Assembly: GCA_045639065.1 (NCBI GenBank)
Contig: JAZUCK010000001.1
Coordinates: 11,331 to 75,330 of the forward strand
DNA length: 64,000 nt
Source: Alphaproteobacteria bacterium
Lineage (GTDB): Bacteria > Pseudomonadota > Alphaproteobacteria > RF32 > CAG-239
Reading direction: 5' to 3'
Under the pieces are notes generated by a model. It saw only the letters and a list, made by a program, of their open reading frames with translations. It was not told the origin of the DNA and searched no databases. How positions within the stretch are numbered: position 1 is the stretch's first letter; each line of letters begins with the position of its first letter. A program made the position numbers and the translations under genes. Shown here in pieces: positions 1-64,000 of this stretch.

Positions 1-663
1 GTTGAGCCTGTGGTTGTTGAGCAAAAAGTTGAAGAAGAAACTGTTATTGAAGAAAGACAACAAGAAAGCTCATTGGAAAGCGTATTGAATCATATATCAG
101 AAGATATCAGCGATGATGTTGATGATAGAATAGAAGATGCTGTTGATAATGAGCCTGTTATCCTAAATGAGCCTGTTGAGACATCACAATTTAAGGAAAA
201 TATGTTTGATGATTTTGATAATGTAGAAAAATCTGATGTTATTGCCGATTTGCCTAATTCGACATCTTTGTTTAAGGCTCTTATAAATAAGACAGCAGAA
301 GAAGTTGTTGAAGAGAAAGAGCTTGTTTCTAACCAACAAATTGCCGATGCAATTAACAGTGTTGATAGTCCGTTTGTTCCTAAAACAGCTTTGGTTATGC
401 CAAACAAAGAACCGGAGTTGTTTCCTAATCACAATCCAACACCGGTAATTGCTAAACGAGAGGAAGAAGTGGAAGAATTTATCCCTTCAAATAGTGAGCC
501 AACTCGTCTTAGATTTACAGATTGGTTTACTAATCGTTCTATTGCTAAACGTAATAAACAAAAGCAAGATACAAGAGTTCAAGAACCGGTAACACCGACA
601 TTCTCTGATGATGTTGATGATAAGGTGAATTTGGAAATACCGTCATTCTTGAGAAGAAAATAG
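1..663 (+). CDS. ftsZ: Cell division protein FtsZ, C-terminal part (5' truncated by the window edge)
   Basis: Long acidic low-complexity linker ending in the FtsZ C-terminal peptide LEIPSFLRRK; frame open from base 1. Confidence 0.8.
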   Translation, partial: VEPVVVEQKVEEETVIEERQQESSLESVLNHISEDISDDVDDRIEDAVDNEPVILNEPVETSQFKENMFDDFDNVEKSDVIADLPNSTSLFKALINKTAEEVVEEKELVSNQQIADAINSVDSPFVPKTALVMPNKEPELFPNHNPTPVIAKREEEVEEFIPSNSEPTRLRFTDWFTNRSIAKRNKQKQDTRVQEPVTPTFSDDVDDKVNLEIPSFLRRK

Positions 664-688
664 TGTTGTAAAAGTTTTTATTCACGGG

Positions 689-730
689 AAAAACCGAAGG
701 AGATGAATTTTATAATCCTTCGGTTTTTTT
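689..730. terminator. Intrinsic terminator between convergent ftsZ and hda
   Basis: AAAACCGAAGGA...TCCTTCGGTTTTTTT stem with T-tract. Confidence 0.75.
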
Positions 731-732
731 AA

Positions 733-1464
733 TTAAAATAAATCAAATTGCAAATTAGAGTCGAGAGTTGCTATGGCTTCTTTGGCGATATTGATACTGA
801 TTGCACGTTTTTTTGCTAAGGATATATTATCAATTTCTTCAACTAATTTTCTGACATATGAAAACGAGCGATGAATATTTTTTAGCAGAAAATTTAACAA
901 TTCTTGAGATGGAGTAAGTTGTCTATCCATAAACAGTTTTACTAACAGAGCCATCAGTAGTTCATCGTCGGGAGCTTTTATTTCCAACGATGGTACTATG
1001 TTCATACGTGAACGCAAATCAGGTAAGGAGAAATTTATTCTGGCCGGAGCAACATCGGAGGTAAATAGGATATTTCCGCCTAAATCGCGATAGGTGTTAT
1101 ATAGGTGAAATAAAGCTTCTTGATTTTTGAGTTCATGCAAATCTTCAATAACAATTTGCGGGTTTGTTTCAAACAATGAATGAGCTGTGTCTTTATTGAT
1201 TTGAGAGGCTTTGATGAAAGGTATGCGATAAGGATGAGCTGTTTGTAATGCCACCATTTGTGCAAAAACATTTGCCAGGTGTGTTTTACCGCATCCTGAC
1301 GGGCCGTAAATACAGATTGCAAAATAAGGCCAGTTTGGCCATAAATCAACGGTTGCAACTGCTTCTTGGTTGCATTTGGCAACCATGAAATCTTCTCGAC
1401 CGAGACTTGGTCGGTGAGGAAAATCTAAAGCCAGCTGAGTCATGTTGATATTTTGATTTATCAT
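733..1464 (-). CDS. hda: DnaA regulatory inactivator Hda/HdaA
   Basis: N-terminal clamp-binding motif QLALDF, REDFMV..CN, Walker A GPSGCGKTHL, DLRSR motif. Confidence 0.9.
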   Translation of the reverse strand: MINQNINMTQLALDFPHRPSLGREDFMVAKCNQEAVATVDLWPNWPYFAICIYGPSGCGKTHLANVFAQMVALQTAHPYRIPFIKASQINKDTAHSLFETNPQIVIEDLHELKNQEALFHLYNTYRDLGGNILFTSDVAPARINFSLPDLRSRMNIVPSLEIKAPDDELLMALLVKLFMDRQLTPSQELLNFLLKNIHRSFSYVRKLVEEIDNISLAKKRAISINIAKEAIATLDSNLQFDLF

Positions 1465-1480
1465 GATTACCTTTTGTTGA

Positions 1481-4105
1481 TTAAGCCTTATTTAAGATGT
1501 CAAAAACTTTTGCTGTCAAGTCACCTAAGCTGTATGGCTTAGTAATAAACTCGAATTCATGAGTATTGTCAACTTCTTTACGAGCAATATCTTCAGAATA
1601 TCCAGAAGCCAAGATAACATCTATATTCGGGAGTTTTTCTTTGACGATGTTAGTAAGCTGGGCTCCGCTCATTCCAGGTAGCACCATGTCTGTCAGTAAT
1701 AGGTTAAAGTCACTGTCTTTTTCTATTATTTCGAGAGCGTTTTCAGCCGAATTTGAATCGACTACATCATATCCTTTTTTCTTTAGTGCTCGAACAGCAA
1801 AAGCTCTAACGGAATCTTCATCTTCGACAAACAAAATTCGTGCCGGGCGAGATCCTTTATCAACTGCGGAACTGCTTCTGTCAATAGTGTTAGAGATATT
1901 TAAGCCCATAATTATCTTTTGATTGATATTATTCGGAGTTGAGAATGTTTCTTCAACCTTTAGGATTGTATGTCCTGATTTGTCAGTTATAACCGGTGAC
2001 GCAATGTTGGTATTTTCTTCTTCGGGACCGGTTTCAAAGCGAGGTAAATAAATTGAAAAAATTGTTCCTTTGCCAACCTCGGAGGAAACTTTGATAAATC
2101 CTTCGGTTTGGCGTACAATACCATATACCATGGCTAAACCTAATCCGGTACCTGATCCTACAATGTTTTCTTTGGTTGAGAAGAACGGATCAAATATTCT
2201 TTCTATAATTTCTTTAGGTATTCCGCAACCGGTATCTTCGACATCGATAACAACAAAATCTCCAGGCATAACGACATCATCACCAAAGGTATATTTTTCA
2301 ACTAATTTATATGTTGAAGTTGAAATAGTAAGGTTACCTGTTCCTGACATAGCATCTTTAGCATTAACAGCTAAGTTTATGATTACTTGAGAAAATTGTG
2401 TCGGGTCGACTTTTATATAGCCTAAATCGCTACCATGTTTTATTGATAGCTTAATTTTTTCACCCAAGATTCTTTTTAACATTTGACTGAGGTCTGCAAA
2501 GGCATCAGGAACATCAATAAGTTTCGGTAGTAAAGGTTGTTTACGTGAAAAGGCCAATAACTGACGAACTAAAGAAGTTGCTCTGTTTGCATTTTGCTTA
2601 ATTTGAATAAGGTCAGCGAATGAAGGATCGCCAACACCATGCCTTTGAAGCAATAAATCAGTAAAGCCTATCATTGCGGTCAAAAGATTGTTAAAGTCAT
2701 GGGCTACACCACCTGCAAGTTGTCCGACTGCTTGCATTTTTTGTGCCTGAGTAAATTGAGCTTCTAAACTTTTTTGTTTTGTAACATCAATTGCATATAT
2801 AATGTACTTATGCTCGTTTGTTTTATCATTTTGATGTAGGTGGTGCAGTTCATTTATATACAAATTTAGAGTCGTATCGTTGGTTTTAAGCTCGGTTGTA
2901 ATTGATTTGTGTGTGTTGGTAGCTTTATCCAAGGCATTTTGTAATATAGAGGTTTCTTCTGCGGATAGTTTTCCGTATAAGTCAATTGAACCTGAATTAA
3001 GGTTAAACAGTTCGGAAGCTTTAGGGTTGGCCTTTTTTATAATGCCTGAACGGTTGATAAATAATATACCAATGGGCGAATTATTAAAGAACCAGTTTAT
3101 ATCATCTAAGGATTTATTAACTTGCTGTTGTAGTTCTTCAGGGGTTGGAAGCTGATGAATGACTGCACCGCGAAGCATTATTTTTTCTTTTTCTCTATAT
3201 GAGTTTTGAAAAACAAAAGTTTCGGCGGTTTCACCGGAATGTTTAGTAAACAAGAGCTGTCCGCTCCATAAATCTCTATTTGTAGGAACAGATGAATCCG
3301 AAGATAAGAAATTACGTAATGAAGTTCCGATAAGTTGATGTGGTTTTAAGCCCAAAAAATCAGCCATATTATGATTTACATAATTTATGGTATAATCGGT
3401 GTCTATAGTGTATAAGCCGATAGGAAGGTAATCTAAGAAATTATGTAAAGATGTACTTTCTTCTTTGAATACATAATCCATATTTTGTTTGGCTGTGATA
3501 TTATTTATGGTCCAATAAAAATAAGTTTCTTTCTTGATTCGTTTTATAGAAAAAGCTCCATCAAAAATATTTGGTTTTTTTAAGTATATCGGACGAACCG
3601 AAATTTCAAAGTATTCTAGGTCATTAAATATTAAATTACTGTTTTGCTTTAGCAAAAGCGATAAGGTCACTTTTTCGGAACTTAAGTTTTTTACTGCAGT
3701 TTGTAATCTATAGAAAGCTGCTTTTGTTGAAGAGCCTTGAGTTAAGTATTTTTCTAAAAATTTAAGTACATTTTCGTTTTTGAAAAAGTCTTTTGCAGGT
3801 GCATTTTCAATTATGGTTTCAAAATTTGAGTTTTCGATACGACGCATTTTAAAATCATTTTTGATTATTTCGTTGGCAAATCCGCCGTAGCTGATGGCTG
3901 TTTCTCCCGCATATAAAGTTTTTATAGCTGTAGTCAAGCAGTAAATTGTTGTAAGCGATGTTATAATTGTTGAATAGAGAATATGGGCTCTGTCTAAGAA
4001 AAACCATAGCAAGCAAAGCGTTAATATTATTAAAGAAAAGGCTAATTTGAGTAATGCTTTTTCTAAAGTTTTATCAGGTCTATTGTTGTTTGAGTTGCAT
4101 AACAT
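1481..4105 (-). CDS. cckA: CckA-like hybrid sensor histidine kinase (TM, PAS, HisKA, HATPase, receiver)
   Basis: QAQKMQAVGQLAGGVAHDFNNLLTA H-box, INLAVNAKDAM N-box, GTGLGLAMVYGIV G2 box, C-terminal REC domain; directly downstream of flhB as in many alphaproteobacteria. Confidence 0.9.
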   Translation of the reverse strand: MLCNSNNNRPDKTLEKALLKLAFSLIILTLCLLWFFLDRAHILYSTIITSLTTIYCLTTAIKTLYAGETAISYGGFANEIIKNDFKMRRIENSNFETIIENAPAKDFFKNENVLKFLEKYLTQGSSTKAAFYRLQTAVKNLSSEKVTLSLLLKQNSNLIFNDLEYFEISVRPIYLKKPNIFDGAFSIKRIKKETYFYWTINNITAKQNMDYVFKEESTSLHNFLDYLPIGLYTIDTDYTINYVNHNMADFLGLKPHQLIGTSLRNFLSSDSSVPTNRDLWSGQLLFTKHSGETAETFVFQNSYREKEKIMLRGAVIHQLPTPEELQQQVNKSLDDINWFFNNSPIGILFINRSGIIKKANPKASELFNLNSGSIDLYGKLSAEETSILQNALDKATNTHKSITTELKTNDTTLNLYINELHHLHQNDKTNEHKYIIYAIDVTKQKSLEAQFTQAQKMQAVGQLAGGVAHDFNNLLTAMIGFTDLLLQRHGVGDPSFADLIQIKQNANRATSLVRQLLAFSRKQPLLPKLIDVPDAFADLSQMLKRILGEKIKLSIKHGSDLGYIKVDPTQFSQVIINLAVNAKDAMSGTGNLTISTSTYKLVEKYTFGDDVVMPGDFVVIDVEDTGCGIPKEIIERIFDPFFSTKENIVGSGTGLGLAMVYGIVRQTEGFIKVSSEVGKGTIFSIYLPRFETGPEEENTNIASPVITDKSGHTILKVEETFSTPNNINQKIIMGLNISNTIDRSSSAVDKGSRPARILFVEDEDSVRAFAVRALKKKGYDVVDSNSAENALEIIEKDSDFNLLLTDMVLPGMSGAQLTNIVKEKLPNIDVILASGYSEDIARKEVDNTHEFEFITKPYSLGDLTAKVFDILNKA

Positions 4106-5150
4106 ATCTAATAACCTCGGCTACAGCGTGGAAATGTTCAACAGGTATTTCTTGATCAAGCTCGGTTGATGCAAACAAGGCACGGGCAAGCGGCGGATTT
4201 TCTACGATAGGAATATCGTTGTCTTCAGCCACGGCTTTGATGCGTAAGGCAACAGTATCCACACCTTTTGCCGTTACTTTTGGTGCCGGCATTGTTTCCA
4301 TCTTATATTCTAATGCTACAGCATAATGGGTCGGGTTGACAATAACAACATCTGACTTGGGGACATTTTCCATCATGCGTTGACGAGCTCTATCCATACG
4401 TATTTGTTTTATCTTTGATTTTACTAAAGGATCACCTTCCATTTGCTTATATTCTTCTTTGACTTCTTGTTTGGTCATACGAAGTTTTAGCAAGTGAGAA
4501 TATTTTTGCCAAAAATAGTCGCCTGCCGCAATAACTAATACAGCCATGGTAACGGTAAATAACAGCAAAATAACTATGTCGTGGATAAAGACTAAGATTG
4601 CAAAGGTATCCATTGTAGGTAATAGTTCGCTTTTGGTAATATATGGGCGTAGTACAACGTATGCTAAAATACTTACTACTGTTATTTTTATTATTCCTTT
4701 TATGCTTTCTACGATTTTTTGCTTGTTTATAAATTTGGGAATAGCTGCAAATATATTTAATTTATTCCAATTCGGTTCGAGTTTTTTGGGAGCATAGATA
4801 AATCCTGTTTGGCTTAGGGAAGCAAATATACCTAATATTATAAATATTAGGAAGGGAATTCCCATTACTTTGAAAAATCCGAAGAAGGCTTGTTTTAATA
4901 ATATAATAAAACCGGCAACATCAACATTGGTTGAGGCTGAGCGAGCTATAAAAGATGAACCTATAGTTTTAAGCCATACAAACATTATGGGAATAAATAG
5001 CCACACAACAAAAAGAGTGCCGACAAGCATAATAAAACTTTTGGCATCTTGCGATATGGCAACGTCGCCTTCTTCTTTGGCTTTGGATATTTTTCGTTCG
5101 GAAGGTTCTTCGGTTTTGGACGCTTCGTCTTCTTCTTCGGGGGCTACCAT
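4080..5150 (-). CDS. flhB: Flagellar export apparatus protein FlhB
   Basis: KTEEPSERK N-terminus, KEEYKQMEGDP, NPTH autocleavage motif, ENPPLARAL. Confidence 0.97.
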   Translation of the reverse strand: MVAPEEEDEASKTEEPSERKISKAKEEGDVAISQDAKSFIMLVGTLFVVWLFIPIMFVWLKTIGSSFIARSASTNVDVAGFIILLKQAFFGFFKVMGIPFLIFIILGIFASLSQTGFIYAPKKLEPNWNKLNIFAAIPKFINKQKIVESIKGIIKITVVSILAYVVLRPYITKSELLPTMDTFAILVFIHDIVILLLFTVTMAVLVIAAGDYFWQKYSHLLKLRMTKQEVKEEYKQMEGDPLVKSKIKQIRMDRARQRMMENVPKSDVVIVNPTHYAVALEYKMETMPAPKVTAKGVDTVALRIKAVAEDNDIPIVENPPLARALFASTELDQEIPVEHFHAVAEVIRYVMQLKQQ

Positions 5151-5166
5151 GTCAAAGCATCCTTAT

Positions 5167-5922
5167 TTAATGAGTGAACAGATAAAGCCCTTCGTCAAAG
5201 TATCCTAAAAATACGGATACAATAATCGGGGCGGTTACAAACAATAATCCAATTCCCAAATATATTTGTAAGGGTAAGGATAAAAAGAAAATATTTAATT
5301 GGGGCATCAAGCGCGATACCAGACCGATTGATGTGTAAAATATTATGGTAAAAGCTATAAACGGTGAGCCTAGCTTAAATCCAAAAGTAAATGATTTGGT
5401 CATTGTATCGGTCATATGTGAGGCAAAATCGTTCCATGGGATAGGTTGTCCCGGAACAAATAAATAATAGCTGTCTATAATTGCTTCAAGCATTATGTGA
5501 TGTATATCCATTATAAATACAAGTGTTATGGCGATAATGCTTAAGAATGATTCGATGAGCATTGTTTGATTTTGGAATGTCGGATCAAAAATTTGAGCAT
5601 TGGCAAAGCCGATAGCTTGTGAAGCAATAGAACCGGCTAAGTTTAGAGCGAAGAACAAAAATTGCATTATCATACCTAAAAATATGCCAATGCTTATTTC
5701 ATTTAATATATACTGCACCATAATACTGAAATTTTTCGGTTCTTCGGGAAGCATTGGTGTTATTAAAGGCATTGACACCAATGATACAGCCAAAGCAAAA
5801 ATCAGACGTATTTGTACATTGACATAAGATGCCGAGAATCCGGGTGTCAGCATAAAAATAGTACCCATGCGTAGAAATATCATAAGGTAGGCATATACTG
5901 ATATGTTAAATAATTCCGTCAT
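5167..5922 (-). CDS. fliR: Flagellar export protein FliR
   Basis: Multi-TM protein with IGLVSRLMPQLNIFFLSLPLQI; between fliQ and flhB. Confidence 0.95.
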   Translation of the reverse strand: MTELFNISVYAYLMIFLRMGTIFMLTPGFSASYVNVQIRLIFALAVSLVSMPLITPMLPEEPKNFSIMVQYILNEISIGIFLGMIMQFLFFALNLAGSIASQAIGFANAQIFDPTFQNQTMLIESFLSIIAITLVFIMDIHHIMLEAIIDSYYLFVPGQPIPWNDFASHMTDTMTKSFTFGFKLGSPFIAFTIIFYTSIGLVSRLMPQLNIFFLSLPLQIYLGIGLLFVTAPIIVSVFLGYFDEGLYLFTH

Positions 5923-5929
5923 CTAAATT

Positions 5930-6193
5930 TTATCCACCGGCAATTTTTGAAAAAAGTGAATCTGATAGGGTTTGCATTTGATTATACATAAACGGAAACA
6001 AAACCACTAAAGCTAAAAATACACAAAGAATTTTAGGTACAAATGCCAATGTCATTTCTTGAATTTGAGTCAATGCTTGGAATATACCGATAATAAGACC
6101 GACGGCCAAGGCAATACATACAATCGGGGATACTATTTTTAACAAAGTAAAAATAGCATCTCGTGTTAATTCAAAAATTTCAGCTTCAGTCAT
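5930..6193 (-). CDS. fliQ: Flagellar export protein FliQ
   Basis: GIFQALTQIQEMTLAFVPK signature. Confidence 0.96.
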   Translation of the reverse strand: MTEAEIFELTRDAIFTLLKIVSPIVCIALAVGLIIGIFQALTQIQEMTLAFVPKILCVFLALVVLFPFMYNQMQTLSDSLFSKIAGG

Positions 6194-6199
6194 TTTTCT

Positions 6200-7309
6200 T
6201 TACTCTAGCGGGGTTTGACGTTCAAAATATTTATAATTTTCGATGCCTGTGAAAAATACACCATCGAATCCTTCGCCTAAAATATCTTTAAAGTGGCGGG
6301 ACATTATTTGCTTCCACTCAGGATTCCAATATTGAGTGATAATTCCATCTTTGTTATCAAAGGATTTACGTATAAGCCACTTGGGTGAGCCTATTTTCCA
6401 GTCTTTATGCCAATAATAATTATCAGGAAAGGCTTCGGATACATTAAATTCGGCAATAAGCAGTCTTTTAGAGCCATTCTTTTTGAAATGAAGTTTTTGT
6501 AAATCTTTATTGTCATAACGATATATATTATTAAACAATGGCTTTATAACAATAATGTCATAGTTGGTTTGTAATAAAGTATTTACAAAGTCTTCTTTGC
6601 TTTTGAATTTAGATGTGTCATTTATAATCAAGATATTTTGAGCATCGGAAACTTTGAAAACATTTTGAGCTGAATCGTTGATGTTTATATGGTCATCAAT
6701 ATTGTTGAAGGCATTGTTAATATCAACAAAAAAGTATGATGCTTTTTTTTCTAAAGATGAGTTTATGCGAGCCATTTCCATGGTTTCGTTGTCCGGACAT
6801 TGTTCAATTGTTATAAGACTTAGATTGTGATTTTTTGCAACCTTATTTTCATGGCCTTTTCCGCAATACAGATTATTTACGGCAACTGCATCAACAATAT
6901 TTAAGTAATCATATTCCGGTGTGTAGCGAGAAGGTTCTTGTTCTTCAAAGTTTTTATGAAAAAGGAACGAATCGTCTTGAGCATTTTCTTGAATTCTGGC
7001 GCGGTTATATCCTTCTCTATCGTATTCCCATAGGCTTTTGGTTAGAAGGTCTTGACCTTCGTGGGTAATTACTTGAAAGTCAGCATTTTGTTGTTTGGCA
7101 TATTGTATAAGCATTAGAAGATTTGCGCGCATTTTGGCACGATAGTTATCAATTTTTTGAGGAACTTTACTTAGTTGCAAAATGCGTTCTTCCTTGGTGT
7201 ATGGATTATAGTGGGTAAAACCATATAAACCCGCATCAGCCTTAGTTGTAAAGGCTGATGTAAGAATGATGGTTAAAGCCAATATTTTTATAGATCTAAG
7301 TAACAACAT
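6200..7309 (-). CDS. Exported GH114 / MJ1477-TM1410-like (endo-alpha-1,4-polygalactosaminidase-like) protein
   Basis: Signal peptide; YDIIVI, YYW..W, YWNPEWKQI and GFDGVF segments typical of the family. Confidence 0.6.
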   Translation of the reverse strand: MLLLRSIKILALTIILTSAFTTKADAGLYGFTHYNPYTKEERILQLSKVPQKIDNYRAKMRANLLMLIQYAKQQNADFQVITHEGQDLLTKSLWEYDREGYNRARIQENAQDDSFLFHKNFEEQEPSRYTPEYDYLNIVDAVAVNNLYCGKGHENKVAKNHNLSLITIEQCPDNETMEMARINSSLEKKASYFFVDINNAFNNIDDHININDSAQNVFKVSDAQNILIINDTSKFKSKEDFVNTLLQTNYDIIVIKPLFNNIYRYDNKDLQKLHFKKNGSKRLLIAEFNVSEAFPDNYYWHKDWKIGSPKWLIRKSFDNKDGIITQYWNPEWKQIMSRHFKDILGEGFDGVFFTGIENYKYFERQTPLE

Positions 7310-8915
7310 CAGCTTGTGTTTTTCCTGTTCTTTGAGGTATTTCTGCTACGGTTAATGCTATTTTAGCTAAAGGCGAAACCATATCAAGAGGATTTTGTAA
7401 GATATCATCTTTAGAAAATCTTTCTAAGTATACTCTTATGGTTGCTCCTGATGAGCCGGTACCCGAAAGGCGATATACAATTCGAGAACCATCTTCAAAG
7501 TATATTACAAGTCCGTTTTTGGTAGATGAGTTGTCAACTGGATCATTATAAACAAATGGCTTTGCTTCTTTTATCTTGAAACCATCAAATTCTTTATCAG
7601 TCAGAGAAGGCAATTTGTTTTCTAAATCAGCCATCAATTTGTCGGCAACTGCTGTGTCAACACCTTCAAAGTCAAAGCGAATGTAATAGCTTCGACCATA
7701 TTTTTTCCAGTGTTCAACAGTTATTTCTTCAACAGTTTTATTGGTGTTGGCTAAAATGTTGAGCCAGAATAATACGGCCCAAATTCCGTCTTTTTCTCTG
7801 ATATGTGATGAACCGGTACCAAAACTTTCTTCTCCACAGAAGGTAATGCGATTAGAATCCATAAGATTTACAAAGTATTTCCAACCTGTCGGAACTTCAT
7901 AATATCCGATATTGTGTTCTTTGGCTACTCTGGCAACTGCGGTTGAAGTGGCTGCTGATTTGGCTACACCAAAAATACCTGACTTATAGTATGGTATTTG
8001 TTTGTAATTGTCGGTAAGAATTGCCAGACTGTCATTTGGGGTAACAAAAAATCCTTTACCTAAAATCATATTTCTATCGCCATCGCCGTCATTGGCTGCA
8101 CCAAAGTCAGCGGCTTTGTCAGAGAACATAAAATCAACCAATTCCTTAGCATAAACTAAATTCGGGTCAGGGTGAAGTCCGCCAAAGTCTTGTTTGGGAA
8201 TAGCATTGACAACAGAACCTTTTTTAGCACCTAAGATATTTTCGAATATTTCGATGGCATAGGGTCCTGTTACGGCGTTCATGGCGTCAAAGCGCATGGT
8301 GAATCCGTTAGCAAACATTTGTTTGATAGCGGTAAAGTCAAAAATATTTTGCATCATTTCGACATAGTCTTTTACCGGATCAATAACTTCGATTTGCATA
8401 CCGCAATATTCGGTAGAGCCGAGTTTTGAAATATCTACGTCATCGCCAAGGCAAATTTTGTATTCGCTAATGCTTGTAGTTTGTTTATAAATTGCATCGG
8501 TAACCGAACTTGGAACTTGACCGCCGGTTTCGTTAGAATATTTTAAGCCAAAATCACCGTTTTCACCACCAGGGTTGTGTGATGCCGACAAAATTAAGCC
8601 ACCGTTCAGTTTATTTTTTCTGATTACTACCGAACCGGCCGGAGTTGAAATAAATCCATTTTGACCGATAAGAAGTTTTTTGACACCATTTGCGGCAGCA
8701 ATTTTAATAATTTTTTGAATCGCAATATCGTTATAGAAACGACCGTCGCCACCGACAAGAAATGTTTTTTCCGATAAATTGCCGATTACATTAAAAATAC
8801 TTTGAACAAAGTTTTCAATGTAGTTTTCTTGAAGCACTACTTTAGATTTTTTGCGTAAGCCTGCCGTTCCCATTTTTTGATCAGTGTATGGGGTGGTTTT
8901 TATGGTTGTAATCAT
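7296..8915 (-). CDS. pgm: Phosphoglucomutase
   Basis: GTAGLRKK, SASHNPGG catalytic Ser loop, DGDGDR metal loop, GEESFGTG. Confidence 0.96.
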   Translation of the reverse strand: MITTIKTTPYTDQKMGTAGLRKKSKVVLQENYIENFVQSIFNVIGNLSEKTFLVGGDGRFYNDIAIQKIIKIAAANGVKKLLIGQNGFISTPAGSVVIRKNKLNGGLILSASHNPGGENGDFGLKYSNETGGQVPSSVTDAIYKQTTSISEYKICLGDDVDISKLGSTEYCGMQIEVIDPVKDYVEMMQNIFDFTAIKQMFANGFTMRFDAMNAVTGPYAIEIFENILGAKKGSVVNAIPKQDFGGLHPDPNLVYAKELVDFMFSDKAADFGAANDGDGDRNMILGKGFFVTPNDSLAILTDNYKQIPYYKSGIFGVAKSAATSTAVARVAKEHNIGYYEVPTGWKYFVNLMDSNRITFCGEESFGTGSSHIREKDGIWAVLFWLNILANTNKTVEEITVEHWKKYGRSYYIRFDFEGVDTAVADKLMADLENKLPSLTDKEFDGFKIKEAKPFVYNDPVDNSSTKNGLVIYFEDGSRIVYRLSGTGSSGATIRVYLERFSKDDILQNPLDMVSPLAKIALTVAEIPQRTGKTQADVVT

Positions 8916-9004
8916 GATTTCTCCTTAAATGAAACTTACATATAGCAATAAATTATCATTTATAGAGCTAAAAACAAGATTTATAACAAAGTTATCAGCA
9001 TACT

Positions 9005-9793
9005 TTAAGGAAAAATGAACTCGGCTAAAGAATTGAGTTCCATTTTTGCTGCTAAGTGAGAAACACTCATGCGACGATGAAGTTTGGGGGAGTTCATATC
9101 AAGTATTGTTAAACCGTCCAAAAACAATTCTTTATAGATAACCCTGTCTTTTAGACCAGGGGTAAATCTGAAGCCATAAAGCTTAGCGAGGCTTTCAAGC
9201 TTTGCAAAAACAAAGTCCTTGTTTTTTGAACGTAAGGTCGATGTCTTGTTACTGCAAACCACCCAATTCAGATAAGGAAGTTCTTTGGCTGCGAGTTTCT
9301 TTTTGGTTTCCCATACAAATTCGGCATAGTGACCGGCTTTTAGAATTTCGCCGTTTTCAGGATTTATATCAGCAATAGCCGACAAATCTACAAGACTGTC
9401 ACCGATTGGGGTAATAAGAGTATGTAAAAATTTGTGAGCGAGTTCAAACAGATAGTTTCTGCTTCCGGGAGTGTCGATAATGATGGCGTCGAATCGTGTT
9501 GAAAGCTCGTCAATAAGATCCTCAATTTCTTTTTTGTTGGTTTCCTTGGCAACGGGTTCGAAGATGTAGTGCACGGGAGAAGGCAGGTTGATTTTGTTCT
9601 TAGTACAGAATCTGCGTCTGTTTTCGATATATTTGGATAATGATCCTTGGTGTCCGTCAAGATCAATTACAGCAACCTTAAAGTTTTCATATAGTAATTT
9701 TGTTGCTAGGTGCATTGACAAAGTTGATTTTCCGGTTCCGCCTTTTTCGTTGGCTACTACGATAATATGTGCTTTTGATGATAAAATACTCAT
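9005..9793 (-). CDS. mipZ: Division plane positioning ATPase MipZ
   Basis: IIVVANEKGGTGKST, DLDGHQGSL, DTPGS, DRVIYKELFLDGLT. Confidence 0.88.
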   Translation of the reverse strand: MSILSSKAHIIVVANEKGGTGKSTLSMHLATKLLYENFKVAVIDLDGHQGSLSKYIENRRRFCTKNKINLPSPVHYIFEPVAKETNKKEIEDLIDELSTRFDAIIIDTPGSRNYLFELAHKFLHTLITPIGDSLVDLSAIADINPENGEILKAGHYAEFVWETKKKLAAKELPYLNWVVCSNKTSTLRSKNKDFVFAKLESLAKLYGFRFTPGLKDRVIYKELFLDGLTILDMNSPKLHRRMSVSHLAAKMELNSLAEFIFP

Positions 9794-10947
9794 TATTCCG
9801 CCATTGCAAATTGTTTGTTATCTGTAACTTCGATTACTATACATGACTTATTTGTTTTTTTCAAACTATAACATGTTTTATCCGCCTCATTTTTTGCAAA
9901 GCCTTTTAATTGAGAACGATAAACAACAGCTCCACCATTAGGTGAGACTTCAACATTTATTTGGCTTTTATTGGCATAAGGGAGGTGAATATCGTTTTGT
10001 ATCATTAACGCATAGTTGCGTGCTTTTATGTAGTTTGAAAAGGAACCGATTTGAATTCCCCAGTTATTGTTATTGTCAGCAGCATCTGTTTCGGGAATAT
10101 CCAATTTTGCGTATAGTCGGGTTGATTTTTTGCCGGTAAGCTTTGTTAGGCCGTTTTTCATCAAATCGGCAACTTTATAGTCTCGTTTTTTACCTGTTTG
10201 ATGTCCCATAGTAACGGCAATTACTCTTTTATCATCCCATTGAGCTGAAGTTACGATATTGTATCCTGCTCGTCTGGTATAACCGGTTTTCATACCGTCA
10301 GCACCTTTGAAATGTTTTAGTAAATGATTGTGATTTTTGAATGTAAGATCTTTGAATTTGAATGTCTTAGCTGAAAACATTTCATAATATTCGGGGTAGT
10401 GATGATAAATTGCGCTGGCTAAGATTGCCATATCACGAGCGGTTGTTTTTTGGTCTTTGTGATGTAAGCCGTTGGGATTTTTAAATATTGTGTTTTTCAT
10501 TCCCAATTCTTTGGCTGTTTTATTCATTGTTTCAACAAAGTTTTTTACATTACCGCCAATTCCTTCAGCCAAAACTATAGCGCAATCATTTGCTGATTTT
10601 ACAATCAAAGCCATTACGGCATCTTTAACCGATATTTTGTTTCCTTTGAGAAGTCCTAAGTATGAAGGTTCTTGGCTGGCGGCTTTGTATGAGGCTGTTA
10701 ATTCAGTGTTTAATGTGATGTCGCCGTTTTCTAAGGCATTGAAGGTAAGATATAAAGTCATAAGTTTGGTTAGCGATGCCGGATAGCGCTGTTCGTCAGC
10801 ATTGTGCGAGTATAAAACGTCACCGTTTATGGCATCGATAACAATTGATGATGTGGTTCTTGCACATTGGGCTTCGGAAATGTTAAACAAACAGGTAAAG
10901 CATAAAAGTAAACACAAGAAAAAACCTGCTTTATGTAATAATTTCAT
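9793..10947 (-). CDS. D-alanyl-D-alanine carboxypeptidase (peptidase S11) with C-terminal SPOR-like domain
   Basis: PASLTK (SxxK), KSAND (SxN), KTG motifs; C-terminal WGIQIGSF. Confidence 0.9.
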   Translation of the reverse strand: MKLLHKAGFFLCLLLCFTCLFNISEAQCARTTSSIVIDAINGDVLYSHNADEQRYPASLTKLMTLYLTFNALENGDITLNTELTASYKAASQEPSYLGLLKGNKISVKDAVMALIVKSANDCAIVLAEGIGGNVKNFVETMNKTAKELGMKNTIFKNPNGLHHKDQKTTARDMAILASAIYHHYPEYYEMFSAKTFKFKDLTFKNHNHLLKHFKGADGMKTGYTRRAGYNIVTSAQWDDKRVIAVTMGHQTGKKRDYKVADLMKNGLTKLTGKKSTRLYAKLDIPETDAADNNNNWGIQIGSFSNYIKARNYALMIQNDIHLPYANKSQINVEVSPNGGAVVYRSQLKGFAKNEADKTCYSLKKTNKSCIVIEVTDNKQFAMAE

Positions 10948-11092
10948 AGCATCCTCATCTTAAGTAAATATATATTTCTTAAAGTATAACGTTAAAAAGA
11001 AAAAAAAGAGTTAATATCTAAATTAAAAAAAAGATGTAAAAATTGCTTGACTTTGTTTTATATTATAGTTAAAAAGACAGCTGTGATTTGAT

Positions 11093-11169
11093 GGCGAACG
11101 TAGCTCAGTTGGTAGAGCCCCGGTTTGTGGTACCGGTTGTCGTCGGTTCGAGCCCGATCGTTCGCCCCA
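11093..11169 (+). tRNA. tRNA-His(GTG)
   Basis: Cloverleaf with GCGAACG/CGTTCGC acceptor stem, G-1 and C73, anticodon loop TT-GTG-GT, GTTCGA T-loop, encoded CCA. Confidence 0.96.
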
Positions 11170-11436
11170 TTTAAAAACCCTGACCTTGAGTCAGGGCTTT
11201 TTTTTGCGAACAATCGGGCTCTCAGGTTCGAGCCCGTCTTGTTACGTAAGGTTGTAGTTTTTTCTACAACCTAACTTCACTTCGGGCAAGCCAATGTAAC
11301 ATTTGCAACTGACGCCGTTTCCGGCTATTGCAAATTAACAATGTCTGAAAGTTCGTGGCAAAAACAGTTCACTGAAATGTTTTTGCTCACAAACTCGTTC
11401 GCCCCATTTAAAAACCCTGACCTTGAGTCAGGGTTT
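11158..11436 (+). repeat. Direct repeat of the tRNA-His 3' end plus terminator (about 11158-11200 and 11395-11436)
   Basis: TCGTTCGCCCCATT(T)AAAAACCCTGACCTTGAGTCAGGG occurs twice, 237 bp apart, around a hairpin-rich spacer. Confidence 0.9.
11173..11205 (+). terminator. Intrinsic terminator after tRNA-His
   Basis: AAAAACCCTGAC-CTTGA-GTCAGGGCTTTTTTT. Confidence 0.85.
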
Positions 11437-11441
11437 TGTTG

Positions 11442-13688
11442 TTATCTTTTTAGCATTTTAATTTCAAGTTTTATATCATTTCTTTTTTGTTTGTATTTTT
11501 TACGTTTTTTACCGAAACATATTTTAGATAATATGTAGTATTTATAATATTTAAGTTTTAATTTTCGGATACTTGAACTTGATGACGATATTTTCTTTAA
11601 TATGAAATAGTACGGATTATACATTTTTTCATTTTCACAGGATAAAGCTTCCGTTAAAAAGTTTTGCGAAATGTCTAACCATTTTTTTAATCGTTCGGCA
11701 AAATCTGTATAATCGATTTTGTCTGCATTTCTAATTATTGAATTGTCAATTTTTTGAGAAATTACAAATGATGATTGGGGAATATTAAACATTTCAAAAA
11801 GAGATTTTACTCTTTCTTGGCGACCATTATCTTTTCCGATATAAATGAATTGTTTGTTAAATATTAAGCAAAAACATATACAATGGAATGAATCGGTAAG
11901 GACGAACGATGCATTGTTTAGAGTAGCTAACCATTCTTCAATAGTTAAATTATGGCGAATACTCTGAAAATTGCTAAGTGAGTTTTCGGCTTCTTTATTA
12001 AGTTCTTCGTTTACAATATAGTATACATTTTTGGTATTTTTTACTGATGTATCGGCAATTTTATTCCATTCGTCTTTTGTCAGTAAGAAGACAGGATCTA
12101 ATACATGAGTTGCTTTGGTTCTAAATACATCTCGACAGATATCTACACCACTTTTTTCTCTGACACCTATTCGATTAAATTTTGAAAGTAACATACCAAC
12201 ATTGTCAATTTCATCATTTGAAGCAGAAAATTTGGCTTGTCCGAAAGATGCCGAATAGGCGATACTTTTATTTGTATCATCAACAAAACCTAAGAAATAT
12301 ATGTGTTTATATTTAGAAACAAACTCGTAATTAAAAACTTGATCAGAGCCCACAATAAATGTGCCAAAATCGTCATTTAGTTTTATTAAATCTTTCATCG
12401 AGTTGCATTTGTACGTTAAAGGAAGATTTTTTGCTCTAAATTCAGGGAAATTTGATGAAGAATAACTATTTTTACCCCAAGCCGGTGTATAATCAATATT
12501 ATATGCATCAAATCCCAGCGAATTGATGTACTTGTTTAGTGCGTATGATGTTAATATTGCGCCGTAATTGTTATTTTCAAAATGAAAATTGAGTAAAGCA
12601 ACTTTTTTATTTTTATCAAATATTTGAGATATTGTATCATCAAAACTAAATTTATCCAAATATTCAAAGAATTTGTCGCGGGCAAAATGCTTTGGTGAAG
12701 GATTACGAAGCTGTGGTTGTAAAACCTTATCTTTGGGATATTCTTTTAGAAATAAAGGATTATGTTTTTTTATGTTATCTAACAAAATTGTTCCTTTATT
12801 ATTTATGGAAATTAAATTTATCCCCTTATTATCATCGATATTTTCCGGACATCCCCAAAAATCACCGACCATGATATCCGAAACTCTGTTTGTACTGGCA
12901 TAAGGACAAGAATGACAACTTTTTCTTAAGCATATGTCTGATAAAAATGCTTTATAGAATGTATCATTATGCATTACTTCACTATACAAAATATTTTTAT
13001 CGTCGCTTATTACAAATGTAAAAGTATGCCATCCTAGTTTTTTGTTTCGGAAATTGACCGATACATCATTTTTTATATCTTTTTCAAGATGTTTACTCTC
13101 AATAAATTTTTCAAAAACCTTAGGTGATGGAACGCCGTGACAAATTAAATCTATTAAATACAAATTATCGTAAGGTTTTGATAAAAATTTTCTTAAAGCA
13201 TTTACTTGACAAGGTGTACCGACAAAAGCAACAACATCGCCTTCTTTTAATTTATCGGCCACTTCATTGTAAATATTTTCAGTATCACTTTGAAAATATT
13301 TTGACCCACGCATATATTTGTCAAAAAAATCAAAGCTTTTAGTTAAGCGATGAGCTAATTTTCCTTTGTAAAACGATGCTCCGCAAAACCAACCGCCTTG
13401 CTCTATAATATGTTTGGCAATTATTGCGCACATACCGCCGGTTGAACTTTTACTTCTTTCAATCTCATTTTTGCTGTAAACAGCATAAAATTTTCTGTCA
13501 TCGGTCGGGATATTTTCTTTTTGTATTGGGCAAACTTTATTACATTTTGTACAATTGATACAGGCATTTTCATCTACTACAGGATATAAAAATCCTTCAT
13601 TATTGGGAATCATTTTGATTGCATTTACCGGACATACATTTTTGCAAGCCCCACAGCCTGTACAATTATCAAAATTAACATCAATCAT
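11442..13688 (-). CDS. Fusion of 4Fe-4S dicluster / F420 hydrogenase beta-like domain and polysaccharide pyruvyl transferase
   Basis: CTGCGACKNVCP and CINCTKCNKVCP ferredoxin motifs, GSKYFQS, GTPCQ, CHGVPSP, DIMVGDFWG; then NYGAILTSYAL, GSDQVFN, YSASFG, VREKSG, DPVFLL, TDSFH. Confidence 0.85.
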   Translation of the reverse strand: MIDVNFDNCTGCGACKNVCPVNAIKMIPNNEGFLYPVVDENACINCTKCNKVCPIQKENIPTDDRKFYAVYSKNEIERSKSSTGGMCAIIAKHIIEQGGWFCGASFYKGKLAHRLTKSFDFFDKYMRGSKYFQSDTENIYNEVADKLKEGDVVAFVGTPCQVNALRKFLSKPYDNLYLIDLICHGVPSPKVFEKFIESKHLEKDIKNDVSVNFRNKKLGWHTFTFVISDDKNILYSEVMHNDTFYKAFLSDICLRKSCHSCPYASTNRVSDIMVGDFWGCPENIDDNKGINLISINNKGTILLDNIKKHNPLFLKEYPKDKVLQPQLRNPSPKHFARDKFFEYLDKFSFDDTISQIFDKNKKVALLNFHFENNNYGAILTSYALNKYINSLGFDAYNIDYTPAWGKNSYSSSNFPEFRAKNLPLTYKCNSMKDLIKLNDDFGTFIVGSDQVFNYEFVSKYKHIYFLGFVDDTNKSIAYSASFGQAKFSASNDEIDNVGMLLSKFNRIGVREKSGVDICRDVFRTKATHVLDPVFLLTKDEWNKIADTSVKNTKNVYYIVNEELNKEAENSLSNFQSIRHNLTIEEWLATLNNASFVLTDSFHCICFCLIFNKQFIYIGKDNGRQERVKSLFEMFNIPQSSFVISQKIDNSIIRNADKIDYTDFAERLKKWLDISQNFLTEALSCENEKMYNPYYFILKKISSSSSSIRKLKLKYYKYYILSKICFGKKRKKYKQKRNDIKLEIKMLKR

Positions 13689-13706
13689 GGAATATTCCTC
13701 TTTTAT

Positions 13707-14654
13707 TTATACTTTGATATTAAAAGTATTTGTTACCTTTTTTACAAGATAGTTGCCGATAAAGGCATGATTTTCGAGTGTTTTTGAGCTTTTTTCAAAA
13801 TCAAAAGCGAGTATTTCTTTTTTTACTTGATAAAAATAGTCGACAATCTTTTGATCGTCATCTTGTGTAATTGTGGAATTACGAAATTTCTTTTCTAAGT
13901 CTTTACGAATTGTTGACATATGATGCATTGCGATTTCGTGTTTCGGAAACAAGAAAAATTTACCAAGACCATTCATTTTTCGGGTCGGATCAACAACGCA
14001 GGGAAAATATCCTTTTGATTTTACGCGTTTTGGAACGTTTATTTTGCAAATGAACGGGACATAAAAAGTAAATTGACCGGAAAGCTCGTGCGCATGTTCA
14101 TTTGCAGGAGAAAATATATAGTTGCTTACAAGTTGATATGTCGGGTCTTTTAAGTATTCAATAATTGAAACAGCCGAGCATTCAATTTTTTTTCTGACGA
14201 TAAAGTCTTTGGCTCTCTCGATTTCATCTTCAAAATAAAATTCATCGGTATCCATACTTAAATAATGGGTGCAACCGGCTTTTTTTGATATTTTCAATCC
14301 TAATTGTCGCTTGTTTCTTTCGTTCTCGGAAGCATGTAAATTTAAATTCGTATTATATAAAACATATTCGTCAATCAGGCCTCTTTCTTTTAAATCGGCT
14401 AATTTTATTTCTATGTCGTTGTTCCTTGTTTCGCCACAATTTGAAACTATTTGGTATACAACACTGATATAATGAGCAGATTTTCTTACTGATTTTATTG
14501 ATGCTTCGAGCAATTCTTCTCCGTCAAACAGGTTATACGAAATTCCGAGTTTTATTTTTTTGCTGTTATTTTGCTCGTAGGAGAATATTTTTTTGTTGAA
14601 CAAATAAAATTCGCGAATGTTGCCATTTTTTATTTTGTAGAAGAATTTACCCAT
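13707..14654 (-). CDS. Putative glycosyltransferase (GT-A / GT2-like)
   Basis: SYNLFDGEELL, ERNKRQLGL, DTDEF DxD motif, late HHM; in glycan operon. Confidence 0.65.
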   Translation of the reverse strand: MGKFFYKIKNGNIREFYLFNKKIFSYEQNNSKKIKLGISYNLFDGEELLEASIKSVRKSAHYISVVYQIVSNCGETRNNDIEIKLADLKERGLIDEYVLYNTNLNLHASENERNKRQLGLKISKKAGCTHYLSMDTDEFYFEDEIERAKDFIVRKKIECSAVSIIEYLKDPTYQLVSNYIFSPANEHAHELSGQFTFYVPFICKINVPKRVKSKGYFPCVVDPTRKMNGLGKFFLFPKHEIAMHHMSTIRKDLEKKFRNSTITQDDDQKIVDYFYQVKKEILAFDFEKSSKTLENHAFIGNYLVKKVTNTFNIKV

Positions 14655-14689
14655 ATGATTTATGAATCCTTTATTGTGTCATTATAGAA

Positions 14690-14754
14690 TCTATAAAAAC
14701 AAACGTTTATTTTATATAGCAAATCTTATAATTCAACAAAAAGTATAATGCAAG
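14690..14754 (-). promoter_or_regulatory. Sigma70-like promoter (-35 TTGCAT, 17 bp, -10 TATAAG) with downstream hix-like site; paralog of 27364-27428
   Basis: 48/65 ungapped identities to 27364-27428 by manual alignment; faces the 14654-11442 operon. Confidence 0.65.
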
Positions 14755-14896
14755 ATAAATTAGATAATTCAATGATTGTGGGTTATTTTTTTTATGCTTA
14801 GTTTGTATGATATACGAACGTTTATAAAAACAATATTTTTGTATGGAATATTGCTTTGGGATTGTAAAATGAGAAAGTTTAGTGGTTGTTATCAAT

Positions 14897-14925
14897 AAAA
14901 AAGCCATCTGATTAAAGATGGCTTT
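14897..14925. terminator. Intrinsic terminator after the NUDIX gene
   Basis: AAAAAAGCCATCT-GATTAA-AGATGGCTTT. Confidence 0.7.
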
Positions 14926-14929
14926 AAGG

Positions 14930-15340
14930 TTAGTGTTTTAAGGAGAAACCGATATCACGCAATTTTTCAATTAATTCTATATCGGCCTGTGCAAATTCAT
15001 AGTTATCGATTTCATCTAGTGTAATCCATGCTGTTTGGGCGTGTTCATTATCGACAATAGTATCGTTTTCATTGACCATATTTGCCCAGTATAAGTTGAT
15101 TTCGACTTGTGCAAAATCATAGTTGTGGGTTACTTGCATAATGAAATCACCAATAACGGTATCTATTTGCAATTCTTCTTGAAGTTCGCGGCGAAGGGCT
15201 TCTTGGAGCGTTTCGCCTTCTTCGGGTTTTCCTCCGGGGAATTCCCATACCAAAGGTGGTAATTTGGAGGCAGGGCGTTGAGCTATAAAAAGTTTGTTAT
15301 CTTTTACCAACGCAGCTGCAGCAACAACGATTTTTTTCAT
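14930..15340 (-). CDS. mutT: NUDIX hydrolase, MutT-like
   Basis: WEFPGGKPEEGETLQEALRRELQEEL Nudix box; start moved to ATG 15340 (AAGGAT RBS) from ORF-track 15385. Confidence 0.8.
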   Translation of the reverse strand: MKKIVVAAAALVKDNKLFIAQRPASKLPPLVWEFPGGKPEEGETLQEALRRELQEELQIDTVIGDFIMQVTHNYDFAQVEINLYWANMVNENDTIVDNEHAQTAWITLDEIDNYEFAQADIELIEKLRDIGFSLKH

Positions 15341-15437
15341 AATTATCCTTATATATTTATATTTGTCGTTGAGTTTATAACACAAAACTATTGATTAGTC
15401 AAACATTTGAGTATAAATTAAACCAATAATTATAACT

Positions 15438-16046
15438 ATGTTGGTGTGTCAGATGAAAAATAATTTTAGTTTTTGGCTTGTTTTGTTCGTTTTTGCTGTT
15501 TTTCCAGTATGGGCAAAAATCAATGTTGATTATACAGAAAATAGCATTTTGCTTCAGGCTCCGATTGTTAAAAAAGTTGATATGACGGAAACTTCAGTTG
15601 AAGAAGATACGCCTGTTGAAGATGTAAAGCCGGTTGAAGAAGTTGTTGAAGAAAATAAGGATACGGAAGATGCCGGCGAAAGTGAATCTGTTGATGAAGA
15701 AACTCAAGAAGCTGAGCCGGTAGAAAAGAGCCGTTTGCAAAAAAGAAGGGATGAATTAGCAATTGAACGCGCAAAGGAAACAAGGCGTTTTAAGAAAAAA
15801 GCCATTGCAAATACGGAAAGAAGAGAAAAAAAACATGAAGAGATATTAAAGCAGAAACAAGAAAATGAATCTCGCTTTCAAAAAAAGGCCAGAGAAAAAA
15901 TGGAACACGAGATGAAAGAGGAAAAAGAAAGAGAAAAAAATGAGGTAAAATCGCGTTTTCAGTTAAAAGCCGAAAAAAAAGCTGAGGAACGCGCAAAAAA
16001 AAGAGAAGAACGAGAAAAAAGGCTGAAAAGAAACAAAGATAAATAG
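15438..16046 (+). CDS. Hypothetical exported protein with acidic and Lys/Glu/Arg-rich coiled-coil region
   Basis: N-terminal signal-like segment, low-complexity charged C-terminus. Confidence 0.6.
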   Translation: MLVCQMKNNFSFWLVLFVFAVFPVWAKINVDYTENSILLQAPIVKKVDMTETSVEEDTPVEDVKPVEEVVEENKDTEDAGESESVDEETQEAEPVEKSRLQKRRDELAIERAKETRRFKKKAIANTERREKKHEEILKQKQENESRFQKKAREKMEHEMKEEKEREKNEVKSRFQLKAEKKAEERAKKREEREKRLKRNKDK

Positions 16047-16096
16047 CTTGCATTTGAAAAAAAATTGATTTATAAAACGAAGCCGATAATGATGAT

Positions 16097-16170
16097 TGCT
16101 TCGTCGTCTAATGGTAGGACAGCGGATTCTGACTCCGTCAATCTTGGTTCGAGTCCAGGCGAAGCAGCCA
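16097..16170 (+). tRNA. tRNA-Gln(CTG)
   Basis: TGCTTCG/CGAAGCA acceptor stem, anticodon loop TT-CTG-AC, GTTCGA T-loop, encoded CCA. Confidence 0.95.
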
Positions 16171-16455
16171 ACAAAAAAATCCACCTGAAAAGGTGGATTT
16201 TTTTATTGGCTTAAAGGACAAGAACCAAGATTTTGGTTCGGAGCGGATAGTTGGCGAAAACGAGTGTTGAGCTTAGCAAAACGCTTGGCGAAATACGAAG
16301 TTTGAGGCTTACGACGCGAGGAGGACCCGCTTTAGCGGGAGTACCCAGTCCAGGCGAAGCAGCCAATAAAAAAATCCACCTGAAATGGTGGATTTTTTTA
16401 TTGGCTTAAAGGACGAGAACCAAGATTTTGGTTCGGAGCGGATAGTTGGCGAAAA
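16152..16455 (+). repeat. Two ~109-bp direct repeats (16152-16260, 16347-16455) starting in the tRNA-Gln 3' end and including its terminator
   Basis: AGTCCAGGCGAAGCAGCCAA...ATCCACCTGAAA.GGTGGATTTTT...GATAGTTGGCGAAAA repeated with a 195-bp period. Confidence 0.92.
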
Positions 16456-16605
16456 CTAATACATTTTATATCTTCTTTCTAAAACCCTAGACATCTGTTT
16501 TATGTGGAGATAAATTAACGCTTGATTGCTTAGTGTAAATATTGTATGAGTCACACAAAATATAGTTTATAAATATGAAATATGTAATAATGAGGGATTT
16601 TTCTC

Positions 16606-17250
16606 ATGTCTGATGTGATAAGTAAGAAAATAGAAAAAGAATTGTATGAATATGTAAATTTTAAGAAAGAGTTTCAATTTACATTTAAGGACATAATTAA
16701 TAAGGGAAATATTCAATATTGTGATGGTTTTCCTATTTATGATGAAGAAGGTAATTATATCCCTGAGTGTAATAAGTGGATAAATGTTGGGTATAAAATT
16801 AAAAATTCTTTATCCAAGTTACTTTCTAACCTATATCCCTATGAATTTGTTTTTAGAAATTTTCACTTAAAGAGTATTGAAGCATTTTTCCAATGTATTA
16901 AATTCAAAGATCCCATTATTCAGCAGATGATTTTTAATTACTACGGAACAGATGCCTATCATATTCAAGCAACCAGTTGTTACGACTGGAAAGAAACAGG
17001 ATATATTTATTGGCAAGGCCACCCCATAAAACGAGATAGTTCAGAATATGATATGTTGGTGGACGAATTATATATTTCAGCAGCACAAAATCCTTTGTAT
17101 AGGCAAGCGTTGAAAAGTGTAACAAATCCAATCATTCATTCTATCGGAAAAACATTAAAAAGTGAAACTGTATTCACTCGTTATGAGTTTGAAAGAGAAT
17201 TAAATAGTCTTTCTGCGTTTTTGAAACACATAGATCAAGGCCACCAATAA
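16606..17250 (+). CDS. NADAR-superfamily protein of the phage T4 gp30.3 type
   Basis: LSNLYPYEF, SIEAFFQCIK, IYWQGHPIKR, AAQNPLYRQAL, IHSIGK, ETVFTRYEF match the recalled T4 30.3 motif order (LSNF, LEGFLQGCK, LFWLG, QN..FRDAL, KHS, DTILTEAEF). Confidence 0.7.
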   Translation: MSDVISKKIEKELYEYVNFKKEFQFTFKDIINKGNIQYCDGFPIYDEEGNYIPECNKWINVGYKIKNSLSKLLSNLYPYEFVFRNFHLKSIEAFFQCIKFKDPIIQQMIFNYYGTDAYHIQATSCYDWKETGYIYWQGHPIKRDSSEYDMLVDELYISAAQNPLYRQALKSVTNPIIHSIGKTLKSETVFTRYEFERELNSLSAFLKHIDQGHQ

Positions 17251-17267
17251 ATAAAAGGATTTTTCTT

Positions 17268-17972
17268 ATGGAAATTACAATTAGACCAATGTCATCTGAA
17301 GAAGCTTGGGAACATATTATTTATAACCATATGGCATACCATAAGAAATTAAAACATTTTGGATATGGTTATGAAAATTTTATTCCTTTGCACGATTTTA
17401 TTAAAGAGATGTTTGATAATGAAAATTTAACACCTCAATATATAGATAAATGTAAAAAGCAGTTTTTAAATGATGTTTATGATATAAAAAAACTACAATC
17501 TATAGAAAGTATTTTTGAGAATAATATAAAACAAAAATTTATGGATAGCGTGGATAAATATTTGCAACCTCTGTGCTCATCATGGAATGCTATAATGCCT
17601 GATAAGTTTGAAATTTGGTGTACTTTTGGTTATGGTTCAGGATATTGGCGTAAAGATGATTATACAGCAATAATGCTGTTTCGGATGTCTCGTTTTCCTA
17701 AAGATGAAACTTCTATTTTTAATATAATGTTTCATGAATTTGTTCATATGCTGATAGAAAAACCAATAATTGAAAAATATGCTGTTCCCCAAAACATAAA
17801 AGAACGAATAGTTGATATTATTTGTTACGAGTTAATCAGAAAACCTGTACAAGTAATGTTTGAGGATTCTTTTTCTGATACCTACATAACAGCTGAAACT
17901 ATTAAAACAAACCTGTCTCAAACTGTTGAAAAAATGATGACAGACTATAAGGCGTTACAATGTAATCAATAA
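17268..17972 (+). CDS. Hypothetical protein with HExxH zinc-binding motif
   Basis: FHEFVHMLIE motif; RBS AAGGA; co-oriented 17 bp after the NADAR gene. Confidence 0.55.
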   Translation: MEITIRPMSSEEAWEHIIYNHMAYHKKLKHFGYGYENFIPLHDFIKEMFDNENLTPQYIDKCKKQFLNDVYDIKKLQSIESIFENNIKQKFMDSVDKYLQPLCSSWNAIMPDKFEIWCTFGYGSGYWRKDDYTAIMLFRMSRFPKDETSIFNIMFHEFVHMLIEKPIIEKYAVPQNIKERIVDIICYELIRKPVQVMFEDSFSDTYITAETIKTNLSQTVEKMMTDYKALQCNQ

Positions 17973-18001
17973 TGAATTGTTTGACAGTTGGAAGTTCGCG
18001 A

Positions 18002-18039
18002 CAGCCAACAAAAAAATCCACCTGAAAAGGTGGATTTTT
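18002..18039 (+). repeat. Third copy of tRNA-Gln 3' end (CAGCCA) plus terminator
   Basis: CAGCCAACAAAAAAATCCACCTGAAAAGGTGGATTTTT matches the sequence at 16165 onward. Confidence 0.9.
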
Positions 18040-18040
18040 A

Positions 18041-18565
18041 TTACAGTTTTTTAGACATATAGATGGCGGTTTCGTCGTCGTTTTTCATATCGGCGTAGGG
18101 TTCCAAATTTTTGCCTTGCCACCAAAGTCCGGTTCCGTCGGGAATAAAACCTCGTTTGATGTACATTCTTTGAGCTGAGCCATAATCACGGTGTAAGCCT
18201 ACACCCAAATAAACAGTATCGGAATATTTTTTGGCCAAGTCTTCGGCTACTTGCATTAGGGTGTTACCGATACCGTGATTGCGATATTTCATCAATACGC
18301 CGAAATCGACCAATTCAGGAAGACCTTTGCCGCCGAAAGAACCGCCCATAGAATTGGGGTAGACATTGAAGTATCCGGCGACATTACCTTTGTATTCGGC
18401 AACCAAGGCAACGCATTTGCCATCGGCCACGTCTTTTAGTCTTTGGGTGTATTTTTCTTCTTTTTGATTAACCCAGCCTTGTGCGATTTCTTCATCAGTG
18501 ATGATTTTGGGGTCTGTTTCAACCATATCTCTGATTATAATGTCATTGTTGTTATAGTATATCAT
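18041..18565 (-). CDS. GNAT family N-acetyltransferase
   Basis: DFGVLMKYRNHGIGNTLM acetyl-CoA motif, GLHRDYGSAQRMYIKRGF. Confidence 0.9.
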   Translation of the reverse strand: MIYYNNNDIIIRDMVETDPKIITDEEIAQGWVNQKEEKYTQRLKDVADGKCVALVAEYKGNVAGYFNVYPNSMGGSFGGKGLPELVDFGVLMKYRNHGIGNTLMQVAEDLAKKYSDTVYLGVGLHRDYGSAQRMYIKRGFIPDGTGLWWQGKNLEPYADMKNDDETAIYMSKKL

Positions 18566-18678
18566 CTGATTTCTCCATTTTTTTTGTTTGTTTTTGCATA
18601 TTAAAGTTGTGATGTCAACAAGAATATATTTTTTTTGTAAAATTTTGTCTAGACATTTGACCTTAATTAAAGTATATT

Positions 18679-19890
18679 ATGAATGGCTTGTTGGTATGTT
18701 TTTATATGGCGGTATTTACTTATATGATAAATAATAATGAGAGCGTTAATAATGACTATATAAGTTCGGTTAGTTTTTGTAAAAAATCTGACAAGTCTAA
18801 TTGTATTGAAGATATTTCGACAGTTGATGTTAATAAGCCGTGTTTGCTTTGTTTGGGTGGTGAACGTACTCATTTGAAAGAGATATTGGATGAGTATTAT
18901 TTATCGCCCCTCACATCGCTTATGGATAGATCAAATTTACGAGGCAAGGTAACGGTGTGCGGGGCCTTGTATGATTTTAAAAAAAATGAAAATTCGTCTG
19001 AATTGATTTTTAACCCGTATAGAGCGAGAAAACAGCTTTTTCATGAGCATAAGCGCTTTAACAATGGCTCGGAATTATCCGGCCTTACCGATGATGAATG
19101 TAATCCACGCTATGTTGAACAATTATATGACTGCTTTATAAAAAATAGAATTTGCGATGATGATGGAAAAAAACTCGTAGTTGATGTTGCAAAAAAGAAT
19201 ATACGTTCTTTAGTTATTTATGCTCATTGTCATGGTTCATACAGTGCGCTTAAATTGGAAGAGCTAATGCAAAAAAAGATGAAAAATATCGGCTATTCAA
19301 AACAAGAAAGAGCAGAAATACAAAGTCAATTGTTGGTTGTTAATCAGGCGCCGGCATGTCCGTTAGGAATTTCAAAATCAATGTTTTTATCGTTTTGCTG
19401 TGTCCAAGATTATAATGTTAACCATAATAATTATTTTCAGGCAGTATGTCAGATGCCCGATAAATATAAATTGAATACGCCTTTTTCTTATTTTGAACAA
19501 AGCAAAGGAAATTTTTTCTTGATACCAAATGTATGGTCAGATTCTGATTCAATAAATCCTCATTCTTTTGGGATAAGGCCGGATAGAAATATGAATATGC
19601 ATGCTTTTACGGCTATTGGTATGGCAAATAATGCAATTGTCAGGGCTTTGAAAAATTCATTGAACCAAAACGAAGATTTACCTGATGTTAAAGATCTTGT
19701 TTGTCGAAATAAAAAGGACAAAATATTTTTTGAAAAAGTAAAATATGCCGGTGAACGTTTGTGGGATAATGTAGTATATCTTGCCAGAACGCGTCATGAT
19801 ACTGTAAAGAAGATGGGGTTATCAGAAACAAAAGCACAAGACATAGATTATTCAAATTTAATTATTGAAACACAGCAGTGTGAAAGATAG
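18679..19890 (+). CDS. Hypothetical protein, possible alpha/beta-hydrolase fold
   Basis: Long ORF; hydrophobic strand followed by AHCHG, resembling a nucleophile elbow. Confidence 0.55.
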   Translation: MNGLLVCFYMAVFTYMINNNESVNNDYISSVSFCKKSDKSNCIEDISTVDVNKPCLLCLGGERTHLKEILDEYYLSPLTSLMDRSNLRGKVTVCGALYDFKKNENSSELIFNPYRARKQLFHEHKRFNNGSELSGLTDDECNPRYVEQLYDCFIKNRICDDDGKKLVVDVAKKNIRSLVIYAHCHGSYSALKLEELMQKKMKNIGYSKQERAEIQSQLLVVNQAPACPLGISKSMFLSFCCVQDYNVNHNNYFQAVCQMPDKYKLNTPFSYFEQSKGNFFLIPNVWSDSDSINPHSFGIRPDRNMNMHAFTAIGMANNAIVRALKNSLNQNEDLPDVKDLVCRNKKDKIFFEKVKYAGERLWDNVVYLARTRHDTVKKMGLSETKAQDIDYSNLIIETQQCER

Positions 19891-19907
19891 TTTTTTGGTG
19901 TATCTAA

Positions 19908-20036
19908 CCTTGTGCAATTTATTCATCAGTAATGAGTTCAGGTTCCTGATTAGAATGTCATTGCTGTTATAGTATATCATATCTTTTCTTCGTTATTTGT
20001 TTTTTATTTTGCGCATTAAAGAGTAGTTGTCAACAA
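19908..20036 (-). pseudogene. Degenerate duplicate of the 5' end and upstream region of GNAT 18041-18565
   Basis: Aligns to 18477-18621 (MIYYNSNDILIR vs MIYYNNNDIIIR) with a ~16-bp deletion and GAA>TAA. Confidence 0.75.
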
Positions 20037-20089
20037 CAGATGGACTTTTAGATTTTTCGGATATATGATGTGAAATAAGTGAGGCGGTA

Positions 20090-20797
20090 ATGGGAAAGTT
20101 TGTTGTTGTTTCAGGGCTTCCGGCGAGTGGAAAGTCAACCTTGATAAAAGCGTTAAAAGAAAAGTACAATATTGTTATTGTGCCCGAGCATAATGAGTGG
20201 GTTAATAACAAATTTCCTAAAAAGCCCGAAAATAAAGAAGAAAAAATCGAAAAGCAAAAGTTTTTCCTAAATATTGATGTGGCTCGCTATAATTGGGCAA
20301 AAGAACATCTAGATAAGGCAGATGTGGTGTTGTCTGATACGGACTTTACTTCGCCTTTGGCGCATAATTATGCGGAAAGATGGCAAGAAGGGGCTTTTGA
20401 TATATATGCCGAATTGGTTGATGAATATACGAGTTGTTTGAAGAGTGGAAAGTTGGGGTTGGCAGATAAATATATTTATTTAGACGTATCGCTTGATGAG
20501 AGGTTGAATCGACGCATGGAAGATTTTGAAACAACCGAGCGAAAACGTAATGATTTGTTTTTTACTCCGCCGTTTCCGCAAAATATGAGGCATTTTTATT
20601 ACCAGATGATGTGTGAAGAATCGGAAAGAAAATGTTTGCCGGCCGTATGGTACGATAATTGTAAGTCTAAAACAGAAGCTTTGGAAGATATGTGGGAGTT
20701 TATCATAAAAACTCAAAAGGCAGACGATACACAAAAGATTACGGACGAGTTTGTCAGAGTTTTGATGGCAACGGTTGATGACAATCAACAATATTAA
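20090..20797 (+). CDS. P-loop kinase, deoxynucleoside/thymidylate kinase-like
   Basis: N-terminal VVVSGLPASGKST, VVLSDTD, YIYLDVS..ERLNRR. Confidence 0.65.
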   Translation: MGKFVVVSGLPASGKSTLIKALKEKYNIVIVPEHNEWVNNKFPKKPENKEEKIEKQKFFLNIDVARYNWAKEHLDKADVVLSDTDFTSPLAHNYAERWQEGAFDIYAELVDEYTSCLKSGKLGLADKYIYLDVSLDERLNRRMEDFETTERKRNDLFFTPPFPQNMRHFYYQMMCEESERKCLPAVWYDNCKSKTEALEDMWEFIIKTQKADDTQKITDEFVRVLMATVDDNQQY

Positions 20798-21294
20798 ATA
20801 TTGTATGCCAGTAATGTTTCGTCGGCGTCAAGGTCGGGGTGGGGCATTTTCTGAGTATATTCAGGCAATATCATTCCGCCGTTTTTGGTGTAAAAATCGA
20901 GGGCTTTGTGATTGGCGGATAAGGCATATAAATAAAATGGTTTTCCGGCTACAATTTCTTTGAATTTGTCAAATATAGCTTTACCGATACCGGTTCTTTG
21001 GTATTCGGGCAAAACGTAAAATGCGCGTAGTTCAAACTGAAAAACATCGCTATACTGGCGAGGAAGACCGCCAATGCAAAATCCGACTATTTTATTATCG
21101 AGCTCAGCAACAAGGCAGATATCATCTTGGTTTTCTATCAGATTTTTGATATATTCTATACGTTTGTCACTCAAATTGCGATTAGCTAAAAAATCGTCGG
21201 GCAAAATACCTTTGTATGCATCTTTCCAGGTGATTACATTGATAATAGCGATACTTTCGGAATCGGATAAAATAGCGTGACGGATTTTTAACAT
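20794..21294 (-). CDS. GNAT family N-acetyltransferase
   Basis: TWKDAYKGILP, FYVLPEYQRTGIGKAIF, NHKALDFYTKNGG. Confidence 0.9.
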   Translation of the reverse strand: MLKIRHAILSDSESIAIINVITWKDAYKGILPDDFLANRNLSDKRIEYIKNLIENQDDICLVAELDNKIVGFCIGGLPRQYSDVFQFELRAFYVLPEYQRTGIGKAIFDKFKEIVAGKPFYLYALSANHKALDFYTKNGGMILPEYTQKMPHPDLDADETLLAYNI

Positions 21295-21427
21295 TTTGTT
21301 TTTCCTTGTTTATATGTATAGGTGGTATTGTATTTATTTTATTTTGTTAAGTCAAATGTAAAAAAGTGCTTGACCGGCATAGTTGTTTAGTGTAACCTAC
21401 TGTTCAGTGTTTAACAAAAAGGATTAG

Positions 21428-21560
21428 AAAATGTTTTTGAGCATTTCAAAACAACTCAAGTCAAAGAAACGTCTGGAAGTGAATTCCCGTCGAAGTTGAG
21501 TGTGTGCTTAAAACATTTGTACATGGTTACTAAAACGGGATGAATAATCCCGTTTTTTTT
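21428..21560 (+). promoter_or_regulatory. Candidate attenuator leader: 22-codon uORF (21431-21499) inside a large stem, followed by an intrinsic terminator (21532-21560)
   Basis: AAGGA RBS, MFLSISKQLKSKKRLEVNSRRS*, AAATGTTTTTGAGCA/TGCTTAAAACATTT pairing, AAAACGGGA...TCCCGTTTTTTTT. Confidence 0.5.
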
Positions 21561-21582
21561 GTGTTTAAGTTAAGGAAAGATA

Positions 21583-22419
21583 ATGAATAATTTACAAAAA
21601 TATATGATTAACAATCAAGTGGTATGGAAAGGTCGTCTTGAAAAAATAAATGGTGTTCGTCAAGAAAGAGCGCCAAGCTTTATTATTCGTCCCCTAAATA
21701 GAAATGATGCCGAAGAAATGGGCAATTTGTCAGCAACTATTTACCGTAATTTGGGAAAAGGTGAAGAGTGTTTTATTCACCGCCATGATAAAGAATATTA
21801 TCATCAAATTTTTGATAATGAGAATATTCATTATATCGGGGTATTTGCCGGTTCGAAGCTTATTGGTATGTCATATATTCATTTATGCCATGATAGAGAA
21901 AGTTTTAATGACGAAATCCCTAACAGCCCGGTTGACTTTTTTGAAGGTGGCAGAACTTCGTTGGTGGCTGCTATGGGAGCAGATTGTGTGCATCCGGATT
22001 ATCGTGGCAATCATCTTAATCAAACAATGATACAATGCCGTTTAGAATTAGCTTCAAGTTTGGGATGTTCTGATGCTTTTTCGATTATTGACCGAAATAA
22101 TCGTTGGAATATGCCGCCATATTTTAATAATGGTTTTAATATGTATGCTTCGACAATCGATCCTTCGGATAATGGAAAAATTGCTTTGATGCATAATGAT
22201 TTGCTCAATACTCGTCAGTCAGACGGTAGAGGAATTAGTGTGCCGTATAACAGGTTGGATTTGATAGATAGCTTGATGGCAAAAGGATATATCGGAAACG
22301 GTTATGATGCTAAGAGCGGTAACATTAAATTTGTTTTGAATAATCAAAATGAAAATAATAATGAAAGAAATCAGTTTGTTGTAATAGCCAGAATGATGAA
22401 AGGATCGTGCCGTGTTTAA
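21583..22419 (+). CDS. GNAT-fold acyltransferase
   Basis: ADCVHPDYRGNHLNQTMI motif A; RBS AAGGA. Confidence 0.75.
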   Translation: MNNLQKYMINNQVVWKGRLEKINGVRQERAPSFIIRPLNRNDAEEMGNLSATIYRNLGKGEECFIHRHDKEYYHQIFDNENIHYIGVFAGSKLIGMSYIHLCHDRESFNDEIPNSPVDFFEGGRTSLVAAMGADCVHPDYRGNHLNQTMIQCRLELASSLGCSDAFSIIDRNNRWNMPPYFNNGFNMYASTIDPSDNGKIALMHNDLLNTRQSDGRGISVPYNRLDLIDSLMAKGYIGNGYDAKSGNIKFVLNNQNENNNERNQFVVIARMMKGSCRV

Positions 22420-23257
22420 TAAATATAATTTTTCGTCAGGAAAAGATGGTTTGCATATTCTTATTTTGGGTGGGGTTCACGGTAATGAAGTTGCCGGAAC
22501 TATTGCTCAGCGCAAAATTATCAGACAATTAGAAACCGGTAAGTTGAAAATGAAATCGGGTAGTGTCACTTTTGTTCCGGTGGTTAATGAAGCTGCACAT
22601 AGAAATGATACTCGATTTGTTGATGTTAACCTTAATCGAGTGGTTCGTTTTCATCAAAATCCTAGTAATAATGAAGAAAGAATAGCTAATTGTCTTGTTA
22701 AAGAAATTGATAATTGCGATTTTATGCTTGATTTGCATTCTACACATTGTGAAGGAGATACAGAATTTGCATTTATTGATTATAATACTGCAAGAAACAG
22801 AGAGTTATTATCTTTAGTGCCGGTTAAAAATGCGCTTGCAGGATGGCCGGAAATTTATGCAAAAAACGGAACAATTGCCGATTGCTGTACTGAAAGATAT
22901 GCTTATTTGAATAATAAGGCCGGTATTACTGTTGAATGCGGTTATCACAAATCATCAAGGGCTGTTGATGTTGCTTTAAATTCAATTTTGAATGTTTTGA
23001 CACATTATGGCATCGTTGATTTACCAAGATCTAAAAGAAATGAACAAAATGTTATAAATATGAGTTCTTTTGTGGTAAAAACATCAGCGGGAAAATTAAG
23101 CCGTAATTATCAGCATTTGACCAAAATTAAAAAAGGCGAAGTGTTGGCTCGTTATGATAATGGTGAAAATATTGTTGCTGAGGCTGACGGATATATAATT
23201 ATTCCGAATCACAATGCAAATATTGGTGATGAGTGGTTTTATTTGGGATATCGATAA
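22412..23257 (+). CDS. Succinylglutamate desuccinylase / aspartoacylase family (M14-like) deacylase
   Basis: GGVHGNE, VNLNRV, LDLHS, TVECGYH; overlaps upstream GNAT by 8 nt. Confidence 0.85.
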   Translation: MFNKYNFSSGKDGLHILILGGVHGNEVAGTIAQRKIIRQLETGKLKMKSGSVTFVPVVNEAAHRNDTRFVDVNLNRVVRFHQNPSNNEERIANCLVKEIDNCDFMLDLHSTHCEGDTEFAFIDYNTARNRELLSLVPVKNALAGWPEIYAKNGTIADCCTERYAYLNNKAGITVECGYHKSSRAVDVALNSILNVLTHYGIVDLPRSKRNEQNVINMSSFVVKTSAGKLSRNYQHLTKIKKGEVLARYDNGENIVAEADGYIIIPNHNANIGDEWFYLGYR

Positions 23258-23269
23258 TTTTTTTCCACC

Positions 23270-23455
23270 TAAAAATGAACCTTTTCATTTATACTGTCGT
23301 TATAAATGGTAGAAAGGTGATGAAAAATACAAGATATTTCTGATTTAATTAAAGAAGCAAAACCTTTGTATCACAAACGAAAAAGACAAAGACGTGTTGT
23401 AAAGTCGGCTTTGGTCGGTATGGCTTGCTTGTTTTTGATCTTTGTAAATTTGCCA
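23270..23455 (+). repeat. 186-bp direct repeat, left copy of 27652-27837 (ECF promoter plus 5' end of the 27709 gene)
   Basis: Near-identical sequence 4382 bp apart; ATG 27709 corresponds to ATA 23327. Confidence 0.92.
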
Positions 23456-23528
23456 TGCTATTATAGTAGATCATTTGATTTATCCGTTTTTTGTACTATG
23501 GGGACTGTACTATAATCTATTAATATAG

Positions 23529-24098
23529 TCAATAAGAAGAGTTTTGGTGTTTTTTTAGTTTAGGAAGCACAACATTTTGGAGGTGGTCGTTTTGACTGTT
23601 TTTAATGAATTTTTGAGCCAATTCATCTGTTTTTTTAATAAACTTAGCCGGATTTCCGGCCCAAACTTCGCCATCCGGAATACTTTTGGTTACAACAGAG
23701 CCGGCTCCGACAACGGCATTATCTCCAATTGTAACACCGGACATTATAATGCTGCGACATCCTATAAAAACGTTGTTGCCTACTTTTATGTCATTAAAGG
23801 CGATAACATTTTTTGTGTCTTTATAGTCTATATATTGCAAAGCTCGTAAAAAACTACCGTCATGAGTTAAGAAACAAACATCATAAGAAATCAGACAATT
23901 ATCGCCGATTTCGATTAGAAAAGGCTCTGAGCCGAAATTGGGGTGTCCGACAAATTTGCTGTCTTTGCCGATTTTCACTCCGAGAGAACGATAATATTCA
24001 TTGTTGTCCTTATATTTTTTGTAGCTAAATGTCTTTATTCCCAAAAATTTTATATGAATTTTTCCGTTTGGTTTTAAGACCTTTTCGAATATTTTCAT
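23529..24098 (-). CDS. Left-handed beta-helix (hexapeptide) O-acyltransferase
   Basis: GSEPFLIEIGDNC, FLTHDG, VGNNVFIG, VVGAGSVVTKSIP..VWAGNPAK. Confidence 0.88.
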   Translation of the reverse strand: MKIFEKVLKPNGKIHIKFLGIKTFSYKKYKDNNEYYRSLGVKIGKDSKFVGHPNFGSEPFLIEIGDNCLISYDVCFLTHDGSFLRALQYIDYKDTKNVIAFNDIKVGNNVFIGCRSIIMSGVTIGDNAVVGAGSVVTKSIPDGEVWAGNPAKFIKKTDELAQKFIKNSQNDHLQNVVLPKLKKHQNSSY

Positions 24099-24136
24099 AG
24101 ATAATATTCCTTTTTTATTGCTGAAATGTTGTCTGT

Positions 24137-25021
24137 TTAATCTATTTTTTGATGTATCAAATTACTTAATTTTGTACCGCCTAGTTCGTTTAAGTGATCA
24201 CAATCCTTAAAATCAATTATTTCGAATAATTCGGAATCGTAGTAATCAATTATGCAAATTTGCGGATGTTGTTTTTGCAGTTTGAATAATTCGCTGAACA
24301 AAACGTTTTTATTCGGCAATAACAGTCTTAAATCTGCACGCATTGGTGGAATTATGACATATAATTTATGATTATTCGCTACGGTATCGCATACAAATTG
24401 TTTTATGTATTCGTGTTGTGATGAATTGCGTCTGTTGTGTTTTAGCCAACGTCTTGCTATTGATGCAACATCACAAATCTCATTTTTATCCTGATAAAAA
24501 CAAGATTTTCCTCTGTAATCATCTGATGTTTCAGCAGGTGTATTTTTTAATATGGGAGAAAGACATCTTTCCAAGTGTTTTAATGATTTCGGAGCTTCTT
24601 CCTGATAGTCTATATCATAAAAAATTTTATAGGGTATACACTTAAATGCTTCATTGGTTTTGCATAATTGAAAACCGGGAGAAAAAGGCGAATAAAATAA
24701 TATAATGTTTTCTAAATTAGGGTGTTTTTTAGCCAACATATATTTATAAAGATTGTACGATATATATAAATCTTGGCTTGAGCCGCCCAAATTGTAGTCA
24801 TTTTGTTTGGGGACAAAACCGTTCATGGCATGAGAAGAACCTAAGATGAGATTTTTTACATTTTTGGCATTAGCTATGTTTTTATATTTTACCGTATCCA
24901 ATCTCATTGTAGGCATATTATTTTTAATAAAAGACTTGCCTATATACTCATAAATTTTAAATCCGAAAAAATAAACCTCTCGCTCGCCGTTTGAGTTCTT
25001 TTTTTTGTAAAAAAGTTTCAT
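24137..25021 (-). CDS. Putative SGNH-fold esterase/acyltransferase in glycan operon
   Basis: ILGSSH block I, DCDHLN DxxH block V. Confidence 0.6.
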   Translation of the reverse strand: MKLFYKKKNSNGEREVYFFGFKIYEYIGKSFIKNNMPTMRLDTVKYKNIANAKNVKNLILGSSHAMNGFVPKQNDYNLGGSSQDLYISYNLYKYMLAKKHPNLENIILFYSPFSPGFQLCKTNEAFKCIPYKIFYDIDYQEEAPKSLKHLERCLSPILKNTPAETSDDYRGKSCFYQDKNEICDVASIARRWLKHNRRNSSQHEYIKQFVCDTVANNHKLYVIIPPMRADLRLLLPNKNVLFSELFKLQKQHPQICIIDYYDSELFEIIDFKDCDHLNELGGTKLSNLIHQKID

Positions 25022-25059
25022 ATGATATTTTCCATAAATTTTACATTGGTATATTTATA

Positions 25060-26745
25060 TTATTTTGTTGTTTTATTTGGTAGTTTCAACATTTCACCAA
25101 ATTTATAATCCCATGTAACAGGCTCAAATGCATCAGTTCCGTTTCCTGGATAAAATGTCAACTCGCCTATATATAATTTTTCTCCTGTATCAAAAAAATC
25201 AACGCGCACAAAAGGAAATTCTTTGGACAACTTTTGTGCTATCTGCATCATTTCTTCAAAATTATTAGGTTTATTTATTCCATTTGGAGATGGATGAGAT
25301 GTCCATGTAAAAGGCAATTTATTATATTCAGCATCGTAAAAGTCATAACATTTGTTATTGAATCTGTCAGATACAATTAGCATAAATTTTATTTGGTTAT
25401 TAAAGCAATAGAATTTATAATCATACAAATCACCATTAAATTGTTGTAAAAACTCTTCAACAATAATTTTAGGCTCGATATCTTTATATACCCACTCAAA
25501 AAAGCTATAGTAATGATTGTTTTCCGGTTTCATCCAGTTTGATAATTTTTGTTTTGCTTCTTTGATGTCTAATTTTGACTTATCGGTTACGATAATATTT
25601 TGACCGCTACCCCAATTTACTTTGGCAACAAATTTATTCGGTAATGCATCAAAGTCTATTTCATCTGCGGAATTATATATTCCGATAATCGGCACCAAAT
25701 ATTCTTCGCCGATTTTTTCTTTTACATAATCTCTGACACCAACTTTGTCGGCACATTTGGTCATCAATGGGTCACGATAATAAAGCTTCAGCCATTGGAT
25801 TTTTTCGTTAAAAGTTTGAGGATTATCAAGATTCAATTCATAACCGGTTGCCTTTTTGAATTGAACTTCAAGACAATAGCGTATTTCTTCCTCGGTTAAC
25901 CCCTTAAAACGTTTGGCATATATTTTTTTGTATTTTTTATTCTTCTTTTTGTAACTGAATAATTTTATACCAAGCAGATAAATTGTTCTTTTACCGTCAG
26001 GTCCTTTTACCTTCTTGAATATTTTGAAATTAGGGTATTTTAATTTATCTTGGTTGTGTTTTTTTCCGTAGTGATATAAAAAATCTCCATTTTCACGATG
26101 TTCTGTTCCTTTTTCATAAAAGGGCAAGACACTGATATTGTTTTTCCATATTGCATAGTCAAATGATAATTGGTCACGTTTTGAATATTTTTCTATCATT
26201 TGCCACCACAATGACAGAGCATCCTTAATATTGTTATGTCGTCTGAAGATTATGCATGTTTCATGTAGTCCGTTATTAGTAGGATAATTTTCTGTTTTTA
26301 AGTGTTTCATTTCTTCTTTTACGGTTTTTGCGTAATCTATATCGGCACCGATAATTATTTTTGCTTCTTCATAAATGCATGCTCTTGCAGGATGTAACGG
26401 GACACTTATCTGAATGTTGTCAGCCAACATTTTTTCCACTTTATTTATTACATTTGGGGATTTAACAATAATGTTAGCATCAAGCCATAAGCTTGCTTCA
26501 TAGTTTGGAAATAAGATATGTGTGTTTACCTTATGCCATCTGGCATTTTTTACATTTGTTTGCTTATCAAAAACAAGAGGTCTTATTTCCCAGTGACCGA
26601 TGTGCTTCTTTTCAATAAGTTCTTTATTGTCTGTGAAAAACACATAATCCCAATCGTTACTTACAGCTTCGTATTGAGGGATGTCATCATATCCTCCGGT
26701 ACAACATGTATAACAAACTATTTTATGACTGTTTTTTGTAACCAT
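25060..26745 (-). CDS. Fusion of DUF616-like glycosyltransferase and TupA-like ATP-grasp domain
   Basis: YTCCTGGYD, WLDAN, HPARACIYEEA, SKRDQLSFDY; then NPQTFNEKIQWLK, DKVGVRDYV, YDYKFYCFN, RVDF, GELTFYPG. Confidence 0.85.
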   Translation of the reverse strand: MVTKNSHKIVCYTCCTGGYDDIPQYEAVSNDWDYVFFTDNKELIEKKHIGHWEIRPLVFDKQTNVKNARWHKVNTHILFPNYEASLWLDANIIVKSPNVINKVEKMLADNIQISVPLHPARACIYEEAKIIIGADIDYAKTVKEEMKHLKTENYPTNNGLHETCIIFRRHNNIKDALSLWWQMIEKYSKRDQLSFDYAIWKNNISVLPFYEKGTEHRENGDFLYHYGKKHNQDKLKYPNFKIFKKVKGPDGKRTIYLLGIKLFSYKKKNKKYKKIYAKRFKGLTEEEIRYCLEVQFKKATGYELNLDNPQTFNEKIQWLKLYYRDPLMTKCADKVGVRDYVKEKIGEEYLVPIIGIYNSADEIDFDALPNKFVAKVNWGSGQNIIVTDKSKLDIKEAKQKLSNWMKPENNHYYSFFEWVYKDIEPKIIVEEFLQQFNGDLYDYKFYCFNNQIKFMLIVSDRFNNKCYDFYDAEYNKLPFTWTSHPSPNGINKPNNFEEMMQIAQKLSKEFPFVRVDFFDTGEKLYIGELTFYPGNGTDAFEPVTWDYKFGEMLKLPNKTTK

Positions 26746-26747
26746 TT

Positions 26748-27335
26748 TTATTGTTCAACTCCTTTTAATTCAGGATTTTGTTGCAGATATTTGAAGATTA
26801 AGGCCATGGAACAGCCTATCTCATCTGCAATTTGTCGTTTGCTTCTTCCTAATTTGAGCATTTGAGTTATTTTTTGTTTGTTTCGTTCTAATATGGTGTT
26901 TTTACATTTTTTGCCTTTGGGAAAACCAAGAACCGCGCCCTCATTTTTTTTGTCACTTAAGGCTTTTTTGGTTATGGTCGAAACCATAGAATTACGGATA
27001 TCTATTGATAATTTGATACCTTGTATAAGTAATAAGGCTTCTTGTGATGAATTTAGTTTAAGATTTTCTTTGACACTGATTAGTTCAAATCCGTTTGATA
27101 TTAAAAACTCTATATTTTCTACAATTGTTGCCAACTTATTGCCTAAACAGGCGATATTGGCAATGATTAGAGTATTATTTTTTGTATTGATATTGTTTTT
27201 GATACTTTTGATGTCTGTTGCACAAAAAAACACATCAACCGTTTCCATATTTTGTTGGACAGATTGATTTATGACATCCTGTTGATTGTCTACGCTGATG
27301 TTTTTGGGGTTATTGTCTAAATATCCAACAATCAA
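26748..27335 (-). CDS. Serine recombinase (Hin/resolvase) homolog lacking catalytic residues, with C-terminal HTH
   Basis: VGYLDNN replaces GYxRVS; TLIIANIACLGNK replaces TLVVxKLDRLGR; G..LGFP arm and SKRQIADEIGCSMALIFKYL HTH retained; TTG start with GGAGG RBS. Confidence 0.75.
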   Translation of the reverse strand: MIVGYLDNNPKNISVDNQQDVINQSVQQNMETVDVFFCATDIKSIKNNINTKNNTLIIANIACLGNKLATIVENIEFLISNGFELISVKENLKLNSSQEALLLIQGIKLSIDIRNSMVSTITKKALSDKKNEGAVLGFPKGKKCKNTILERNKQKITQMLKLGRSKRQIADEIGCSMALIFKYLQQNPELKGVEQ

Positions 27336-27363
27336 AATTTGCCTCCATCAGTGGAATTTAGAA

Positions 27364-27522
27364 TCTACAAAAACCACCGTTTAAATTTAATAGTAAAATT
27401 CATAATCCAACAAATTTTAAATTGCAAGCAAAAAATCAGAAAACACAGTGGGTTTGCTTAAATTTACTCCTCTCTTGAAAAATAAGCAAATTTGCCTCTA
27501 CAAAAACGGTGGTTTTTGTTGA
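27364..27522. promoter_or_regulatory. Candidate invertible promoter bounded by inverted 26-bp hix-like sites (27364-27389, 27497-27522)
   Basis: 16-bp perfect inverted repeat, complementary AC/GT central dinucleotides, internal -35 TTGCAA / 17 bp / -10 TATGAA on the minus strand. Confidence 0.65.
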
Positions 27523-27538
27523 ACCATCGTTTTTTTTT
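27505..27538 (+). terminator. Plus-strand intrinsic terminator overlapping the right hix-like site
   Basis: AACGGTGGTT-loop-AACCATCGTT-TTTTTTT. Confidence 0.65.
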
Positions 27539-27657
27539 ATATACGTTTAATTAAAACAGCGTGACGAATCTTTAACATTCTGCGTTCCTTTATTTTGAGT
27601 CCTGTAAACATAATATTTAAAATTTTTACTCAATGTAATTTTTTTTTCATTTAAAAA

Positions 27658-27683
27658 TGAACCTTTTCATTTATACTGTCGTT
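27658..27683 (+). promoter_or_regulatory. Putative autoregulatory ECF sigma promoter (second copy at 23276-23301)
   Basis: TGAACC-N16-CGTT, resembling SigW/SigX-type ECF promoters, upstream of the ECF operon. Confidence 0.6.
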
Positions 27684-27708
27684 ATAAGTGGTAGAAAGGA
27701 GATGAAAA

Positions 27709-27963
27709 ATGCAAGATATTTCTGATTTAATCAAAGAAGCAAAACCTTTGTATCACAAACGAAAAAGACAAAGACGCATTGTCAAATCGGCATTGGCCGG
27801 TGTGGCATGTTTGTTCTTGGTCTTTGTAAATATGCCAAGTTATCAGATGGTTGATGATTTTTATAATCCTTATTTGGATTACGGATTTCAAGAAAATCAG
27901 GAAACATATGTTGAAAATCTCGGCTTGCCGGTTGATGATTACGGATTGCTTTTGGTGAGCTAG
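27709..27963 (+). CDS. Small single-TM protein, possible anti-sigma or ECF-associated protein
   Basis: Basic stretch, one TM helix; stop abuts the sigma start; RBS AAAGGAG. Confidence 0.55.
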   Translation: MQDISDLIKEAKPLYHKRKRQRRIVKSALAGVACLFLVFVNMPSYQMVDDFYNPYLDYGFQENQETYVENLGLPVDDYGLLLVS

Positions 27964-28461
27964 ATGAGAAATATCATTGAACAAAATAAGGGCTTGATAA
28001 AAGCCATAATCAAAAAAATTACCGGTTCGTATAATGACGATATCGAACAAGAGGTCTATATCAAAACTTGGAAAAATATCGATAATTATAAAGAAAGCGG
28101 AAAGTTAAAATCTTGGATTGCCACGATTACAGCCAATGTTTGCAGAGATTATTTTAAGTCGTCATCATATAAACAGAATATGCGTGAAGTGAGAGATGAA
28201 AGTGTTTTAGAAAACAAAGCTATTTTGGCTTCACAAGAAAAAGTTATAGATGCGAAAAAAAGGCAAAAAATAATCTTAAAAGCAGTTGATGAGTTGCCGT
28301 ATAAAATGCGAAAAGTTGTGATTTTGTTTGAATTTGAAGATTTTACTATCGCTGAAATTGCAAAGAAACTTGGCGAGCCGGAAGGAACTATTAAATCAAG
28401 ACTTTATAATGCAAGAAAAGTCTTGGCTGAAAAATTAAAATTTTTACTAGGAGAAAAATGA
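27964..28461 (+). CDS. ECF RNA polymerase sigma factor
   Basis: DDIEQEVYIKTW, SWIATITANVCRD (region 2), EIAKKLGEPEGTIKSRLYNARK (region 4). Confidence 0.92.
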   Translation: MRNIIEQNKGLIKAIIKKITGSYNDDIEQEVYIKTWKNIDNYKESGKLKSWIATITANVCRDYFKSSSYKQNMREVRDESVLENKAILASQEKVIDAKKRQKIILKAVDELPYKMRKVVILFEFEDFTIAEIAKKLGEPEGTIKSRLYNARKVLAEKLKFLLGEK

Positions 28462-28865
28462 TGAAAAAAATGTTGTTGTTGGCTATTTTTAGTGTCGTTT
28501 TAAGCGGTGGTGTTGCTGAGGCTGACGCCAAAGGCCCTAAAGGGGATTTTGATAGACGACCGTCAATTGAAGAAATTAAAAAACATGAAGAGAAATTTGC
28601 AGAAAAACTCGGATTGAGCAAAGAGCAAAAAGAAAAAGCTAAAGAATTGCGACAAGAGGGCAGAAAGAAAATGGAACCTTTGATGAAGCAGAAAAAAGAA
28701 CTTCACGAAAAAATGGAAAGGTTAAGAAAAGAAAATATGGAGCAATTTGAAAAGATTTTGACTGCTGAACAAAAAGAAAAATTGAAAGAAATTAAAAAAG
28801 AACATAAAGAAAAACGTTTTGGAAAACGTCATCATAAAGGAAAAAAAGACAAACCGGGTAAATAA
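28458..28865 (+). CDS. Spy/CpxP-like periplasmic protein
   Basis: Signal peptide; LGLSKEQKEK and ILTAEQKEK (LTxxQ) motifs. Confidence 0.75.
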   Translation: MMKKMLLLAIFSVVLSGGVAEADAKGPKGDFDRRPSIEEIKKHEEKFAEKLGLSKEQKEKAKELRQEGRKKMEPLMKQKKELHEKMERLRKENMEQFEKILTAEQKEKLKEIKKEHKEKRFGKRHHKGKKDKPGK

Positions 28866-28890
28866 ATTTAACTTATTATAAGGTGATAAA

Positions 28891-29229
28891 ATGAAAAAAT
28901 TTATTTTGACATTTTTGATGGCTTTGATGATTTGTAATCCGGCTTTTGCCAAAGGAAGAGGGCATCATCACGGACATTTTCACTACAGGGGTCATCATGG
29001 GGGAATTCATGCGGTAGGTGATTTGGCTTGGGGCGTTGCCGGTGTTGTTGCCGGTGCTACACTAATCAGCAGTTTGGTTAGTTCAACAAGCCAACCCAAG
29101 TATCAACAGCCTAAAGTATACATCGCCGAACCTGAGGGTGAGTGTTATATTACCGTTTCGAGAAAAACCGGCGATGTTAAGGAAAAATGCTTTAATAGAT
29201 TGTCAAAAGGGATAATTTATGTTGACTAA
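28891..29229 (+). CDS. Exported hypothetical protein with His/Gly-rich segment
   Basis: Signal peptide, GRGHHHGHFHYRGHHGG. Confidence 0.6.
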   Translation: MKKFILTFLMALMICNPAFAKGRGHHHGHFHYRGHHGGIHAVGDLAWGVAGVVAGATLISSLVSSTSQPKYQQPKVYIAEPEGECYITVSRKTGDVKEKCFNRLSKGIIYVD

Positions 29230-29251
29230 TAGGTAGTTTTTTGATTTGCTG

Positions 29252-29282
29252 AAAGTCGCCTTTAATATGAGGCGACTTTTTT
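29252..29282 (+). terminator. Intrinsic terminator closing the ECF operon
   Basis: AAAGTCGCCT-loop-AGGCGACTTTTTT. Confidence 0.8.
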
Positions 29283-29305
29283 GTTGTGTTAATAAGAGGT
29301 GCAAA

Positions 29306-30511
29306 ATGCAGAATTCTAAAGCAAAGAATATCAATTTTAGAGAAATGTGGAATAAGATAATTTCCAGTGATATGACTAGTGGAATTTTGATGATTACGGC
29401 AATGTTTGCATCTATTATTTGTGCAAATACAAATCTAAGAGAACCTATTGCTCATTTTTGGGAAACGCCATTATTTGTCGGAATTGGTAATTTGAATTTT
29501 TCTAAGTCGCTTGAATGGTGGGTTAATGATGTTTTGATGGTTTTCTTTTTTTTGCAGGTGGGATTAGAGTTAAAAAAAGAAATGAAAGAAGGATTTTTAT
29601 CTGATCCAAGACAGATATTAGTTCCTGCATTAGCCGCACTTGGCGGTATTATGTGTCCGGCGATTATTTTTGCCGTAATAAATCATGGTAATTCTGAATA
29701 TATGAATGGTTGGGCAATTCCTACGGCAACTGATATTGCTTTTGCTGTTTGTGTTTTGATGTTAGTCGGTAAGGCAATACCTCAGGCTGCTAAAATATTT
29801 TTGTTGGCGGTTGCCATATTTGACGACTTAGGTGCTATTTTGATTATTGCTATTTTTTATAATCAAGGCGTTTCACTTGATTTGTTGGGGTATGCCGGAT
29901 TAGCATGTTTTGCATTATATATGTTAAATAAAATGCAATTTACTTCTTTTGCGCCTTATTTGTTACTGGGTGTTGTTTTGTGGTATTGCTTCTTGAACGG
30001 AGGTATTCATACAACAATTGCCGGTGTGGTTGTGGCAATGGCCTACCCGATGCGCGTTACAAGAAAAACATACTCACCGTTGGAAAGATTGACTTTAACT
30101 ATAAAACCTTGGGTTGATGTATTGATTTTGCCTGTTTTTGCATTCGCTTCGGCCGGTTTGTATTTAGGCGGAGTTACATGGCAAACATTTACGCATCCTT
30201 TGACTTTGGGCGTTATTTGCGGATTGTTCTTCGGTAAGCAAATAGGTATTTTTTCGACTACTTGGTTGTTGGTAAAATCTAAAATCGCTATGTTCCCTAA
30301 AGAAGTTAAAATGATTGATTTATATGGCGTTGCTTCGGTTGCCGGAATTGGTTTTACCATGGCATTGTTTGTCGGAAAACTATCGTTACCAAGTGATTTG
30401 CAAGAAGAAATAAGATTGGGTATTTTGTGCGGTTCGGTGCTTTCAGCTATTTGGGGCGCGCTTGTTTTTCAACTGGAAGATTTTTTGGTTAAGCACAAAA
30501 TTTTTAGCTGA
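29306..30511 (+). CDS. nhaA: Na+/H+ antiporter NhaA
   Basis: NDVLMVFFFLQVGLELKKE, GWAIPTATDIAF, AIFDDLGAI, GIGFTMALF; start at ATG 29306 (GAGGT RBS). Confidence 0.95.
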   Translation: MQNSKAKNINFREMWNKIISSDMTSGILMITAMFASIICANTNLREPIAHFWETPLFVGIGNLNFSKSLEWWVNDVLMVFFFLQVGLELKKEMKEGFLSDPRQILVPALAALGGIMCPAIIFAVINHGNSEYMNGWAIPTATDIAFAVCVLMLVGKAIPQAAKIFLLAVAIFDDLGAILIIAIFYNQGVSLDLLGYAGLACFALYMLNKMQFTSFAPYLLLGVVLWYCFLNGGIHTTIAGVVVAMAYPMRVTRKTYSPLERLTLTIKPWVDVLILPVFAFASAGLYLGGVTWQTFTHPLTLGVICGLFFGKQIGIFSTTWLLVKSKIAMFPKEVKMIDLYGVASVAGIGFTMALFVGKLSLPSDLQEEIRLGILCGSVLSAIWGALVFQLEDFLVKHKIFS

Positions 30512-30578
30512 TATTTGAAATTTTGATCGGTGCTCCTATATATTTTTACATAGTCAATTTTTATAGGAGTGCTTTGTT

Positions 30579-31109
30579 ATGCCTGTTTCAAGATATGTAA
30601 ATAGCAAATGGAATTTGTTTGCCGGTGTTGTAATGATGTTGCTTGGGTTAATGGTATGGTTTAATCCTTTTGATACGCTAATTGCGTTAGCTTTTTATAT
30701 AGGGCTTAGTTTTATTATCGCCGGCTTGTTTTATCTTGTTTCGGCTTATGAGCTTCGGTTTGGTTGGTATTTGTTGGTTGGTTCATTTGATATGCTGGTG
30801 GGCGTAGTACTTATTTCAAATTTGGGAATAACAGCTGTCAGCTTACCGATTATTTTAGCTTTGTGGTGTTTGACGGTCGGTATTATTCAAATAATAAGCT
30901 CGCTTGAATTTAAAAATGCTGATTTACCTTGGAAATGGACTGCTTTAATGGGGTATGTTGGATTATTTTTCGGACTTGCAGTTATAATGTTTCCGGCTGT
31001 CGGAGCTGTGGCAATTTCTACAATTATCGGATTTTATGCCATAATGTTCGGAATAATTCAAATCGGTGAGTATCGTGCATGCAAAAACATTTATAAAAGA
31101 ATGTGCTGA
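30579..31109 (+). CDS. HdeD/DUF308 family membrane protein
   Basis: Six hydrophobic segments with the repeated G-rich pattern typical of HdeD. Confidence 0.7.
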   Translation: MPVSRYVNSKWNLFAGVVMMLLGLMVWFNPFDTLIALAFYIGLSFIIAGLFYLVSAYELRFGWYLLVGSFDMLVGVVLISNLGITAVSLPIILALWCLTVGIIQIISSLEFKNADLPWKWTALMGYVGLFFGLAVIMFPAVGAVAISTIIGFYAIMFGIIQIGEYRACKNIYKRMC

Positions 31110-31112
31110 GGC

Positions 31113-32063
31113 TTATTTGTTATACGAGGCTCGTTTGATTCGGTCATTGATTGCTAAGCCTAGTCCGGTGTCTGGAATCGGGGCAATGGCAATTGCCGAA
31201 TAGGTCGCTTGTTCTTCAGCCAGATGCATAAAAGCAAAAAGATTTGCGGCGGCTTCGACTAAGTCGCTATTAGGGCTTAAGTTTAAGTCGCAGTTAATAT
31301 CTCCAAACCCGATATAAAATTCGTTTTCTTTTCTATCATTCGCGGTAACGTTTATTCGGGTAGGAATGCGAGGTGCATAATGCTTGAGCATTTGTCCGGG
31401 GGAGGAGGGCAACTCCGGATTGCCGTGAGAGAGTAATACTTCTTCGTTTAAGAATTTTTCTAAGTCTTCTTTAGCAAGTCCTCCGGCACGAAGCATAACA
31501 GTTTTGGTGGTGGTTAAATCGATAATGGTTGATTCAACGCCGACATTACAAGTGCCACCATCAATTATCATATCAACCCTTAATCCGAGGCTTTCGTAAA
31601 CATGGCGTGCAGTGGTGGGGGATATACTTTGTGAACGGTTAGCTGACGGAGCGGCGATAGGAACTCCTGCTTGTTTAATAAGCTCTAAGGCAATGGTGTG
31701 GTTGGGCATACGGACGCTTAAGGTCGGTAAACCGGCACATACCAAATCAAAAGAATGGTCTAAATTTTTACGGTTTAGGACAAAAGTTAATGGTCCGGGC
31801 CAAAATTGTTTAGCTAAAGCAATAACACGCTCGTCAGTTTGAGCTAATTCATGTAATGATTCGATTTCGGCAATATGTGAGATGAGAGGGTTAAAATTAG
31901 GACGACCTTTGGCTTCAAATATCTTGGCAACCGCTTTGGCGTCAAAAGAATTTGCTCCCAAACCATATACGGTTTCGGTCGGAAACGCAACCAAACCACT
32001 ATTTTTGATAGTGTTAGCGGCTTTGGTTATGATAGAGTTTGAATAAACGTATATATTAGTCAT
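31113..32063 (-). CDS. tsaC: L-threonylcarbamoyladenylate synthase (Sua5-type TsaC)
   Basis: VAFPTETVYGLG, KGRPNFNPLISH, APSAN, GVESTIID, SPGQMLKHYAP, AINDRI.RA. Confidence 0.95.
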   Translation of the reverse strand: MTNIYVYSNSIITKAANTIKNSGLVAFPTETVYGLGANSFDAKAVAKIFEAKGRPNFNPLISHIAEIESLHELAQTDERVIALAKQFWPGPLTFVLNRKNLDHSFDLVCAGLPTLSVRMPNHTIALELIKQAGVPIAAPSANRSQSISPTTARHVYESLGLRVDMIIDGGTCNVGVESTIIDLTTTKTVMLRAGGLAKEDLEKFLNEEVLLSHGNPELPSSPGQMLKHYAPRIPTRINVTANDRKENEFYIGFGDINCDLNLSPNSDLVEAAANLFAFMHLAEEQATYSAIAIAPIPDTGLGLAINDRIKRASYNK

Positions 32064-32472
32064 CTATCTTTAATAAATATCTCACAGCATTTTGAAAATT
32101 GTCAAATGTATGTATCACTGAAAAATCATAGTTGTCAACCATAGAATATGAATTGGTTGATTTATGCCATGCAATATAAGTTGTTTCGGTCGAGCCTAGT
32201 AAAGTCATATCTTCATAGTTTGGGGCTTCGGCAATATTGTTTTCGCTCAAAATATCAAAACGATAGCCTTTTTTTGTGTTGATACCCCAAAAACAGCGAC
32301 CTTCAAGCAAAAAGCCATTATATTTTTTTAAGAAAGTAATTACTTCCGGCGGAAGTTGGTTGTAACCATATTCTACCATCTTTTTTTGGTATGAGATAAT
32401 ATCTTTTTCACTCAAAGGAGTTCCGGTAATAGCAAAACGAATGTTATTGATTTCATCAAATAAACTATTCAT
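32056..32472 (-). CDS. SMI1/KNR4 (SUKH, YrhA-like) immunity protein
   Basis: LPPEVITFLKKYNG motif; start reassigned to ATG 32472 after GGAGG RBS, overlapping the upstream stop. Confidence 0.7.
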   Translation of the reverse strand: MNSLFDEINNIRFAITGTPLSEKDIISYQKKMVEYGYNQLPPEVITFLKKYNGFLLEGRCFWGINTKKGYRFDILSENNIAEAPNYEDMTLLGSTETTYIAWHKSTNSYSMVDNYDFSVIHTFDNFQNAVRYLLKIDD

Positions 32473-33544
32473 TGCGACCTCCGTTTTTGATTTTGTATAT
32501 TCCTTGAGAATATAAGCGTTCGTTTGCCGGATTTCTGACAATGAGGAATTCTTTTCTTAAACCACCCAAATATACTAAGTTAATATTAAGGTCTAATTCT
32601 TGCGGGTGATGCATAATGGTATGGTACGGGTTGGCATAACATAAGGTTAAGTTTGAAAAATCGTTGATTTTACTGTAATCATCAGTTTCATTAGCAAATT
32701 GACGATTTTTTTTGTGATGTACATTATACATTGCTGCAGATTTTTGCAATTTTTCCCAAGTTTCATCAGAATATTGTTTTGATGTACCGATTTGGTGAAT
32801 ATATTCTAAAAAGTTTTTTGCATCATCTTCTCTACCAAGCATTGATTCTATGCGTAAAAATTCTTCACCATAGCATACTTCAAACATTTTTAAGTATTTG
32901 GTGCGTTGGCATTGCATAGCTTTTTGCGGATTTTCTTTGTTGTGTTTTTTTATCAGATATGCCACATCATAAATATTAAGATATTGGAGTTCATCAGGCG
33001 GATATCCCATATTAGCCAACTGATGACATATCGGAAAATACATGGTCTGAAAATTTTTGAATTTTGCCATTTCTGACCAAATAGGTATATTGGTCAATTC
33101 GTAATCACTGTATTCGTGACGATTGCTGATATCATATTTTTGAGCGGTAGCAAGGGCATTTTTAAAATAAGTTGAAATATTACTTTCTTCTTTGCTGACA
33201 CCTTCAAAATCCCAGTTTATAATGAGTTTTTGTTCGGGAGATAATTTAGGTTGATCAGGAATTGTTAAGTGAGGAGAGCCGATATGGTGAGAGTCGATTA
33301 TTTCGATAATATCTTCTTTGGCAATGGCGCGGTTTGATTGGTCAGGAGAAGTATCTCGTTGGGTGTTTTTTTTGCCGTCATTACCGCCACGATCTTTGCT
33401 TTTTTTGTTGTTTCCTTTAGCAATATGTCCTTTTTTGTGTTTTGATAATTGCTCAAGCAATTCTTCTAAAAGCTCTTTTTCTTCAAGCTCTTCTTTGATT
33501 GCTTCTAAATATTGTTTTTTGTATCGGACCATAGTTATCTCCAC
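32465..33544 (-). CDS. Putative HNH-type nuclease toxin
   Basis: C-terminal NVHHK...NDFSNLTLC...YHTIMH pattern; immediately upstream of SUKH gene. Confidence 0.55.
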   Translation of the reverse strand: MEITMVRYKKQYLEAIKEELEEKELLEELLEQLSKHKKGHIAKGNNKKSKDRGGNDGKKNTQRDTSPDQSNRAIAKEDIIEIIDSHHIGSPHLTIPDQPKLSPEQKLIINWDFEGVSKEESNISTYFKNALATAQKYDISNRHEYSDYELTNIPIWSEMAKFKNFQTMYFPICHQLANMGYPPDELQYLNIYDVAYLIKKHNKENPQKAMQCQRTKYLKMFEVCYGEEFLRIESMLGREDDAKNFLEYIHQIGTSKQYSDETWEKLQKSAAMYNVHHKKNRQFANETDDYSKINDFSNLTLCYANPYHTIMHHPQELDLNINLVYLGGLRKEFLIVRNPANERLYSQGIYKIKNGGRNE

Positions 33545-33690
33545 ACTTTGACAAAATATAGCATTATAAAAGTTTTTTGTCTATATATTTTTTTATATTT
33601 GATGTGTTTTTTGTTTTACTTTTTTCTACTTCAAGTTTAGACTATCTGTTATAAAAAAAGAATCCTTAAAACTTTGAGGAGTTAATTGTT

Positions 33691-35106
33691 ATGTTAGAAG
33701 TTATTTTTACTAAAGATGAACCGCTAGATGATATTGTAAAAGTTATTGCGATGTTCGAGGATAAGCCGGCAAAGGTCGAGTTTTTGGACGAGACGGAAGC
33801 AAATTTGGTGCAAACAGCAATTGCTCAGGCAAATTTTGAAGCAAAATCATGTGAGTATCTGAATGTCTATGGCGGTAAGAGCAAAATTGTTTTGTTGGGA
33901 CTTGGTAAAGATGACGATGACTTAAATATTCAAAGAGTAGGCGAAAAACTTTTTGAAGTTTTGTTTACTGATGAAAAAGCTTATATATTTTCCGAAAATG
34001 ATGAAATAGCACAAAACTTGGCCTATGGTGTTTTGCTCGGTTCGTACAGTTTTGATAAATACAAAACCGAAAAGAAAGATGATGAATATACCAAGCTTGA
34101 GCAAATAATCTTAAAAGTCAGCGATGTTGAAAAAAATAAGGAAAATTTTAAGCATTGTTTAGCTATGGCTAATGGTATCAGGTATTGTAAAGATTTGTGT
34201 AATGAACCGGCAGGTTATTTGACCCCGGAAGTGTTTGCGTATGATATTAAACGACTTGAATATTTGGGGCTTGATGTTGAGCTTTTGGATATGGAGGCTA
34301 TTCGCTTAAATGGACTTGGTCTTGTAGAAGCCGTCGGTAAAGGTGGTGCTAATTTACCTTATGTAGTGGTAATGAGTTGGCGTGGTAACCGAGATAAAAA
34401 AGACTATGATTTAGGACTTGTCGGTAAAGGGGTTTGTTTTGACAGCGGTGGTTTATCACTGAAGACCGGCAATGGTATGGTAGAGATGAAAATGGATATG
34501 TCGGGAGCTGCTGCAGTTGTGTCGGCAATGAAAGTTGCGGCATTACAAAGAATAAAGAAAAATTTGGTGGCAGTAGTTTCGTTGGTTGAAAATATGCCGG
34601 ACGGAAATGCGACTAAAATAGGTGACATTATTACATCTTATAGCGGAAAGACCGTTGAGGTTTTGAACGCTGATGCCGAGGGAAGACTTATTGTAGCCGA
34701 TGCTCTTTCATATATACAAAAGAATTTTAAGGTGTCAAAAATTATCGATTTGGCAACACTTGGTACGGTAACAGCAATGCTCGGTAATGTATATGCCGGA
34801 CTGTTTTCTAATGATGAAAAACTTACAAAAATGCTTATTTCTGCAGGTGAAAAGAGTGGTGAAAGATTGTGGTCGTTGCCGATTGATAAAGGTTATGAAA
34901 AAATGATAAAATCAGATGTTGCCGATATGAAAAATATTTCTACGTCACAGTCGGCCAGAGTTACTTCGGTTGCATTTTTGAACAAGTTTATTGAAAAAGG
35001 CACAAAGTGGGCTCATATTGATGTCAGCGGTCTGAGATTGGATAAAAGCGGATTGTCTTCCGGTTTTGGCGTAAAATTGTTAAATGAAGTTATGAAGGGT
35101 TTGTGA
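33691..35106 (+). CDS. pepA: Leucyl aminopeptidase (M17)
   Basis: GKGVCFDSGGLSLK, MKMDMSGAA, NADAEGRL, WAHIDVSG. Confidence 0.92.
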   Translation: MLEVIFTKDEPLDDIVKVIAMFEDKPAKVEFLDETEANLVQTAIAQANFEAKSCEYLNVYGGKSKIVLLGLGKDDDDLNIQRVGEKLFEVLFTDEKAYIFSENDEIAQNLAYGVLLGSYSFDKYKTEKKDDEYTKLEQIILKVSDVEKNKENFKHCLAMANGIRYCKDLCNEPAGYLTPEVFAYDIKRLEYLGLDVELLDMEAIRLNGLGLVEAVGKGGANLPYVVVMSWRGNRDKKDYDLGLVGKGVCFDSGGLSLKTGNGMVEMKMDMSGAAAVVSAMKVAALQRIKKNLVAVVSLVENMPDGNATKIGDIITSYSGKTVEVLNADAEGRLIVADALSYIQKNFKVSKIIDLATLGTVTAMLGNVYAGLFSNDEKLTKMLISAGEKSGERLWSLPIDKGYEKMIKSDVADMKNISTSQSARVTSVAFLNKFIEKGTKWAHIDVSGLRLDKSGLSSGFGVKLLNEVMKGL

Positions 35107-35110
35107 TATT

Positions 35111-36238
35111 ATGCGAGTTGATGAAAGACTTACCAAGTTAGCCGAAAGTGTTTTAAAAAATTCGGTTAAGTTGAAAAAAGGCGAAAAAATTTATATTGAA
35201 GCTTTTAGTGATTCAACCAAAGATTTGTTTAATGAATTTATTCGTATTGCTGCGAAGATGGGTGCTACGCCTTTTTACTTTTTTAATGACAATTTATTTG
35301 TAAAAAATTTGATGATAAATTCATCTGAAGCACAAATCGAACAATATGCCAAATGGCATAAAGCTTTGTTGGATGATATGGATTGTTATGTGGCCGTAAG
35401 AGGTTATGATGATTTGTTCGCTTTGTCGGATTTGCCGGTTGCAAAGCAAAAGCTGTATAATAATATTTATTATAATTTGATTCATTTTGAAGCAAGAATT
35501 CCCCATACTCGTTGGTGTGTGATGCGTTATCCGAACGATACAATGGCGGCGGTTTCGAAGATGTCGCGTGAAAAATTGGAAGATTTTTATTTTGATTGTT
35601 GCTTGGTCGATTATAAAAAAATGGGCAAGGCTATGGCTCCATTGAAAAAGTTGATGGATAAAACCGATAAGGTTAGAATTAAAGGGCCTAATACCGATTT
35701 ACAATTTTCAATTAGAGATTTGAAAGCAGTTATTTGTGACGGAACAATGAATATTCCCGATGGCGAAGTTTATACCGCACCGGTAAAAGAATCGATAAAT
35801 GGGCATATTCAATTTAATACCGATACGGTTTATGATGGGACATTTTATTCCAATGTTTATTTAGAGTTTAAGAACGGCAAAATTGTTAAAGCCGAATCGA
35901 GAGCTAATAATGATAAATTGCAAAAGCAATTGTCAGTTGATGAGGGTGCCAAATATATGGGCGAATTTGCCATAGGTGTTAATCCTTATATCAGAAAAGA
36001 AATGTTGGATATTTTGTTTGATGAAAAAATTGCTTGTTCGCTACATATGGCAATAGGCAACTCGTATAGTGATGAAACATTTAACGGAAACCGCTCAAGT
36101 GTCCATTGGGATTTGGTGTTAATTCAAGACAAGGCTCACGGCGGTGGTGAGATTTGGTTTGATGATGTTTTGGTAAGAAAAGACGGAATATTTACCTTAA
36201 AAGAATTGCAAGGATTAAATCCTGATAAATTGAAATAA
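35111..36238 (+). CDS. Aminopeptidase, M29 (AmpS/PepS) family
   Basis: NIPDGEVYTAP, GEFAIG, LFDEKI, HMAIG, SSVHWD. Confidence 0.92.
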   Translation: MRVDERLTKLAESVLKNSVKLKKGEKIYIEAFSDSTKDLFNEFIRIAAKMGATPFYFFNDNLFVKNLMINSSEAQIEQYAKWHKALLDDMDCYVAVRGYDDLFALSDLPVAKQKLYNNIYYNLIHFEARIPHTRWCVMRYPNDTMAAVSKMSREKLEDFYFDCCLVDYKKMGKAMAPLKKLMDKTDKVRIKGPNTDLQFSIRDLKAVICDGTMNIPDGEVYTAPVKESINGHIQFNTDTVYDGTFYSNVYLEFKNGKIVKAESRANNDKLQKQLSVDEGAKYMGEFAIGVNPYIRKEMLDILFDEKIACSLHMAIGNSYSDETFNGNRSSVHWDLVLIQDKAHGGGEIWFDDVLVRKDGIFTLKELQGLNPDKLK

Positions 36239-36261
36239 AAAAAAGCGCAAGGCCTGTCCTT

Positions 36262-36942
36262 TTAAGAGGGCAGGCCTTGTGGTGATGTGCAAATAAACTC
36301 CAATTCCGTGCAATTTTCTTCTTTGTTAAATCCATAACGATAAATGCAGTCGTTTATCACTAGATTTGAAGGAATGCTTGCAGGTTTAATATCGTTTATT
36401 TCATTTAAGAGATCTTTGTCTTCAGCAAAAACCGGAAAAATCATGCTTTTATCAGGATCTGTCAGACATAACCCGAGCCATATACAACATGATGGTTCTT
36501 CATCATGAAAACCTGAGGCCAGTTGCCAAAAAAGGTTGCTGTTATCTCTGCCAGTGAGAGTATTAGCAATGCTTACGGCATATTTTTCCGAGGTAATGTA
36601 CGGAAGTTGCATCAGCCATGTTGTTTGTTCGCGTTCTTCTGCTGTGATAATAGTTCCGTTGATGATTATGGTGTCTCCATTGTTCAGCGGAATATATTCT
36701 GTTTTTTGCGAATCGTTTACAACTTCTAACGGAAGCTTTAATGCCGTAACAATTTTTTCTTTTTGGTCGTCGTTATCATAACCTTTCCAAGCGATAGATG
36801 AGATTATTGCCTCGTCATTCATGTGAAAGTTTATGATAAAAGGTTTGAGATCAAGTTTTTTTCCGAACTGCTTGAAATAGATCTTTTGTGCTTCCAGAGA
36901 AGAGCTAATTCCGTTCTCTAGAGGATAGGGTTTTATTCTCAT
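36262..36942 (-). CDS. Hypothetical protein
   Basis: 226-aa ORF filling the intergenic space; no recognised motif. Confidence 0.55.
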   Translation of the reverse strand: MRIKPYPLENGISSSLEAQKIYFKQFGKKLDLKPFIINFHMNDEAIISSIAWKGYDNDDQKEKIVTALKLPLEVVNDSQKTEYIPLNNGDTIIINGTIITAEEREQTTWLMQLPYITSEKYAVSIANTLTGRDNSNLFWQLASGFHDEEPSCCIWLGLCLTDPDKSMIFPVFAEDKDLLNEINDIKPASIPSNLVINDCIYRYGFNKEENCTELEFICTSPQGLPS

Positions 36943-37115
36943 ATCTTGTAAAATTTAATAATTATCTTTTTAATTTATCTTTAATATCATATTGTTAGGT
37001 ATATCTAATCAATATTTTGTGTTTTTGTCAATATTTTTGTCTTGATTTTTGTCAAATGCTGTTATAGGCTAATCGTGATATTTTAAAAATCTTACAACAA
37101 TTAAATTTTATTATT

Positions 37116-38147
37116 ATGGCAAAGGAACAATTTGCAAAACCTGTTTCAGAAATGAAAAGAAGAAAGGCTGTAGGTGAAAGTACCAGATTCGGCGAAATCA
37201 GAAATTTTGTTAATCCGGCAGAGTTAATAACAAGCGAAAATGACTTTAGTATGGCGGTTGTTCCGTCATTGGTCGTTGTATTTGCAGATACTTTGGTCGG
37301 CGCTCTTGATGTTGCAAAATACGTTAAGAATTATCACGCAAAATTTGGTAAGTACCCAAGAATACTGTGCTTAGAAGGTATATCAAGTTGTAAATGGATT
37401 CAATGGAATAAGCCATTGAATTTGTGGATGAAAGATGTATTGATTCGTTGCGGTATTCCTGCGGAAACGGTGGAAACATTGAATGGTGCAGATACTATCA
37501 GCGAGTTGAAAATCTTTATGGACAAGAAGCACTACAAACATGCGTCGGTTTTTACGGCCAGATGTTTTTGCTTAAGTGCTGCTATTCAGCTAAAGAGGAT
37601 GATTCCTTTCGGAGAATTCAAATTCTTTGAAAAGGGGTTCGTTTCGGAAGAAGTTGCTCATATGACCAATGTTGTTCCAACATTGCATCCTATTTTTGAT
37701 ATGGATGATTTGGATGGGTTAGGTCTTGACATGCTATTGGGCGAAATTATTCGCTTGAATATGCTGAAAAGTGAGATCCTTCAAGTAATTTCGGATACAC
37801 TGCCTCTTGATGTTGTTAAAAACATTGAAGAGGCTTTCAACGGGACGAAAACTTATTGGGAAGTTAAAGAGTATGTACCAATCGTTGACAAAATACTTCC
37901 CGTCGGAGAATTATGCGGGTATATTGATGTTTTGAAAGGCTTAATGCCTATAGAGACAGTCAAAAAGTATGTGGAAAAAGGGTATATCCTCGGACTTTCT
38001 ACCAAAGCTGATAGATCAGCAGTAGGTTTGACAGAGGAACAGTTTTTCGAAATGTTGCCGAAAAGGTTGAGTGATTTTCCGTGGTTGAAAGATCAAGAGA
38101 CACATCTTAACAAACAAATTGATGAACTCTTGAGCTTTATCAAATGA
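37116..38147 (+). CDS. Hypothetical protein, weak resemblance to YdcF/DUF218
   Basis: 343-aa ORF; MKDVLIRCGIPAETV segment. Confidence 0.5.
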   Translation: MAKEQFAKPVSEMKRRKAVGESTRFGEIRNFVNPAELITSENDFSMAVVPSLVVVFADTLVGALDVAKYVKNYHAKFGKYPRILCLEGISSCKWIQWNKPLNLWMKDVLIRCGIPAETVETLNGADTISELKIFMDKKHYKHASVFTARCFCLSAAIQLKRMIPFGEFKFFEKGFVSEEVAHMTNVVPTLHPIFDMDDLDGLGLDMLLGEIIRLNMLKSEILQVISDTLPLDVVKNIEEAFNGTKTYWEVKEYVPIVDKILPVGELCGYIDVLKGLMPIETVKKYVEKGYILGLSTKADRSAVGLTEEQFFEMLPKRLSDFPWLKDQETHLNKQIDELLSFIK

Positions 38148-38165
38148 AAATTTGCAAATGATTAA

Positions 38166-38199
38166 AAAAAACTCCCCACTCGAAAGAGTAGGGAGTTTT
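38166..38199. terminator. Bidirectional intrinsic terminator
   Basis: AAAAAACTCCC.ACTC-GAAA-GAGTAGGGAGTTTT between convergent genes. Confidence 0.8.
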
Positions 38200-38215
38200 A
38201 TTTTGGCTAAGAAGC

Positions 38216-41200
38216 TTATTCAGCAACTTTGAAGTCAGCCATGTGTTCAAGCAAAGAACGTTTTTCGTTAACGTTTTCTTGAGCTTTGTTCACAAGTGTT
38301 TCATAACGCTCTGGATTTTGTTTGTTTACAACTTGGAAACGTGTTTCATTAGCCATATATTCAGCCAATGGTTTAGAAGGTGCTTTTGAATCCAAGCTCA
38401 AAGGAGCTTTACCTTCTTTGATGTTTTCCGGATTGTAACGATACAACGGCCAAGAACCTGATTCAACAGCTGCTTTTTGATGAGACAAACCGTCAATCAA
38501 GTTAAAGCCTTGAGCGATACAGTGTGAGTATGCAATAATCAAAGACGGGCCGTCATAAGCTTCGGCTTCGTTTAAGGCTTTGATTACTTGAGCATCATTA
38601 GCACCGATAGAAATTTGAGCAACATAAACATTACCATAAGACATAGCAATCATACCCAAATCTTTTTTCGGTAATGATTTACCTGCTGTGGCAAACTTAG
38701 CAGAAGCACCCATAGGAGTTGCTTTTGATTGTTGACCGCCGGTATTTGAGTAAACACCCGTATCCATTACCAAAATGTTGATGTTTTTGCCTGAGGCAAT
38801 AGCGTGATCAAGACCACCAAAGCCAATGTCATAAGCCCAACCGTCACCACCTAAAATCCATACAGATTTTTTGATGAGGTAGTCAGCCAATTTGTCAAGA
38901 TGTTTAGCTTCAGCAGAGTTTATGCCAGCCAATTTTGTGCGCAATTCGGCAACCAAATCACGTTGAGCATCAATTTCAACATCGTTTGATTGTGGGTTGT
39001 TCAACAATTTGTCGGCTAATTCGGCACCAACTTTGTCTTTTAAGCCTTCCAACAATTGTTTAGCAAAAGATGTTTGTTGGTCAATTGAGAAACGCATACC
39101 AAGACCAAATTCGGCATTGTCTTCAAACAATGAGTTTGCCCAAGCCGGACCATGTCCTTTTTCGTCTTTGGCATAAGGTGTTGTCGGCAAGTTACCTGAG
39201 TAAATTGAAGAACATCCTGTAGCATTGGCAACAACCATTCTATCACCAAACAATTGGGTCAACAATTTTACATAAGGTGTTTCACCACAACCTGCACAAG
39301 CACCTGAGAATTCAAACAAAGGTTGAATCATTTGAGTGGTTTTCGGCAAGTTTTTAGCAACTTCGGTACGTTTTACATAAGGCAAAGTTTCGAAGAAGTC
39401 CCAGTTAGCTTTTTCAGCTTCCAAATGGTTTTCGATGTGATCCATATTGATAGCTTTGAGCTCAGGATTTGCTTTGTTCTTAACCGGACAAGCAGAAGTA
39501 CAAATACCACAGCCTGTGCAGTCTTCGGCAGAAATTTGCAAGATGAAACGTTTGTCGGCAAATTCTTTTCCTTTGTATGCAGCAGATTTCAAAGTAGCAG
39601 GAGCAGAAGCAAGTTGTTCTTCTGAAGCAACTTTCATACGGATTACACCGTGTGGGCATACGAGTGAACATTTACCGCATTGGATACAGCTTTCAGGATC
39701 CCAAACAGGAATTTCGGTTGCAATACAACGTTTTTCAAATTTGGTTGTACCTGTAGGCCATGTTCCGTCAACAACTTCGCTAAATGCAGAAACAGGGAGC
39801 AAATCACCACGATCGGCAATGATTTCGCCTGTAACTTTTCTTACGAATTCAGGAGCATCAGCAGGAACAGGAAGCAAACGATTGAAAGTAGATGTTACTT
39901 CGGCAGGGTATTCAACTTTGTGCAAGTGCTCAAGAGAGGCATCAACAGCGGCAAAGTTCTTTTGAACGATAGCATCACCTTTTTTAGAGTATGTTTTCTT
40001 AATTGCATTTTTGATTTGTGCAATAGCTTCGTCTTTCGGCAAAATGTTAGAAATTGCGAAGAAGCAAGCTTGCATGATGGTGTTAATGCGTTGACCCATT
40101 CCGGTTTCACGAGCAACTTCTACAGCGTTAATTGTGTAGAATTGAAGTTTTTTCTCAATGATTTCGGCTTGAACTTCGCGTGGAAGATGATTCCATACTT
40201 CGTCAGCAGAATAAGGAGCATTGAGCAAGAATGTGGCACCAGGTTTAGCAATCTTTAAGATGTCAACTTTGGCCATGAACGGGAATTGGTGACAAGCAAC
40301 AAAGTCTGCTTTGTTTACAAGGTAAGCAGCTTTAATCGGGTTGTCAGAAAAACGCAAGTGAGATGTGGTCATAGAACCTGATTTACGAGAGTCATAAACG
40401 AAGTAACCTTGACCATATTTACCGGCATCTTCGGCAATGATTTTGATTGAGTTTTTGTTAGCACCGACAGTACCATCAGCACCCAAACCATAGAATACGG
40501 CACGAACAACGTCTTTGCCTTCGGTGTCGATATCGTCGCTGTAAGGTAAAGATGTGTTGTTTACATCGTCGTTGATACCAACAGAGAAGCCGTTGATAGG
40601 TTTCATTGAAGCACCATTGTCATATACGGCACGAACCATACCAGGTGTGAATTCTTTTGAAGACAAGCCGTAGCGACCACCAAAAATGCGAGGCATATTA
40701 GCGATTTCGCCGTTAGCATGAGCTTGAGTCAATGTAGCAACAACATCTAAGTACAATGGTTCACCGATAGAACCTGATTCTTTTGTTCTATCCAAAACAT
40801 TTACAACTTTGACTGATTTCGGCAAAGCTTTTAAGAATGATTTGGTTGGGAAAGGACGATACAAACGAACTTTCAAAAGACCAACTTTGTAGCCGTTTTC
40901 GTTCAAGTAAGTAATAGCTTCTTCAACTGTTTCGGCACCAGAACCCATGATAACAATAACTTGTTCGGCATCTTCGGGGCCAACATAGTCAACAACGTTA
41001 TACTTACGACCTGAAACTTTGGCAAATTTGTTCATTTCTTCTTGAACAATGTCTTCTACACTGTTGTAGAAAGGATTGCAAGCTTCGCGACCTTGGAAGA
41101 ATACGTCAGGGTTTTGAGCTGTACCACGGATAACCGGAGCTTCAGGACGAAGAGCATTCTTCAAATTGAATTGGTAATCAACGCCTTCTAACATTGCACG

Positions 41201-41776
41201 CAAGTCATCATCAGACAAAAGGGCAATTTTTTTGATTTCGTGTGATGTTCTAAAACCGTCAAAGAAATGCATAAACGGAACGCGAGAGCGCAAAGTAGAT
41301 GTTTGAGCAATAGCGGCAAAGTCATGGGCTTCTTGAACAGAGTTTGATGCAAGCATTGCAAAACCTGTTTGACGGCAAGACATAACGTCAGAGTGATCAC
41401 CGAAAATTGACAATGCGTGGTATGCCAAAGAACGAGCGGCAACGTGCATTACAAACGGAGATAACTCACCGGCAATTTTGTACATGTTTGGAATCATCAA
41501 GAGCAAACCTTGAGAAGCTGTAAAGGTTGTTGTCAAAGCACCTGCTTGGAGTGAACCGTGGCAAGCACCGGCAGCACCGGCTTCAGATTGCATTTCTTGA
41601 ACTTCGGGAACAATGCCCCAAAGGTTTTTTTGGTTGGCTGCAGACCACGCATCAGCCCATTCACCCATCGGAGATGACGGAGTAATCGGGTAGATAACGC
41701 AGACTTCATTCATGCGGTGAGCAACAGAAGCGGCAGCTTCGTTACCATCCATCATTTTCATCTTTACTTCAGACAT
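38216..41776 (-). CDS. nifJ: Pyruvate:ferredoxin (flavodoxin) oxidoreductase
   Basis: YPITPSS, EMQSEAGAAG, two CxxCxxCxxxCP motifs, GACAGCGETPY, GGDGWAYDIG. Confidence 0.97.
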   Translation of the reverse strand: MSEVKMKMMDGNEAAASVAHRMNEVCVIYPITPSSPMGEWADAWSAANQKNLWGIVPEVQEMQSEAGAAGACHGSLQAGALTTTFTASQGLLLMIPNMYKIAGELSPFVMHVAARSLAYHALSIFGDHSDVMSCRQTGFAMLASNSVQEAHDFAAIAQTSTLRSRVPFMHFFDGFRTSHEIKKIALLSDDDLRAMLEGVDYQFNLKNALRPEAPVIRGTAQNPDVFFQGREACNPFYNSVEDIVQEEMNKFAKVSGRKYNVVDYVGPEDAEQVIVIMGSGAETVEEAITYLNENGYKVGLLKVRLYRPFPTKSFLKALPKSVKVVNVLDRTKESGSIGEPLYLDVVATLTQAHANGEIANMPRIFGGRYGLSSKEFTPGMVRAVYDNGASMKPINGFSVGINDDVNNTSLPYSDDIDTEGKDVVRAVFYGLGADGTVGANKNSIKIIAEDAGKYGQGYFVYDSRKSGSMTTSHLRFSDNPIKAAYLVNKADFVACHQFPFMAKVDILKIAKPGATFLLNAPYSADEVWNHLPREVQAEIIEKKLQFYTINAVEVARETGMGQRINTIMQACFFAISNILPKDEAIAQIKNAIKKTYSKKGDAIVQKNFAAVDASLEHLHKVEYPAEVTSTFNRLLPVPADAPEFVRKVTGEIIADRGDLLPVSAFSEVVDGTWPTGTTKFEKRCIATEIPVWDPESCIQCGKCSLVCPHGVIRMKVASEEQLASAPATLKSAAYKGKEFADKRFILQISAEDCTGCGICTSACPVKNKANPELKAINMDHIENHLEAEKANWDFFETLPYVKRTEVAKNLPKTTQMIQPLFEFSGACAGCGETPYVKLLTQLFGDRMVVANATGCSSIYSGNLPTTPYAKDEKGHGPAWANSLFEDNAEFGLGMRFSIDQQTSFAKQLLEGLKDKVGAELADKLLNNPQSNDVEIDAQRDLVAELRTKLAGINSAEAKHLDKLADYLIKKSVWILGGDGWAYDIGFGGLDHAIASGKNINILVMDTGVYSNTGGQQSKATPMGASAKFATAGKSLPKKDLGMIAMSYGNVYVAQISIGANDAQVIKALNEAEAYDGPSLIIAYSHCIAQGFNLIDGLSHQKAAVESGSWPLYRYNPENIKEGKAPLSLDSKAPSKPLAEYMANETRFQVVNKQNPERYETLVNKAQENVNEKRSLLEHMADFKVAE

Positions 41777-41989
41777 ATTTCATCCTTAAAGTTAACGTTA
41801 ACAAAATAAAAAAAGCCAATAAATCAGACTGTTTTTAAGCCTAATCTACCGGCCATGACTTAATAGAAAAAATTTCTGTGAGTTTTATAGCACTCGAAAG
41901 ATTAAAAATCTAGTAAAAAATGTGTTTTTTTATAGATTTTTTTTTAATTCAATATAAAGTTTATATCAGTTAATTTTATAGGAGGACTA

Positions 41990-42316
41990 ATGATGAAAAA
42001 AATCGTAACTTTAGTGGCTTTGGTGTTGTTTGCTTCAAATGCTAATGCTTGGGATTTGGCTTCGGTTGCAAGTAAGGTAAAATCTGTGGCTGATGAAACA
42101 AGTGCCAAGATTGAATCGGCTCAAAGCAAGTCTGATGAAAAATCACAAGAAGCACAAAATTCTATTATGGAAAAAATCAACGAACTAAAAGAAAAAATTG
42201 CTAATTGGCAAGCTTCTGATAATGCCGAAAGCTCTGAAATTAAAAAAGCCATTGCTGATGCAAAAGCAAGTATCGAAAACTTGATGAAGCAATTGAAAGC
42301 TTTGCAGGGAAAATAA
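41990..42316 (+). CDS. Small exported helical hypothetical protein
   Basis: Signal peptide ending ANA; GGAGG RBS. Confidence 0.6.
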   Translation: MMKKIVTLVALVLFASNANAWDLASVASKVKSVADETSAKIESAQSKSDEKSQEAQNSIMEKINELKEKIANWQASDNAESSEIKKAIADAKASIENLMKQLKALQGK

Positions 42317-42668
42317 TAAATTATAACTTGCATAAAATCGCTTTTATTCATTTGGATAAGGGCGATTTTTTTGTCTAAAAAAACTCTTGTCAAATGTTAA
42401 ATACTGTGCTATACGTTGCTTCCTTTTTTTAAGACTATGACTATTATTTTATATATAACAACGAAATCATAGCTATTGATTGTTGAGTATATATTTCGGA
42501 AATCAAATTTTTTTAAGTGAAAGAGCATTTAATCCATGCCGCCCGCTCCTTATTGTTTAAGGTGAGAACCATGAGTTCATGAGGATCAGAAGTAAGCTTA
42601 AAATATTGACGGACGAATATAAAAAAACATTCGAAAATGGTGATTTTAATCTAAAATTTAAAAAAAGT

Positions 42669-44021
42669 ATGATTGAGACAAGTTGGATTGTGATTGTTGC
42701 TGCTGTTTTTGTAGCCATTGTTTTGCTCTTCTTCTTGGTGAAGTGGATTTTGTCACTTCGTCGGGTTGTTGCAACTAATGAAGCACATGTCGTACGAAGA
42801 GGAGCGCAAACTGTTGCGTATGGTAGCGAAGGTCTATCATCGTATTACGAATGGCCCGCTTGGGTTCCAATTATCGGTGTTTCGGTAACGAAACTGTCTT
42901 TGGAAAACTTTGTTTTGGCGGTTGATAACTATGAGGCATATGACAAGGAAAAGTTGCCTTTCGTAGTCGATATTCGTGCATTCTTCCACATCAAAGATTG
43001 CCGAATAGCAGCAACCAGAGCATCATCAATGAAAATCTTACAAGAGCAGTTGGCTGATGTTGTTAGAGGTGCTGTTCGTACTATTTTGGCGCAAGATGAT
43101 TTGGAAAAAATCATGGTTGAGCGTTCTAAGTATGGTGCGCAGTTTACCTCAGAAATTAACCAACAGCTTACTTCCTGGGGTGTCGAAACAATTAAGACCA
43201 TCGAGTTGATGGATATTCGAGACTCACGCAATGAGGCCGTAATCTCAAATATTATGGCAAAGAAAAAATCTGCGATTGAAAGAGACTCTCGTGTAACCGT
43301 TGCTAAAAACAAACAGGAAGCTGAAGAGGCTGAAATTGCTGCTAGACAAGAGGTTGACTTGAAGCAAAAGACTGCTGATGAGGTAGTTGGTTTGCGTGAT
43401 GCCGAAGTTCAAAAGGTTGTAGGAATTGCTAAACAACAGTCTGAACAGGCAGTCAAAGAGGAAACCAAGACGACCAAGCAAAAAGAAATGGAGGTCTTGA
43501 AGGTTGAGACTGTGCGTCAGGCAGAGATCAACAAGGAAGCAACAGTTGTGAATGCTGAGGCAACTCGTCGAAAAGTCGAAATTGAGGCCGAGGCTTCTAA
43601 ACGTAAGGCTGAACTTGATGCAGAGGCAAAATTGGTACAAGCGACTAAGAACGCCGAAGGTATCAAGGCCGAAGGTCAAGCGAAAGCAGAGGCTGAGGAG
43701 AAGATGCAGATGGCATCTGTAACCGCTCAGACTACTCTTGCAAAAGAGGTAGGTGAGAATGAGGGGTATCAGAAATATCTCATCGAAATCCGTAAAGTCG
43801 AGGCTACAGAGAAGGTCGGCTTGGAGCAGGCTAAGAACATTAACGGAAGCAATATCAAGATTATTGCTAATGCCGGAAATGTTGCTGAAGGTTTGTCATC
43901 TGCTTTGGATGTACTCACCCCAAAGGGTGGTGCAAATATAGCAGGTGCTATCGAGGCTTTGGCTGCAACTGATGCCGGTAAGGCCTTGTTGAAAAAACTA
44001 GGATTGAAACTTGAGCAATAA
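42669..44021 (+). CDS. SPFH domain / flotillin-like protein
   Basis: N-terminal TM, SPFH core, Ala/Glu/Lys-rich flotillin coiled coil; likely start ATG 42669 (ORF track 42579). Confidence 0.85.
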   Translation: MIETSWIVIVAAVFVAIVLLFFLVKWILSLRRVVATNEAHVVRRGAQTVAYGSEGLSSYYEWPAWVPIIGVSVTKLSLENFVLAVDNYEAYDKEKLPFVVDIRAFFHIKDCRIAATRASSMKILQEQLADVVRGAVRTILAQDDLEKIMVERSKYGAQFTSEINQQLTSWGVETIKTIELMDIRDSRNEAVISNIMAKKKSAIERDSRVTVAKNKQEAEEAEIAARQEVDLKQKTADEVVGLRDAEVQKVVGIAKQQSEQAVKEETKTTKQKEMEVLKVETVRQAEINKEATVVNAEATRRKVEIEAEASKRKAELDAEAKLVQATKNAEGIKAEGQAKAEAEEKMQMASVTAQTTLAKEVGENEGYQKYLIEIRKVEATEKVGLEQAKNINGSNIKIIANAGNVAEGLSSALDVLTPKGGANIAGAIEALAATDAGKALLKKLGLKLEQ

Positions 44022-44042
44022 GCGTTAATGCTTTTTTTAATC

Positions 44043-44077
44043 AAACACGTTCCTTTTTGTAAGGGACGTGTTTTTTT
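44043..44077 (+). terminator. Intrinsic terminator
   Basis: AAACACGTTCCTT-loop-AAGGGACGTGTTTTTTT. Confidence 0.8.
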
Positions 44078-44168
44078 GTGTAAAAAAATAAAAGATTGCA
44101 AAACAATATTTTTTATTCTATCATTTTGTTATGATTTTTCTATTATTAACTGCTAAATATAATATATT

Positions 44169-44456
44169 ATGGATTTTTCAAAGAGAATTAAAGAGTTGGG
44201 ACTTGATAAGAGTCATGACTATCATCGCCAAGAAGTAAGACGTCAATTATGGTTGATGGCTGTGGTAATTGAGAAGAACGATCTTAGCGAATGTTCTATG
44301 GAAAATGTGTTTTATGCACAATTTGGAGAAAGATTGCGTAATTTACGTAGATCTGTGTTGATTTGGGAACAAGATGATGAATCTGCCAAATGCACTTTGT
44401 TAGCCATCATTGATGAGATGTTGGATATATGGGAAACGGATGTATCATTATTATAA
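44169..44456 (+). CDS. Small hypothetical protein
   Basis: 95-aa ORF followed by terminator 44458-44494. Confidence 0.5.
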   Translation: MDFSKRIKELGLDKSHDYHRQEVRRQLWLMAVVIEKNDLSECSMENVFYAQFGERLRNLRRSVLIWEQDDESAKCTLLAIIDEMLDIWETDVSLL

Positions 44457-44503
44457 GAAAAAAGCCTTTCGTAAAAAACGGAAGGCTTTTTTTTATTATT
44501 TTA

Positions 44504-46081
44504 TTATTCTTTGATTTTGGAAAATTTGACTTTCGGAAAATCTTCCTGTGCTTTGTTTAAGTGCCAAGCATTACGAGCTAAGAATACTAAAGCTCCGTCG
44601 TTGTCTTCGGCAATATTTAAGCGATTGGCATCAATGAATTTGTTTAACTCATTTTTATCATCAGCCGAAATCCAACGGGCTGTATAATATTGAGTTTGTT
44701 CAAACATTACCGGAAGGCCGAATTCATTTTTGATACGGTCAGCCATAACCTCGAATTGCAAAACACCGACTACGCCGACAATCCATTCGGCACCAATTAC
44801 GGGTTTGAAAACACTGGCACCGCCTTCTTCGGCAATTTGCTTTAAGGCATCGCCAAGGTGTTTGGATTTCAAAGGATCGAGAGCACGAGCTGATTTTAAT
44901 AACTCTGGTGCAAATGACGGAATACCGGTAAAAGTAATTTTTTCGCCTTCGGTCAAAGTGTCGCCAATGCGAAGCTGTCCATGGTTGGGGATCCCGATGA
45001 TGTCGCCGGCATAAGCATCTTCGGCTAATTCACGTTCTTGTGCCAAAAACATTACCGGTGTCGGAACTTTTAAGGGTTTGCCGGTGCGTACTTGATGCAA
45101 GGTCATGCCACGTTTGAAGTGTCCTGAACAAATACGCATAAAAGCGATACGGTCACGGTGTTTCGGGTCCATGTTGGCTTGAATTTTAAAGACAAAGCCG
45201 CTTACTTTATTTTCATCTGGACTGACCTCACGTTCGACAGTCGGGTGCGGGCGAGGAGTGGGGGCAAATGCTAACAAGCCCTCCAATACTTCTTTTACGC
45301 CAAAGTTGTTGATGGCACTTCCGAAGAATACCGGAGTTAATGTGCCGGCCAAGTAGGCGTCTAAATCAAACTTGGGACAAAGCTCGCTAATCATCATAAT
45401 GTCTTCACGAAGCTTGGCAACTTGGTGAGCCGGTAATAATTCGTCTAATTTAGAATCATCAAGTCCGGAAACCGTTTCGATAACAGTATTGATTGTCGAT
45501 TTGTCGCCGGTTTTGTTCATCAAAATCATGCGATTGTTTAAAATATCATAACAACCTTTGAAATCTTTACCGGAGCCGACCGGCCAACTTGCCGGTGTAA
45601 CATCTAAGGCTAAGGTTTGTTCAATCTCATCTAAAAGGGCAAATGGATCTTGGCCTTCACGGTCTAATTTATTGATGAAGGTGATAATCGGTACATCACG
45701 CAGACGGCAAACTTCGAACAATTTTTTTGTTTGAGTTTCGATACCTTTTGCCGAATCGAGTACCATGATGGCAGAGTCAACGGCGGTTAGTACACGATAG
45801 GTGTCTTCGGAAAAGTCTTCGTGTCCGGGGGTGTCCAAAAGATTGAAGGTTACGTTGCTATATTCAAATGTCATTACAGATGAGGCAACGGAAATACCAC
45901 GTTCTTGTTCTACTTTCATCCAATCGGAGTGAGCACGACGATTTTCGCCACGAGCCTTTACCGCGCCGGCTTGTTGAATCGCACCTCCAAACAATAACAA
46001 TTTTTCGGTTAATGTTGTTTTACCTGCGTCAGGGTGTGATATAATTGCAAAAGTTTTGCGTTGGTTAGTTGTATTAGTCAT
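44504..46081 (-). CDS. prfC: Peptide chain release factor 3
   Basis: RKTFAIISHPDAGKTTLTEKLLL, DTPGHEDFSEDTYR, IQANMDPKHRDR. Confidence 0.97.
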   Translation of the reverse strand: MTNTTNQRKTFAIISHPDAGKTTLTEKLLLFGGAIQQAGAVKARGENRRAHSDWMKVEQERGISVASSVMTFEYSNVTFNLLDTPGHEDFSEDTYRVLTAVDSAIMVLDSAKGIETQTKKLFEVCRLRDVPIITFINKLDREGQDPFALLDEIEQTLALDVTPASWPVGSGKDFKGCYDILNNRMILMNKTGDKSTINTVIETVSGLDDSKLDELLPAHQVAKLREDIMMISELCPKFDLDAYLAGTLTPVFFGSAINNFGVKEVLEGLLAFAPTPRPHPTVEREVSPDENKVSGFVFKIQANMDPKHRDRIAFMRICSGHFKRGMTLHQVRTGKPLKVPTPVMFLAQERELAEDAYAGDIIGIPNHGQLRIGDTLTEGEKITFTGIPSFAPELLKSARALDPLKSKHLGDALKQIAEEGGASVFKPVIGAEWIVGVVGVLQFEVMADRIKNEFGLPVMFEQTQYYTARWISADDKNELNKFIDANRLNIAEDNDGALVFLARNAWHLNKAQEDFPKVKFSKIKE

Positions 46082-46201
46082 TTTTTTCTCTTATTTTATC
46101 TAAAGTTAGCATACAAGTATCAATTAAAGTTTTATTAGTCAAGTAAAACAAAACCCCTCGCTTTTTTATTTAAACGAGGAGTTTTGAATAAGACTATAGC
46201 A

Positions 46202-47014
46202 CTAATGGTTTATAGCGTTGCCTTCAGCATCATATTTTACGACTTTTGCATTGTCATGCAAGCCTTTGATTATGTCTGCCATAGTTTTTTGAGCCAACAT
46301 TCCTTTGAGTTGGTTTTCAATCTTGTCCAAAGGTTGCGGTTTAGCTTCACGAACGTCTTCGACCAAAATTACATGATAACCGAACTGAGTTTTTACCGGA
46401 GCTTTGGTATATTCGCCTTTTTTCAATTTAAATGCGGCATCACCAAATTCAGGAACCATCATTTCTTTAGTAAAGTAACCCAAGTCAGCAGGTTCTTTGG
46501 AGTATTCTTTGGCCAATTTTTCGAAGTCGCCGTTTTTTTGGAATTTTGCAATAACTTCCTTGGCGGTAGCTTCGTCTTTGACCAAAATGTGCTTGGCCTT
46601 AACTTCTTTCTCGCCATTGAAGGTATTTTTGTAATCTTGATAAAGTTTTTTGACAGCTTCGTCATTAACTCTTTTTCTGACTTCTTTTTCTAAGTATACC
46701 TTGCGAGCTAATTCTTCTTTTAGTGCTTTTAGTTGTTTTTTGTAATCGGCATCATTTTCGATACCTGATTTGGCCGCTTCTTGATAAACAATTTCGCCGT
46801 CAACGAAAATGTCTAAGGTTTTGCCATAGAAATCATCAAAAGAAGTTTTTTCTTTGACTACCGGATTTGCCTCGTAGGCAACTTTAATATCGGCAACCTT
46901 AATTTCTTTACCGTTTACAACAGCGGCAACTCCGTTTTTGCCGGCAGCAAAAGAATTTGCTGAAGCAAACAAAGCAGTTGACATCATTAACATTGCTAAA
47001 AGTTTTTTATTCAT
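46202..47014 (-). CDS. Parvulin-type peptidyl-prolyl isomerase (PrsA/PpiC-like)
   Basis: Signal peptide, AKHILV, DLGYF, MVPEF, PVKTQFGYHVI; start ATG 47014. Confidence 0.92.
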   Translation of the reverse strand: MNKKLLAMLMMSTALFASANSFAAGKNGVAAVVNGKEIKVADIKVAYEANPVVKEKTSFDDFYGKTLDIFVDGEIVYQEAAKSGIENDADYKKQLKALKEELARKVYLEKEVRKRVNDEAVKKLYQDYKNTFNGEKEVKAKHILVKDEATAKEVIAKFQKNGDFEKLAKEYSKEPADLGYFTKEMMVPEFGDAAFKLKKGEYTKAPVKTQFGYHVILVEDVREAKPQPLDKIENQLKGMLAQKTMADIIKGLHDNAKVVKYDAEGNAINH

Positions 47015-47201
47015 TATCACATCTCCAAAACAAATGTTACACTTTATCAATTTATATAATAAATTTTTGCAAAAAATCCAAGATATTTTTTTTGGTAAGG
47101 TTTATAACTTGGTTGGGCTCTTGACTCTGATGATTTAAAACACTAAATATGATGTGTTAAACTATTGATTATAAAATTTATAACCCAAGGATAATTGAAA
47201 T

Positions 47202-49928
47202 ATGATAGGTAGTATTGCACGCAAGATTTTCGGTTCGGCTAATGACAGATATGTAAAAAAACAATATAAAACAGTTGAAAAAATTAATGCTTTAGAGCCT
47301 GAATATAGCGCATTGTCTGATGAACAGCTTTTGGCTAAAACAGCTGAATTTAAACAGCGTTTGGCAAATGGTGAAACCGAAGATGATATTTTGGTAGAAG
47401 CTTTTGCTACAGTTCGTGAGGCGGCAAAACGAACCTTAGGACAGCGTCACTATGATGTTCAACTTATCGGTGGTATTGTGTTACACCATGGTCAAATTGC
47501 CGAAATGAAAACCGGTGAAGGTAAAACTCTTGTTGCAACTTTGGCTGCTTATCTTAATGCTTTGTCCGGCAAGGGCGTTCATATTGTTACAGTAAATGAT
47601 TATTTGGCAAAACGTGATGCTGAGTGGATGGGACAAGTTTATCGTTTTTTGGGTTTGACGGTTGATTATATTGTCCATGAGAAAAATGACGAGCAAAGAC
47701 GTGAGGCTTATAATGCCGATATTTTGTATGGTACAAATAATGAACTAGGTTTTGACTATTTGCGTGATAATATGAAGTTTCGTCGCTCGGATATGGTGCA
47801 ACGTCCGTTTAACTATGCTATTGTGGATGAAGTTGACTCTATTTTGATTGATGAGGCCAGAACTCCGCTTATTATTTCAGGTGCAGCTGAAGACAGTTCG
47901 GAAAAATATATTTTGGTTAATCAAATTATTCCCAAGCTTTTTGATGTTGACTATGAAAAAGATGAAAAAGCTCGTCAAGTTACCTTAACCGAAAAAGGTA
48001 TGATTCATGTTGAAGAGTTATTGAAAAAGGTCGGCCTTATTGCTGAGGGTGGACTGTACGATTTGGCTAATGTAAGCCTTGTTCATCACGTTAATCAGGC
48101 CTTGCGTGCGCACAAAATGCATACCAAAGACGTAGATTATATTGTAAAAGACGGTAAAGTGATGATTATTGATGAATTTACCGGTCGTATGATGGAAGGA
48201 CGTCGTTATTCTGATGGTCTTCATCAGGCAATTGAGGCAAAAGAAGGGGTGAGAATCCAATCAGAAAACCAAACTTTGGCTTCTATTACTTTCCAAAATT
48301 ATTTTCGTATTTATCCGAAACTTTCGGGTATGACCGGTACGGCAATGACCGAAGAAGCCGAATTTAATGATATTTACAATTTAAGTTGTGTCGAAATTCC
48401 GACAAATCGTCCGGTTTTGCGTGAAGATTTACACGATGAAATTTATCGTACCGAACGCGAAAAATTTGATGCTATTATCAAGACAATTCAAGAATGTCAT
48501 GATAAAGGTCAGCCGGTTTTGGTCGGTACGGCATCAATCGAAAAATCAGAATTGGTTGCCGATTTGTTGGCTAAAAATACCAAATTGAAATTTGAGGTTT
48601 TGAATGCTCGTCATCATGAACGCGAAGCTTATATCGTGGCTCAAGCCGGTACTTCGGGTGCTATTACCATTGCTACCAATATGGCCGGTCGCGGTACCGA
48701 TATTCAGCTTGGCGGTAACGTCGAAATGCGCCTGAAAGAAGCCTTAAAAGGAGACGAAACCGAGGAACAAATCGAGGCTTTAAGACAAAAAATTAAACAA
48801 GAAGTTGAAGCTGATAAGCAAAAGGTAAAAGAAGCCGGCGGACTTTATATCTTGGGTACAGAGCGCCACGAAAGCCGTCGTATTGATAACCAATTGCGTG
48901 GTCGTTCCGGTCGTCAGGGGGATCCAGGAACGTCTAAGTTCTTCTTATCATTAGAAGATGATTTGATGCGTATTTTCGGCTCTGAACGTATGAGCATTAT
49001 GCTTCAACGTTTAGGCTTGCCCGAGGGTGAGGCTTTGGTACACCCTTGGATTAGCAAGGCTTTGGAGAAAGCTCAGCAAAAGGTTGAAGAACGTAACTTT
49101 GATATTCGTAAAAATTTGCTCAAATATGATAACGTTATGAATGAACAACGCAAGGTTATTTACGAGCAACGTAAAGAGCTTATGGAGGCAGAAGACGTTT
49201 CGGATACTATTTATGATATGTGTCATGATCAAATTCGCAATGTTGTATATAATGACGTTGTTTACGGCTCAATGCCTAAAGATTGGAATGTTGAAAATAT
49301 GCAACAGGATTTGGCGCGTCTTACAGGTATTTTGTTGCCTTTGGAAGAATGGCGCAATGAAGCTGATATGGATACAGAAAAGCTTATTGATAGAATTACC
49401 GAAGTGGTTGATGAGCAACAAAATAGTAAAAATGCTAATGTGCCTGCCGATATTGTTCGCGCAGTTGAAAAGTCAGTCCTTTTACAAGAACTTGATTCTT
49501 TGTGGAAGGATCATATAGCAACATTAGATTATATGCGTCATACCATTGTTTTGCGTGCTTATGGTCAAAAAGATCCTCTAAACGAATATAAAAAAGAAGC
49601 ATTTAATATGTTCTCGGATATGCTCAATCAGTTAGGTGAGAAGGTTGCGTTTATCATTATGCGCACGGTAATTCAGCAAAATTCGGCTGAGGATATGGAA
49701 ACTCGTAATTCTAAACAAGGAAAAATGCAAGCTGTTCATGAGAGCCCGGTTAATCTTCTTTCGGGAAAACAGGAGAATCACGTTCAAGCCGAAAAACAAG
49801 CTCCGTTTGCTTATGAAAAAACAGAGTTTGATGCAAAAGATCCTACTACATGGGGAAAGGTTGCTCGTAATGATCTTTGTCCATGCGGAAGTGGTAAGAA
49901 GTATAAGCATTGTCACGGTCAAATATAA
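47202..49928 (+). CDS. secA: Preprotein translocase subunit SecA
   Basis: [40 protein letters not shown]-terminal [13 protein letters not shown]. Confidence 0.98.
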
Positions 49929-49936
49929 AGTAAAAG

Positions 49937-50345
49937 CTTGTATAACGGGCTACTAATACAGAATTTGGAAAATATTTTGTTCGGTCACGTACTATTTTGT
50001 ACGCTCACTCGCAAAATTTTTCAATTCTTATTATTAGCCTCGTTCTCCAACCTTTTTTTTACTCTTATTACGGCTCATCTAAAGCAATTTTACGGGGAAA
50101 GTTAAAAATTCACGTAGCTATTTGTACGCTAAAATTTTTAACTCCCCTAGAAATTACTCTATCTGAACCGTTCTCCAACCTTTTTTAAACTTGTATAACG
50201 GGCTACTAATACAGAATTTAGAAAATATTTTGTTCGGTCACGTACTATTTTGTACGCTCACTCACAAAATTTTTCAATTCTTATTATTAGCCTCGTTCTC
50301 CAACCTTTTTAAAACTCGTATAACGGCTCATCCAAAGCAATTTTA
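49937..50345. repeat. Tandem A-B-A'-B'(partial) array of ~125-bp imperfect palindromes, 253-bp period
   Basis: A 49937-50060, B 50061-50189, A' 50190-about 50312, partial B'; shared junction CGTTCTCCAACCTTTTT and central CACGTA...TATTTGTACGCT. Confidence 0.9.
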
Positions 50346-50354
50346 TGATATAAT

Positions 50355-50380
50355 AAAAGCCTCGTTAAAAGAGGCTTTTT
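50355..50380. terminator. Bidirectional intrinsic terminator between the array and rnhA
   Basis: AAAAGCCTC-GTTAAAA-GAGGCTTTTT. Confidence 0.8.
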
Positions 50381-50385
50381 GTGTG

Positions 50386-50829
50386 TTATCTTCCTTTTCT
50401 TAGAGTCTTACGAGCGTTAATATCGCACCATTGTTGATTTTCGTAATGAAGCCCCTTAAATCCGGTGTGGCCTTTGATGTGATAAATGCGGTAAGCTCGA
50501 TTTGGGGAGTTATCTAGAATTTGGCGTATTTTTAATCCTATTTCACTACGTGTTCCGGCATATTCCTCACGATTTGGACGTTTAATTGTTTGTTTAACAT
50601 TTTTATTATCTGTCATGATGATAATATTTTCATCAGTTTCTTTTAATTGCTCAACAGCATATAATACGGCTTGTAGTTCGGCCATGTTACTATCATTAGC
50701 TTGTTCTAATTTTTTGAAATGTTGATGGCTTGGTTTTTGTCCGTGTTTGTGTCGCATAATGATAACAGCTAATCCTGCTTCTTTTGTGGCTTTATTATAT
50801 GATGCGTCTGTATATACTAATGTTACCAT
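50386..50829 (-). CDS. rnhA: Ribonuclease HI
   Basis: VYTDAS, SNMAEL, IMTD, HIKGHTG, NQQWCD catalytic D-E-D-D set. Confidence 0.85.
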   Translation of the reverse strand: MVTLVYTDASYNKATKEAGLAVIIMRHKHGQKPSHQHFKKLEQANDSNMAELQAVLYAVEQLKETDENIIIMTDNKNVKQTIKRPNREEYAGTRSEIGLKIRQILDNSPNRAYRIYHIKGHTGFKGLHYENQQWCDINARKTLRKGR

Positions 50830-50997
50830 TTTATTTATTCCTTAATTTATTAGATAATGTGTAATATATCACATGTATTCTGTCTAATCAAGCTTTTTGT
50901 CTAATTTTATTTTGGTAATGGTTACACAATTTTAATAATTTCGGTATTATATACTAATAATAATGAATCTATGTGATTTGAATTAAAGGATTGAAAA

Positions 50998-52005
50998 ATG
51001 GCATTTCAAACAAAAAGAGTTGTTAAAAAGATTGTATCATGGGCAGGGTTGTTCTTTTTTGCGGTTGCTGCTTATATGCTCTATGACCAACTTTCAAAGT
51101 ATAGCTTTGATGATATTAAAAATGCCGTATTCTCAATTCCTGCAAAAAATTTGTGGCTGGCTTGTGGCGCTTCGTTCTTAGGATATGTTGCATTATCATC
51201 ATACGATTATTTGGCTTTGCGCTATATAGGAAGAAAATTGGCCGCGTGGAAGTGGATTTTTGCCGGAATTATCGGATTTTCGGTAAGTAATAATGCCGGA
51301 CATGCAATTGTTTCAGGTGGCACTATTCGTTATCGTTTATATACTCGTTGGAGATTTAGAGGAACCGAGATTGTAAGAATGGTTACCTTTTCCGGATTTA
51401 CTTATTTAGTAGCTTGTTTCTTCCTTATTATTGTCGGATATTTTATAACTCCGAATCATGCTTTTGGCGCCGGTTCGGTTTCCAAATTAACGACCGAAGT
51501 TACTACATTGGTATCGTTTGTCGGTTTGCTAGGATATTTTGCTTTGAGTATTTGGTATAAAAAACCGATAAAAATAAAAGATATCGAGCTTGATATGCCA
51601 AGATTTAGAATGGCTTTGGCTCAAATGATTATCGGTGCTGCAGATATTATAATGGATTCTTTTGTTTTATATTTTTCGCTTATTCCATTTGTAGAAATTC
51701 CGTTTGAGACATTTATGGGCGTGTTTATTATTGCCAAAGTTTTGGGCGTGTTTAGTCAAGTTCCCGGTGGTTTGGGTGTGTTTGAAGGTTTGTTTATGTA
51801 CATTATTCCCGGAGAGCATAACCAAGCGATGTTGTTTGGGGCGCTGTTGGCCTATCGAATTATGTATTATTTGTTGCCTTTGGTATTTTCAGCAATAATT
51901 TTATTCAGCTATGAAGGATATCTGAAATATGTTAAAAGACAACAGCTTGAAAAAATTAAGCTTTTCAGATTACAGGAAATAGCACAACAAGAAAGAGCGG
52001 GATAA
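50998..52005 (+). CDS. Lysylphosphatidylglycerol synthase TM (MprF N-terminal-like/UPF0104) membrane protein
   Basis: SYDYLALRY, GGTIRYRLY, SQVPGGLGVFE, YRIMYYLLP. Confidence 0.85.
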   Translation: MAFQTKRVVKKIVSWAGLFFFAVAAYMLYDQLSKYSFDDIKNAVFSIPAKNLWLACGASFLGYVALSSYDYLALRYIGRKLAAWKWIFAGIIGFSVSNNAGHAIVSGGTIRYRLYTRWRFRGTEIVRMVTFSGFTYLVACFFLIIVGYFITPNHAFGAGSVSKLTTEVTTLVSFVGLLGYFALSIWYKKPIKIKDIELDMPRFRMALAQMIIGAADIIMDSFVLYFSLIPFVEIPFETFMGVFIIAKVLGVFSQVPGGLGVFEGLFMYIIPGEHNQAMLFGALLAYRIMYYLLPLVFSAIILFSYEGYLKYVKRQQLEKIKLFRLQEIAQQERAG

Positions 52006-52080
52006 TTTTCTCGCTTTTTTTGTTATTGCAAAAATATTCAAACTATGTTATCTGGCTCTTATATTGTTTAATTTTTTTAT

Positions 52081-52611
52081 TTGATTATTATGGATAATGA
52101 ATTTTGGCGTGTTAAATCGATGGAAGATTTTACGCAAGATGAATGGGACAGTATTTGCCTTAAATGTGGCAAATGTTGTGCAGTAAAAGCAAGCGATACC
52201 AGATGTGTTCATTTTTATAATAGGGTTTGTGACGGCTTGGATATGAATACCGGATTGTGCAAACGCTATGAGAATCGCCTTTGCGAAGATTGTCTGAAAG
52301 TTGACTTTCGATTGCTTTGTAAACAACCATATCAGTTGCCCGAAGAATGTGCTTATCGTATGTTGAAGGAAAAAGGGTATTTGCCGGAGTATCATCCCTT
52401 GATAACCGGAGATGATGAATCGGTGAAAAAGGCTAAGCAAACGGTGCTTGATTGGGAAGACATTCATTCTATTGCCGATATTAGAGAAGCGACAAATGCT
52501 GTATTGAAAAAGGCAAGTGAAGAAGAATGGAGTATGGAACAATTTGAAAATGCCGTAAGTGAGGCTGTTAGAAAGTTTGCTCTTCGGATTGTGAAATCTT
52601 ACAAAATGTAA
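52081..52611 (+). CDS. YcgN / UPF0260 cysteine-cluster protein
   Basis: EWDSICLKCGKCC, CKRYENR, LPEECAYR, YHPLITGD. Confidence 0.85.
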   Translation: MIIMDNEFWRVKSMEDFTQDEWDSICLKCGKCCAVKASDTRCVHFYNRVCDGLDMNTGLCKRYENRLCEDCLKVDFRLLCKQPYQLPEECAYRMLKEKGYLPEYHPLITGDDESVKKAKQTVLDWEDIHSIADIREATNAVLKKASEEEWSMEQFENAVSEAVRKFALRIVKSYKM

Positions 52612-52649
52612 AAAAGGTTCGAAACTAAAAATGTTTCGAACCTTTTTTA

Positions 52650-53843
52650 TTAAAACGGACTGCTTACCTTAGGGTTTGGCTCTTCAGCAGGTTGTGTGCT
52701 GACAGCTTCTTTCTTTTCTGCAGGTGCTTCGGATGTTTGCGACGCAGTTGTTGCAACTTGGGTCGGTTTGGCTTCTTCTTGAGGTACCACAGTTTGCGGA
52801 GCTGGCTTTGGAGAGTTATCAATGCCTAAGTATTTTTCAACAGCTTTTCTTTCTGCTTGTCTTTCTCTTTCGGTAATCAAATTCAAATCGTATAAAATTT
52901 CAAGACGACGAAGATCATCTGCCGCGTCTAAGATATTTTTAGACGGAGCTTTGTTTTTGATGCGATTACGTGGGGCAGGTGACATTAGAGCTTCGATAAT
53001 AACATCTCTTTCGGCTGAAAATTCGCGAGGCGTAATTGTGCGAGTTTCAACACCTTCTTTTAATACTTCCAGTCTTTCAATAATTAAATCAGGTGATGGA
53101 ACAGGAGCATCAATGCCGACGCCGGGAGCTTTGTTTGTCAAAGGCAGTAAACCGCCGATATTGGCTGAGCGGCGTGATAAAAATTCATCTTTGGTGATAA
53201 AATCTTTTTCGGCCAGTTCACGCAAAATTAAAAATCTGGAAACAATATTTTTTTCTGCCGGAGTAAAAATATTGTCCAAGTTGGCAGTTTTTGCTTCTTT
53301 TTCATCTACAACATTTTTATTTAAGGCGTTTACGATAGTAGTATTGGAAATTTCTTCACCGGCCTCATCGCTTATGGCAAAATGTTTGCTTCCGTCACGT
53401 TCCTCAATGGTTAAATTACTTTGTGCGATAGTAATGGCACGTAAGTTGTTTTTAGCTATTTCTTTTATTTTTTGAGGTTGGCCGTTTGAAGAACCTAAGA
53501 CAGATGTTTCATCGCCATTTATGATGATAAGATCTTCATAATATTGACGGGCGCGATTATAGCGACCGAGTTTTTCGGAGGCTAATGCACCTACGAGCAA
53601 GGCTTGTTGATTTCTGGGGTTGGCTTTTAATGCCTCGGTTGTATATGTCAAAGTTTTTTCAAATTGACCGTTAGAATAGGCGAGTGTTGCCTGATCGGCA
53701 TAGCCTTGACCGTCTTTTTCAAACAGTTGAACAAACCAATTAGACTCCTTTGGAGTGTCTTTTTTATCAATTACCGCACATGATGTTAAAAGCCCGAAAG
53801 CCGTTGCTGATAACAAAATTTTGCTATATTTGTGAGAAAACAT
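52650..53843 (-). CDS. Lipoprotein with TPR and SHOCT-like segments
   Basis: Lipobox LTSC, TPR-like helices, three L..L...(G/L).IT..E-type repeats. Confidence 0.65.
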   Translation of the reverse strand: MFSHKYSKILLSATAFGLLTSCAVIDKKDTPKESNWFVQLFEKDGQGYADQATLAYSNGQFEKTLTYTTEALKANPRNQQALLVGALASEKLGRYNRARQYYEDLIIINGDETSVLGSSNGQPQKIKEIAKNNLRAITIAQSNLTIEERDGSKHFAISDEAGEEISNTTIVNALNKNVVDEKEAKTANLDNIFTPAEKNIVSRFLILRELAEKDFITKDEFLSRRSANIGGLLPLTNKAPGVGIDAPVPSPDLIIERLEVLKEGVETRTITPREFSAERDVIIEALMSPAPRNRIKNKAPSKNILDAADDLRRLEILYDLNLITERERQAERKAVEKYLGIDNSPKPAPQTVVPQEEAKPTQVATTASQTSEAPAEKKEAVSTQPAEEPNPKVSSPF

Positions 53844-54003
53844 TAAACATATACTCCGGAAAATAAAATTTTACATTCGAAGTTATAATATAAAATATAA
53901 ATTTATATTACAATATTTTTGTTTGCATTGTGAATTTATACTTGATTTAAAAATTTTATACGTTAGTATTTGCCCTATTGAACGGCTTTTGGAAAACTTA
54001 AAA

Positions 54004-54088
54004 GCGGGTGTGGCGGAACTGGTAGACGCGCCAGACTTAGGATCTGGTTCCGTGAGGAGTGGGGGTTCAAGTCCCTTCACCCGCACCA
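54004..54088 (+). tRNA. tRNA-Leu(TAG)
   Basis: GCGGGTG/CACCCGC acceptor stem, anticodon loop CT-TAG-GA, long variable arm, encoded CCA; upstream of tig. Confidence 0.96.
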
Positions 54089-54138
54089 TCTTTTAGCCAA
54101 AGATGGTTAAATGAAAATATTTTAGAAAGTGAAGTTAG

Positions 54139-55485
54139 ATGAAAATTACCGAATTGAAATCAGAAGGCTTGAACAAGTCTTATAAGGTTGTTATCGAAAA
54201 TAAAGAATTTGCCAAAGAAGTTGATGCTAAACTGGCAAAGCTTGCTAAACAAGTTAAAATACAAGGCTTTAGAGCCGGAAAAGCTCCTTTGGCTATGGTT
54301 AAGAAAAAATATCAAAGCGAGGTTATGGGCGAAGCTTTAGATGAAGCTATTCGTAACGGTTCTAACAAGGTTATGACTGATAATAAATTGCGTCCGGCTA
54401 CTCAACCGGCTATTAAAATCGTTGCTTTCGGCGAAGATAAAAATGTTGAGTTTGATATGGATGTTGAAGTTTTGCCTGAAATTAAACTTGGTGACTTTTC
54501 AAAAATTTCGTTAGATAAATATGTTGCCGATGTTCCTGCTGAAGAAGTTGAAAAGGCTGTTTCTTATTTGGCTAATGCAAGAAAAGAAACAACAGTTGTT
54601 GACGGAAAAGCAGCTCAAAAAGGCGATACAGTTATGATTGATTTCGTCGGTTCTGTTGACGGTGTTGAATTTAACGGCGGTAAAGGTGATAACTATCCTT
54701 TGGAACTCGGTTCCGGTTCTTTCATTCCGGGTTTTGAAGATCAATTGATTGGTGCTAAAGCCGGTGATAAGGTTGATGTTAAAGTTAAGTTCCCTGAAAA
54801 CTATCATGCTAAAGATTTGGCCGGTAAAGATTCTGTTTTCGCTGTTAGCGTTAAAGAAGTTCGCGAGCCAAAGGCTGTTGAAATCAACGATGAGTTGGCA
54901 AAATCTTTGGGCGTTGAAAGCTTAGAAAAATTAAAAGAAAATTTGACTAACAGAATTAAAGCCGATTATGAAAATGCTTCTAAAATGAAGTTGAAACGTC
55001 ATTTGTTAGATGCTTTGGATAAAGAATATAAGTTTGATGTACCAAACTCTTTGGTTGATGCTGAATATAAAGCTATTGTTGAACAATATGAACAAGCTAA
55101 AAAATACAATCAACTTGACGAAGAAGAAAAAAACAAAAAAGAAGCTGATTTGCTTAAGGAATATAAGGATATCGCAATCAGAAGAGTTAAGCTCGGTTTG
55201 TTGCTTTCGGAGGTTGGACAAGATGCTAAGGTTACAATTAAACCTGAAGATATCAATGCTGCAATTATGAATGAAGCTAAGAAATATCCGGGACAAGAAC
55301 AAATGGTTTTGGATTATTACTTGAAAAATAAACAAGCTGTTGAAGCTTTGAAGGCTCCCATCTTTGAAGAAAAAATCATTGACCACGTAATTTCAATCGT
55401 CAAACTTAATGAAAAGAAAGTATCGGTTGAAGAATTATACAAGTTTGATGAGGAAAAGAAATCTTCTAAGAAGAAATCAGCTTAG
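54139..55485 (+). CDS. tig: Trigger factor
   Basis: GFRAGKAP ribosome-binding motif, FKBP domain LELGSGSFIPGFEDQL. Confidence 0.97.
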   Translation: MKITELKSEGLNKSYKVVIENKEFAKEVDAKLAKLAKQVKIQGFRAGKAPLAMVKKKYQSEVMGEALDEAIRNGSNKVMTDNKLRPATQPAIKIVAFGEDKNVEFDMDVEVLPEIKLGDFSKISLDKYVADVPAEEVEKAVSYLANARKETTVVDGKAAQKGDTVMIDFVGSVDGVEFNGGKGDNYPLELGSGSFIPGFEDQLIGAKAGDKVDVKVKFPENYHAKDLAGKDSVFAVSVKEVREPKAVEINDELAKSLGVESLEKLKENLTNRIKADYENASKMKLKRHLLDALDKEYKFDVPNSLVDAEYKAIVEQYEQAKKYNQLDEEEKNKKEADLLKEYKDIAIRRVKLGLLLSEVGQDAKVTIKPEDINAAIMNEAKKYPGQEQMVLDYYLKNKQAVEALKAPIFEEKIIDHVISIVKLNEKKVSVEELYKFDEEKKSSKKKSA

Positions 55486-55500
55486 TTTTATTAATTGATT

Positions 55501-55539
55501 AAAAAAAGTCCCTCAATACTTGTTTGAGGGATTTTTTTT
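55501..55539 (+). terminator. Intrinsic terminator after tig
   Basis: AAAGTCCCTCAA-loop-TTGAGGGATTTTTTT. Confidence 0.8.
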
Positions 55540-55634
55540 GTAAAAAAATGGTTTTCTTAATAATTTATTGATTATATTATGATATGTGAAAATAAGATTA
55601 GTGTCTTTATTTTTTTAGGAAGGATATAAAAATT

Positions 55635-56246
55635 ATGAGTGAAATCAGAGACAGTTTAGTTCCTATGGTTATTGAACAAACATCCAGAGGCGAGCGTTCC
55701 TTTGATATTTTTTCAAGATTGTTGAAGGAAAGAATTATATTTTTAACCGGTGAAGTTAATGATGAAGTATCTGCTTTGGTTTGCGCTCAGCTTTTGTTTT
55801 TGGAGGCTGAAGATCCGAAAAAAGATATTTTCCTTTATATTAATTCTCCGGGTGGCGTAGTTACTTCCGGTATGGCAATGTATGACACAATGCAATATAT
55901 TTCTTGTGATGTGAATACGCTTTGTATCGGTCAGGCTTGCTCTATGGGGTCATTATTATTGGCCGGAGGTGCTAAGGGAAAACGATTTGCTCTGCCTAAT
56001 GCCAGAATTATGATTCACCAACCATCCGGCGGATTTAGAGGACAGGCAACTGATATTGAAATTCATGCTAAAGAAATTTTGGATATGAAAAAACGTTTGA
56101 ACCAAATTTATGCTAATCATACCGGTAAAAAGTTAGATGTTATCGAAAAAGCCATGGAACGTGATAACTTTATGACACCGCAAGAAGCCAAGAAATTCGG
56201 TCTTATCGATCATATTGTTACATCTCGTGAAGAGTTGAGTAAATAA
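55635..56246 (+). CDS. clpP: ATP-dependent Clp protease proteolytic subunit
   Basis: YINSPGG, GQACSMG, IMIHQP, MERDNFM. Confidence 0.98.
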
Positions 56247-56257
56247 GGAAGTGAAAA

Positions 56258-57505
56258 ATGACAGATTCAAAAGAAAAATTACATTGTTCGTTCTGCGGTA
56301 AAAGCCAAGATGAAGTAAAAAAATTGGTGGCAGGACGCGGTGTTTATATTTGCGATGAATGTATTGAAGTTTGTATCAGTATTGTTTCTGATGAAATTAA
56401 AGAGATGGAAAAGTCTGAAGGTAAAATGAGTTTTGATACTTTGCCGTCTCCGTCAAAAATTAAAGAATTTTTGGATCAATATGTAATCGGGCAAGACAGA
56501 GCTAAAAAAGTTTTGGCTGTTGCCGTATATAATCACTATAAACGACTAAACTCAAAGAAGAAAAATAATGATGTAGATATTTCAAAGTCTAACGTTATTT
56601 TAATTGGTTCGACCGGTTGTGGTAAAACCTTGTTGGCACAAACTTTGGCTAAAATTTTAGATGTACCGTTTGCTATTGCCGATGCTACTACTTTGACCGA
56701 AGCCGGATACGTTGGTGAGGATGTTGAAAATATTATCTTAAAATTGGTGCAAAATGCTAATTATGATATTGAAAAAGCTCAACGAGGTATTGTTTATATT
56801 GATGAGATTGATAAGATTACCCGCAAATCTGACAGTGCTTCGATTACTCGTGACGTATCGGGTGAAGGTGTACAACAGGCTTTGCTCAAAATTATTGAAG
56901 GTACTGTTGCCAATGTTCCTCCTCAAGGTGGCAGAAAGCATCCTCAACAAGAGTTTTTACATGTAGATACTACAAACATTTTGTTTATTTGTGGCGGTGC
57001 GTTTGCCGGTTTGGAAAAAATTGTTGGTCGCCGAGGGAAAGAGACTTCTATCGGTTTTGGTGCCAGAGTTGCTTCTAAAGAAGAAAGAAATGTGGGCGAA
57101 ATTATTAAAGACGTACAGCCGGAAGATTTGTTAAAATATGGTATGATTCCAGAATTTGTCGGACGTCTTCCAATTATAACAACTTTAGAAGACTTGAATG
57201 AAGATACCTTGGTTAAGGTTTTGACTGAACCGAAAAATGCTTTAGTAAAACAGTATGATATGATGTTTGATATGGAAAATGTAAAATTGACATTTACCAA
57301 GGAAGCATTGCGTGCAGTTGCTAAAAAGGCCATTGAACGTAAAACCGGTGCAAGAGGTTTGCGTGCTATTATGGAGGAAATACTACTTGATTTGATGTAT
57401 GAAATTCCTGATCAGACAGATGTGGCCGAAATTGTTATTGATGATAAAGTAGTCAATAACGGTAAGTCGCCGAAATATATTCATACTAAGAAAAAAGCAG
57501 TATAG
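56258..57505 (+). CDS. clpX: ATP-dependent Clp protease ATP-binding subunit
   Basis: CSFCGK zinc finger, [29 protein letters not shown]. Confidence 0.98.
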
Positions 57506-57514
57506 TTTTGTGAT

Positions 57515-57548
57515 AAAAAAGAGCTGATAAAATATCAGCTCTTTTTTT
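57515..57548. terminator. Bidirectional intrinsic terminator
   Basis: AAAAAAGAGCTGAT-AAAAT-ATCAGCTCTTTTTTT. Confidence 0.8.
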
Positions 57549-59340
57549 ATAGGCTTTTGAACGGTTTTAATTTTTTAATTTTTTTGATGGTTTCTTCAAT
57601 ATCTTGTTTATCATAAGTTAGTTTAGGTTCTTCCAGCAAACCGTTTTCAATTTTTTGTTTTACTTCATCGATATTAAGTTCTTTTGATTCATCTTTTAGG
57701 TTTAGAGCGTGTTTCCATTGGAAAACAGCTTCGTTTTTACGATGAGCAAACCAATAAGCATCGCCTAAATGAGAAGTTATAACTGCTGATGACGGGTACA
57801 TTTCTGCGGCACGTTCCAAATATGGTAAAGCCATTGTGTAATATCCTAATTTGTACAAGGCATAACCGAGGCTGTCATTTATTGACGGATCGAAAGGAGC
57901 TTGGTTATAGGCATCTACAATCATGGAAAAAGCTTTATTGATATTTTGATTTTGCTTGAACCATGAGTATCCAAGATAATTTAATATAAGATAGTGTTTT
58001 TTTATCTCATATGCTTTCATCATGCTTTTTTCTGCTTCTTCCCATAAGCCTGATTGCTCAAGAGCCGAACCTTTGGCATAGTGTAAAACCCAAAGAGTGC
58101 TTTTGTTATTGGTCTTTGCGATGGCTTTGTTGTAATATTTTACAGCTTCACTAAATCTTAAGTTTGTACGTAAAATATCGCCTAAATCCATGTAAATTTG
58201 GACGTCTTCATATTCTTTGCTTAATTTTTTTAGTAGTTTTTCGGCGTTTTTGTAGTCTTTTTGTTTAGAGTAGTTGCGAGCTTTTTTTAATTGTGCAGGA
58301 TAATATGTGGCATCACTTGGCGATATACTATCGTACATCTTATTTGCATCTTGGTACATTTCACGGCTTTCCAATATATCAGCCATTAGGATTTTTGCAG
58401 TGCTGTAATCAGGGCTTAAGTATAATGAAAGTGCTGTATACATATGGGCAATATCAATGATGTCATCATAGTGAAATGATGAGGCAACAGATAGTAACGC
58501 TTCGGCAAAACCGATAGCAGCTGAACTCAAAATAGGTTTGGTTTCAGAAGAGTCGGAATTGGTCAATTTTTGAAGTAAATTGCTTATTATGATATTAAGC
58601 GCTGGATGGCTCATTGTTGATTTTAACATTGTTTCTGCGCTATCAACCTGATTTGTCCTGACAAGGAAATTGGTAATTATTTCAATCAATCTTACAGATA
58701 TTTCAGAAGTCCTGTCATTCAAAATATTTTGGTAAGCCTGATTGGCTTCGCGATTTTTTCCCATATAGTCATATAAGAAAGCTTGCTGTGTTTTATAAAT
58801 ATTTTCCAAACCTTCTTTGTTTTTTATTTTTTCAAGTTCGATAAAAGCCTGTTTGGAATTGCCTAATCCGGCATAGTTCCATGCAGACAAAATTGGAGAA
58901 ATTAAAGTTTTGTATAATGGTTCGTTAAAGTTTTTTATAGTCTTTAATGAGGCATCATATTGTTTGTTTTTAAGTTGTGATAGTGCAACCACCATGTGTG
59001 CAAAATTATTTTTAGTGTTTGCTTTTAGAGCTTTTTCGGCATATGTAACAGCTTCATCAATTTTGCCTTTGGAGGTCAATAATAGGAATAGCTTATTTAT
59101 CAATTCAGGGTTGTCTTGATTGCTTTGATAAGCAATTTTGTAATAAGTTGAAGCATTGTCAAAGTCTTTTCTGATATGAGCCACTCGTCCTGCTAAATAT
59201 GCACCGTATGGTGTTATCATTACTGATGATGCTTCTTTTGTATCATTATTAAAAGAAGGATGTTGCGTCATAACTGGCGAACAAGATATAAAAATTGCGG
59301 TTGAAAGTAATAAGACTGAGGCAAATGTTAATTTATTCAT
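57547..59340 (-). CDS. TPR-repeat lipoprotein
   Basis: Lipobox FISC, YGAYLAGR, multiple TPRs, LNYLGYSW, DSLGYALYKLG, ITSHLGDAYW. Confidence 0.85.
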   Translation of the reverse strand: MNKLTFASVLLLSTAIFISCSPVMTQHPSFNNDTKEASSVMITPYGAYLAGRVAHIRKDFDNASTYYKIAYQSNQDNPELINKLFLLLTSKGKIDEAVTYAEKALKANTKNNFAHMVVALSQLKNKQYDASLKTIKNFNEPLYKTLISPILSAWNYAGLGNSKQAFIELEKIKNKEGLENIYKTQQAFLYDYMGKNREANQAYQNILNDRTSEISVRLIEIITNFLVRTNQVDSAETMLKSTMSHPALNIIISNLLQKLTNSDSSETKPILSSAAIGFAEALLSVASSFHYDDIIDIAHMYTALSLYLSPDYSTAKILMADILESREMYQDANKMYDSISPSDATYYPAQLKKARNYSKQKDYKNAEKLLKKLSKEYEDVQIYMDLGDILRTNLRFSEAVKYYNKAIAKTNNKSTLWVLHYAKGSALEQSGLWEEAEKSMMKAYEIKKHYLILNYLGYSWFKQNQNINKAFSMIVDAYNQAPFDPSINDSLGYALYKLGYYTMALPYLERAAEMYPSSAVITSHLGDAYWFAHRKNEAVFQWKHALNLKDESKELNIDEVKQKIENGLLEEPKLTYDKQDIEETIKKIKKLKPFKSL

Positions 59341-59446
59341 GAATTTATTCCAAAAGTATACATTGTTCTTATGTTATATGTTTTTTATCAATCATACAAC
59401 AGGTTTATAAATATATGATTAAATTTGTGCAAATAAATGTTTATTC

Positions 59447-60256
59447 TTGCTTAAAAGTTTTATTTACTTTAAGTTTATGAGTATGATTGATAATAACCTT
59501 AATGCAAAAGAAATTCTTGAATTTTATCTTTTATCCGGAGTTGATGAAACTTGCGGAGATGTCGTTTTTTCTCAATCAACAAATACAAAACCATCGGTTA
59601 ATAATGAAAATAAGGCCAAATATGTTACATCGCATTTGGCTTTTGATTCTAAGGTTGCTGTTGAAAGCGCTATTGATTTGTGCAATAAGGTTTTGACAAT
59701 AGAAGAGTTAAAAGAAGTTGTTGAAAATTTTGAAGGTTGTTCTTTGAAAAAAATGGCCTTGAATACGGTTATAGGTGATGGCAATCCTAAGGCTAAAATA
59801 ATGTTTATCGGAGAAGCTCCGGGGGCTGATGAGGATAGAATAGGGCGGGCTTTTGTCGGCAGATGCGGACAATTATTAGATAAGATGTTGTCATCAATAG
59901 GACTTAATAGAGATAATTGTTATATTTGTAATGTTTTACCATGGAGACCGCCGGGAAACAGAACGCCGTCAGACTCAGAGATTGTCGTATGTTTGCCGTT
60001 TTTGAAAAAACAAATAGAAATTGTTGAGCCTGATATTATTTTTGCACTAGGAGCAGTTGCGGTTAATACGTTGCTGGATAATGCTGACAGTATTTCAAAA
60101 CTTAGGGGTAAGTGGTTGGAATATAATACTCAAAGCGGAAAAACAATTCATGTAATGGCAGGATATCATCCGGCGTTTTTGCTCAGGACACCGGCTCAGA
60201 AAGCTAAGGCATGGAGTGATTTTTTGCGATTAAAAAAGAAAATTGAAGAAAAATAA
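59447..60256 (+). CDS. Uracil-DNA glycosylase family 4
   Basis: IGEAPGADED, FVGRCG, NVLPWRPPGNRTP, YHPAFLLR; start may be ATG 59477. Confidence 0.92.
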   Translation: MLKSFIYFKFMSMIDNNLNAKEILEFYLLSGVDETCGDVVFSQSTNTKPSVNNENKAKYVTSHLAFDSKVAVESAIDLCNKVLTIEELKEVVENFEGCSLKKMALNTVIGDGNPKAKIMFIGEAPGADEDRIGRAFVGRCGQLLDKMLSSIGLNRDNCYICNVLPWRPPGNRTPSDSEIVVCLPFLKKQIEIVEPDIIFALGAVAVNTLLDNADSISKLRGKWLEYNTQSGKTIHVMAGYHPAFLLRTPAQKAKAWSDFLRLKKKIEEK

Positions 60257-60361
60257 TCAACATTGCTTGTTAATATTTTAATATTTTATGGTATTTTTTT
60301 TTAATTATTTTATTATGTATATTAACTTGTAAAAAGCGTCATTTCAAATGAGGGAATAAAT

Positions 60362-61072
60362 ATGAAAATAAATGCTAAATATATAATGCCGATGTTGGCT
60401 GTGGGTTTGACTTTTGGTGTCGTTGACGTAAATGCTGCACCGGCTTCATCTAAAGAATCGAAAGGAGCTGTTATCTTCAAGATTCATGATGTTGTGCCTG
60501 AAAAAAATGCCGAAGGTAAGGTTATATATTGTAATGTGGGTGCTACATTTTTTAATCGTACAAAGGAAGATATCGCTAATGTGTCTCTCTCTTTGAGTTG
60601 GAATGATGATGTTATCGGCGAAATTATCGATATTGAAGAACGTGAAGAACGCGAGAAAAAGAAAAATAAATCAAAAGATCCAAAATCTCGCTACTCTACT
60701 TCAAGTTTTACATCCAGTGATGTTTCTGTTGATTTGAAGCTCCCTCCTATTAAAACGAATCAACAAATCACGATGAAAACAAAGGTGGATACAGATCGTT
60801 GTTTTATCTTGTTAAATGATATGGATGTTGTAGTAAGCAATTGCGGAACGTTGTCTGCGTCTTCATCAAAAGATGCTTGTTCAAATTATTTTCAATACAT
60901 AAGCCCTAAAAATGCTGAATATTATACCGATTTTAAGGAAGTGTCTTTGGAAGAGCAGGTAACTAATGAGGATAATCATGTTTTGCAACTTCAGGAAGAC
61001 GTTAATAAAATTTTTGATGAAACTATCAAAAGTATAGATGAAATTGTTGCTCCGACCGATAAGTCAGAATAG
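60362..61072 (+). CDS. Exported hypothetical protein
   Basis: Signal peptide, Cys pairs. Confidence 0.65.
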   Translation: MKINAKYIMPMLAVGLTFGVVDVNAAPASSKESKGAVIFKIHDVVPEKNAEGKVIYCNVGATFFNRTKEDIANVSLSLSWNDDVIGEIIDIEEREEREKKKNKSKDPKSRYSTSSFTSSDVSVDLKLPPIKTNQQITMKTKVDTDRCFILLNDMDVVVSNCGTLSASSSKDACSNYFQYISPKNAEYYTDFKEVSLEEQVTNEDNHVLQLQEDVNKIFDETIKSIDEIVAPTDKSE

Positions 61073-61136
61073 TATTCGCTTCTTGGTATTAGAGAGTATT
61101 TTTATATAAACCTTTAGTTATTGCGAGCTGTTTGTA

Positions 61137-61868
61137 ATGGTTAGATTTTTAGTTTTTTTAGTAGTTTTATTTTCAATGTTTGATGTTAAGGCTCAAATGT
61201 TGTTTGATGATGGCAAAAAGACTAAAACTATATCTGAAGAGGCATTTGAGCTGCCTAAAAAACAAGATGAACAAAAAAGTCAAGATGAACAAGGTGTTAC
61301 TTTGGAAGATTTGACACGAGCAGCTTCGTCTTCAAGTAATGATATTGAAAAATCTTTGCAAAAGGCAACAACATCTTCTGAAAAAGATAAGAAAAAAGAT
61401 GCCGATGAAGATGTCGAAAATGAAGATATCTTTATTCCTGAAGGTGAGCTGTATAAACTTAATGAAGCACCTACGGTTGATGGTTCAAAGCGTGGCGGAC
61501 AAGCTTTTGTAGAAGTTGATGATGAAGGTCGTATGAAAAAATCGGAAAAAATCTTTTTATTTTACGATGATTTTAAGATAACTAATTATATGACTAATAC
61601 TGCAACTTGTGATGTCAGATTTAATATATTGTCAAATTTGGATAGAAAAATTACTCAATTAGATGTGAAATTGGTTTGGCCTGATATTACAACTACATTG
61701 TCTTTTAGTAACGTTGCTCCAAATACTCAGACATATTATAATTATTCGCTTATCGGCAACGGCTGTTATGGTATGGATATAGCTCCGAATATTATCGTTA
61801 ATAGATGCAGAGTAAAAGGTTTGACATCATCTGAATGCGCAAATAAACTTGTTTGGTTATCAAAATAA
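61137..61868 (+). CDS. Exported hypothetical protein
   Basis: Signal peptide, acidic linker, Cys-containing C-terminal domain. Confidence 0.65.
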   Translation: MVRFLVFLVVLFSMFDVKAQMLFDDGKKTKTISEEAFELPKKQDEQKSQDEQGVTLEDLTRAASSSSNDIEKSLQKATTSSEKDKKKDADEDVENEDIFIPEGELYKLNEAPTVDGSKRGGQAFVEVDDEGRMKKSEKIFLFYDDFKITNYMTNTATCDVRFNILSNLDRKITQLDVKLVWPDITTTLSFSNVAPNTQTYYNYSLIGNGCYGMDIAPNIIVNRCRVKGLTSSECANKLVWLSK

Positions 61869-61872
61869 TCTG

Positions 61873-63648
61873 ATGAAAAAATTTAAAATATTTTTAAGTG
61901 CTTTGGTCATATCATTTTTTTGTATGACAGGTGTTGTCTGTGCTGAAATTAATATAATTACGCCGGAAATTTACGATAGGGTAATGGATAATATTGATGT
62001 AAGCAGTAGCGATATAAAAAAGTATAAAAATATATTCAAGGCTTTGGCTAACGGTGATTTTAAGAGTGTTGATAATTTGGTTGAAAAATTGGATAATCAA
62101 TGCTTGTTGGGGTATGTGTTGGCTGAAAAATATTTGCATGCCTCATATAAATCAACAGTAGAAGAATTGGTTGATTGGTTAGATGAATATCGAGATTATC
62201 CGCATGCGCAACGCATTTATAATTTGGCGCTAAGAAAAGGTGCTAAAGATATTAAAGAGCCGGTATATCATTCTGATGATGTTGTTGAAACAAGAGATGA
62301 TAAAATTTCATTAAAATACTTAGAGCGATTATCACCTAGTGATCGTAAGTTTTTAGTACGTCAGGCCAAAATTTTTAGGACTCATTTGAGACGTGGTAAA
62401 ACATTGGCTGCAAGAAATGTGCTGGAGAACAAACGTTTTAAAAAATTAGCGCCAAGCAGATATTGGGATAATTTGGCAGCGAAGCTATCATTAAAATATT
62501 TGGTAGATAATTACGATACAAAAGCTTTGGAATGGGGAGAAATCGCAGCTAAAAGGCATAATTCCGGTACGGGTACTTGGGTGGCCGGACTTGCGTCTTG
62601 GCGTAAAAAAAATTATAAATCAGCAGCAAGCTATTTTGCACGTTTGGGAAGTTCTCAAAATTCTGATGCGTGGTTAAAAGCAGCCGGAGCATATTGGTCA
62701 GCTCGCGCTTATGATAAATTAGGTAACCATCTAAAAGCGCGTGAAATGTTAAAGTTGGCTGTAGCTCATAAATATACTTTTTATGGTATTTTAGCAGGAT
62801 ACCAGCTTGGCGAAGATTTTGATTTTGGTTTTGACAAGGATAGCTATATCAACGACTTTGAAAAAATGGATTATGTGAACGAGATTATTGCTTCAAAACA
62901 AATTGTAAGAGCATTACTGTTGCTTAAAATCGGCAAAAAAGATTGGGCAGAAAAAGAACTATATTCAGTTTATGATGGTTTGAGCGATAATCAAAAAGAA
63001 GCAGTTATTTTGCTGGCAAACCAATATGAATTACATTCTTTGGTTATCAATATCAGCCGACAAAAAAATATTGAAGCGCTGAGCGGTAATTATGAAAAAG
63101 AAATGTACCCTTTGCCAAAGTGGTCTGATGAACAAGAGTGGAAAGTTGATAAGGCTTTGATTTTAGCTCTTATCAGACAAGAATCTGCTTTTAAGGATAA
63201 TGCGACAAGTAGAGCCGGAGCCAGAGGAATTATGCAGCTTATGCCTAATACGGCATATCATATCAGTGGTGACAAAACGATAAAAAAACAAAAAAGCAAG
63301 TTGCTTAATCTTGACTATAATTTGAGCCTTGGGCAAAAATATGTGTCTTATTTGTTATCTAAGCCGTTTATTGAGGGTAATTTGTTTTATATGCTGACAG
63401 CATATAACGGCGGTCCGGGTAATTTGTTAAAATGGATGAAAAATGCCCGATTTTATGATGATCCGCTTTTGTTTATTGAGGTTATTCCCTCAGCTGAAAC
63501 TCGTATATATATTGAGCGCGTTATGGCTAACTATTGGATTTATAATATGAGATTTGGTAATATCAACCACACTTTAGAGCAGTTGGGTGAAGGTCAGTGG
63601 CCGATATTAAAAACCGATGCTTATAATCCTATATTTGATGATGAGTAA
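61873..63648 (+). CDS. Soluble lytic murein transglycosylase (Slt-like)
   Basis: LIRQESAF, GARGIMQLMP, TAYNGGPG, ETRIYIERV; start ATG 61873. Confidence 0.92.
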   Translation: MKKFKIFLSALVISFFCMTGVVCAEINIITPEIYDRVMDNIDVSSSDIKKYKNIFKALANGDFKSVDNLVEKLDNQCLLGYVLAEKYLHASYKSTVEELVDWLDEYRDYPHAQRIYNLALRKGAKDIKEPVYHSDDVVETRDDKISLKYLERLSPSDRKFLVRQAKIFRTHLRRGKTLAARNVLENKRFKKLAPSRYWDNLAAKLSLKYLVDNYDTKALEWGEIAAKRHNSGTGTWVAGLASWRKKNYKSAASYFARLGSSQNSDAWLKAAGAYWSARAYDKLGNHLKAREMLKLAVAHKYTFYGILAGYQLGEDFDFGFDKDSYINDFEKMDYVNEIIASKQIVRALLLLKIGKKDWAEKELYSVYDGLSDNQKEAVILLANQYELHSLVINISRQKNIEALSGNYEKEMYPLPKWSDEQEWKVDKALILALIRQESAFKDNATSRAGARGIMQLMPNTAYHISGDKTIKKQKSKLLNLDYNLSLGQKYVSYLLSKPFIEGNLFYMLTAYNGGPGNLLKWMKNARFYDDPLLFIEVIPSAETRIYIERVMANYWIYNMRFGNINHTLEQLGEGQWPILKTDAYNPIFDDE

Positions 63649-63733
63649 ATCTTTATTTTTTAACTATCTTGTTTTGCAATAATAAGCGCATATATATGAA
63701 GCAATAACTTTTATTTTATATGGGAGTTGATTG

Positions 63734-64000
63734 ATGGAATTATATATGTTTTTGGCATTTTTATTGTTTTATATAATCACCGCAATAATGCTGGACGATG
63801 TTTTGAGAAAAAGAATTTGGATGATTGCTTTTATATTGTCTTTTGCTGCAACATCAATAGCAATCGGTTTTATCAAAGGTTCAAAACAAGATGTTATGAT
63901 GAATGTAGAAGAGCTTAATTGGTATTATTTCTTATACTTGTTTGGTATGATATCTGTTGTAATGGGGGTTTTCAATATATGGATTTATCGCAAGGAGTTG
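63734..64000 (+). CDS. Membrane protein, 3' truncated by the window edge
   Basis: Open frame MELYMFLAFLLFYIITAIMLDDVLRKRIWMIAFILSF... runs off the end; GGAG RBS. Confidence 0.6.
   Translation, partial: MELYMFLAFLLFYIITAIMLDDVLRKRIWMIAFILSFAATSIAIGFIKGSKQDVMMNVEELNWYYFLYLFGMISVVMGVFNIWIYRKEL

Follow-up and report, generated by a model that had tools for sequence, protein, structure and literature searches.

A decayed paralogue of an invertible promoter, probably locked ON, upstream of a glycan operon in a gut alphaproteobacterium

Positions 14683–14846 of the window (the whole 64-kb stretch of DNA that was analysed) are best explained as a degraded paralogue of an Mpi/Hin-type invertible promoter. 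We regard this segment as a fossil switch locked ON, most likely a fixed promoter that always faces forward, and assign this reading a probability of about 0.65. The segment and the two genes behind it are referred to as locus 1; the related module 12.7 kb away, together with its genes, is referred to as locus 2. Locus 1 and its surroundings comprise the following features.

11442–13688, minus strand: second gene of locus 1, encoding a 748-aa fusion (4Fe-4S, FrhB/FdhB-like and polysaccharide pyruvyl transferase)
13707–14654, minus strand: first gene of locus 1, encoding a 315-aa protein of no Pfam family, with relatives in glycan clusters
14683–14715, minus strand: gene-side (proximal) recombination site of locus 1, including the conserved outer flank TAGAA (coordinates verified)
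14690–14701, 14702–14703 and 14704–14715: outer half-site TCTATAAAAACA, core AA and inner half-site CGTTTATTTTAT of the gene-side site (site L)
14709–14753, minus strand: promoter-like block toward the 315-aa gene, conserved in all nine switch copies
14754–14820, unstranded: decayed middle of the presumed former invertible segment, 40% identical to working switches versus 59% among them
14821–14846, unstranded: degenerate far (distal) site, TTTATAAAAACA-A-TATTTTTGTATG, whose half-sites are spaced 1 bp too tightly and which lacks a core complementary to AA
14900–14925, minus strand: terminator-like hairpin of the NUDIX gene, a 10-pair stem followed by a T run, just beyond the far site
14930–15385, minus strand: NUDIX gene

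The initial annotation had proposed that paralogous modules of a promoter and a recombination site, in the same register, each face a glycan operon, and this proposal is supported by the comparison of the two loci. The ungapped alignment of 14690–14754 with 27364–27428 was reproduced at 48 identities in 65 positions, and the gene-side bases TAGAA also match beyond it. Across all window positions and both strands, the second-best match to the locus 1 65-mer was 36/65 (mean 18.5, sd 3.7). A score of 48/65 is not expected by chance at such AT content: 20,000 dinucleotide-preserving shuffles in the fixed register gave a mean of 24.4 (sd 3.6, maximum 38), and native AT-rich 65-mers (A+T of at least 72%, n = 10,853) reached at most 34. 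Eight switches of other loci and genomes, without locus 1, were used to build an nhmmer profile, which matched locus 1 at 14759–14690 on the minus strand (E = 8e-8). Chance and AT-richness as sources of the similarity are ruled out by the shuffles, the window-wide scan and this independent profile.

A third copy of the module was not found in the 64-kb window by the nhmmer profile, a half-site motif search or a paired half-site scan. The exact half-site motif TCTAYAAAAAC occurs in the window only at 14690, 27364 and 27497. The top four paired half-sites in the window start at 27497, 27364, 14821 and 14690, each scoring at least 18/22. A score of 18 also arises somewhere in 6 of 30 shuffled windows, so the weak far site at 14821 is convincing only because it is located at the expected distance.

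Locus 2 is a genuine invertible promoter, found in both orientations across contigs of the same or closely related species and joined exactly at the 2-bp core. Its features are given below.

26748–27335, minus strand: first gene behind the locus 2 switch, encoding an apparently catalytically dead paralogue of Mpi-family serine recombinases (195 aa, C-terminal HTH)
27364–27389, unstranded: gene-side recombination site of locus 2, TCTACAAAAACC-AC-CGTTTAAATTTA
27376–27510, unstranded: invertible segment of locus 2, about 133 bp, ON in the window
27497–27522, unstranded: far recombination site of locus 2, TCTACAAAAACG-GT-GGTTTTTGTTGA

Positions 27364–27382 form an inverted repeat with the far site (19 nt, 95% complementary, with the opposite cores AC and GT), and the promoter TTGCAA (27427–27422)-N17-TATGAA (27404–27399) reads leftward. 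L014, a contig of 745 bp from a different sample, codes for a protein with 97% identity to the product of 26748–27335. There, plus-strand positions 27475–27508 of the window continue, at the GT core, into 27332–27379 in reverse complement, so that the segment is flipped relative to the window. One and the same protein, P0004, is encoded on eight contigs that agree in their flanks, of which four are ON and four OFF; an upstream flank is common to L025 (ON), L027 and L029 (both OFF). Likewise, L005 and L013 share their flanks and carry reverse-complemented middles. The ten copies from single assemblies were divided evenly (5 ON, 5 OFF), and several contigs end at the switch. No active serine recombinase was found in the 64-kb window by motif search or by phmmer with two true recombinases, so locus 2 must be flipped in trans, in the manner of Mpi in Bacteroides.

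A 14-pair hairpin with a T run after it (27502–27534, plus strand) encloses the far site of locus 2. When flipped OFF, the promoter would meet this terminator-like structure rather than the divergent ECF sigma/anti-sigma genes at 27709–28461. An unusual junction was noted in L031, where sequence from the far side of the P0004 switch runs into the gene-side flank of the L004 switch, the latter in reverse complement (L031:1–206 versus L004:5950–6000). It suggests recombination between switches of different loci, i.e., a large chromosomal inversion, or else an assembly artefact.

At locus 1, the elements named in the initial annotation are present. The 26-mer TCTATAAAAACA-AA-CGTTTATTTTAT occupies 14690–14715, and TTGCAT (14753–14748)-N17-TATAAG (14730–14725) on the minus strand stands in the same register as TTGCAA/TATGAA of locus 2. 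A strict sigma-70 scan skips this pair, whose −10 hexamer lacks the final T, and instead gives the overlapping pair TTGAAT (14736–14731)-N16-TAAAAT (14714–14709) on the same strand, with TAAAAT falling within the inner half-site of site L. Both sets of hexamers are kept in every switch copy, and the consensus of the promoter block across the nine copies is cTTGCatTATtA..TTT.TTGGaTTAtgaa..TTT..TATgTAAa.TAaACG. At the level of sequence and consensus, locus 1 has a promoter inside the segment that points outward through one site; we infer that it fires, with the strict scan favouring the other hexamer pair. Within the 162-nt segment, the −35-like hexamer begins at position 96 in locus 1, at 95–97 in most copies and at 83 in the shorter segment of L008. 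Relative to the start codon, the site centres lie at −187 and −54 in locus 1 and at −181 and −47 in locus 2 and most relatives.

Decay along the segment is uneven. The promoter and near site of locus 1 are 72% identical to those of the working switches, compared to 76% among the working switches themselves, while the far site is 55% identical, compared to 74%. The weaker quasi-palindrome previously reported for this position was confirmed at 131 bp from site L (133 bp in locus 2), one base short and without a matching core. In gene orientation it reads ACAAAAAT-ATTGTTTTTATAAACG in place of the canonical ACAAAAACCACCGTTTTTGTAGAGG; the changes include three C-to-T substitutions within CCACCG at the centre and a one-base deletion, and the half-sites are separated by 1 bp versus the canonical 2 bp.

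The far site keeps two recognisable half-sites, though the segment is not flanked by paired inverted sites: no inverted repeat scoring at least 9 was found in the upstream 330 nt. Perfect inverted repeats of 12–19 nt are present in 8 of the 10 other canonical-type switch copies. Around the core, nine other switch copies have kept the inverted repeat intact, and taken together their segments are found in both orientations. The crossover cores do not match either, the near core being AA and the reverse complement of the far site giving TT or AT in either frame. Lacking both inverted sites and matching cores, locus 1 was filed as a decayed member of the group and not as a switch.

Serine invertases make 2-bp staggered cuts at the site centres, and the two cores have to pair once rotated by 180 degrees. 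At locus 1, we do not expect productive inversion, because the far half-sites lie 1 bp too near each other and offer no core that complements AA. In the Hin system, mismatched cores are not ligated, and the parental sequence is recovered through a second rotation (PMC4513852). A locked switch, one of the options offered by the initial annotation, fits the shortened far site, the mismatched cores and the absence of an inverted repeat.

We propose the following course of events. An ancestral complete switch, with two inverted 26-bp sites around a segment of about 133 bp and an outward-facing promoter, may have been duplicated, or the genes downstream of it may have been exchanged. Locus 1 would have kept the promoter and the gene-side site, while the middle and the far site drifted. 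It probably no longer flips, and a promoter unable to invert productively would be fixed, reading into 13707–14654 and 11442–13688. With the NUDIX hairpin just outside the far site, an inverted promoter at locus 1 would have nothing to drive; this hairpin would also keep read-through out of the module.

The first gene behind the locus 2 switch bears on what the retained site of locus 1 may do. Judged by its sequence, the 26748–27335 protein is not an ordinary invertase but a catalytically dead Mpi paralogue. It matched NCBIfam NF009949 over its full length with 74.7 bits (E = 7.5e-21), below the cut-off of 272, and Pfam Resolvase with 19.2 bits against a gathering score of 23.3. The equivalents of Arg8, Ser10, Arg68 and Arg71 and the acidic/basic pair of helix E are replaced: GY[CIV]R[VIC]ST is changed to GYLDN[N/S/C], SRLGRN to ACLGNK and EIERxLISERT to DIRNSMVSTIT, with an additional 10-residue deletion. 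The replacement residues are conserved in 27 family members, a pattern that speaks for a new function and against a pseudogene. Paralogy to the active recombinases was recovered by phmmer at E ~1e-13.

The AlphaFold model of the dead paralogue (mean pLDDT 78) had as its top Foldseek matches Sin (2r0q, 5e-8), Tn3 resolvase and gamma-delta resolvase, and a PDB profile matched the Hin HTH (E = 0.003). The predicted fold is that of a small serine recombinase, with an HTH at the C-terminus. Metagenome-assembled genomes or metagenome contigs are the source of all 127 homologues of the protein, and 'Alphaproteobacteria bacterium' is the only name attached to them; one related locus belongs to Candidatus Scatocola faecigallinarum, order Rhodospirillales.

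Active enzymes are encoded beside the switches of relatives. In most related loci, a small serine recombinase with the motifs GY[CIV]R[VIC]ST..Q and SRLGRN adjoins the switch, in divergent or tandem arrangement, and active Mpi-family genes flank it in L002, L003, L007–L013 and L015. The active recombinase of L013 reached 272.5 bits on NF009949, 'master DNA invertase Mpi family' (cut-off 272).

Several further observations concern these relatives. Dead Mpi-family paralogues of ~200 aa head invertible-promoter operons in numerous assemblies of gut Alphaproteobacteria, and a single genome can have as many as three (L001–L013, L021–L032). A limited literature search, which is no proof of absence, returned no description of a dead serine recombinase in this position. 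We consider the dead paralogue the more novel lead, as a feature of locus 2 and its relatives and not of locus 1. In L003, L007, L008 and L013, a divergent active invertase gene lies upstream and the OFF-oriented promoter points at it. In such loci, the active enzyme and the dead paralogue would be expressed alternately, in an orientation-dependent circuit. This arrangement recalls FimE control.

The dead-recombinase gene is followed in some loci by a gene for a protein of ~333 aa with six tandem HTH repeats (L013:6596–7600, L002:5380–6378, L006:639–1637, L011:6590–7600, L021–L024). This protein has many weak matches to HTH models, including the CRISPR repeat-binding protein Cbp1 (1.6e-19), and has no counterpart in the window. 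Another class of loci (L002, L009, L011, L012, L021–L024) carries an active recombinase in tandem with the dead paralogue and, in the intergenic stretch upstream of the dead-recombinase gene, a repeat, TAACGAACGAT..., that differs from the canonical one. The TAACGAACGAT... inverted repeat is perfect over 17 nt in L011 and L012. The tandem-class P0022 locus was found in one orientation on 5/5 contigs, which is uninformative on inversion.

The outer half-site of locus 1 and its flank are near-identical to those of L001 and L003. Compared with locus 2, the outer half-site is identical at 10 of 11 positions and the flank TAGAA is common to both, while the rest of the old segment has decayed. Lying downstream of the promoter, in the predicted transcribed leader, this best-kept portion forms a suggestive, operator-like pattern. 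Its strong conservation suggests that the site still has a job, presumably the binding of a protein, and a purely fossil reading has no explanation for that.

The near site, perhaps with the weak far palindrome, may accordingly be a putative binding site for the dead Mpi paralogue or for a trans-acting invertase, which we consider possible but rather unlikely. In this model, locus 1 would need no inversion of its own, its expression being set by the phase state of locus 2; the model is compatible with the fossil reading. The inner half-site overlaps the −10-like TAAAAT, so that a bound dimer would occlude the promoter, and the dead protein retains the Hin-like HTH and the resolvase fold described above. 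The HTH type of the dead protein tracks the type of outer half-site in 7 of 8 loci, and the locus 1 half-site is of the matching type, but this correlation is drawn from related, non-independent loci, with L013 as the exception. Furthermore, the window contains only the four sites listed, and no wider regulon is visible in it. A single regulon with both glycan operons recognised by one HTH protein, as put forward in the initial annotation, is at most suggested by these data.

More specifically, one DNA switch might set two glycan loci, if the dead paralogue, made only when locus 2 is ON, binds the retained site across the −10 region and leader of the fixed locus 1 promoter and represses or activates that promoter; we put this forward tentatively, as a doubtful rather than a probable scenario. 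If true, two surface modifications would be coupled or mutually exclusive, linked by a recombinase turned transcription factor. Binding of the dead paralogue to the retained sites would constitute a new kind of link between phase-variable loci. Such coupling would resemble UpxZ-type cross-talk between Bacteroides capsule loci, with a different protein involved.

It is improbable that locus 1 is still a working phase switch, with site L partnered by either the weak far site or the ACGAACGTTTAT repeat close by. The complete switch geometry is retained, including an inter-site distance within 2 bp of that of locus 2. Moreover, the L005/L013 switch seems to invert with only the short CAACGT repeat (~6 nt), but with complementary AA/TT cores; very short repeats can thus suffice, and this was counted against the locked reading. 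On the other hand, the half-sites of the canonical far site are too close, its core is TT or AT where AA is needed in gene orientation, and the segment middle, conserved among working switches, is decayed in locus 1.

An alternative partner site at 14809–14834 (ACGAACG-TT-TATAAAAAC), which shares AACGTTT with site L, was rejected. Within it, 14814–14825 repeats the central ACAAACGTTTAT of site L at 11 of 12 positions and contains the palindrome AACGTT, and the adjacent TT could pair with core AA. However, its outer half-site is in the wrong orientation, leaving one acceptable half-site.

That the similarity reflects only a fairly recent duplication, with the site and promoter now functionless, is very improbable: the two downstream genes are intact, yet could be driven from elsewhere, but the strongly uneven decay along the 162 nt (72% vs 40–55%) is not a product of uniform neutral drift, and a strict sigma-70 scan showed nothing else that would clearly serve as a promoter from the NUDIX terminator to the 315-aa gene.

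The first gene behind the presumably fixed promoter of locus 1 has homologues behind working switches. The 748-aa protein matched PS_pyruv_trans (9.9e-33) and FrhB_FdhB_C (1.4e-25), and gene context points to a glycosyltransferase role for the 315-aa protein. A homologue of the latter in L003 lies behind a working switch, after the dead-recombinase gene and before a homologue of the locus 2 glycosyltransferase/ATP-grasp gene. In L015, another homologue comes after RgpF; the switch ahead of them has a perfect repeat of 17 nt, with a divergent active Resolvase gene and no dead-recombinase gene. These two arrangements of the 315-aa family indicate that operons behind such switches have been reshuffled between genomes. 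The closest homologue of the 315-aa protein was 61% identical, and the window's own proteins were without a record; metagenome contig scans gave 0 matches each for the locus 1 flank and for an AAAC-core site.

Both loci encode unusual fusion proteins. The gene at 25060–26745 (minus strand) encodes a 561-aa fusion of a TOD1/MUCI70 glycosyltransferase-like part and a TupA-like ATP-grasp part, and the 748-aa 4Fe-4S/FrhB-FdhB-like/pyruvyl transferase fusion (11442–13688, minus strand) is likewise unusual.

Invertible promoters before surface-glycan genes are a major route of surface variation in gut bacteria and are best known from Bacteroides. The same logic is found here in uncultured gut Alphaproteobacteria, with Mpi-family invertases, several loci per genome and both orientations in natural populations. 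The closest known system is that of the Mpi capsule promoters of B. fragilis, where short promoter segments between inverted repeats precede surface-glycan operons at several loci per genome. As in that system, the invertase may be encoded away from its targets, and an active recombinase of the relatives reaches the NCBIfam Mpi cut-off. B. fragilis has seven invertible capsule promoters and one, that of PSC, which is non-invertible and locked ON (PMC10403206); locus 1 is likened to PSC, as one fixed glycan promoter beside invertible ones.

The present system differs from that of B. fragilis in its host, a low-GC gut alphaproteobacterium, and in its sites, which are Hin hix-like (CAAAAACC, 2-bp core, GGTTTTTG). 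In addition, the first gene behind most switches here encodes the apparently dead invertase paralogue, and locus 1 retains the remains of both sites as a visibly decayed switch. Locus 1 would thereby provide a natural example of a switch fixed in one orientation, marking the parts that selection keeps, namely the promoter and the gene-side site.

We take the half-site sequence to be very close to the Salmonella hix consensus. As in Hin/hix of Salmonella (and also Gin, Cin and Pin), the 26-bp sites consist of two 12-bp half-sites and a 2-bp crossover core, the promoter lies inside the segment, and a core mismatch would block productive inversion, as it does for Hin (PMC4513852). In contrast to Hin, the segment measures ~133 bp rather than ~1 kb, the recombinase gene is outside it, no Fis/enhancer element was identified in the present loci, and the adjacent recombinase-like gene is predicted to be inactive. 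The flagellar switch of Clostridioides difficile uses the tyrosine recombinase RecV. One report on this switch relates inverted-repeat variation of the invertible promoter to expression heterogeneity (PMC12282940), and in this respect the switch resembles locus 1. The differences in C. difficile are point changes between isolates, whereas locus 1 has undergone extensive decay of one arm.

Just downstream of locus 1, the minus strand carries the flagellar export genes FlhB, FliR and FliQ and a MipZ-type ATPase gene (4080–6193 and 9005–9793). These genes are consistent with a motile alphaproteobacterium of only ~35% G+C.

Follow-up and report, generated by a model that had tools for sequence, protein, structure and literature searches.

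The window, which is the whole 64,000-nt stretch of DNA analysed here and comes from an uncultured gut alphaproteobacterium, carries a reverse-strand operon whose first gene encodes a dead paralogue of Mpi-type serine invertases (termed pseudo-Mpi throughout). The reading frame opens with a TTG codon and closes 2 nt before the next gene, the first of three cargo genes (Table 1); its product begins with MIVGYLDNNPKNIS and reads ANIACLGNKL in the motif-C region. These details agree with the sequence-only reading of this DNA, which had described an uninterrupted ORF with a strong GGAGG ribosome-binding site and an abutting glycosyltransferase gene; the ORF encodes 195 aa, and the spacings are 6 nt and 2 nt, respectively. 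The exact pseudo-Mpi product has no record in the contig index searched.

Table 1 Features of the pseudo-Mpi locus, in window coordinates.
Feature	Position	Strand	Description
Pseudo-Mpi gene	26748..27335	-	Catalytically dead Mpi-family serine invertase paralogue, 195 aa
Shine-Dalgarno GGAGG	27342..27346	-	6 nt 5' of the TTG start; direct sequence reading
Proximal 26-bp hix-like site	27364..27389		TCTACAAAAACC-AC-CGTTTAAATTTA; inverted-repeat arm 27364-27382
Invertible segment interior	27383..27503		121 bp; ON orientation in the window
Promoter-like P1	27399..27427	-	-35 TTGCAA 27422-27427, 17-nt spacer, -10 TATGAA 27399-27404
Distal 26-bp hix-like site	27497..27522		TCTACAAAAACG-GT-GGTTTTTGTTGA; near-perfect 11-bp palindromic arms; inverted-repeat arm 27504-27522
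Terminator-like hairpin	27502..27543	+	Distal repeat arm and adjacent third copy AACCATCGTT, then T9
Cargo gene 1	25060..26745	-	561 aa; TOD1/MUCI70 glycosyltransferase-like (Pfam 8.9e-15) and TupA-like ATP-grasp (3.4e-60)
Cargo gene 2	24137..25021	-	294 aa; no family match
Cargo gene 3	23529..24098	-	189-aa hexapeptide-repeat O-acetyltransferase (WbbJ/WcaF-like)

Upstream of the pseudo-Mpi gene lies a 19-nt inverted repeat whose arms are 95% complementary and 121 nt apart, with a 16-nt core that has exactly two copies in the 64 kb, in inverted orientation. Each arm forms part of a 26-bp hix-like site, and the outer half of the proximal site recurs at the related loci L001, L003, L004 and L022-L026. 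The central dinucleotides of the two sites, AC and GT, are reverse complements of each other, matching the requirement for inversion sites, and the crossover centres are about 145 bp apart. The segment between the arms contains a putative promoter, P1, whose form TTGCNT-N17-TATGAA occupies a conserved position in the aligned switches of L001, L003 and L007, about 20 nt from one end when the switches are set in a common orientation; the -10 element at L004 is TATAGA. Because P1 is directed at the pseudo-Mpi gene, we regard the window switch as ON. The proximal site and the start codon are separated by about 28-30 nt, RBS included, and since P1, the sole recognisable promoter, lies inside the segment, the protein should, judged purely by this geometry, be produced only in the ON state. 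Repeats thus flank a promoter-bearing segment right before the operon that it would regulate, which is the arrangement that defines an inverton.

The switch has further features. The hairpin at its distal end is matched by a terminator scan and folds with -16.2 kcal/mol (z -4.1); it may act as a terminator-like element for outward transcripts heading towards the divergent ECF sigma genes. A conserved TTTTTCAAAAG motif occurs within the switches, and no regularly spaced array of accessory sites was found in or beside the switch. An 11-nt direct repeat, AAATTTGCCTC (27335-27345 and 27488-27498), was considered as a duplicated RBS and judged a coincidence, the second copy being an extension of the inner half-site (GAGGC...) in the aligned switches and the RBS regions of the relatives being different. 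A second outward promoter, TTGAAA-N18-TACAAA, is not claimed, its -10 element being devoid of the conserved final T and the element not being conserved at L005 or L022.

Assemblies capture the segment in both orientations. L027, a 745-bp contig obtained from a different sample and coding for a 97%-identical protein, starts within the switch, and 109 of its first 110 nt agree with the window switch flipped in silico. Its first 45 nt agree with the inverted configuration at 45 of 45 positions and with the window configuration at 23 of 45, showing directly that the same promoter segment flips, being ON in the window and OFF in L027. The earlier placement of the gene at the head of an operon behind an invertible promoter is thereby borne out. 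Two other comparisons give the same picture: between L005 and L013, from two MAGs with common flanks, the stretch from -183 to -34 is aligned in reverse by BLASTN (95% identity), and the segment of L022 is inverted relative to L023, L024 and L026, which encode the same or 98%-identical proteins, with both flanks common to L022, L024 and L026. About 8 loci were assembled ON and 10 contigs OFF, revealing no ON bias. We read the locus as a sugar-coat operon of an uncultured gut alphaproteobacterium that is turned on and off by flipping a promoter segment of about 150 bp.

Profile scans bring the window protein close to the serine recombinases and leave it below their family thresholds. Pfam Resolvase scores 19.2 bits (cutoff 23.3) and Pfam HTH_7 15.5 bits (E 0.019, cutoff 23.8), and in the NCBIfam scan the best and sole recombinase-family match is NF009949, the Mpi 'master DNA invertase' family, which covers the full length at E 7.5e-21 and 74.7 bits vs a cutoff of 272. 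Recombinase and HTH families make up most of the matches in the two scans, with a few marginal unrelated ones, and neither a NusG-like (UpxY) nor an UpxZ family appears among them. An AF2 model built with 30 relatives (pLDDT 82.6) predicts an N-domain with the beta-alpha-beta core of resolvases, followed by a long E-helix spanning residues 98-131 and an HTH of three helices (148-186), that is, the small-serine-recombinase fold with its E-helix and C-terminal HTH. The best Foldseek matches are full-length, namely Sin 2r0q (5e-8), gamma-delta 2gm4/1gdt and Tn3 5cy2, with E values from 5e-8 to 1e-6, and the profile of the pseudo-Mpi family matches the Hin HTH in the PDB. On thresholds and catalytic residues the protein falls outside the serine-recombinase and Mpi families, and it keeps the fold. 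The sequence-only reading had called it a dead serine-recombinase homologue with an HTH, which holds, and had likened it to Hin; the closest family is Mpi, known from the capsule switches of Bacteroides, and not Hin.

Comparison with a genuine Mpi locates the catalytic losses. The Mpi gene at L014:5077-5673 encodes GYIRVST and SEISRLGR and scores 312.5 bits on NF009949 (cutoff 272), and BLASTP aligns the window protein with its product over the entire length, with no gap at the N-terminus (27% identity, E 6e-15). In this alignment R8 is replaced by D7, the catalytic Ser by N9, R68 by C63 and R71 by N66, and the D67-equivalent, marked S(D67) in the L014 Mpi, stands opposite A62. Accordingly, GYxRVS has become GYLDNN and the LDRLGR motif NIACLGN, the two replacements quoted in the earlier reading, and among Y6, R8, S10, D36, R68 and R71 (Tn3 numbering) Y6 alone is retained. 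The window protein is a dead paralogue of the Mpi-type serine invertases that has kept their fold, oligomerisation helix, basic linker and HTH.

To place these losses in the family, six intact Mpi proteins and 118 relatives, each 180 aa or longer, were brought into one alignment. Y6 is kept in 115 of 115 aligned relatives, R8 is Asp in all 115, and the S10 position holds Ser in 82, Asn in 30, Gly in 2 and Cys in 1. A 10-residue deletion removes the S39-R45 loop in 118 of 118, the D67-equivalent is Ala in 109 and R68 is Cys in 110; E118, R119 and R125 of the E-helix read Arg, Asn and Ile by inspection of the alignment. Across the whole census (n = 118), R8, the S39-R45 loop, D67, R68 and R71 are lost, Q19 is invariant, and the former motif positions carry near-invariant new residues (D7, N60, ANIACLG and IRNSMVSTITKKAL). 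The sequence-only reading had reasoned that orthologues with the catalytic Ser would mark the window gene as a strain-specific lesion: the Ser is indeed present in 82 of 118, yet the other losses are common to all relatives examined and the lesion is therefore not strain-specific. In Tn3 resolvase, mutating Y6, R8, S10, D36, R68 or R71 nearly abolishes cleavage and none of 14 mutations strongly inhibits binding to site I (PMC2794168). With residues crucial in Tn3 lost family-wide, the whole family appears to be without a catalytic apparatus, which the Ser of many members would not rescue, and the sequence argues against catalysis of inversion by pseudo-Mpi. By analogy with the Tn3 mutants that still bind site I, DNA binding is plausible for a protein in which those residues are replaced.

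Pairwise dN/dS values (NG86) of pseudo-Mpi genes are 0.1-0.3, and those of the ex-catalytic N-domain are 0.06-0.17 at dS 0.4-1.5. These codon comparisons show the gene to be evolving under purifying selection and not decaying, as had been supposed from its intact frame. That pseudo-Mpi might be a decaying duplicate, devoid of function at the protein level and kept as a leader ORF, is consistent with its scores below the Pfam and NCBIfam thresholds; we consider it hardly credible, given the low dN/dS, a frame that stays open in more than 118 relatives with identities as low as 43%, and new invariant motifs, IRNSMVSTIT among them, in place of the old ones.

A homologue search returned 127 proteins 43-70% identical to the window protein, the few named ones coming from 'Alphaproteobacteria bacterium' gut MAGs. 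Among GTDB species representatives we found thirteen loci, all from genomes of this kind and one of them in Candidatus Scatocola faecigallinarum; there are two to three pseudo-Mpi loci per MAG. Upstream DNA was readable at 12 of 14 loci (these thirteen and the window). A clear repeat pair, enclosing 101-130 bp and ending 21-64 nt before the start codon, is present at 11 of the 12 and is degenerate at the twelfth (L009), which bears out the co-occurrence with hix-like sites that the earlier reading had proposed to examine. The sequence of L006 starts exactly within the proximal repeat, as would result from an assembly break. The repeats of the switches fall into two classes, ACAAAAACCACCGTTT-like and AACGAACG-like. 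A gapped repeat-pair search of metagenome DNA for the ACAAAAACCACCGTTT class recovered 3 loci, each with a pseudo-Mpi-family gene directly after the repeats, and an exact 24-mer (proximal flank and repeat) gave 0 matches in JGI metagenome contigs.

Homology between loci delimits the inherited unit. L003 and L004, from different genomes, are homologous from -201 to +572 (93.8%, BLASTN) and have unrelated flanks; the window and L001 are homologous from -207 to +572 (BLASTN). As this homology extends from just outside the distal repeat to the pseudo-Mpi stop codon, the switch and the dead paralogue form one portable module, and the alignments show that the two are inherited jointly ahead of varied cargo operons. 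Cargo at other loci includes GT2 glycosyltransferases, nucleotidyltransferases and SIS/CBS proteins. In a separate observation, one pseudo-Mpi subtype precedes cas1.

To survey the wider family, its profile was run with HMMER against all 1.84 billion representatives, giving 42 clusters below 1e-30 and 566 below 1e-10. Roughly 100 of the best 150 clusters lack both the R-x-S and the R-x-G-R motifs, and none of these 150 has a named member. The P0270-type and P0284-type subtypes both stand behind a repeat-flanked segment. P0298 represents a fourth subtype, from an alphaproteobacterial MAG, and its matches beyond about 40% identity are genuine Mpi proteins of Bacteroidota and Oscillospiraceae. 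No relatives were found in IMG/VR viral contigs, so the family is not phage-borne there.

The C-terminal HTH has a history of its own. Two HTH types, A and B, are both found behind TCTACAAAAACC-type sites; L013 (type A) and L005 (type B) have the same switch, and their homology stops at codon ~132. The type B HTH resembles that of the other Mpi class. We dropped the idea of protein-site co-evolution because HTH type shows no correlation with repeat class, an independence that weakens the simple notion of each protein reading its own sites. The swapping of the HTH independently of the switch would suit a different role, that of a transcription factor apart from recombination chemistry, acting as a repressor at its own promoter or regulating other glycan loci, whether by repression or by activation. 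Such a factor could play an UpxY/UpxZ-like part and limit the number of surface glycans expressed together: pseudo-Mpi is the first gene before glycan genes, as upxY/upxZ are in Bacteroides (PMC12632263), and at many loci pseudo-Mpi is followed directly by another regulator-like gene, composed of Mpi-type HTH modules in tandem. The proximal site, moreover, would span about +5 to +30 of the predicted transcript, and a dimer bound there could form a roadblock. Against this stand the N-domain, which does not bind DNA, is the most conserved part of the protein and would not be needed by a plain HTH repressor, the fact that pseudo-Mpi travels with the switch and not with the cargo, and the lack of any sequence relation to NusG-like UpxY in Pfam or NCBIfam. 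We regard a purely transcriptional role as the main rival of the explanation favoured below, possible though less likely than not.

Intact Mpi genes were sought around pseudo-Mpi loci by tblastn with the L014 Mpi. They lie upstream of the switch, in tandem at L002/L014-L017, L009, L011, L012 and L023 and divergently at L003, L007, L008 and L013, and the adjoining Mpi proteins all carry GY(I/C)R(V/I)ST and SE(I/L)SRLGRN. At L005 an 85-aa remnant is all that is left of Mpi, and the copy at L010 is truncated. Divergent Mpi genes have a 30-bp palindrome upstream. No Mpi gene was found near the window locus, L004, L022 or L024, and tblastn with the window protein, Hin and gamma-delta resolvase detected neither a paralogue nor an active serine recombinase in the 64-kb window. 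At these four loci an invertase encoded elsewhere would have to act in trans, and we assume that the partner of the window locus lies elsewhere in the genome. The Mpi of B. fragilis acts in trans on its switches (PMC12632263). The sequence-only reading had considered a trans-acting invertase; the enzyme is not only a distant one, since at many loci it is encoded beside the switch, in tandem or divergently.

This distribution also bears on whether pseudo-Mpi could itself be a recombinase that flips its own switch through a non-canonical active site. The loci in the window and at L022 occur in both orientations and, like L004, have no invertase nearby; Y6 and Q19 are invariant, and Ser occupies the nucleophile position in 82 of the 118 relatives. 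The window protein itself, however, carries Asn in place of the nucleophile; all members have Asp for R8, lack the S39-R45 loop and have lost R68 and R71, residues crucial for cleavage by Tn3 resolvase (PMC2794168), and genuine Mpi genes exist in the same MAGs. Since pseudo-Mpi should be absent in the OFF state, it could moreover not turn itself ON. We consider enzymatic activity very improbable.

A non-catalytic role that aids inversion has somewhat more in its favour, with pseudo-Mpi as an accessory or architectural subunit and, being ON-only, as a directionality factor that would speed the ON-to-OFF step in the manner of FimE. A spacing of about 145 bp leaves very little room for the synapse of a serine invertase and probably calls for DNA-bending helpers, and an HU-family gene stands directly upstream of the adjoining Mpi gene at L014/L015. 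The protein retains an oligomerisation helix and an HTH, and by analogy could act like those resolvase dimers that have no catalytic part to play, at res sites II/III or at Sin site II. The conserved TTTTTCAAAAG motif, the third half-site copy beside the distal site of the window and the many loci assembled OFF would all fit. Against it, no regularly spaced array of accessory sites was found in or beside the switch, and the OFF-to-ON inversion must run without pseudo-Mpi. We regard this reading as improbable.

The explanation that we favour, though tentatively and at slightly less than an even chance, is that pseudo-Mpi, made only in the ON state and without catalytic function, feeds back on inversion. 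As a look-alike of the invertase it could occupy the 26-bp crossover sites, with TCTACAAAAAC as the candidate docking sequence for its HTH and linker; alternatively, it could join active Mpi through the conserved E-helix in unproductive mixed dimers or tetramers. Either way, inversion would become dependent on orientation, the most likely effect being a slower ON-to-OFF step and hence a memory of the ON state. Because the protein is diffusible and several loci per genome carry the same sites, other switches could also freeze in trans. The strong constraint on the N-domain and the co-inheritance of gene and switch speak for participation in the recombination complex more than for a plain HTH repressor.

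Several observations sit less easily with such feedback, which, like the site binding, locking, poisoning and autorepression put forward in the sequence-only reading, is a proposal. Were the HTH to recognise the crossover sites, one half-site would have to be read by two diverged HTHs; the assembled orientations have no ON bias; and the 64-kb window is missing an active invertase. Tandem and divergent placement of Mpi imply opposite regulatory logic, so that no single circuit would serve all loci.

Feedback on inversion has a sharper version, which we put forward as a speculative possibility and think unlikely as it stands: pseudo-Mpi would be a dedicated anti-invertase that binds the shared crossover sites or caps Mpi subunits, freezing its own switch ON and others OFF. 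The outcome would be a winner-takes-all commitment at the level of DNA inversion. At loci with a divergent Mpi gene, one promoter would alternate between the invertase (OFF) and its dead antagonist (ON). If true, such anti-invertases would constitute a new class of pseudoenzymes regulating site-specific recombination, one that has split into many subtypes within a single gut lineage and come to stand in front of glycan operons and, in one subtype, of cas1.

What sets locus-specific ON/OFF rates at invertible promoters is an open question in the field. If pseudo-Mpi modulates inversion, it would offer phase variation a simple and portable means of achieving memory and mutual exclusion, as well as a natural anti-recombinase part for synthetic recombinase circuits. 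Our search of the literature found no description of a dead or inactive recombinase paralogue in invertons, and a conserved dead invertase copy as the first gene behind a flipping promoter is not described in the papers searched. In a survey of gut invertons, recombinase genes near invertons were generally not under the inverton promoter (PMC11892184). Here, by contrast, a recombinase-derived gene is the first regulated gene at every readable locus, and it is dead, under selection and inherited with the switch.

The loci also show a Bacteroides-style system of surface variation, spread over several loci, at work in uncultured gut Alphaproteobacteria. For B. fragilis, Mpi and the invertible capsular-polysaccharide promoters were reported by Coyne et al. 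2003, as recounted in PMC12632263 and PMC10403206. Both systems have short promoter segments flanked by inverted repeats before surface-glycan operons, several loci per genome and regulators heading the operons, and the neighbouring invertases here belong to the Mpi family (312.5 bits on NF009949). The host here is an uncultured gut alphaproteobacterium and not a member of Bacteroidota, a dead Mpi paralogue takes the first-gene position that UpxY/UpxZ hold in Bacteroides, the invertase gene often adjoins individual switches, and the repeats are of the ACAAAAACCACCGTTT and AACGAACG classes. UpxZ is a small regulator that heads phase-variable Bacteroides capsule operons and is a cross-locus inhibitor, acting on transcription antitermination and not on DNA or a recombinase (PMC12632263, PMC10403206). 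Pseudo-Mpi occupies the same position at the head of the operon, should likewise be made only when its locus is ON and may act on other loci. It has no relation to UpxZ in sequence or fold, and the resemblance to UpxY/UpxZ is positional only.

The sites themselves recall those of Hin/hix and Gin/gix in being 26 bp long, with two half-sites of ~12 bp and a 2-bp centre, and the A-tract half-site TCTACAAAAACC resembles the hix half-site, TTATCAAAAACC. Pseudo-Mpi is likewise of the small serine recombinase type with a C-terminal HTH. In Hin and Gin systems, the gene of the active invertase lies within an invertible segment of ~1 kb or longer, and a Fis-bound enhancer takes part; the present system has a segment of about 145 bp, with a dead linked gene outside it. 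The accessory subunits of resolvases provide a precedent for a recombinase fold in a regulatory role, as proposed here for pseudo-Mpi, and the Sin regulatory complex (2r0q) is its best structural match. At res sites II/III of Tn3/gamma-delta and at site II of Sin, the same active protein fills the catalytic and the regulatory role, whereas pseudo-Mpi is a separate, permanently dead paralogue found without an accessory-site array. FimB/FimE offers a parallel to the proposed direction-dependent switching, in that the supply of a recombination-related protein is tied to the orientation of the switch. FimE, which acts on fimS of E. coli and is under orientational control via mRNA stability, is an active tyrosine recombinase; pseudo-Mpi, unlike it, is a dead paralogue of the serine type.

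At loci where the genuine Mpi gene lies divergently beside the switch, the OFF-orientation invertible promoter faces that gene, and therefore a single promoter may drive, by turns, the invertase and pseudo-Mpi, the invertase's dead paralogue. The divergent gene is broken in two of these related loci: only an 85-aa C-terminal piece survives in L005, and the L010 copy is without the HTH. Both loci with a broken gene are assembled ON and all four with an intact gene (L003, L007, L008 and L013) OFF, numbers too few to interpret. A 30-bp palindrome, CTTATAAATAGTTATGTAACTATTTGTAAG, overlaps the Shine-Dalgarno sequence of the divergent Mpi gene; it recurs in L005, L007 and L010, and its sequence changes symmetrically from locus to locus. 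The palindrome could be an operator or a hairpin sequestering the Shine-Dalgarno sequence.

In the window, a third, degenerate repeat copy sits immediately outside the distal arm of the switch and pairs with it. The strong hairpin and its T9 tract, not conserved in the other loci, look like a terminator that would halt OFF-state transcripts short of the divergent ECF sigma genes. Within the aligned switches, a TTTTTCAAAAG-like motif is conserved in nearly all class-2 loci, 20-30 nt inward of the distal end in the ON configuration, and could be an architectural-protein site or the -35 element of a weak outward promoter. Elsewhere in the window, a direct repeat of ~105 nt comes after a tRNA-Gln gene and duplicates the tRNA's 3' end, the terminator hairpin and the sequence downstream; it resembles either a local duplication or the att-site remnants left by an integrated element.

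Coordinates of features in the window and in related loci (L-numbers)
Feature	Location	Strand	Details
Third repeat copy	window 27522-27534
Hairpin + T9	window 27502-27543	+	distal arm/third copy, -16.2 kcal/mol, z -4.1
Divergent ECF sigma genes	window 27709-28461
TTTTTCAAAAG-like motif	window about 27470-27482
tRNA-Gln	window 16097-16170
Direct repeat	window about 16155-16262 and 16350-16457		span with tRNA-Gln 16097-16457
30-bp palindrome	L013:5741-5770
30-bp palindrome	L003:2228-2257
30-bp palindrome	L008 about 5770-5800
Broken divergent Mpi	L005:5507-5731
Broken divergent Mpi	L010:5308-5733
HU and tail-like genes	L014:324-4971
HU and tail-like genes	L015:54-3801
Tandem-HTH second gene	L014:6550-7548		332 aa, ~6 HTH modules
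HTH match	L011:6992-7114		Mpi-type
HTH match	L013:7139-7255		Mpi-type
Switch repeats, P0284 type	L019/L020/L021: 4858-4983
Dead-Mpi gene, P0284 type	L019/L020/L021: 5001-5561
cas1	L019/L020/L021: 5658-6563		next after dead-Mpi gene
CRISPR array	L019/L020/L021: 6619-7644		66-bp period, after cas1

The pseudo-Mpi genes of L001, L005 and L013 are mosaics. The L001/L013 pair has a dS of 0.03 in the C-domain versus 0.82 in the N-domain, while the L005/L013 pair shows the opposite pattern (0.49 in the N-domain versus 1.75 in the C-domain). The breakpoint falls in the highly conserved coding region of the E-helix, which may be a recombination hotspot that shuffles downstream cassettes.

A distant dead-Mpi subtype, represented by P0284 (186 aa), is found on 151 contigs. 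In L019, L020 and L021 its gene is preceded by an inverted repeat pair with 21-nt arms separated by 84 nt, and cas2 and cas9 run convergently on the opposite strand. The adaptation gene cas1 may be phase-variable here.

Upstream of the tandem Mpi gene in L014 and L015 lie an HU-family DNA-binding gene and tail-like genes (DUF1833, NlpC/P60 and GpJ-like), the latter resembling the final stretch of an alphaproteobacterial gene-transfer-agent or prophage cluster. It may be no coincidence that HU adjoins an invertase whose segment is very short.

The HTH is duplicated in the pseudo-Mpi P0014, and in several loci (L014 and L015-L018) tandem Mpi-type HTH modules alone make up the product of the operon's second gene; the window locus is without such a gene. 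Among the tandem-HTH representatives, P0185 (831 aa) reaches the maximum of 12 matched stretches, and the best NCBIfam match of the L014 protein is the CRISPR repeat-binding protein Cbp1.

Follow-up and report, generated by a model that had tools for sequence, protein, structure and literature searches.

A probable serine-invertase promoter switch in an uncultured gut alphaproteobacterium precedes a putative glycan operon whose first gene encodes a catalytically degenerate recombinase paralogue

Inversion of promoters that drive variable surface glycans is one of the principal ways in which gut bacteria escape phages and the immunity of the host, and it has been worked out mostly in Bacteroides. 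DNA inversion of the Hin/Gin type takes place at 26-bp sites that consist of two 12-bp half-sites around a 2-bp core and lie in inverted orientation, and it involves a recombinational enhancer to which Fis binds. At fimS of E. coli, FimB and FimE are catalytically active tyrosine recombinases, and orientation-dependent expression of a recombinase biases switching. At sites II and III of Tn3 and gamma-delta res, and at site II of Sin, non-catalysing resolvase subunits bind DNA in architectural or repressor roles, the same active protein serving in both capacities. In Bacteroides fragilis, Mpi acts in trans and inverts 13 regions, of which seven are PS promoters (PMC4747536). Large catalogues of invertons exist (PMC11602134); thus, the switch reported here is not new in kind, and the new element is a dead recombinase paralogue as the predicted first product of the ON state.

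The locus lies within the window, by which we mean the whole 64-kb stretch of alphaproteobacterial DNA that was analysed, and it most resembles the Mpi system of B. fragilis, with which its relatives share a small serine invertase of the NF009949 family and with which it shares short putative promoter segments flanked by inverted repeats (IRs) and placed before probable surface-glycan operons, several switches per genome and a gut habitat. It differs from that system in its hosts, which are uncultured gut Alphaproteobacteria (according to the labels of metagenome-assembled genomes (MAGs), with Candidatus Scatocola among them), in its repeat sequences (class A, ACAAAAACCACCGTTT; class B, TAACGAACGAT), in the first gene of the ON state, which is a dead recombinase paralogue here and UpxY/UpxZ there (PMC10403206), and in that many relatives have an adjacent invertase of their own for each switch. 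With Hin/hix of Salmonella and Gin/gix of phage Mu it probably has in common the enzyme superfamily, its inverted sites have a layout that fits 26 bp (12+2+12), and the family profile of the paralogue matches, in its HTH, the DNA-binding domain of Hin (1HCR). In contrast to Hin and Gin, the invertases neighbouring the switches of this family score as Mpi, and the segment is 131 bp long and gene-free, whereas Hin inverts a segment of about 1 kb in which the invertase gene is located. Our reading, to which we give a probability of roughly 0.85, is that the locus is a serine-invertase promoter switch for phase variation of a surface glycan operon, with the invertase acting in trans. The features on which this reading draws are as follows.

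27364-27389, no strand: site L, the gene-proximal crossover site, TCTACAAAAACCACCGTTTAAATTTA; outer half TCTACAAAAACC, which stays with the operon flank, proposed centre AC (27376-27377) and inner half CGTTTAAATTTA.
27497-27522, no strand: site R, the distal crossover site, TCTACAAAAACGGTGGTTTTTGTTGA; a near-perfect 26-bp palindrome, TCTACAAAAACG-GT-GGTTTTTGTTGA.
27378-27508, no strand: invertible segment, 131 bp if exchange takes place at the central dinucleotides; assembled ON, with the promoter toward the operon.
27383-27503: unique interior of the invertible segment, 121 bp.
27399-27427, minus strand: candidate promoter in the segment; -35 TTGCAA (27427-27422), 17-nt spacer, -10 TATGAA (27404-27399).
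27472-27482, minus strand: TTTTTCAAGAG, a box conserved in the family (consensus TTTTTCAARAG) and located toward the distal segment end.
27502-27538, plus strand: terminator-like hairpin (27502-27534, 14 pairs) with T9, from a terminator scan; overlaps the distal site.
26748-27335, minus strand: gene 1, 195 aa, TTG start, GGAGG at 27346-27342; catalytically degenerate Mpi-like serine-recombinase paralogue.
25060-26745, minus strand: gene 2, 561 aa; TOD1/MUCI70 glycosyltransferase-like and TupA-like ATP-grasp domains.
24137-25021, minus strand: gene 3, 294 aa; no family match in Pfam or NCBIfam.
23529-24098, minus strand: gene 4, 189 aa; hexapeptide-repeat sugar O-acetyltransferase (WbbJ/WcaF-like).
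14690-14835, minus strand: second, paralogous promoter cassette; promoter TTGCAT-N17-TATAAG (14753-14725), proximal arm TCTATAAAAACAAACGTTT intact.

A first-pass annotation of this DNA had proposed that sites L and R are inverted copies of one another, and their coordinates, the perfect inverted match of 16 nt between 27367-27382 and 27504-27519 and the overall identity of 20/26 between site L and the reverse complement of site R (our own count) were all reproduced from the sequence. A repeat finder independently placed arms of 19 nt each at 27364-27382 (TCTACAAAAACCACCGTTT) and 27504-27522 (AAACGGTGGTTTTTGTTGA), 95% complementary (18 of 19 positions match) across a gap of 121 nt, and also reported the palindrome within site R, in which 27497-27507 pairs with 27512-27522. 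The layout is 12-2-12: GT is the centre of symmetry of site R, and the core dinucleotide is AC in site L and GT in site R. When the 19-mer arm was searched for with at most 3 mismatches, the 64-kb window held three matches against 0.02 expected from shuffles, the third being the paralogous cassette at 14690, and the 15-16-nt core ACAAAAACCACCGTTT, which defines the class A repeat, also occurs at orthologous and more distant loci (L021, L037). The sites had been called hix-like and of the Hin/Gin type. The resemblance holds at the level of the superfamily and in the 12-2-12 layout; however, the invertases found beside related switches belong to the Mpi family and are not demonstrably Hin/Gin. 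The figure of 18/26 for site R against hixC is arithmetically right for the string quoted as the hixC consensus in that annotation, and the half-site ACAAAAACC resembles the hix half-site quoted there.

Direct evidence for inversion comes from a contig in the opposite orientation from the same species. The closest database relative of gene 1 (P0002) is held by a 745-bp ENA contig from another assembly (L012), a metagenome contig that is about 99% identical to the window; because the synonymous divergence between the two copies of gene 1 is only 0.009 (pS), we assign the window and L012 to the same species. The first 45 nt of L012 correspond to the plus strand of the window at 27477-27519, after which the contig follows the minus strand of the window through the proximal arm into the gene. 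Inversion of 27378-27508 in silico gives 138 of 140 nt identical to L012, and the first 30 nt of the contig are absent from the ON form. L012 ends inside the invertible segment, as expected where an assembler meets two orientations, and it is this one 745-bp contig from which the OFF state is known in the window's own species. The comparison of orientation across conspecific genomes, which the first-pass annotation had put forward as a check, thus returned the opposite orientation. Where a single orientation together with no serine invertase had been named as the outcome that would speak against a switch, both orientations occur in the species and Mpi-family genes lie beside related switches. 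The proposal of an ON/OFF invertible promoter, assembled here in its ON orientation, is therefore upheld by L012, by three related loci and by the adjoining Mpi-family invertases.

Those three independent related loci likewise show both orientations. The closest orthologous locus encodes proteins (P0004 and P0007) with 69% identity to gene 1; its arms read CAAAAACCACCGTTT and its promoter TTGCAT-N17-TATGAA. Across 12 different samples it is ON in four contigs (L021, L022, L026, L027) and OFF in eight (L023-L025, L028-L032), with flanks identical in most of them and distal flanks that differ in L024 and L027. The contigs L003 and L011 form an ON/OFF pair with nearly identical flanks and a reverse-complemented interior. 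The only sequence common to both of their sites is CAACGT, which includes the position homologous to the proposed central dinucleotide; thus, exchange at that pair falls within those 6 bp. The class B repeat is found ON in L010 and OFF in L015 and L016. In L037, a family member at greater distance, the window's 16-nt core is found again, there in the OFF orientation. When genomes were scanned with the family alignment, 11 loci came up, all in MAGs of gut or rumen origin that are labelled Alphaproteobacteria, with one of the 11 belonging to Candidatus Scatocola (Rhodospirillales), and a scan of metagenome contigs yielded only 4 further loci. At most of the 11 loci, an IR-flanked segment of about 100-126 bp with the same promoter cassette precedes the gene-1 homologue, the exceptions being loci cut by a contig end (for example L004) and L014, in which no repeat pair was found. 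The cargo of the relatives is also glycan-related and includes RgpF, GT2 and pyruvyl transferase genes. The locus and its relatives place Mpi-type machinery in gut Alphaproteobacteria that are still uncultured, and public assemblies show that ON and OFF populations both exist in nature.

Such switches break metagenome assemblies and give orientation-dependent gene calls. Many of the fetched contigs of switch loci end at the repeats; among the P0004 contigs, 9 of 10 do not reach 2 kb, and an arm forms the very start of several. The same gene is called with different N-termini according to the orientation of the switch, giving products of 195, 209, 211 and 222 aa (proteins P0001, P0002, P0004 and P0007). 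All four contigs of P0007, the 222-aa form, are OFF, and the product length in databases can therefore serve as a proxy for orientation. In one of the ON contigs of the closest orthologous locus (L027, positions 1-45), the distal flank is an inverted near-copy of the proximal flank, which extends the IR to 34 nt; in strains of this type, one promoter segment may toggle two divergent operons, or different switches may have recombined with one another.

The segment carries the minus-strand TTGCAA-N17-TATGAA at 27427-27399 just as it had been annotated. It was passed over by a generic promoter scan, since TATGAA as a -10 element lacks the usual terminal T; nevertheless, the motif TTGCWW-N17-TAWGRA and the flanking blocks TTTRTTGG and TTTRCTAT are conserved, with a fixed polarity of the promoter cassette relative to the segment, in the cassette of the present window at 27.4 kb (WIN), the window's cassette at 14690 (W14), L021, L003, L005, L006 and L013. 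The predicted transcription start site (TSS) lies near 27392 on the minus strand. In the OFF form built in silico, the promoter comes to lie at 27459-27487 on the plus strand, with a TSS near 27494. It had further been suggested that a plus-strand terminator overlapping site R insulates the neighbouring operon. The terminator scan does find a hairpin with T9 at that position, the hairpin folds at about -16 kcal/mol and is kept after in-silico inversion, and insulation by it is plausible; however, no equivalent terminator or hairpin at the distal arm is evident at the other loci compared.

We propose the following course of events. A small serine invertase of the Mpi family, encoded outside the window, would bind as dimers to 27364-27389 and 27497-27522, pair the two sites, cut at or near the central AC/GT, rotate and religate the ends and thereby flip about 131 bp (27378-27508). 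In the ON state, the promoter would fire on the minus strand from the TSS near 27392, through the proximal site and into GGAGG-N6-TTG at 27335, and the transcript would encode the dead recombinase paralogue, the ATP-grasp/glycosyltransferase-like protein, the gene 3 product and the O-acetyltransferase, leading to decoration of a surface glycan. After inversion to OFF, the promoter would point toward the ECF-sigma operon and meet the hairpin and T9 within about 45 nt, before that operon is reached, so that the glycan operon would be OFF and its neighbour insulated.

A further conserved element of the segment is the TTTTTCAARAG box, which was read from the orientation-normalised segments of WIN, L021, L003, L005 and L013 and is present in L037 too. 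Measured from the distal end of the invertible segments, it is situated about 20-30 nt inward, and it could be an accessory or enhancer-type site for protein binding. Beside this box is an apparent relic copy of the proximal arm, Shine-Dalgarno (SD) sequence and start codon (GAGGCAAATTTG), at which an 11-nt direct repeat joins 27335-27345 and 27488-27498. We also considered a riboswitch or attenuator, in which the L arm would act as an antiterminator by pairing with the 5' arm of the terminator, and rejected it: Rfam gave no match on the locus at gathering thresholds and only chance-level matches at E values up to 10, and the evidence for inversion makes such a reading unnecessary.

Canonical serine recombinase genes, identified by the motif YxR[VI]STxxQ, adjoin the switch in L002, L005-L011, L013, L015-L019 and L038; their products carry GYCRISTxxQ or GYIRVSTDKQ together with SRLGR, and the genes are divergent at class A repeats and on the same strand at class B repeats. 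The two neighbouring invertases that were tested pass the equivalog cutoff of the NCBIfam Mpi model NF009949 (274 and 307 bits against 272), and the scores against other NCBIfam models (CcrA, XisF, YneB, IS607) are far lower; the NCBIfam scan assigned the invertases beside homologous switches to the Mpi family and gave no Hin/Gin/Pin/Cin subgroup. No canonical serine recombinase is present in the 64-kb window, in which the position held by the invertase in relatives is taken by the ECF-sigma operon, and the enzyme would thus have to act in trans from another part of the genome. Flipping is seen at the orthologous P0004 locus, which likewise has no adjacent invertase; action in trans is therefore sufficient.

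The same observation bears on the most serious alternative, namely that the locus is a fossil switch that once inverted, has lost its invertase and is now locked ON, the difference in L012 being a fixed strain polymorphism. Such a history would agree with the absence of a canonical invertase from the window, and relatives that look locked do exist: the invertase of L003 is N-terminally truncated, the arms are degenerate in L033-L036, where all four contigs are ON, and the cassette at 14690 is of this kind as well. We nevertheless regard a fossil as unlikely, since the arms of the present locus are intact at 18 of 19 positions and their perfect 16-nt core is identical to that of the distant L037, since L012 is flipped in spite of about 99% identity and breaks off inside the segment, and since the P0004 locus, with no adjacent invertase, is still found in 4 ON against 8 OFF contigs. 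Still less probable is the action of a tyrosine recombinase in place of a serine invertase. Many promoter switches of gut bacteria do use tyrosine recombinases, and the acting enzyme is not seen in the window; however, Mpi-family serine recombinase genes abut homologous switches in at least 10 locus types, the pseudo-palindromic 12-2-12 sites are typical of small serine invertases, and none of the 14 window ORFs of 290-405 aa that were scanned matched the Phage_integrase domain.

Two arrangements around the invertase genes of relatives may be recorded here. Where the Mpi-family invertase is divergent, the promoter in its OFF state points into the invertase gene. In addition, in L005, L006, L011 and L013 a conserved palindrome, CTTACAAATAGTTA-CA-TAACTATTTATAAG, covers the ribosome-binding site of the invertase, about 60-110 nt upstream of the distal arm, and in L008 a different palindrome occupies the same position; these palindromes may be translational or transcriptional control elements of the invertase.

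The first-pass annotation had missed that gene 1 is itself recombinase-like. Over its full length, gene 1 matches the NCBIfam Mpi 'master DNA invertase' model (NF009949) at E 7.5e-21, with a score of 74.7 bits that is below the cutoff of 272, and its match to Pfam Resolvase is sub-threshold. In an AlphaFold (AF2) model that draws on 85 homologues (pLDDT 77), the chain shows the beta-alpha-beta pattern of the catalytic domain, a long helix at residues 98-131 and a C-terminal HTH, and the best Foldseek matches of this model in the PDB are the Tn3, Sin and gamma-delta resolvases and Gin, at a probability of 1.0, with 5CY1 and 2R0Q among them. The predicted structure thus has the elements of the small serine recombinase fold: an alpha/beta catalytic domain, an E-helix and a C-terminal HTH. 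Alignment of the 85 family members with 8 canonical neighbours by hhalign also spans the full length (probability 99.55%, E 2.4e-23).

Serine recombinases catalyse strand exchange with the Ser nucleophile of the motif YxRVSTxxQ and the Arg residues of the (D/S)RLGR and ExR motifs. In gene 1, the profile-profile alignment places D at R7, N at S9, C at R72, N at R75 and I at R130; across the 85 family members the change of R7 to D is invariant, position 9 is S, N or C, and position 75 is N or S. With these catalytic positions replaced, the gene 1 protein should not cleave DNA according to the established chemistry of serine recombinases. Gene 1 is under purifying selection and is not a decaying pseudogene, given a dN/dS of 0.13-0.20 in comparisons among paralogues and orthologues. 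In 1.84 billion cluster representatives, searched exhaustively with the profile, there were 2219 relatives at E<=1e-3; among the best 150 of these 2219, 104 are of full-length size, of which 78 are without both catalytic motifs and 19 have both, and the first canonical protein stands at rank 48. The literature that we searched describes no phase-variable locus that begins with a dead recombinase gene; such searches are not proof of absence, and the catalytically dead Mpi-like family appears to be undescribed.

That the gene 1 product itself might be the invertase, working with a non-canonical active site, has to be weighed because it is the only recombinase-like gene in the window, because a member of its family follows the switch at nearly every fetched locus (the exceptions being L004, at a contig end, and L014) and because the P0004 locus flips with no canonical enzyme adjacent to it. 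We give this very little credence: gene 1 has Asn where the nucleophile should be, at a position that varies within the family; Asp, Cys, Asn and Ile stand throughout the family in place of the catalytic Arg residues; the type of HTH does not follow the IR class of the switch to which it belongs; and most loci come with an intact Mpi-family enzyme. A reading of the repeats as operators of an HTH protein, or as a by-product of the terminator palindrome, with no inversion at all (the fallback of the first-pass annotation) can draw on the operator-type palindrome of site R, its overlap with the hairpin and the HTH protein encoded by gene 1, but it is the least probable of all because both orientations, with breaks at the repeats, are directly observed in this species as well as at three related loci, although operator use could coexist with inversion.

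The HTH modules of the family include type 1 (GCS..IFKYLQ) and type 2 (GIS..LYNYLK). In L003 and L011, the dead-recombinase genes (4001-4600 in each) are near-identical over the first ~125 codons and then continue into different C-terminal HTH modules, a pattern that indicates modular recombination at the linker. It was considered whether the dead paralogue reads the repeats of its own switch as a cognate invertase would, and this was rejected, as the HTH type does not covary with IR class: L003 and L011 differ in HTH type in spite of near-identical switches, and type 2 is found at class A as well as at class B repeats.

We tentatively suggest, as a possibility that we would not yet put at even odds, that the dead paralogue, predicted to be made in the ON state only, is a dedicated regulator of DNA inversion or of the hierarchy among loci. 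It might occupy crossover or accessory sites or join the active invertase in inactive hetero-oligomers, and in this way stabilise the ON state or else bias or block other switches, and its swappable HTH module might set which loci are addressed. If this is true, the paralogue would be a recombinase-derived analogue of FimE-type orientational control or of UpxZ-type cross-locus inhibition. As at fimS, a recombinase-family protein would be expressed according to orientation, with the gene 1 product made in the ON state only and, in some relatives, the invertase gene faced by the promoter in its OFF state; unlike at fimS, the protein in question is a dead serine-recombinase paralogue, and the feedback is hypothetical. 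Similarly, the best Foldseek matches of the gene-1 model include resolvase accessory-site complexes (5CY1 and 2R0Q); in contrast to Tn3, gamma-delta and Sin, the protein is here encoded by a separate gene and has lost the active site altogether. Further regulators of Mpi have been suspected (PMC10403206), and a recombinase-derived regulator would be a concrete candidate for inversion bias and for the hierarchy among the multiple switches of one cell.

Many relatives encode, directly after the dead recombinase, a protein of about 335 aa (L011 4593-5597; L017 2096-3094; L038 3096-4115), which has overlapping HTH matches in Pfam along its whole length and apparently consists of several tandem HTH domains of resolvase type. 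The window operon is without this multi-HTH protein. In L038 (1-2260, GCA_965345445.1), an HU-like gene, an Mpi-family invertase, the switch, the dead recombinase, a multi-HTH protein and two GT2 glycosyltransferases follow one another directly downstream of phage tail genes (GpJ-like), and L017 shares the HU-invertase arrangement; some of the switch-controlled glycan modules may thus be prophage-borne serotype-conversion cassettes.

In the window, the four co-oriented ORFs of the minus-strand operon previously annotated at 27335-23529 are present, and a simple scan found no terminator at the operon end. From the domains of genes 2 and 4, the operon may fairly be labelled as one for the decoration of a glycan or surface polymer. 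The paralogous cassette at 14690 faces a gene for a 315-aa protein (13707-14654) and a Fer4/FrhB/polysaccharide pyruvyl transferase fusion (11442-13688). Because its distal arm is degenerate, this cassette is probably locked ON; as a second live switch it was rejected, the distal arm being too degenerate to call. It is without a dead-recombinase gene, and L033, which has similar cargo, has one.

Elsewhere in the window, long palindromic hairpins are duplicated about 200 nt apart at 16166-16211 and 16361-16406 and at 11174-11201 and 11410-11437, just downstream of tRNA genes at 16097-16167 and 11094-11166, respectively. The pair at 16166 comes with a repeated tRNA 3' end (16140-16156 against 16216-16232 and 16411-16427). 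These tRNA-adjacent hairpins may have arisen by duplication of terminators, or they may be what is left of integration events at the tRNA genes. On the other side of the switch, an ECF-type promoter-like motif read by eye, GAAC-N17-CGTT, lies at about 27659-27685 on the plus strand, upstream of an 84-aa ORF (27709-27963) and the ECF sigma gene (27964-28461), which suggests that the ECF operon is autoregulated independently of the switch.

Follow-up and report, generated by a model that had tools for sequence, protein, structure and literature searches.

The 3' end of secA in an uncultured gut alphaproteobacterium is followed by a series of long hairpins that agree in their junctions and loops and have unrelated stems. 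Such a locus raises the question of what kind of element keeps its fold while its helices diverge, and what might act on it. A sequence-only reading of the window (the whole stretch of DNA analysed, 64,000 nucleotides) had offered three answers, namely a MITE/ERIC-like element family, a processed array of non-coding RNAs, and recombination sites on single-stranded DNA. In our assessment there is about an even chance that the array represents a low-copy REPIN/ERIC-like family of palindromic repeats, which retain their ability to fold as a single strand and serve as terminators. The family is small, lineage-restricted and extragenic; it is REPIN-, ERIC- and BIME-like in kind and a member of none of them.

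Units and boundaries of the array

The array occupies positions 49932–50345 and consists of tandem hairpin repeats, the units A, B, A2 and a truncated B', which abut one another with a period of 125–128 nt. Repeat units are about 125–130 nt long, ~128 nt being typical. The upstream gene, secA (47202–49928, plus strand, 908 aa), was recognised by its SecA Pfam domains and by the SecA names in matching records; no exact match to the SecA protein of the window is on record. Its TAA stop lies 3 nt upstream of the A-run that opens unit A. The order first described for the interval between the secA stop and a terminator, with A' (here A2) as the third unit and a partial B' as the fourth, reads exactly so.

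Unit A (49932–50060, plus strand) is a full hairpin scoring 128.5 bits with the covariance model. It opens with the 5' strand of its outer helix P0, AAAAGCTTG (49932–49940), and carries the 5' block TTGTATAACGG (49938–49948), the apical block TCACGTACTATTTTGTACGCT (49985–50005) and the 3' block CGTTCTCCAACCTTTTT (50041–50057), from which the T-run continues to 50060. Unit B (50061–50186, plus strand; nhmmer E 1.2e-20) is likewise a full hairpin with a stem unlike that of A. It has a variant 5' block TCTTATTACGG (50064–50074), a perfect inner stem of 11 bp (50100–50110 with 50133–50143), an apical block at 50110–50130 and a 3' block at 50169–50185. The second A-type copy, A2 (50187–50313, plus strand; 122 bits), is another allele of A, with 94% identity to it over 159 nt and with its 5', apical and 3' blocks at 50191–50201, 50238–50258 and 50294–50310, respectively. 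Unit B' (50311–50345, plus strand) retains only a 5' block, TCGTATAACGG (50316–50326), and a B-type left arm, and aligns with positions 2–37 of the nhmmer model.

The array ends at a short, canonical terminator composed of an A-tract, a GC hairpin and a T-tract (50346–50384), which faces both convergent genes. Its stem-loop (50355–50379) is the sole terminator-like site found by a consensus scan of 49500–51200. The left half of this terminator, TAATAAAAGCCTCGTT, is similar (81%) to the terminal part of unit A's right arm, TATTATTAGCCTCGTT.

A misassembly of A2, against which the sequence-only reading had cautioned, is ruled out by independent metagenome contigs crossing the unit junctions. One of them (X1) covers the B-to-A2 junction over 124 nt with 0 mismatches (50110–50233), a second (X2) the A-to-B junction (49896–50092), and a third (X3) runs for 332 nt from B via A2 and B' to the terminator (50135–50466).

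Folding and conserved motifs

The three blocks reported as common to A and B occur in every full unit, while the stems are unrelated, so that the units share only ~45 of ~128 positions. Within the 64-kb window, the 3' block has three exact copies, all in the array, and four matches when up to three mismatches are allowed (0.52 expected); the apical block has three copies (0.06 expected), again in the array only. Every stem pairing that had been named for A and B exists.

Each full unit forms one long imperfect hairpin, which is far more stable than its shuffled versions. On the plus strand, the fold z-scores against shuffles are −6.7 for A, −4.9 for B and −6.8 for A2, and on the minus strand they are −6.6, −7.8 and −6.4, respectively; unit A folds at −32.4 kcal/mol, and the array as a whole reaches a z-score of −8.8. 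The ~125-bp hairpin proposed at the outset is real as a hairpin and slightly too short as a unit, which is closed by the outer helix P0 (AAAAGSTTG / CAACCTTTT), formed by the A-run and five further bases with their complement and the T-run. Inside P0, the 5' and 3' blocks oppose each other as a conserved, non-complementary internal loop with (G)TATA(A) on the 5' side and (T)TCTC(C) on the 3' side. The following stem of ~40 bp is free in sequence and keeps its pairing and the positions of its bulges. At its end stands a conserved apical module made of TCA, a 5-bp hairpin with a T-rich 6-nt loop, and CTC. The two strands of P0 (AAAAGGTTG / CAACCTTTT) play the part of terminal inverted repeats, yet they covary between unit types; no consistent direct repeat flanks the units at the loci compared.

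Covariation and the nature of the folded strand

Structure without sequence conservation had been claimed from two units, and it holds for 12 units with ~6 stem types. In these, 82% of the pair cells are paired, as against 38–49% in controls with slid partners. Both sides have changed in 32 of the 49 pairs, those of the terminal helix and the apical hairpin included. P0 appears as GGTTG/CAACC, ACTCG/CGAGT and ATGCG/CGCAT, and the apical 5-bp helix as CGTAC/GTACG, TGTAG/CTACA and CGTAG/CTACG. An extra A-like copy from another context differs by two compensatory pairs (50221G>A with 50275C>T, and 50223A>G with 50273T>C). Since the structure is conserved while the sequence of the stems is not, something acts on the folded strand.

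The pairing is DNA-like. About 95% of the pairs are Watson–Crick, the near-pairs comprise 37 G.T and 29 A.C, and the best folds contain 21 G.U pairs on the plus strand versus 27 on the minus strand. The nearly equal numbers of G.T and A.C, together with the prevalence of Watson–Crick pairs, indicate a constraint on folding that applies either to both strands or to the DNA itself. Their asymmetry makes the conserved loops strand-specific. Because these unpaired motifs define one strand, they are probably points of contact for a protein, which would be encoded elsewhere in the genome and act in trans; a nuclease, a transposase or another hairpin-binding protein is a candidate. For a repeat family of this kind, persistence of a unit would require folding of the single strand, and the stems would drift through compensatory changes.

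Complementarity of the arms could also be kept by copying or repair in place of selection, mismatch correction or fold-back synthesis on the extruded hairpin either reverting a change in one arm or copying it to the other. The nearly pure Watson–Crick pairing with no preference for wobble would suit such a process, as would the clean double changes between close copies and the comparison of unit A with the unit upstream of a tRNA (L005), in which the inner stem is wholly replaced and the outer stem remains ~85% alike. We consider it scarcely probable at all: single mismatches persist (GTACA opposite CGTAC, unrepaired, in L034_A; several A.C mismatches in unit B), none of the conserved bulges and 4x4 loops is ever "repaired", hybrid units survive with arms that are not complementary, and direct evidence for the process is absent.

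Distribution and variation among relatives

Related units were found only in uncultured gut Alphaproteobacteria (L-numbers denote the related loci or genomes compared). They follow secA in the window and in L002, L006, L011, L020 and L034, prfC in L039/L040, lepA in L003 and the Bax1-I gene in L035, and one lies upstream of a tRNA in L005. Solo A-like and B-like units are present in further contexts in gut metagenomes.

Comparison of copy number across strains, which the sequence-only reading had recommended, revealed that the secA arrays of close relatives differ in the number and the type of their units. The site holds A1-B-A2-B' in the window, A2-C-B' in L006 and L034, A1-B* in L002 and L020, A1-B*-D in L011 and a decayed solo B in L038; no unit is present in L033 and L036. 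The arrays of L006 and L034 are closed by the same truncated B'. L006 shares the A2 allele of the window, and L034_A is 97.5% identical to it (118/121). Unit A matches its L020 copy at 120 of 121 positions, with flanking genes at 85–86% and unit B at 84% identity to the L020 B. Unit A matches the neighbouring tRNA in its degree of conservation; this observation is ambiguous, as strong purifying selection acting on a functional RNA could explain it just as well.

Units occur in solo, tandem, nested, hybrid and truncated form. The second unit of L039 is a hybrid of a B left arm and a C right arm, and in L003 an A-type unit is nested in the apex of a B-type hairpin. At the Bax1-I locus of two related species, one (L041) has a relic of the 3' block only and the other (L050) nothing. 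Unit-free sites of close relatives carry ordinary short terminators instead. Metagenome contigs contain unit-sized joints, with skips of 125 and 129 and returns of 122 and 246. Under the repeat-family reading, recombination between the conserved blocks of units that are neighbours or alleles would lengthen, shorten and reshuffle the arrays.

The copy number is low. A covariance-model and nhmmer search of ~540 kb of partly redundant clade DNA returned only loci already ascertained; the window has one locus, and a scan of species representatives gave one stretch per positive genome. Two pattern scans of viral contigs yielded no match, nor did plasmid and phage collections apart from MT835812, which is labelled "Bacteriophage sp." but is bacterial, as it encodes DnaB, MurJ and NifU. 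No clean pair of filled and empty sites and no target-site duplication was found among the loci compared. A literature search for the unit motifs retrieved unrelated primer sequences only. Among the three initial proposals, the MITE/ERIC-like family fits best, in view of the several unrelated loci, the presence or absence of units between close relatives, and the solo, tandem, nested, hybrid and truncated copies. The low copy number, the lack of a mobilising enzyme in the window and the failure to catch an insertion event count against it.

Placement behind stop codons and transcription

In all four gene contexts, the A-run begins 0–8 nt past the stop codon or overlaps it, and the units are co-oriented with the upstream gene, on the G-rich strand. 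Every full unit has the layout A-run, hairpin, T-run. At L020 and L003, a consensus scan found no other gene-strand terminator-like site between the upstream gene and the next promoter. The scan did not call the units themselves, because the stem on the T-run side has only 5 bp before the loop. The units probably serve as transcription terminators too; with an A-tract, a hairpin and a T-tract directly behind a stop codon, they would provide the terminator and the 3'-end hairpin of the gene.

Metatranscriptome contigs over units A2 and B are of low depth only, and RNA coverage of the units does not exceed that of neighbouring genes, with DNA carry-over being possible. At the Rfam gathering score only tRNAs reached the threshold, nothing credible appeared on the array at E up to 10, and six loci holding other unit types had no match at E up to 0.01. 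With these results and the absence of a G.U-over-A.C bias on either strand, the processed ncRNA array put forward earlier found no positive evidence.

The strict placement behind stop codons points towards a role at the RNA level. The main rival of the repeat family is a structured RNA element dedicated to the 3' ends of genes, acting in cis as a terminator or stabiliser hairpin or giving rise to a 3'-UTR-derived sRNA, and we regard it as possible, if doubtful. It would be kept by selection on the transcript and spread by duplication and rearrangement with no transposition, its conserved loops being contacted by an RNA-binding protein or, at the stop codon, by the ribosome or RNA polymerase. 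Co-orientation and proximity to stops in four gene contexts, the terminal T-run, the two loci with no other terminator-like site, the strand-specific loops, the strong covariation, the tRNA-like conservation of unit A, the low copy number and the low-depth metatranscriptome contigs all agree with such an element. It accounts less easily for the nearly pure Watson–Crick pairing, although the missing excess of G.U could be explained by selection on both transcripts of a bidirectional terminator. The absence of units from the same sites in close relatives, which have short terminators instead, and the existence of decayed, truncated, hybrid and nested copies also speak against it, as do the lack of an Rfam match and the unremarkable RNA coverage.

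Neighbouring genes and the possibility of recombination sites

Beyond the terminator, and convergent with secA, lies an RNase H-like ORF (50386–50829, minus strand, 147 aa; PF00075, E 1.5e-15). L006 and L034 carry it, whereas L002 and L020 do not; the homologue in L011 is only 35% identical, and none was found beside the units of L035 or L040. As a general partner of the units it was rejected, being missing at L002/L020 and at the lepA, Bax1-I and prfC loci. The 55 ORFs of the window include no transposase, HUH enzyme, recombinase, integrase or reverse transcriptase, and no Rep gene was found in the window. The linked HUH enzyme or tyrosine recombinase that had been suggested is accordingly not in the window. 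The border of the array coincides with a synteny and inversion breakpoint.

Integron attC sites are 57–141 nt long and abut stop codons. Conserved in structure and not in sequence, they are folded single strands whose central spacer is unpaired, whose helix has extrahelical bases and whose distal part varies, and their strand specificity stems from the unpaired features (PMC5027507). The units have analogous features in the 4x4 loop, the fixed single bulges and the variable stem, alongside a conserved apex and an extra outer helix. If the units were structure-specific recombination sites on folded single-stranded DNA, similar to attC or to the attP hairpin of CTX phage and served by a recombinase whose gene lies elsewhere, the array would amount to a row of "empty cassettes" and the site to a hot spot of rearrangement. 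Several features are in line with this: the architecture parallel to attC, with paired AAC/GTT, a central bubble, fixed single bulges and a variable distal stem (PMC5027507); the fit of GTATAAC to RYYYAAC at 6/7 positions; a top strand that is always G-rich and corresponds to the lagging-strand template; exchanges falling exactly at the conserved blocks; the breakpoint at the array border; and the RNase H-like neighbour that is present, absent or highly divergent between strains. The abutment on stop codons is shared with the attC sites of cassettes. Even so, we consider this reading very unlikely. Only AAC/GTT pairs here and TATA faces TCTC. The units depart from the R' consensus; GTTCTCC fits GTTRRRY at 4/7 positions only and is not complementary to GTATAAC. 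The units possess a conserved apical module and a helix outside the R box, which attC lacks, and there are no cassette ORFs between them and no integrase in the window. Alphaproteobacteria are reported to lack integrons. Exchange at blocks of 11–20 nt is explicable by ordinary homologous recombination.

A broader version of the idea treats the units as sites of an undescribed structure-specific single-strand system in Alphaproteobacteria. Here, the two asymmetric loops of the folded top strand would be read by a nuclease or a recombinase, and this enzyme would add, remove or swap units precisely behind stop codons, with the lagging-strand template as its substrate. We judge it unlikely. If true, it would mean that recognition logic of the attC or IS200 kind operates on "terminator cassettes" and drives the rearrangements at the secA site.

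Comparison with known repeat families

REP, REPIN and ERIC families usually number tens to hundreds of copies, and in BIMEs different repeat types alternate within an array, as they do in the window. The present family resembles REPINs, which are hairpin-forming extragenic repeats of ~100 nt with common compensatory changes, conserved ends and a spacer kept in length and pairing only, occurring as singlets, tandem clusters and defunct remnants (PMC3116915). Compensatory maintenance of the hairpin, tandem clusters and remnants are all found here. The differences are that no GTAG-type motif flanks the units and that each is one continuous hairpin, not two inverted REP palindromes; the conserved parts are the GTATAAC and GTTCTCC loops and the TCA-hairpin-CTC apex. 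Copies are very few per genome, their orientation directly behind stop codons is fixed, and no RAYT (Y1 HUH transposase) is among the 55 window ORFs.

ERIC or IRU elements of enterobacteria are imperfect palindromes of ~127 bp in transcribed intergenic regions, and their presence varies between strains. Their copies are alike throughout, whereas here only loops and junctions are, and the host clade differs; units sharing ~45 of ~128 positions are unlike a sequence-defined family. Correia elements and other terminator-forming MITEs are small intergenic palindromes and possible terminators or RNA-processing sites. Correia elements have sequence-conserved terminal inverted repeats, TA target duplication and hundreds of copies, none of which is seen here.

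The ssoA-type single-strand origins of rolling-circle plasmids are orientation-dependent single-strand hairpins of ~130–160 nt, in which only the RSB motif of the lower stem and the apical CS-6 motif are conserved (PMC5703833, PMC6395029). The units likewise are long single-strand hairpins with conserved lower-stem and apical motifs, but RSB, TTTATGCCGAGAAAA, and CS-6, TAGCGA (PMC6395029), are absent from them. Unlike ssoA origins, which belong to Gram-positive plasmids, the units are chromosomal, stand behind housekeeping genes and have no Rep gene nearby.

Further identities were rejected. A coding role fails because reading frames are unconserved between types, the apical block lying in different frames in A and L005. 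SRP RNA, 6S RNA, Y RNA and retron RNA were considered because they form long hairpins; there is no Rfam match, no GNRA or AGCA apex and no partner gene nearby. Readings as parS, dif, DnaA boxes or promoters rest on partial resemblances (TCACGT, TGTATA, TTATCCA), none consistent across units.

Implications

The family is undescribed, and its novelty is tidy but modest. Through it, gut bacteria of an almost unstudied group gain a small, clean set of hairpin repeats in which the unpaired motifs alone are conserved and every helix covaries. It has no bearing on pathogenicity. The arrays mark a rearrangement-prone site and, since they vary between strains, could serve for typing strains of these uncultured organisms. 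That the units stand so strictly behind stop codons suggests either a rule by which terminators are replaced or a mechanism of insertion directed at the 3' ends of genes. The family is also a natural data set for asking what reads a folded single strand in vivo.

Hairpin array downstream of secA

In the window, secA (47202-49928, plus strand) ends with a TAA stop at 49928 and is directly followed by a head-to-tail array of hairpin repeats of about 128 nt. The array comprises the full units A (49932-50060), B (50061-50186) and A2 (50187-50313), and the truncated B' (50311-50345), which keeps only the 5' block and the left arm. A short canonical terminator (stem-loop 50355-50379, region 50346-50384) lies 3' of the array, followed by a convergent RNase H-like ORF on the minus strand (50386-50829; PF00075). 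Units A and A2 share 94% identity over 159 nt, and the three blocks common to the units recur with periods of 125 and 128 nt. Within the 64-kb window, the 3' block has three exact copies, all in the array, and four matches with three or fewer mismatches (0.52 expected); the apical block has three copies, found in the array only (0.06 expected). Units A, B and A2 each fold into one long hairpin, with z-scores relative to shuffles of -6.7, -4.9 and -6.8 on the plus strand and -6.6, -7.8 and -6.4 on the minus strand, while the whole array stretch gives -8.8. These block counts, folds and the unit layout confirm the hairpin array with common blocks described in the sequence-only reading. The A-to-B, B-to-A2 and A2-to-B'-to-terminator junctions are each spanned by independent metagenome contigs. 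The unit order is therefore no assembly artefact, and a misassembly of the second A copy, which had been considered possible, is ruled out.

The left half of the terminator closing the array (TAATAAAAGCCTCGTT) is similar to the end of the right arm of unit A (TATTATTAGCCTCGTT), and the terminator may have originated from a unit remnant. The RNase H-like ORF is present, absent or highly divergent among strains with SecA about 94% identical, which suggests an accessory gene and not the housekeeping rnhA; a homologue in the related locus L011 (5075-5554) shows 35% identity over 71 aa. Elsewhere in the window, a phage GP30.3-domain protein (PF08010, E 1e-27) is encoded at 16606-17250, just downstream of a tRNA gene (16097-16167) and near several ORFs without a Pfam match; the region 16097-17250 may be a small integrated element.

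Common fold and covariation

A common plan was obtained from the alignment of units of several genomes and the fold of each unit. The outer helix closing the unit, P0, consists of an A-run and five bases paired with their complement and a T-run (e.g., AAAAGGTTG / CAACCTTTT). The conserved, non-complementary internal loop has (G)TATA(A) opposite (T)TCTC(C). The stem of about 40 bp opens with AACGG / CCGTT and carries single bulges at fixed positions, and the conserved apical module includes TCA, a 5-bp helix with a T-rich 6-nt loop, and CTC. On this plan, the 'start' and 'end' blocks of the sequence-only reading correspond to the opposite strands of a single internal loop together with P0.

Covariation was evaluated in 12 units of about six stem types (10 units in an earlier version). 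Standard pairs were found in 82% of pair cells, as compared with 38-49% when the 3' partners were slid by 1-3 columns. Changes on both sides were found in 32 of the 49 pairs, and the observed covariation score was reached by none of 500 shuffles. The alignments were made with MAFFT and the structure comes from the same sequences, which biases all of these absolute numbers in favour of the structure. A real effect is nevertheless indicated by the slid controls and by the z-scores obtained independently for each unit. Covariation occurs in every helix of the unit, including P0 (GGTTG/CAACC, ACTCG/CGAGT, ATGCG/CGCAT) and the apical 5-bp helix (CGTAC/GTACG, TGTAG/CTACA, CGTAG/CTACG). Relative to A2, two clean compensatory pairs are seen in a diverged A-like copy that has a different context. 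The earlier claim of a structure conserved without conservation of the stem sequence is borne out by the pairing and both-side changes. That the arms were homogenised through repair or fold-back copying is considered highly improbable.

About 95% of the pairs are Watson-Crick ones. The near-pairs G.T and A.C numbered 28 and 22 in one count and 37 and 29 in another, and the best folds contain 21 G.U pairs on the plus strand and 27 on the minus strand. RNA acting from one strand is normally far more tolerant of G.U than of A.C. The near-equal numbers of G.T and A.C therefore mean that the constraint on folding acts on both strands or on the DNA itself. One strand is nevertheless distinguished by the asymmetric conserved loops and bulges. 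At every locus the unit's top strand is the one rich in G, which under the common reading of skew makes it the lagging-strand template. Because the same strand is also sense for the upstream gene, the two readings are confounded. Metatranscriptome contigs over A2 and B have a low depth, the same as that of the adjoining genes, and carry no strand information.

Host and distribution of the units

The host is an uncultured alphaproteobacterium of the gut: SecA relatives carry the name 'MAG: Alphaproteobacteria bacterium', MipZ is encoded in the window, and the DNA occurs in metagenomes of bovine, pig and other gut or faecal origin. When one genome per species was scanned for exact patterns, five stretches came up. 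Three of these were real, all from Alphaproteobacteria MAGs with one stretch per genome, and two further real loci, each at secA, came from a metagenome scan. Units are located after secA in the window and in the related loci L002, L006, L011, L020, L034 and L038, after prfC in L039/L040, between lepA and a metalloenzyme-superfamily gene in L003, after the Bax1-I gene in L035 and upstream of a tRNA in L005. Metagenome contigs carry additional solo units, A-like and B-like, in other flanking sequence. A covariance model (R1), of the type proposed in the sequence-only reading, and nhmmer revealed no further loci in about 540 kb of partly redundant DNA of the clade. The unit family is real but narrow and low-copy.

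L035, which came from a phage-collection match, is MT835812.1, deposited as 'UNVERIFIED: Bacteriophage sp.'. It encodes DnaB, YgjP, Bax1-I, MurJ, NifU and type IV prepilin peptidase, and appears from this gene content to be a bacterial chromosome fragment.

Variation between relatives

The secA DNA identity to the window is 84.9-90.1% for L020, L033, L034, L036 and L038. The secA-site array is A1-B-A2-B' in the window (A1 being the allele of unit A), A2-C-B' in L006 and L034, A1-B* in L002 and L020, and A1-B*-D in L011, where B* denotes a B-like unit and C and D other units; L038 has a single decayed B unit, and L033 and L036 have no unit. In more distant relatives the site holds a terminator of the ordinary kind (L021) or repeats of another family (L023, L039). 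Joints the size of a unit occur on metagenome contigs, as skips (125 and 129) and returns (122 and 246). Type C has the outer stem of B and a different inner stem, while the window B combines a B-type 5' P0 strand with an A-type 3' P0 strand. In unit 2 of L039, the left arm is that of B and the right arm that of C, so that the arms are no longer paired. In L003, an A-type unit lies within the apex of a B-type hairpin, the entire 285-bp piece being in tandem duplicate. At the Bax1-I site, two related species lack the unit, one of them retaining only a relic of the 3' block. After the Bax1-I stop of the unit-less L041 (10738-10770), CTTCGTTCTCTTTTATAAA is similar to the L035 3' block with its flank, CCTCGTTCTCCGCATTTTATAAA, and may be a deletion footprint.

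Copies that are solo, tandem, nested, hybrid, truncated or missing between relatives show the behaviour of a repeat family, as one option of the earlier reading held. This is unlike a fixed RNA gene and speaks against the units being a dedicated 3'-end RNA element. Such an element would be favoured by unit A being as conserved as the neighbouring tRNA: unit A and the tRNA form the best-conserved 60-nt bins over 12 kb. Unit A is identical at 120 of 121 positions between the window and L020, as against 85-86% identity for secA and the downstream gene and 84% for the adjacent B. Two alleles of A occur in the window: A1, shared with L020, and A2, shared with L006; the A-type unit of L034 is close to A2 (97.5%). 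This conservation could stem from purifying selection of great strength or from a recent exchange between lineages, and we lean towards exchange.

A second, unrelated repeat family (e.g., TGTCATTCTGAGGGACGCATGTCCCGAAGAATCTC, TGTCATGCCTTGAGCGAGGCACGAGCGAGAC) occurs at L023 12780-12960, L039 5740-6100 and L040 1780-2060. It occupies the same intergenic sites in species without hairpin units and looks REP-like.

Position behind stop codons

In each of the four gene contexts, the unit has the orientation of the upstream gene, and the A-run of P0 either overlaps the stop codon or begins 0-8 nt downstream of it. The contexts at secA and prfC represent a single chromosomal site, so three independent sites remain. 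This fixed placement and orientation also favour a dedicated 3'-end RNA element, which we regard as the main, though less likely, alternative. Relative to the flanking DNA, the prfC-rotamase-secA segment (window 44504-49928) has the opposite orientation in L021, L023 and L040, and the hairpin array stayed with the flank, not with the gene. In L033, secA is followed by neighbours of a third kind (Pro_isomerase and others). Comparison with L020, L021, L023, L033 and L040 places synteny breakpoints at the 3' ends of secA and of prfC.

A consensus scan of L020 and L003 found no terminator-like site on the gene strand from the upstream gene to the next promoter, from which we infer that the units may act as gene-end terminators of the A-tract / hairpin / T-tract type. 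The scan did not call the units themselves terminators, because only 5 bp of stem separate the T-run from the loop.

Relation to known families

There is about an even chance, in our estimate, that the units constitute a low-copy extragenic palindromic family of the general REPIN, BIME and ERIC kind. The units would have to fold as a single strand, with the asymmetric unpaired motifs as probable contact points of a putative trans-acting protein; the arrays would be altered by exchange at the conserved blocks, and the units would have been taken over as gene-end terminators. REPINs provide a precedent (PMC3116915): their ends are conserved, their spacer retains just its length and its pairing, compensatory changes being frequent, and they also occur as tandem clusters and as defunct remnants. 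Unlike REP/REPIN, the units have no GTAG motif, no palindrome doublet and few copies. A structure-specific recombination site similar to attC is improbable; unlike attC (PMC5027507), the units come without cassettes, without an integrase in the window and without a complementary RYYYAAC/GTTRRRY pair. Neither the RSB nor the CS-6 motif of ssoA is present, and the units matched no Rfam family. By these comparisons, the unit family falls into none of the named families considered. The feature is real and well defined, its structural covariation is unusually clean and its position behind stop codons is striking. It would gain greater significance if a structure-specific enzyme system indeed stood behind the units.
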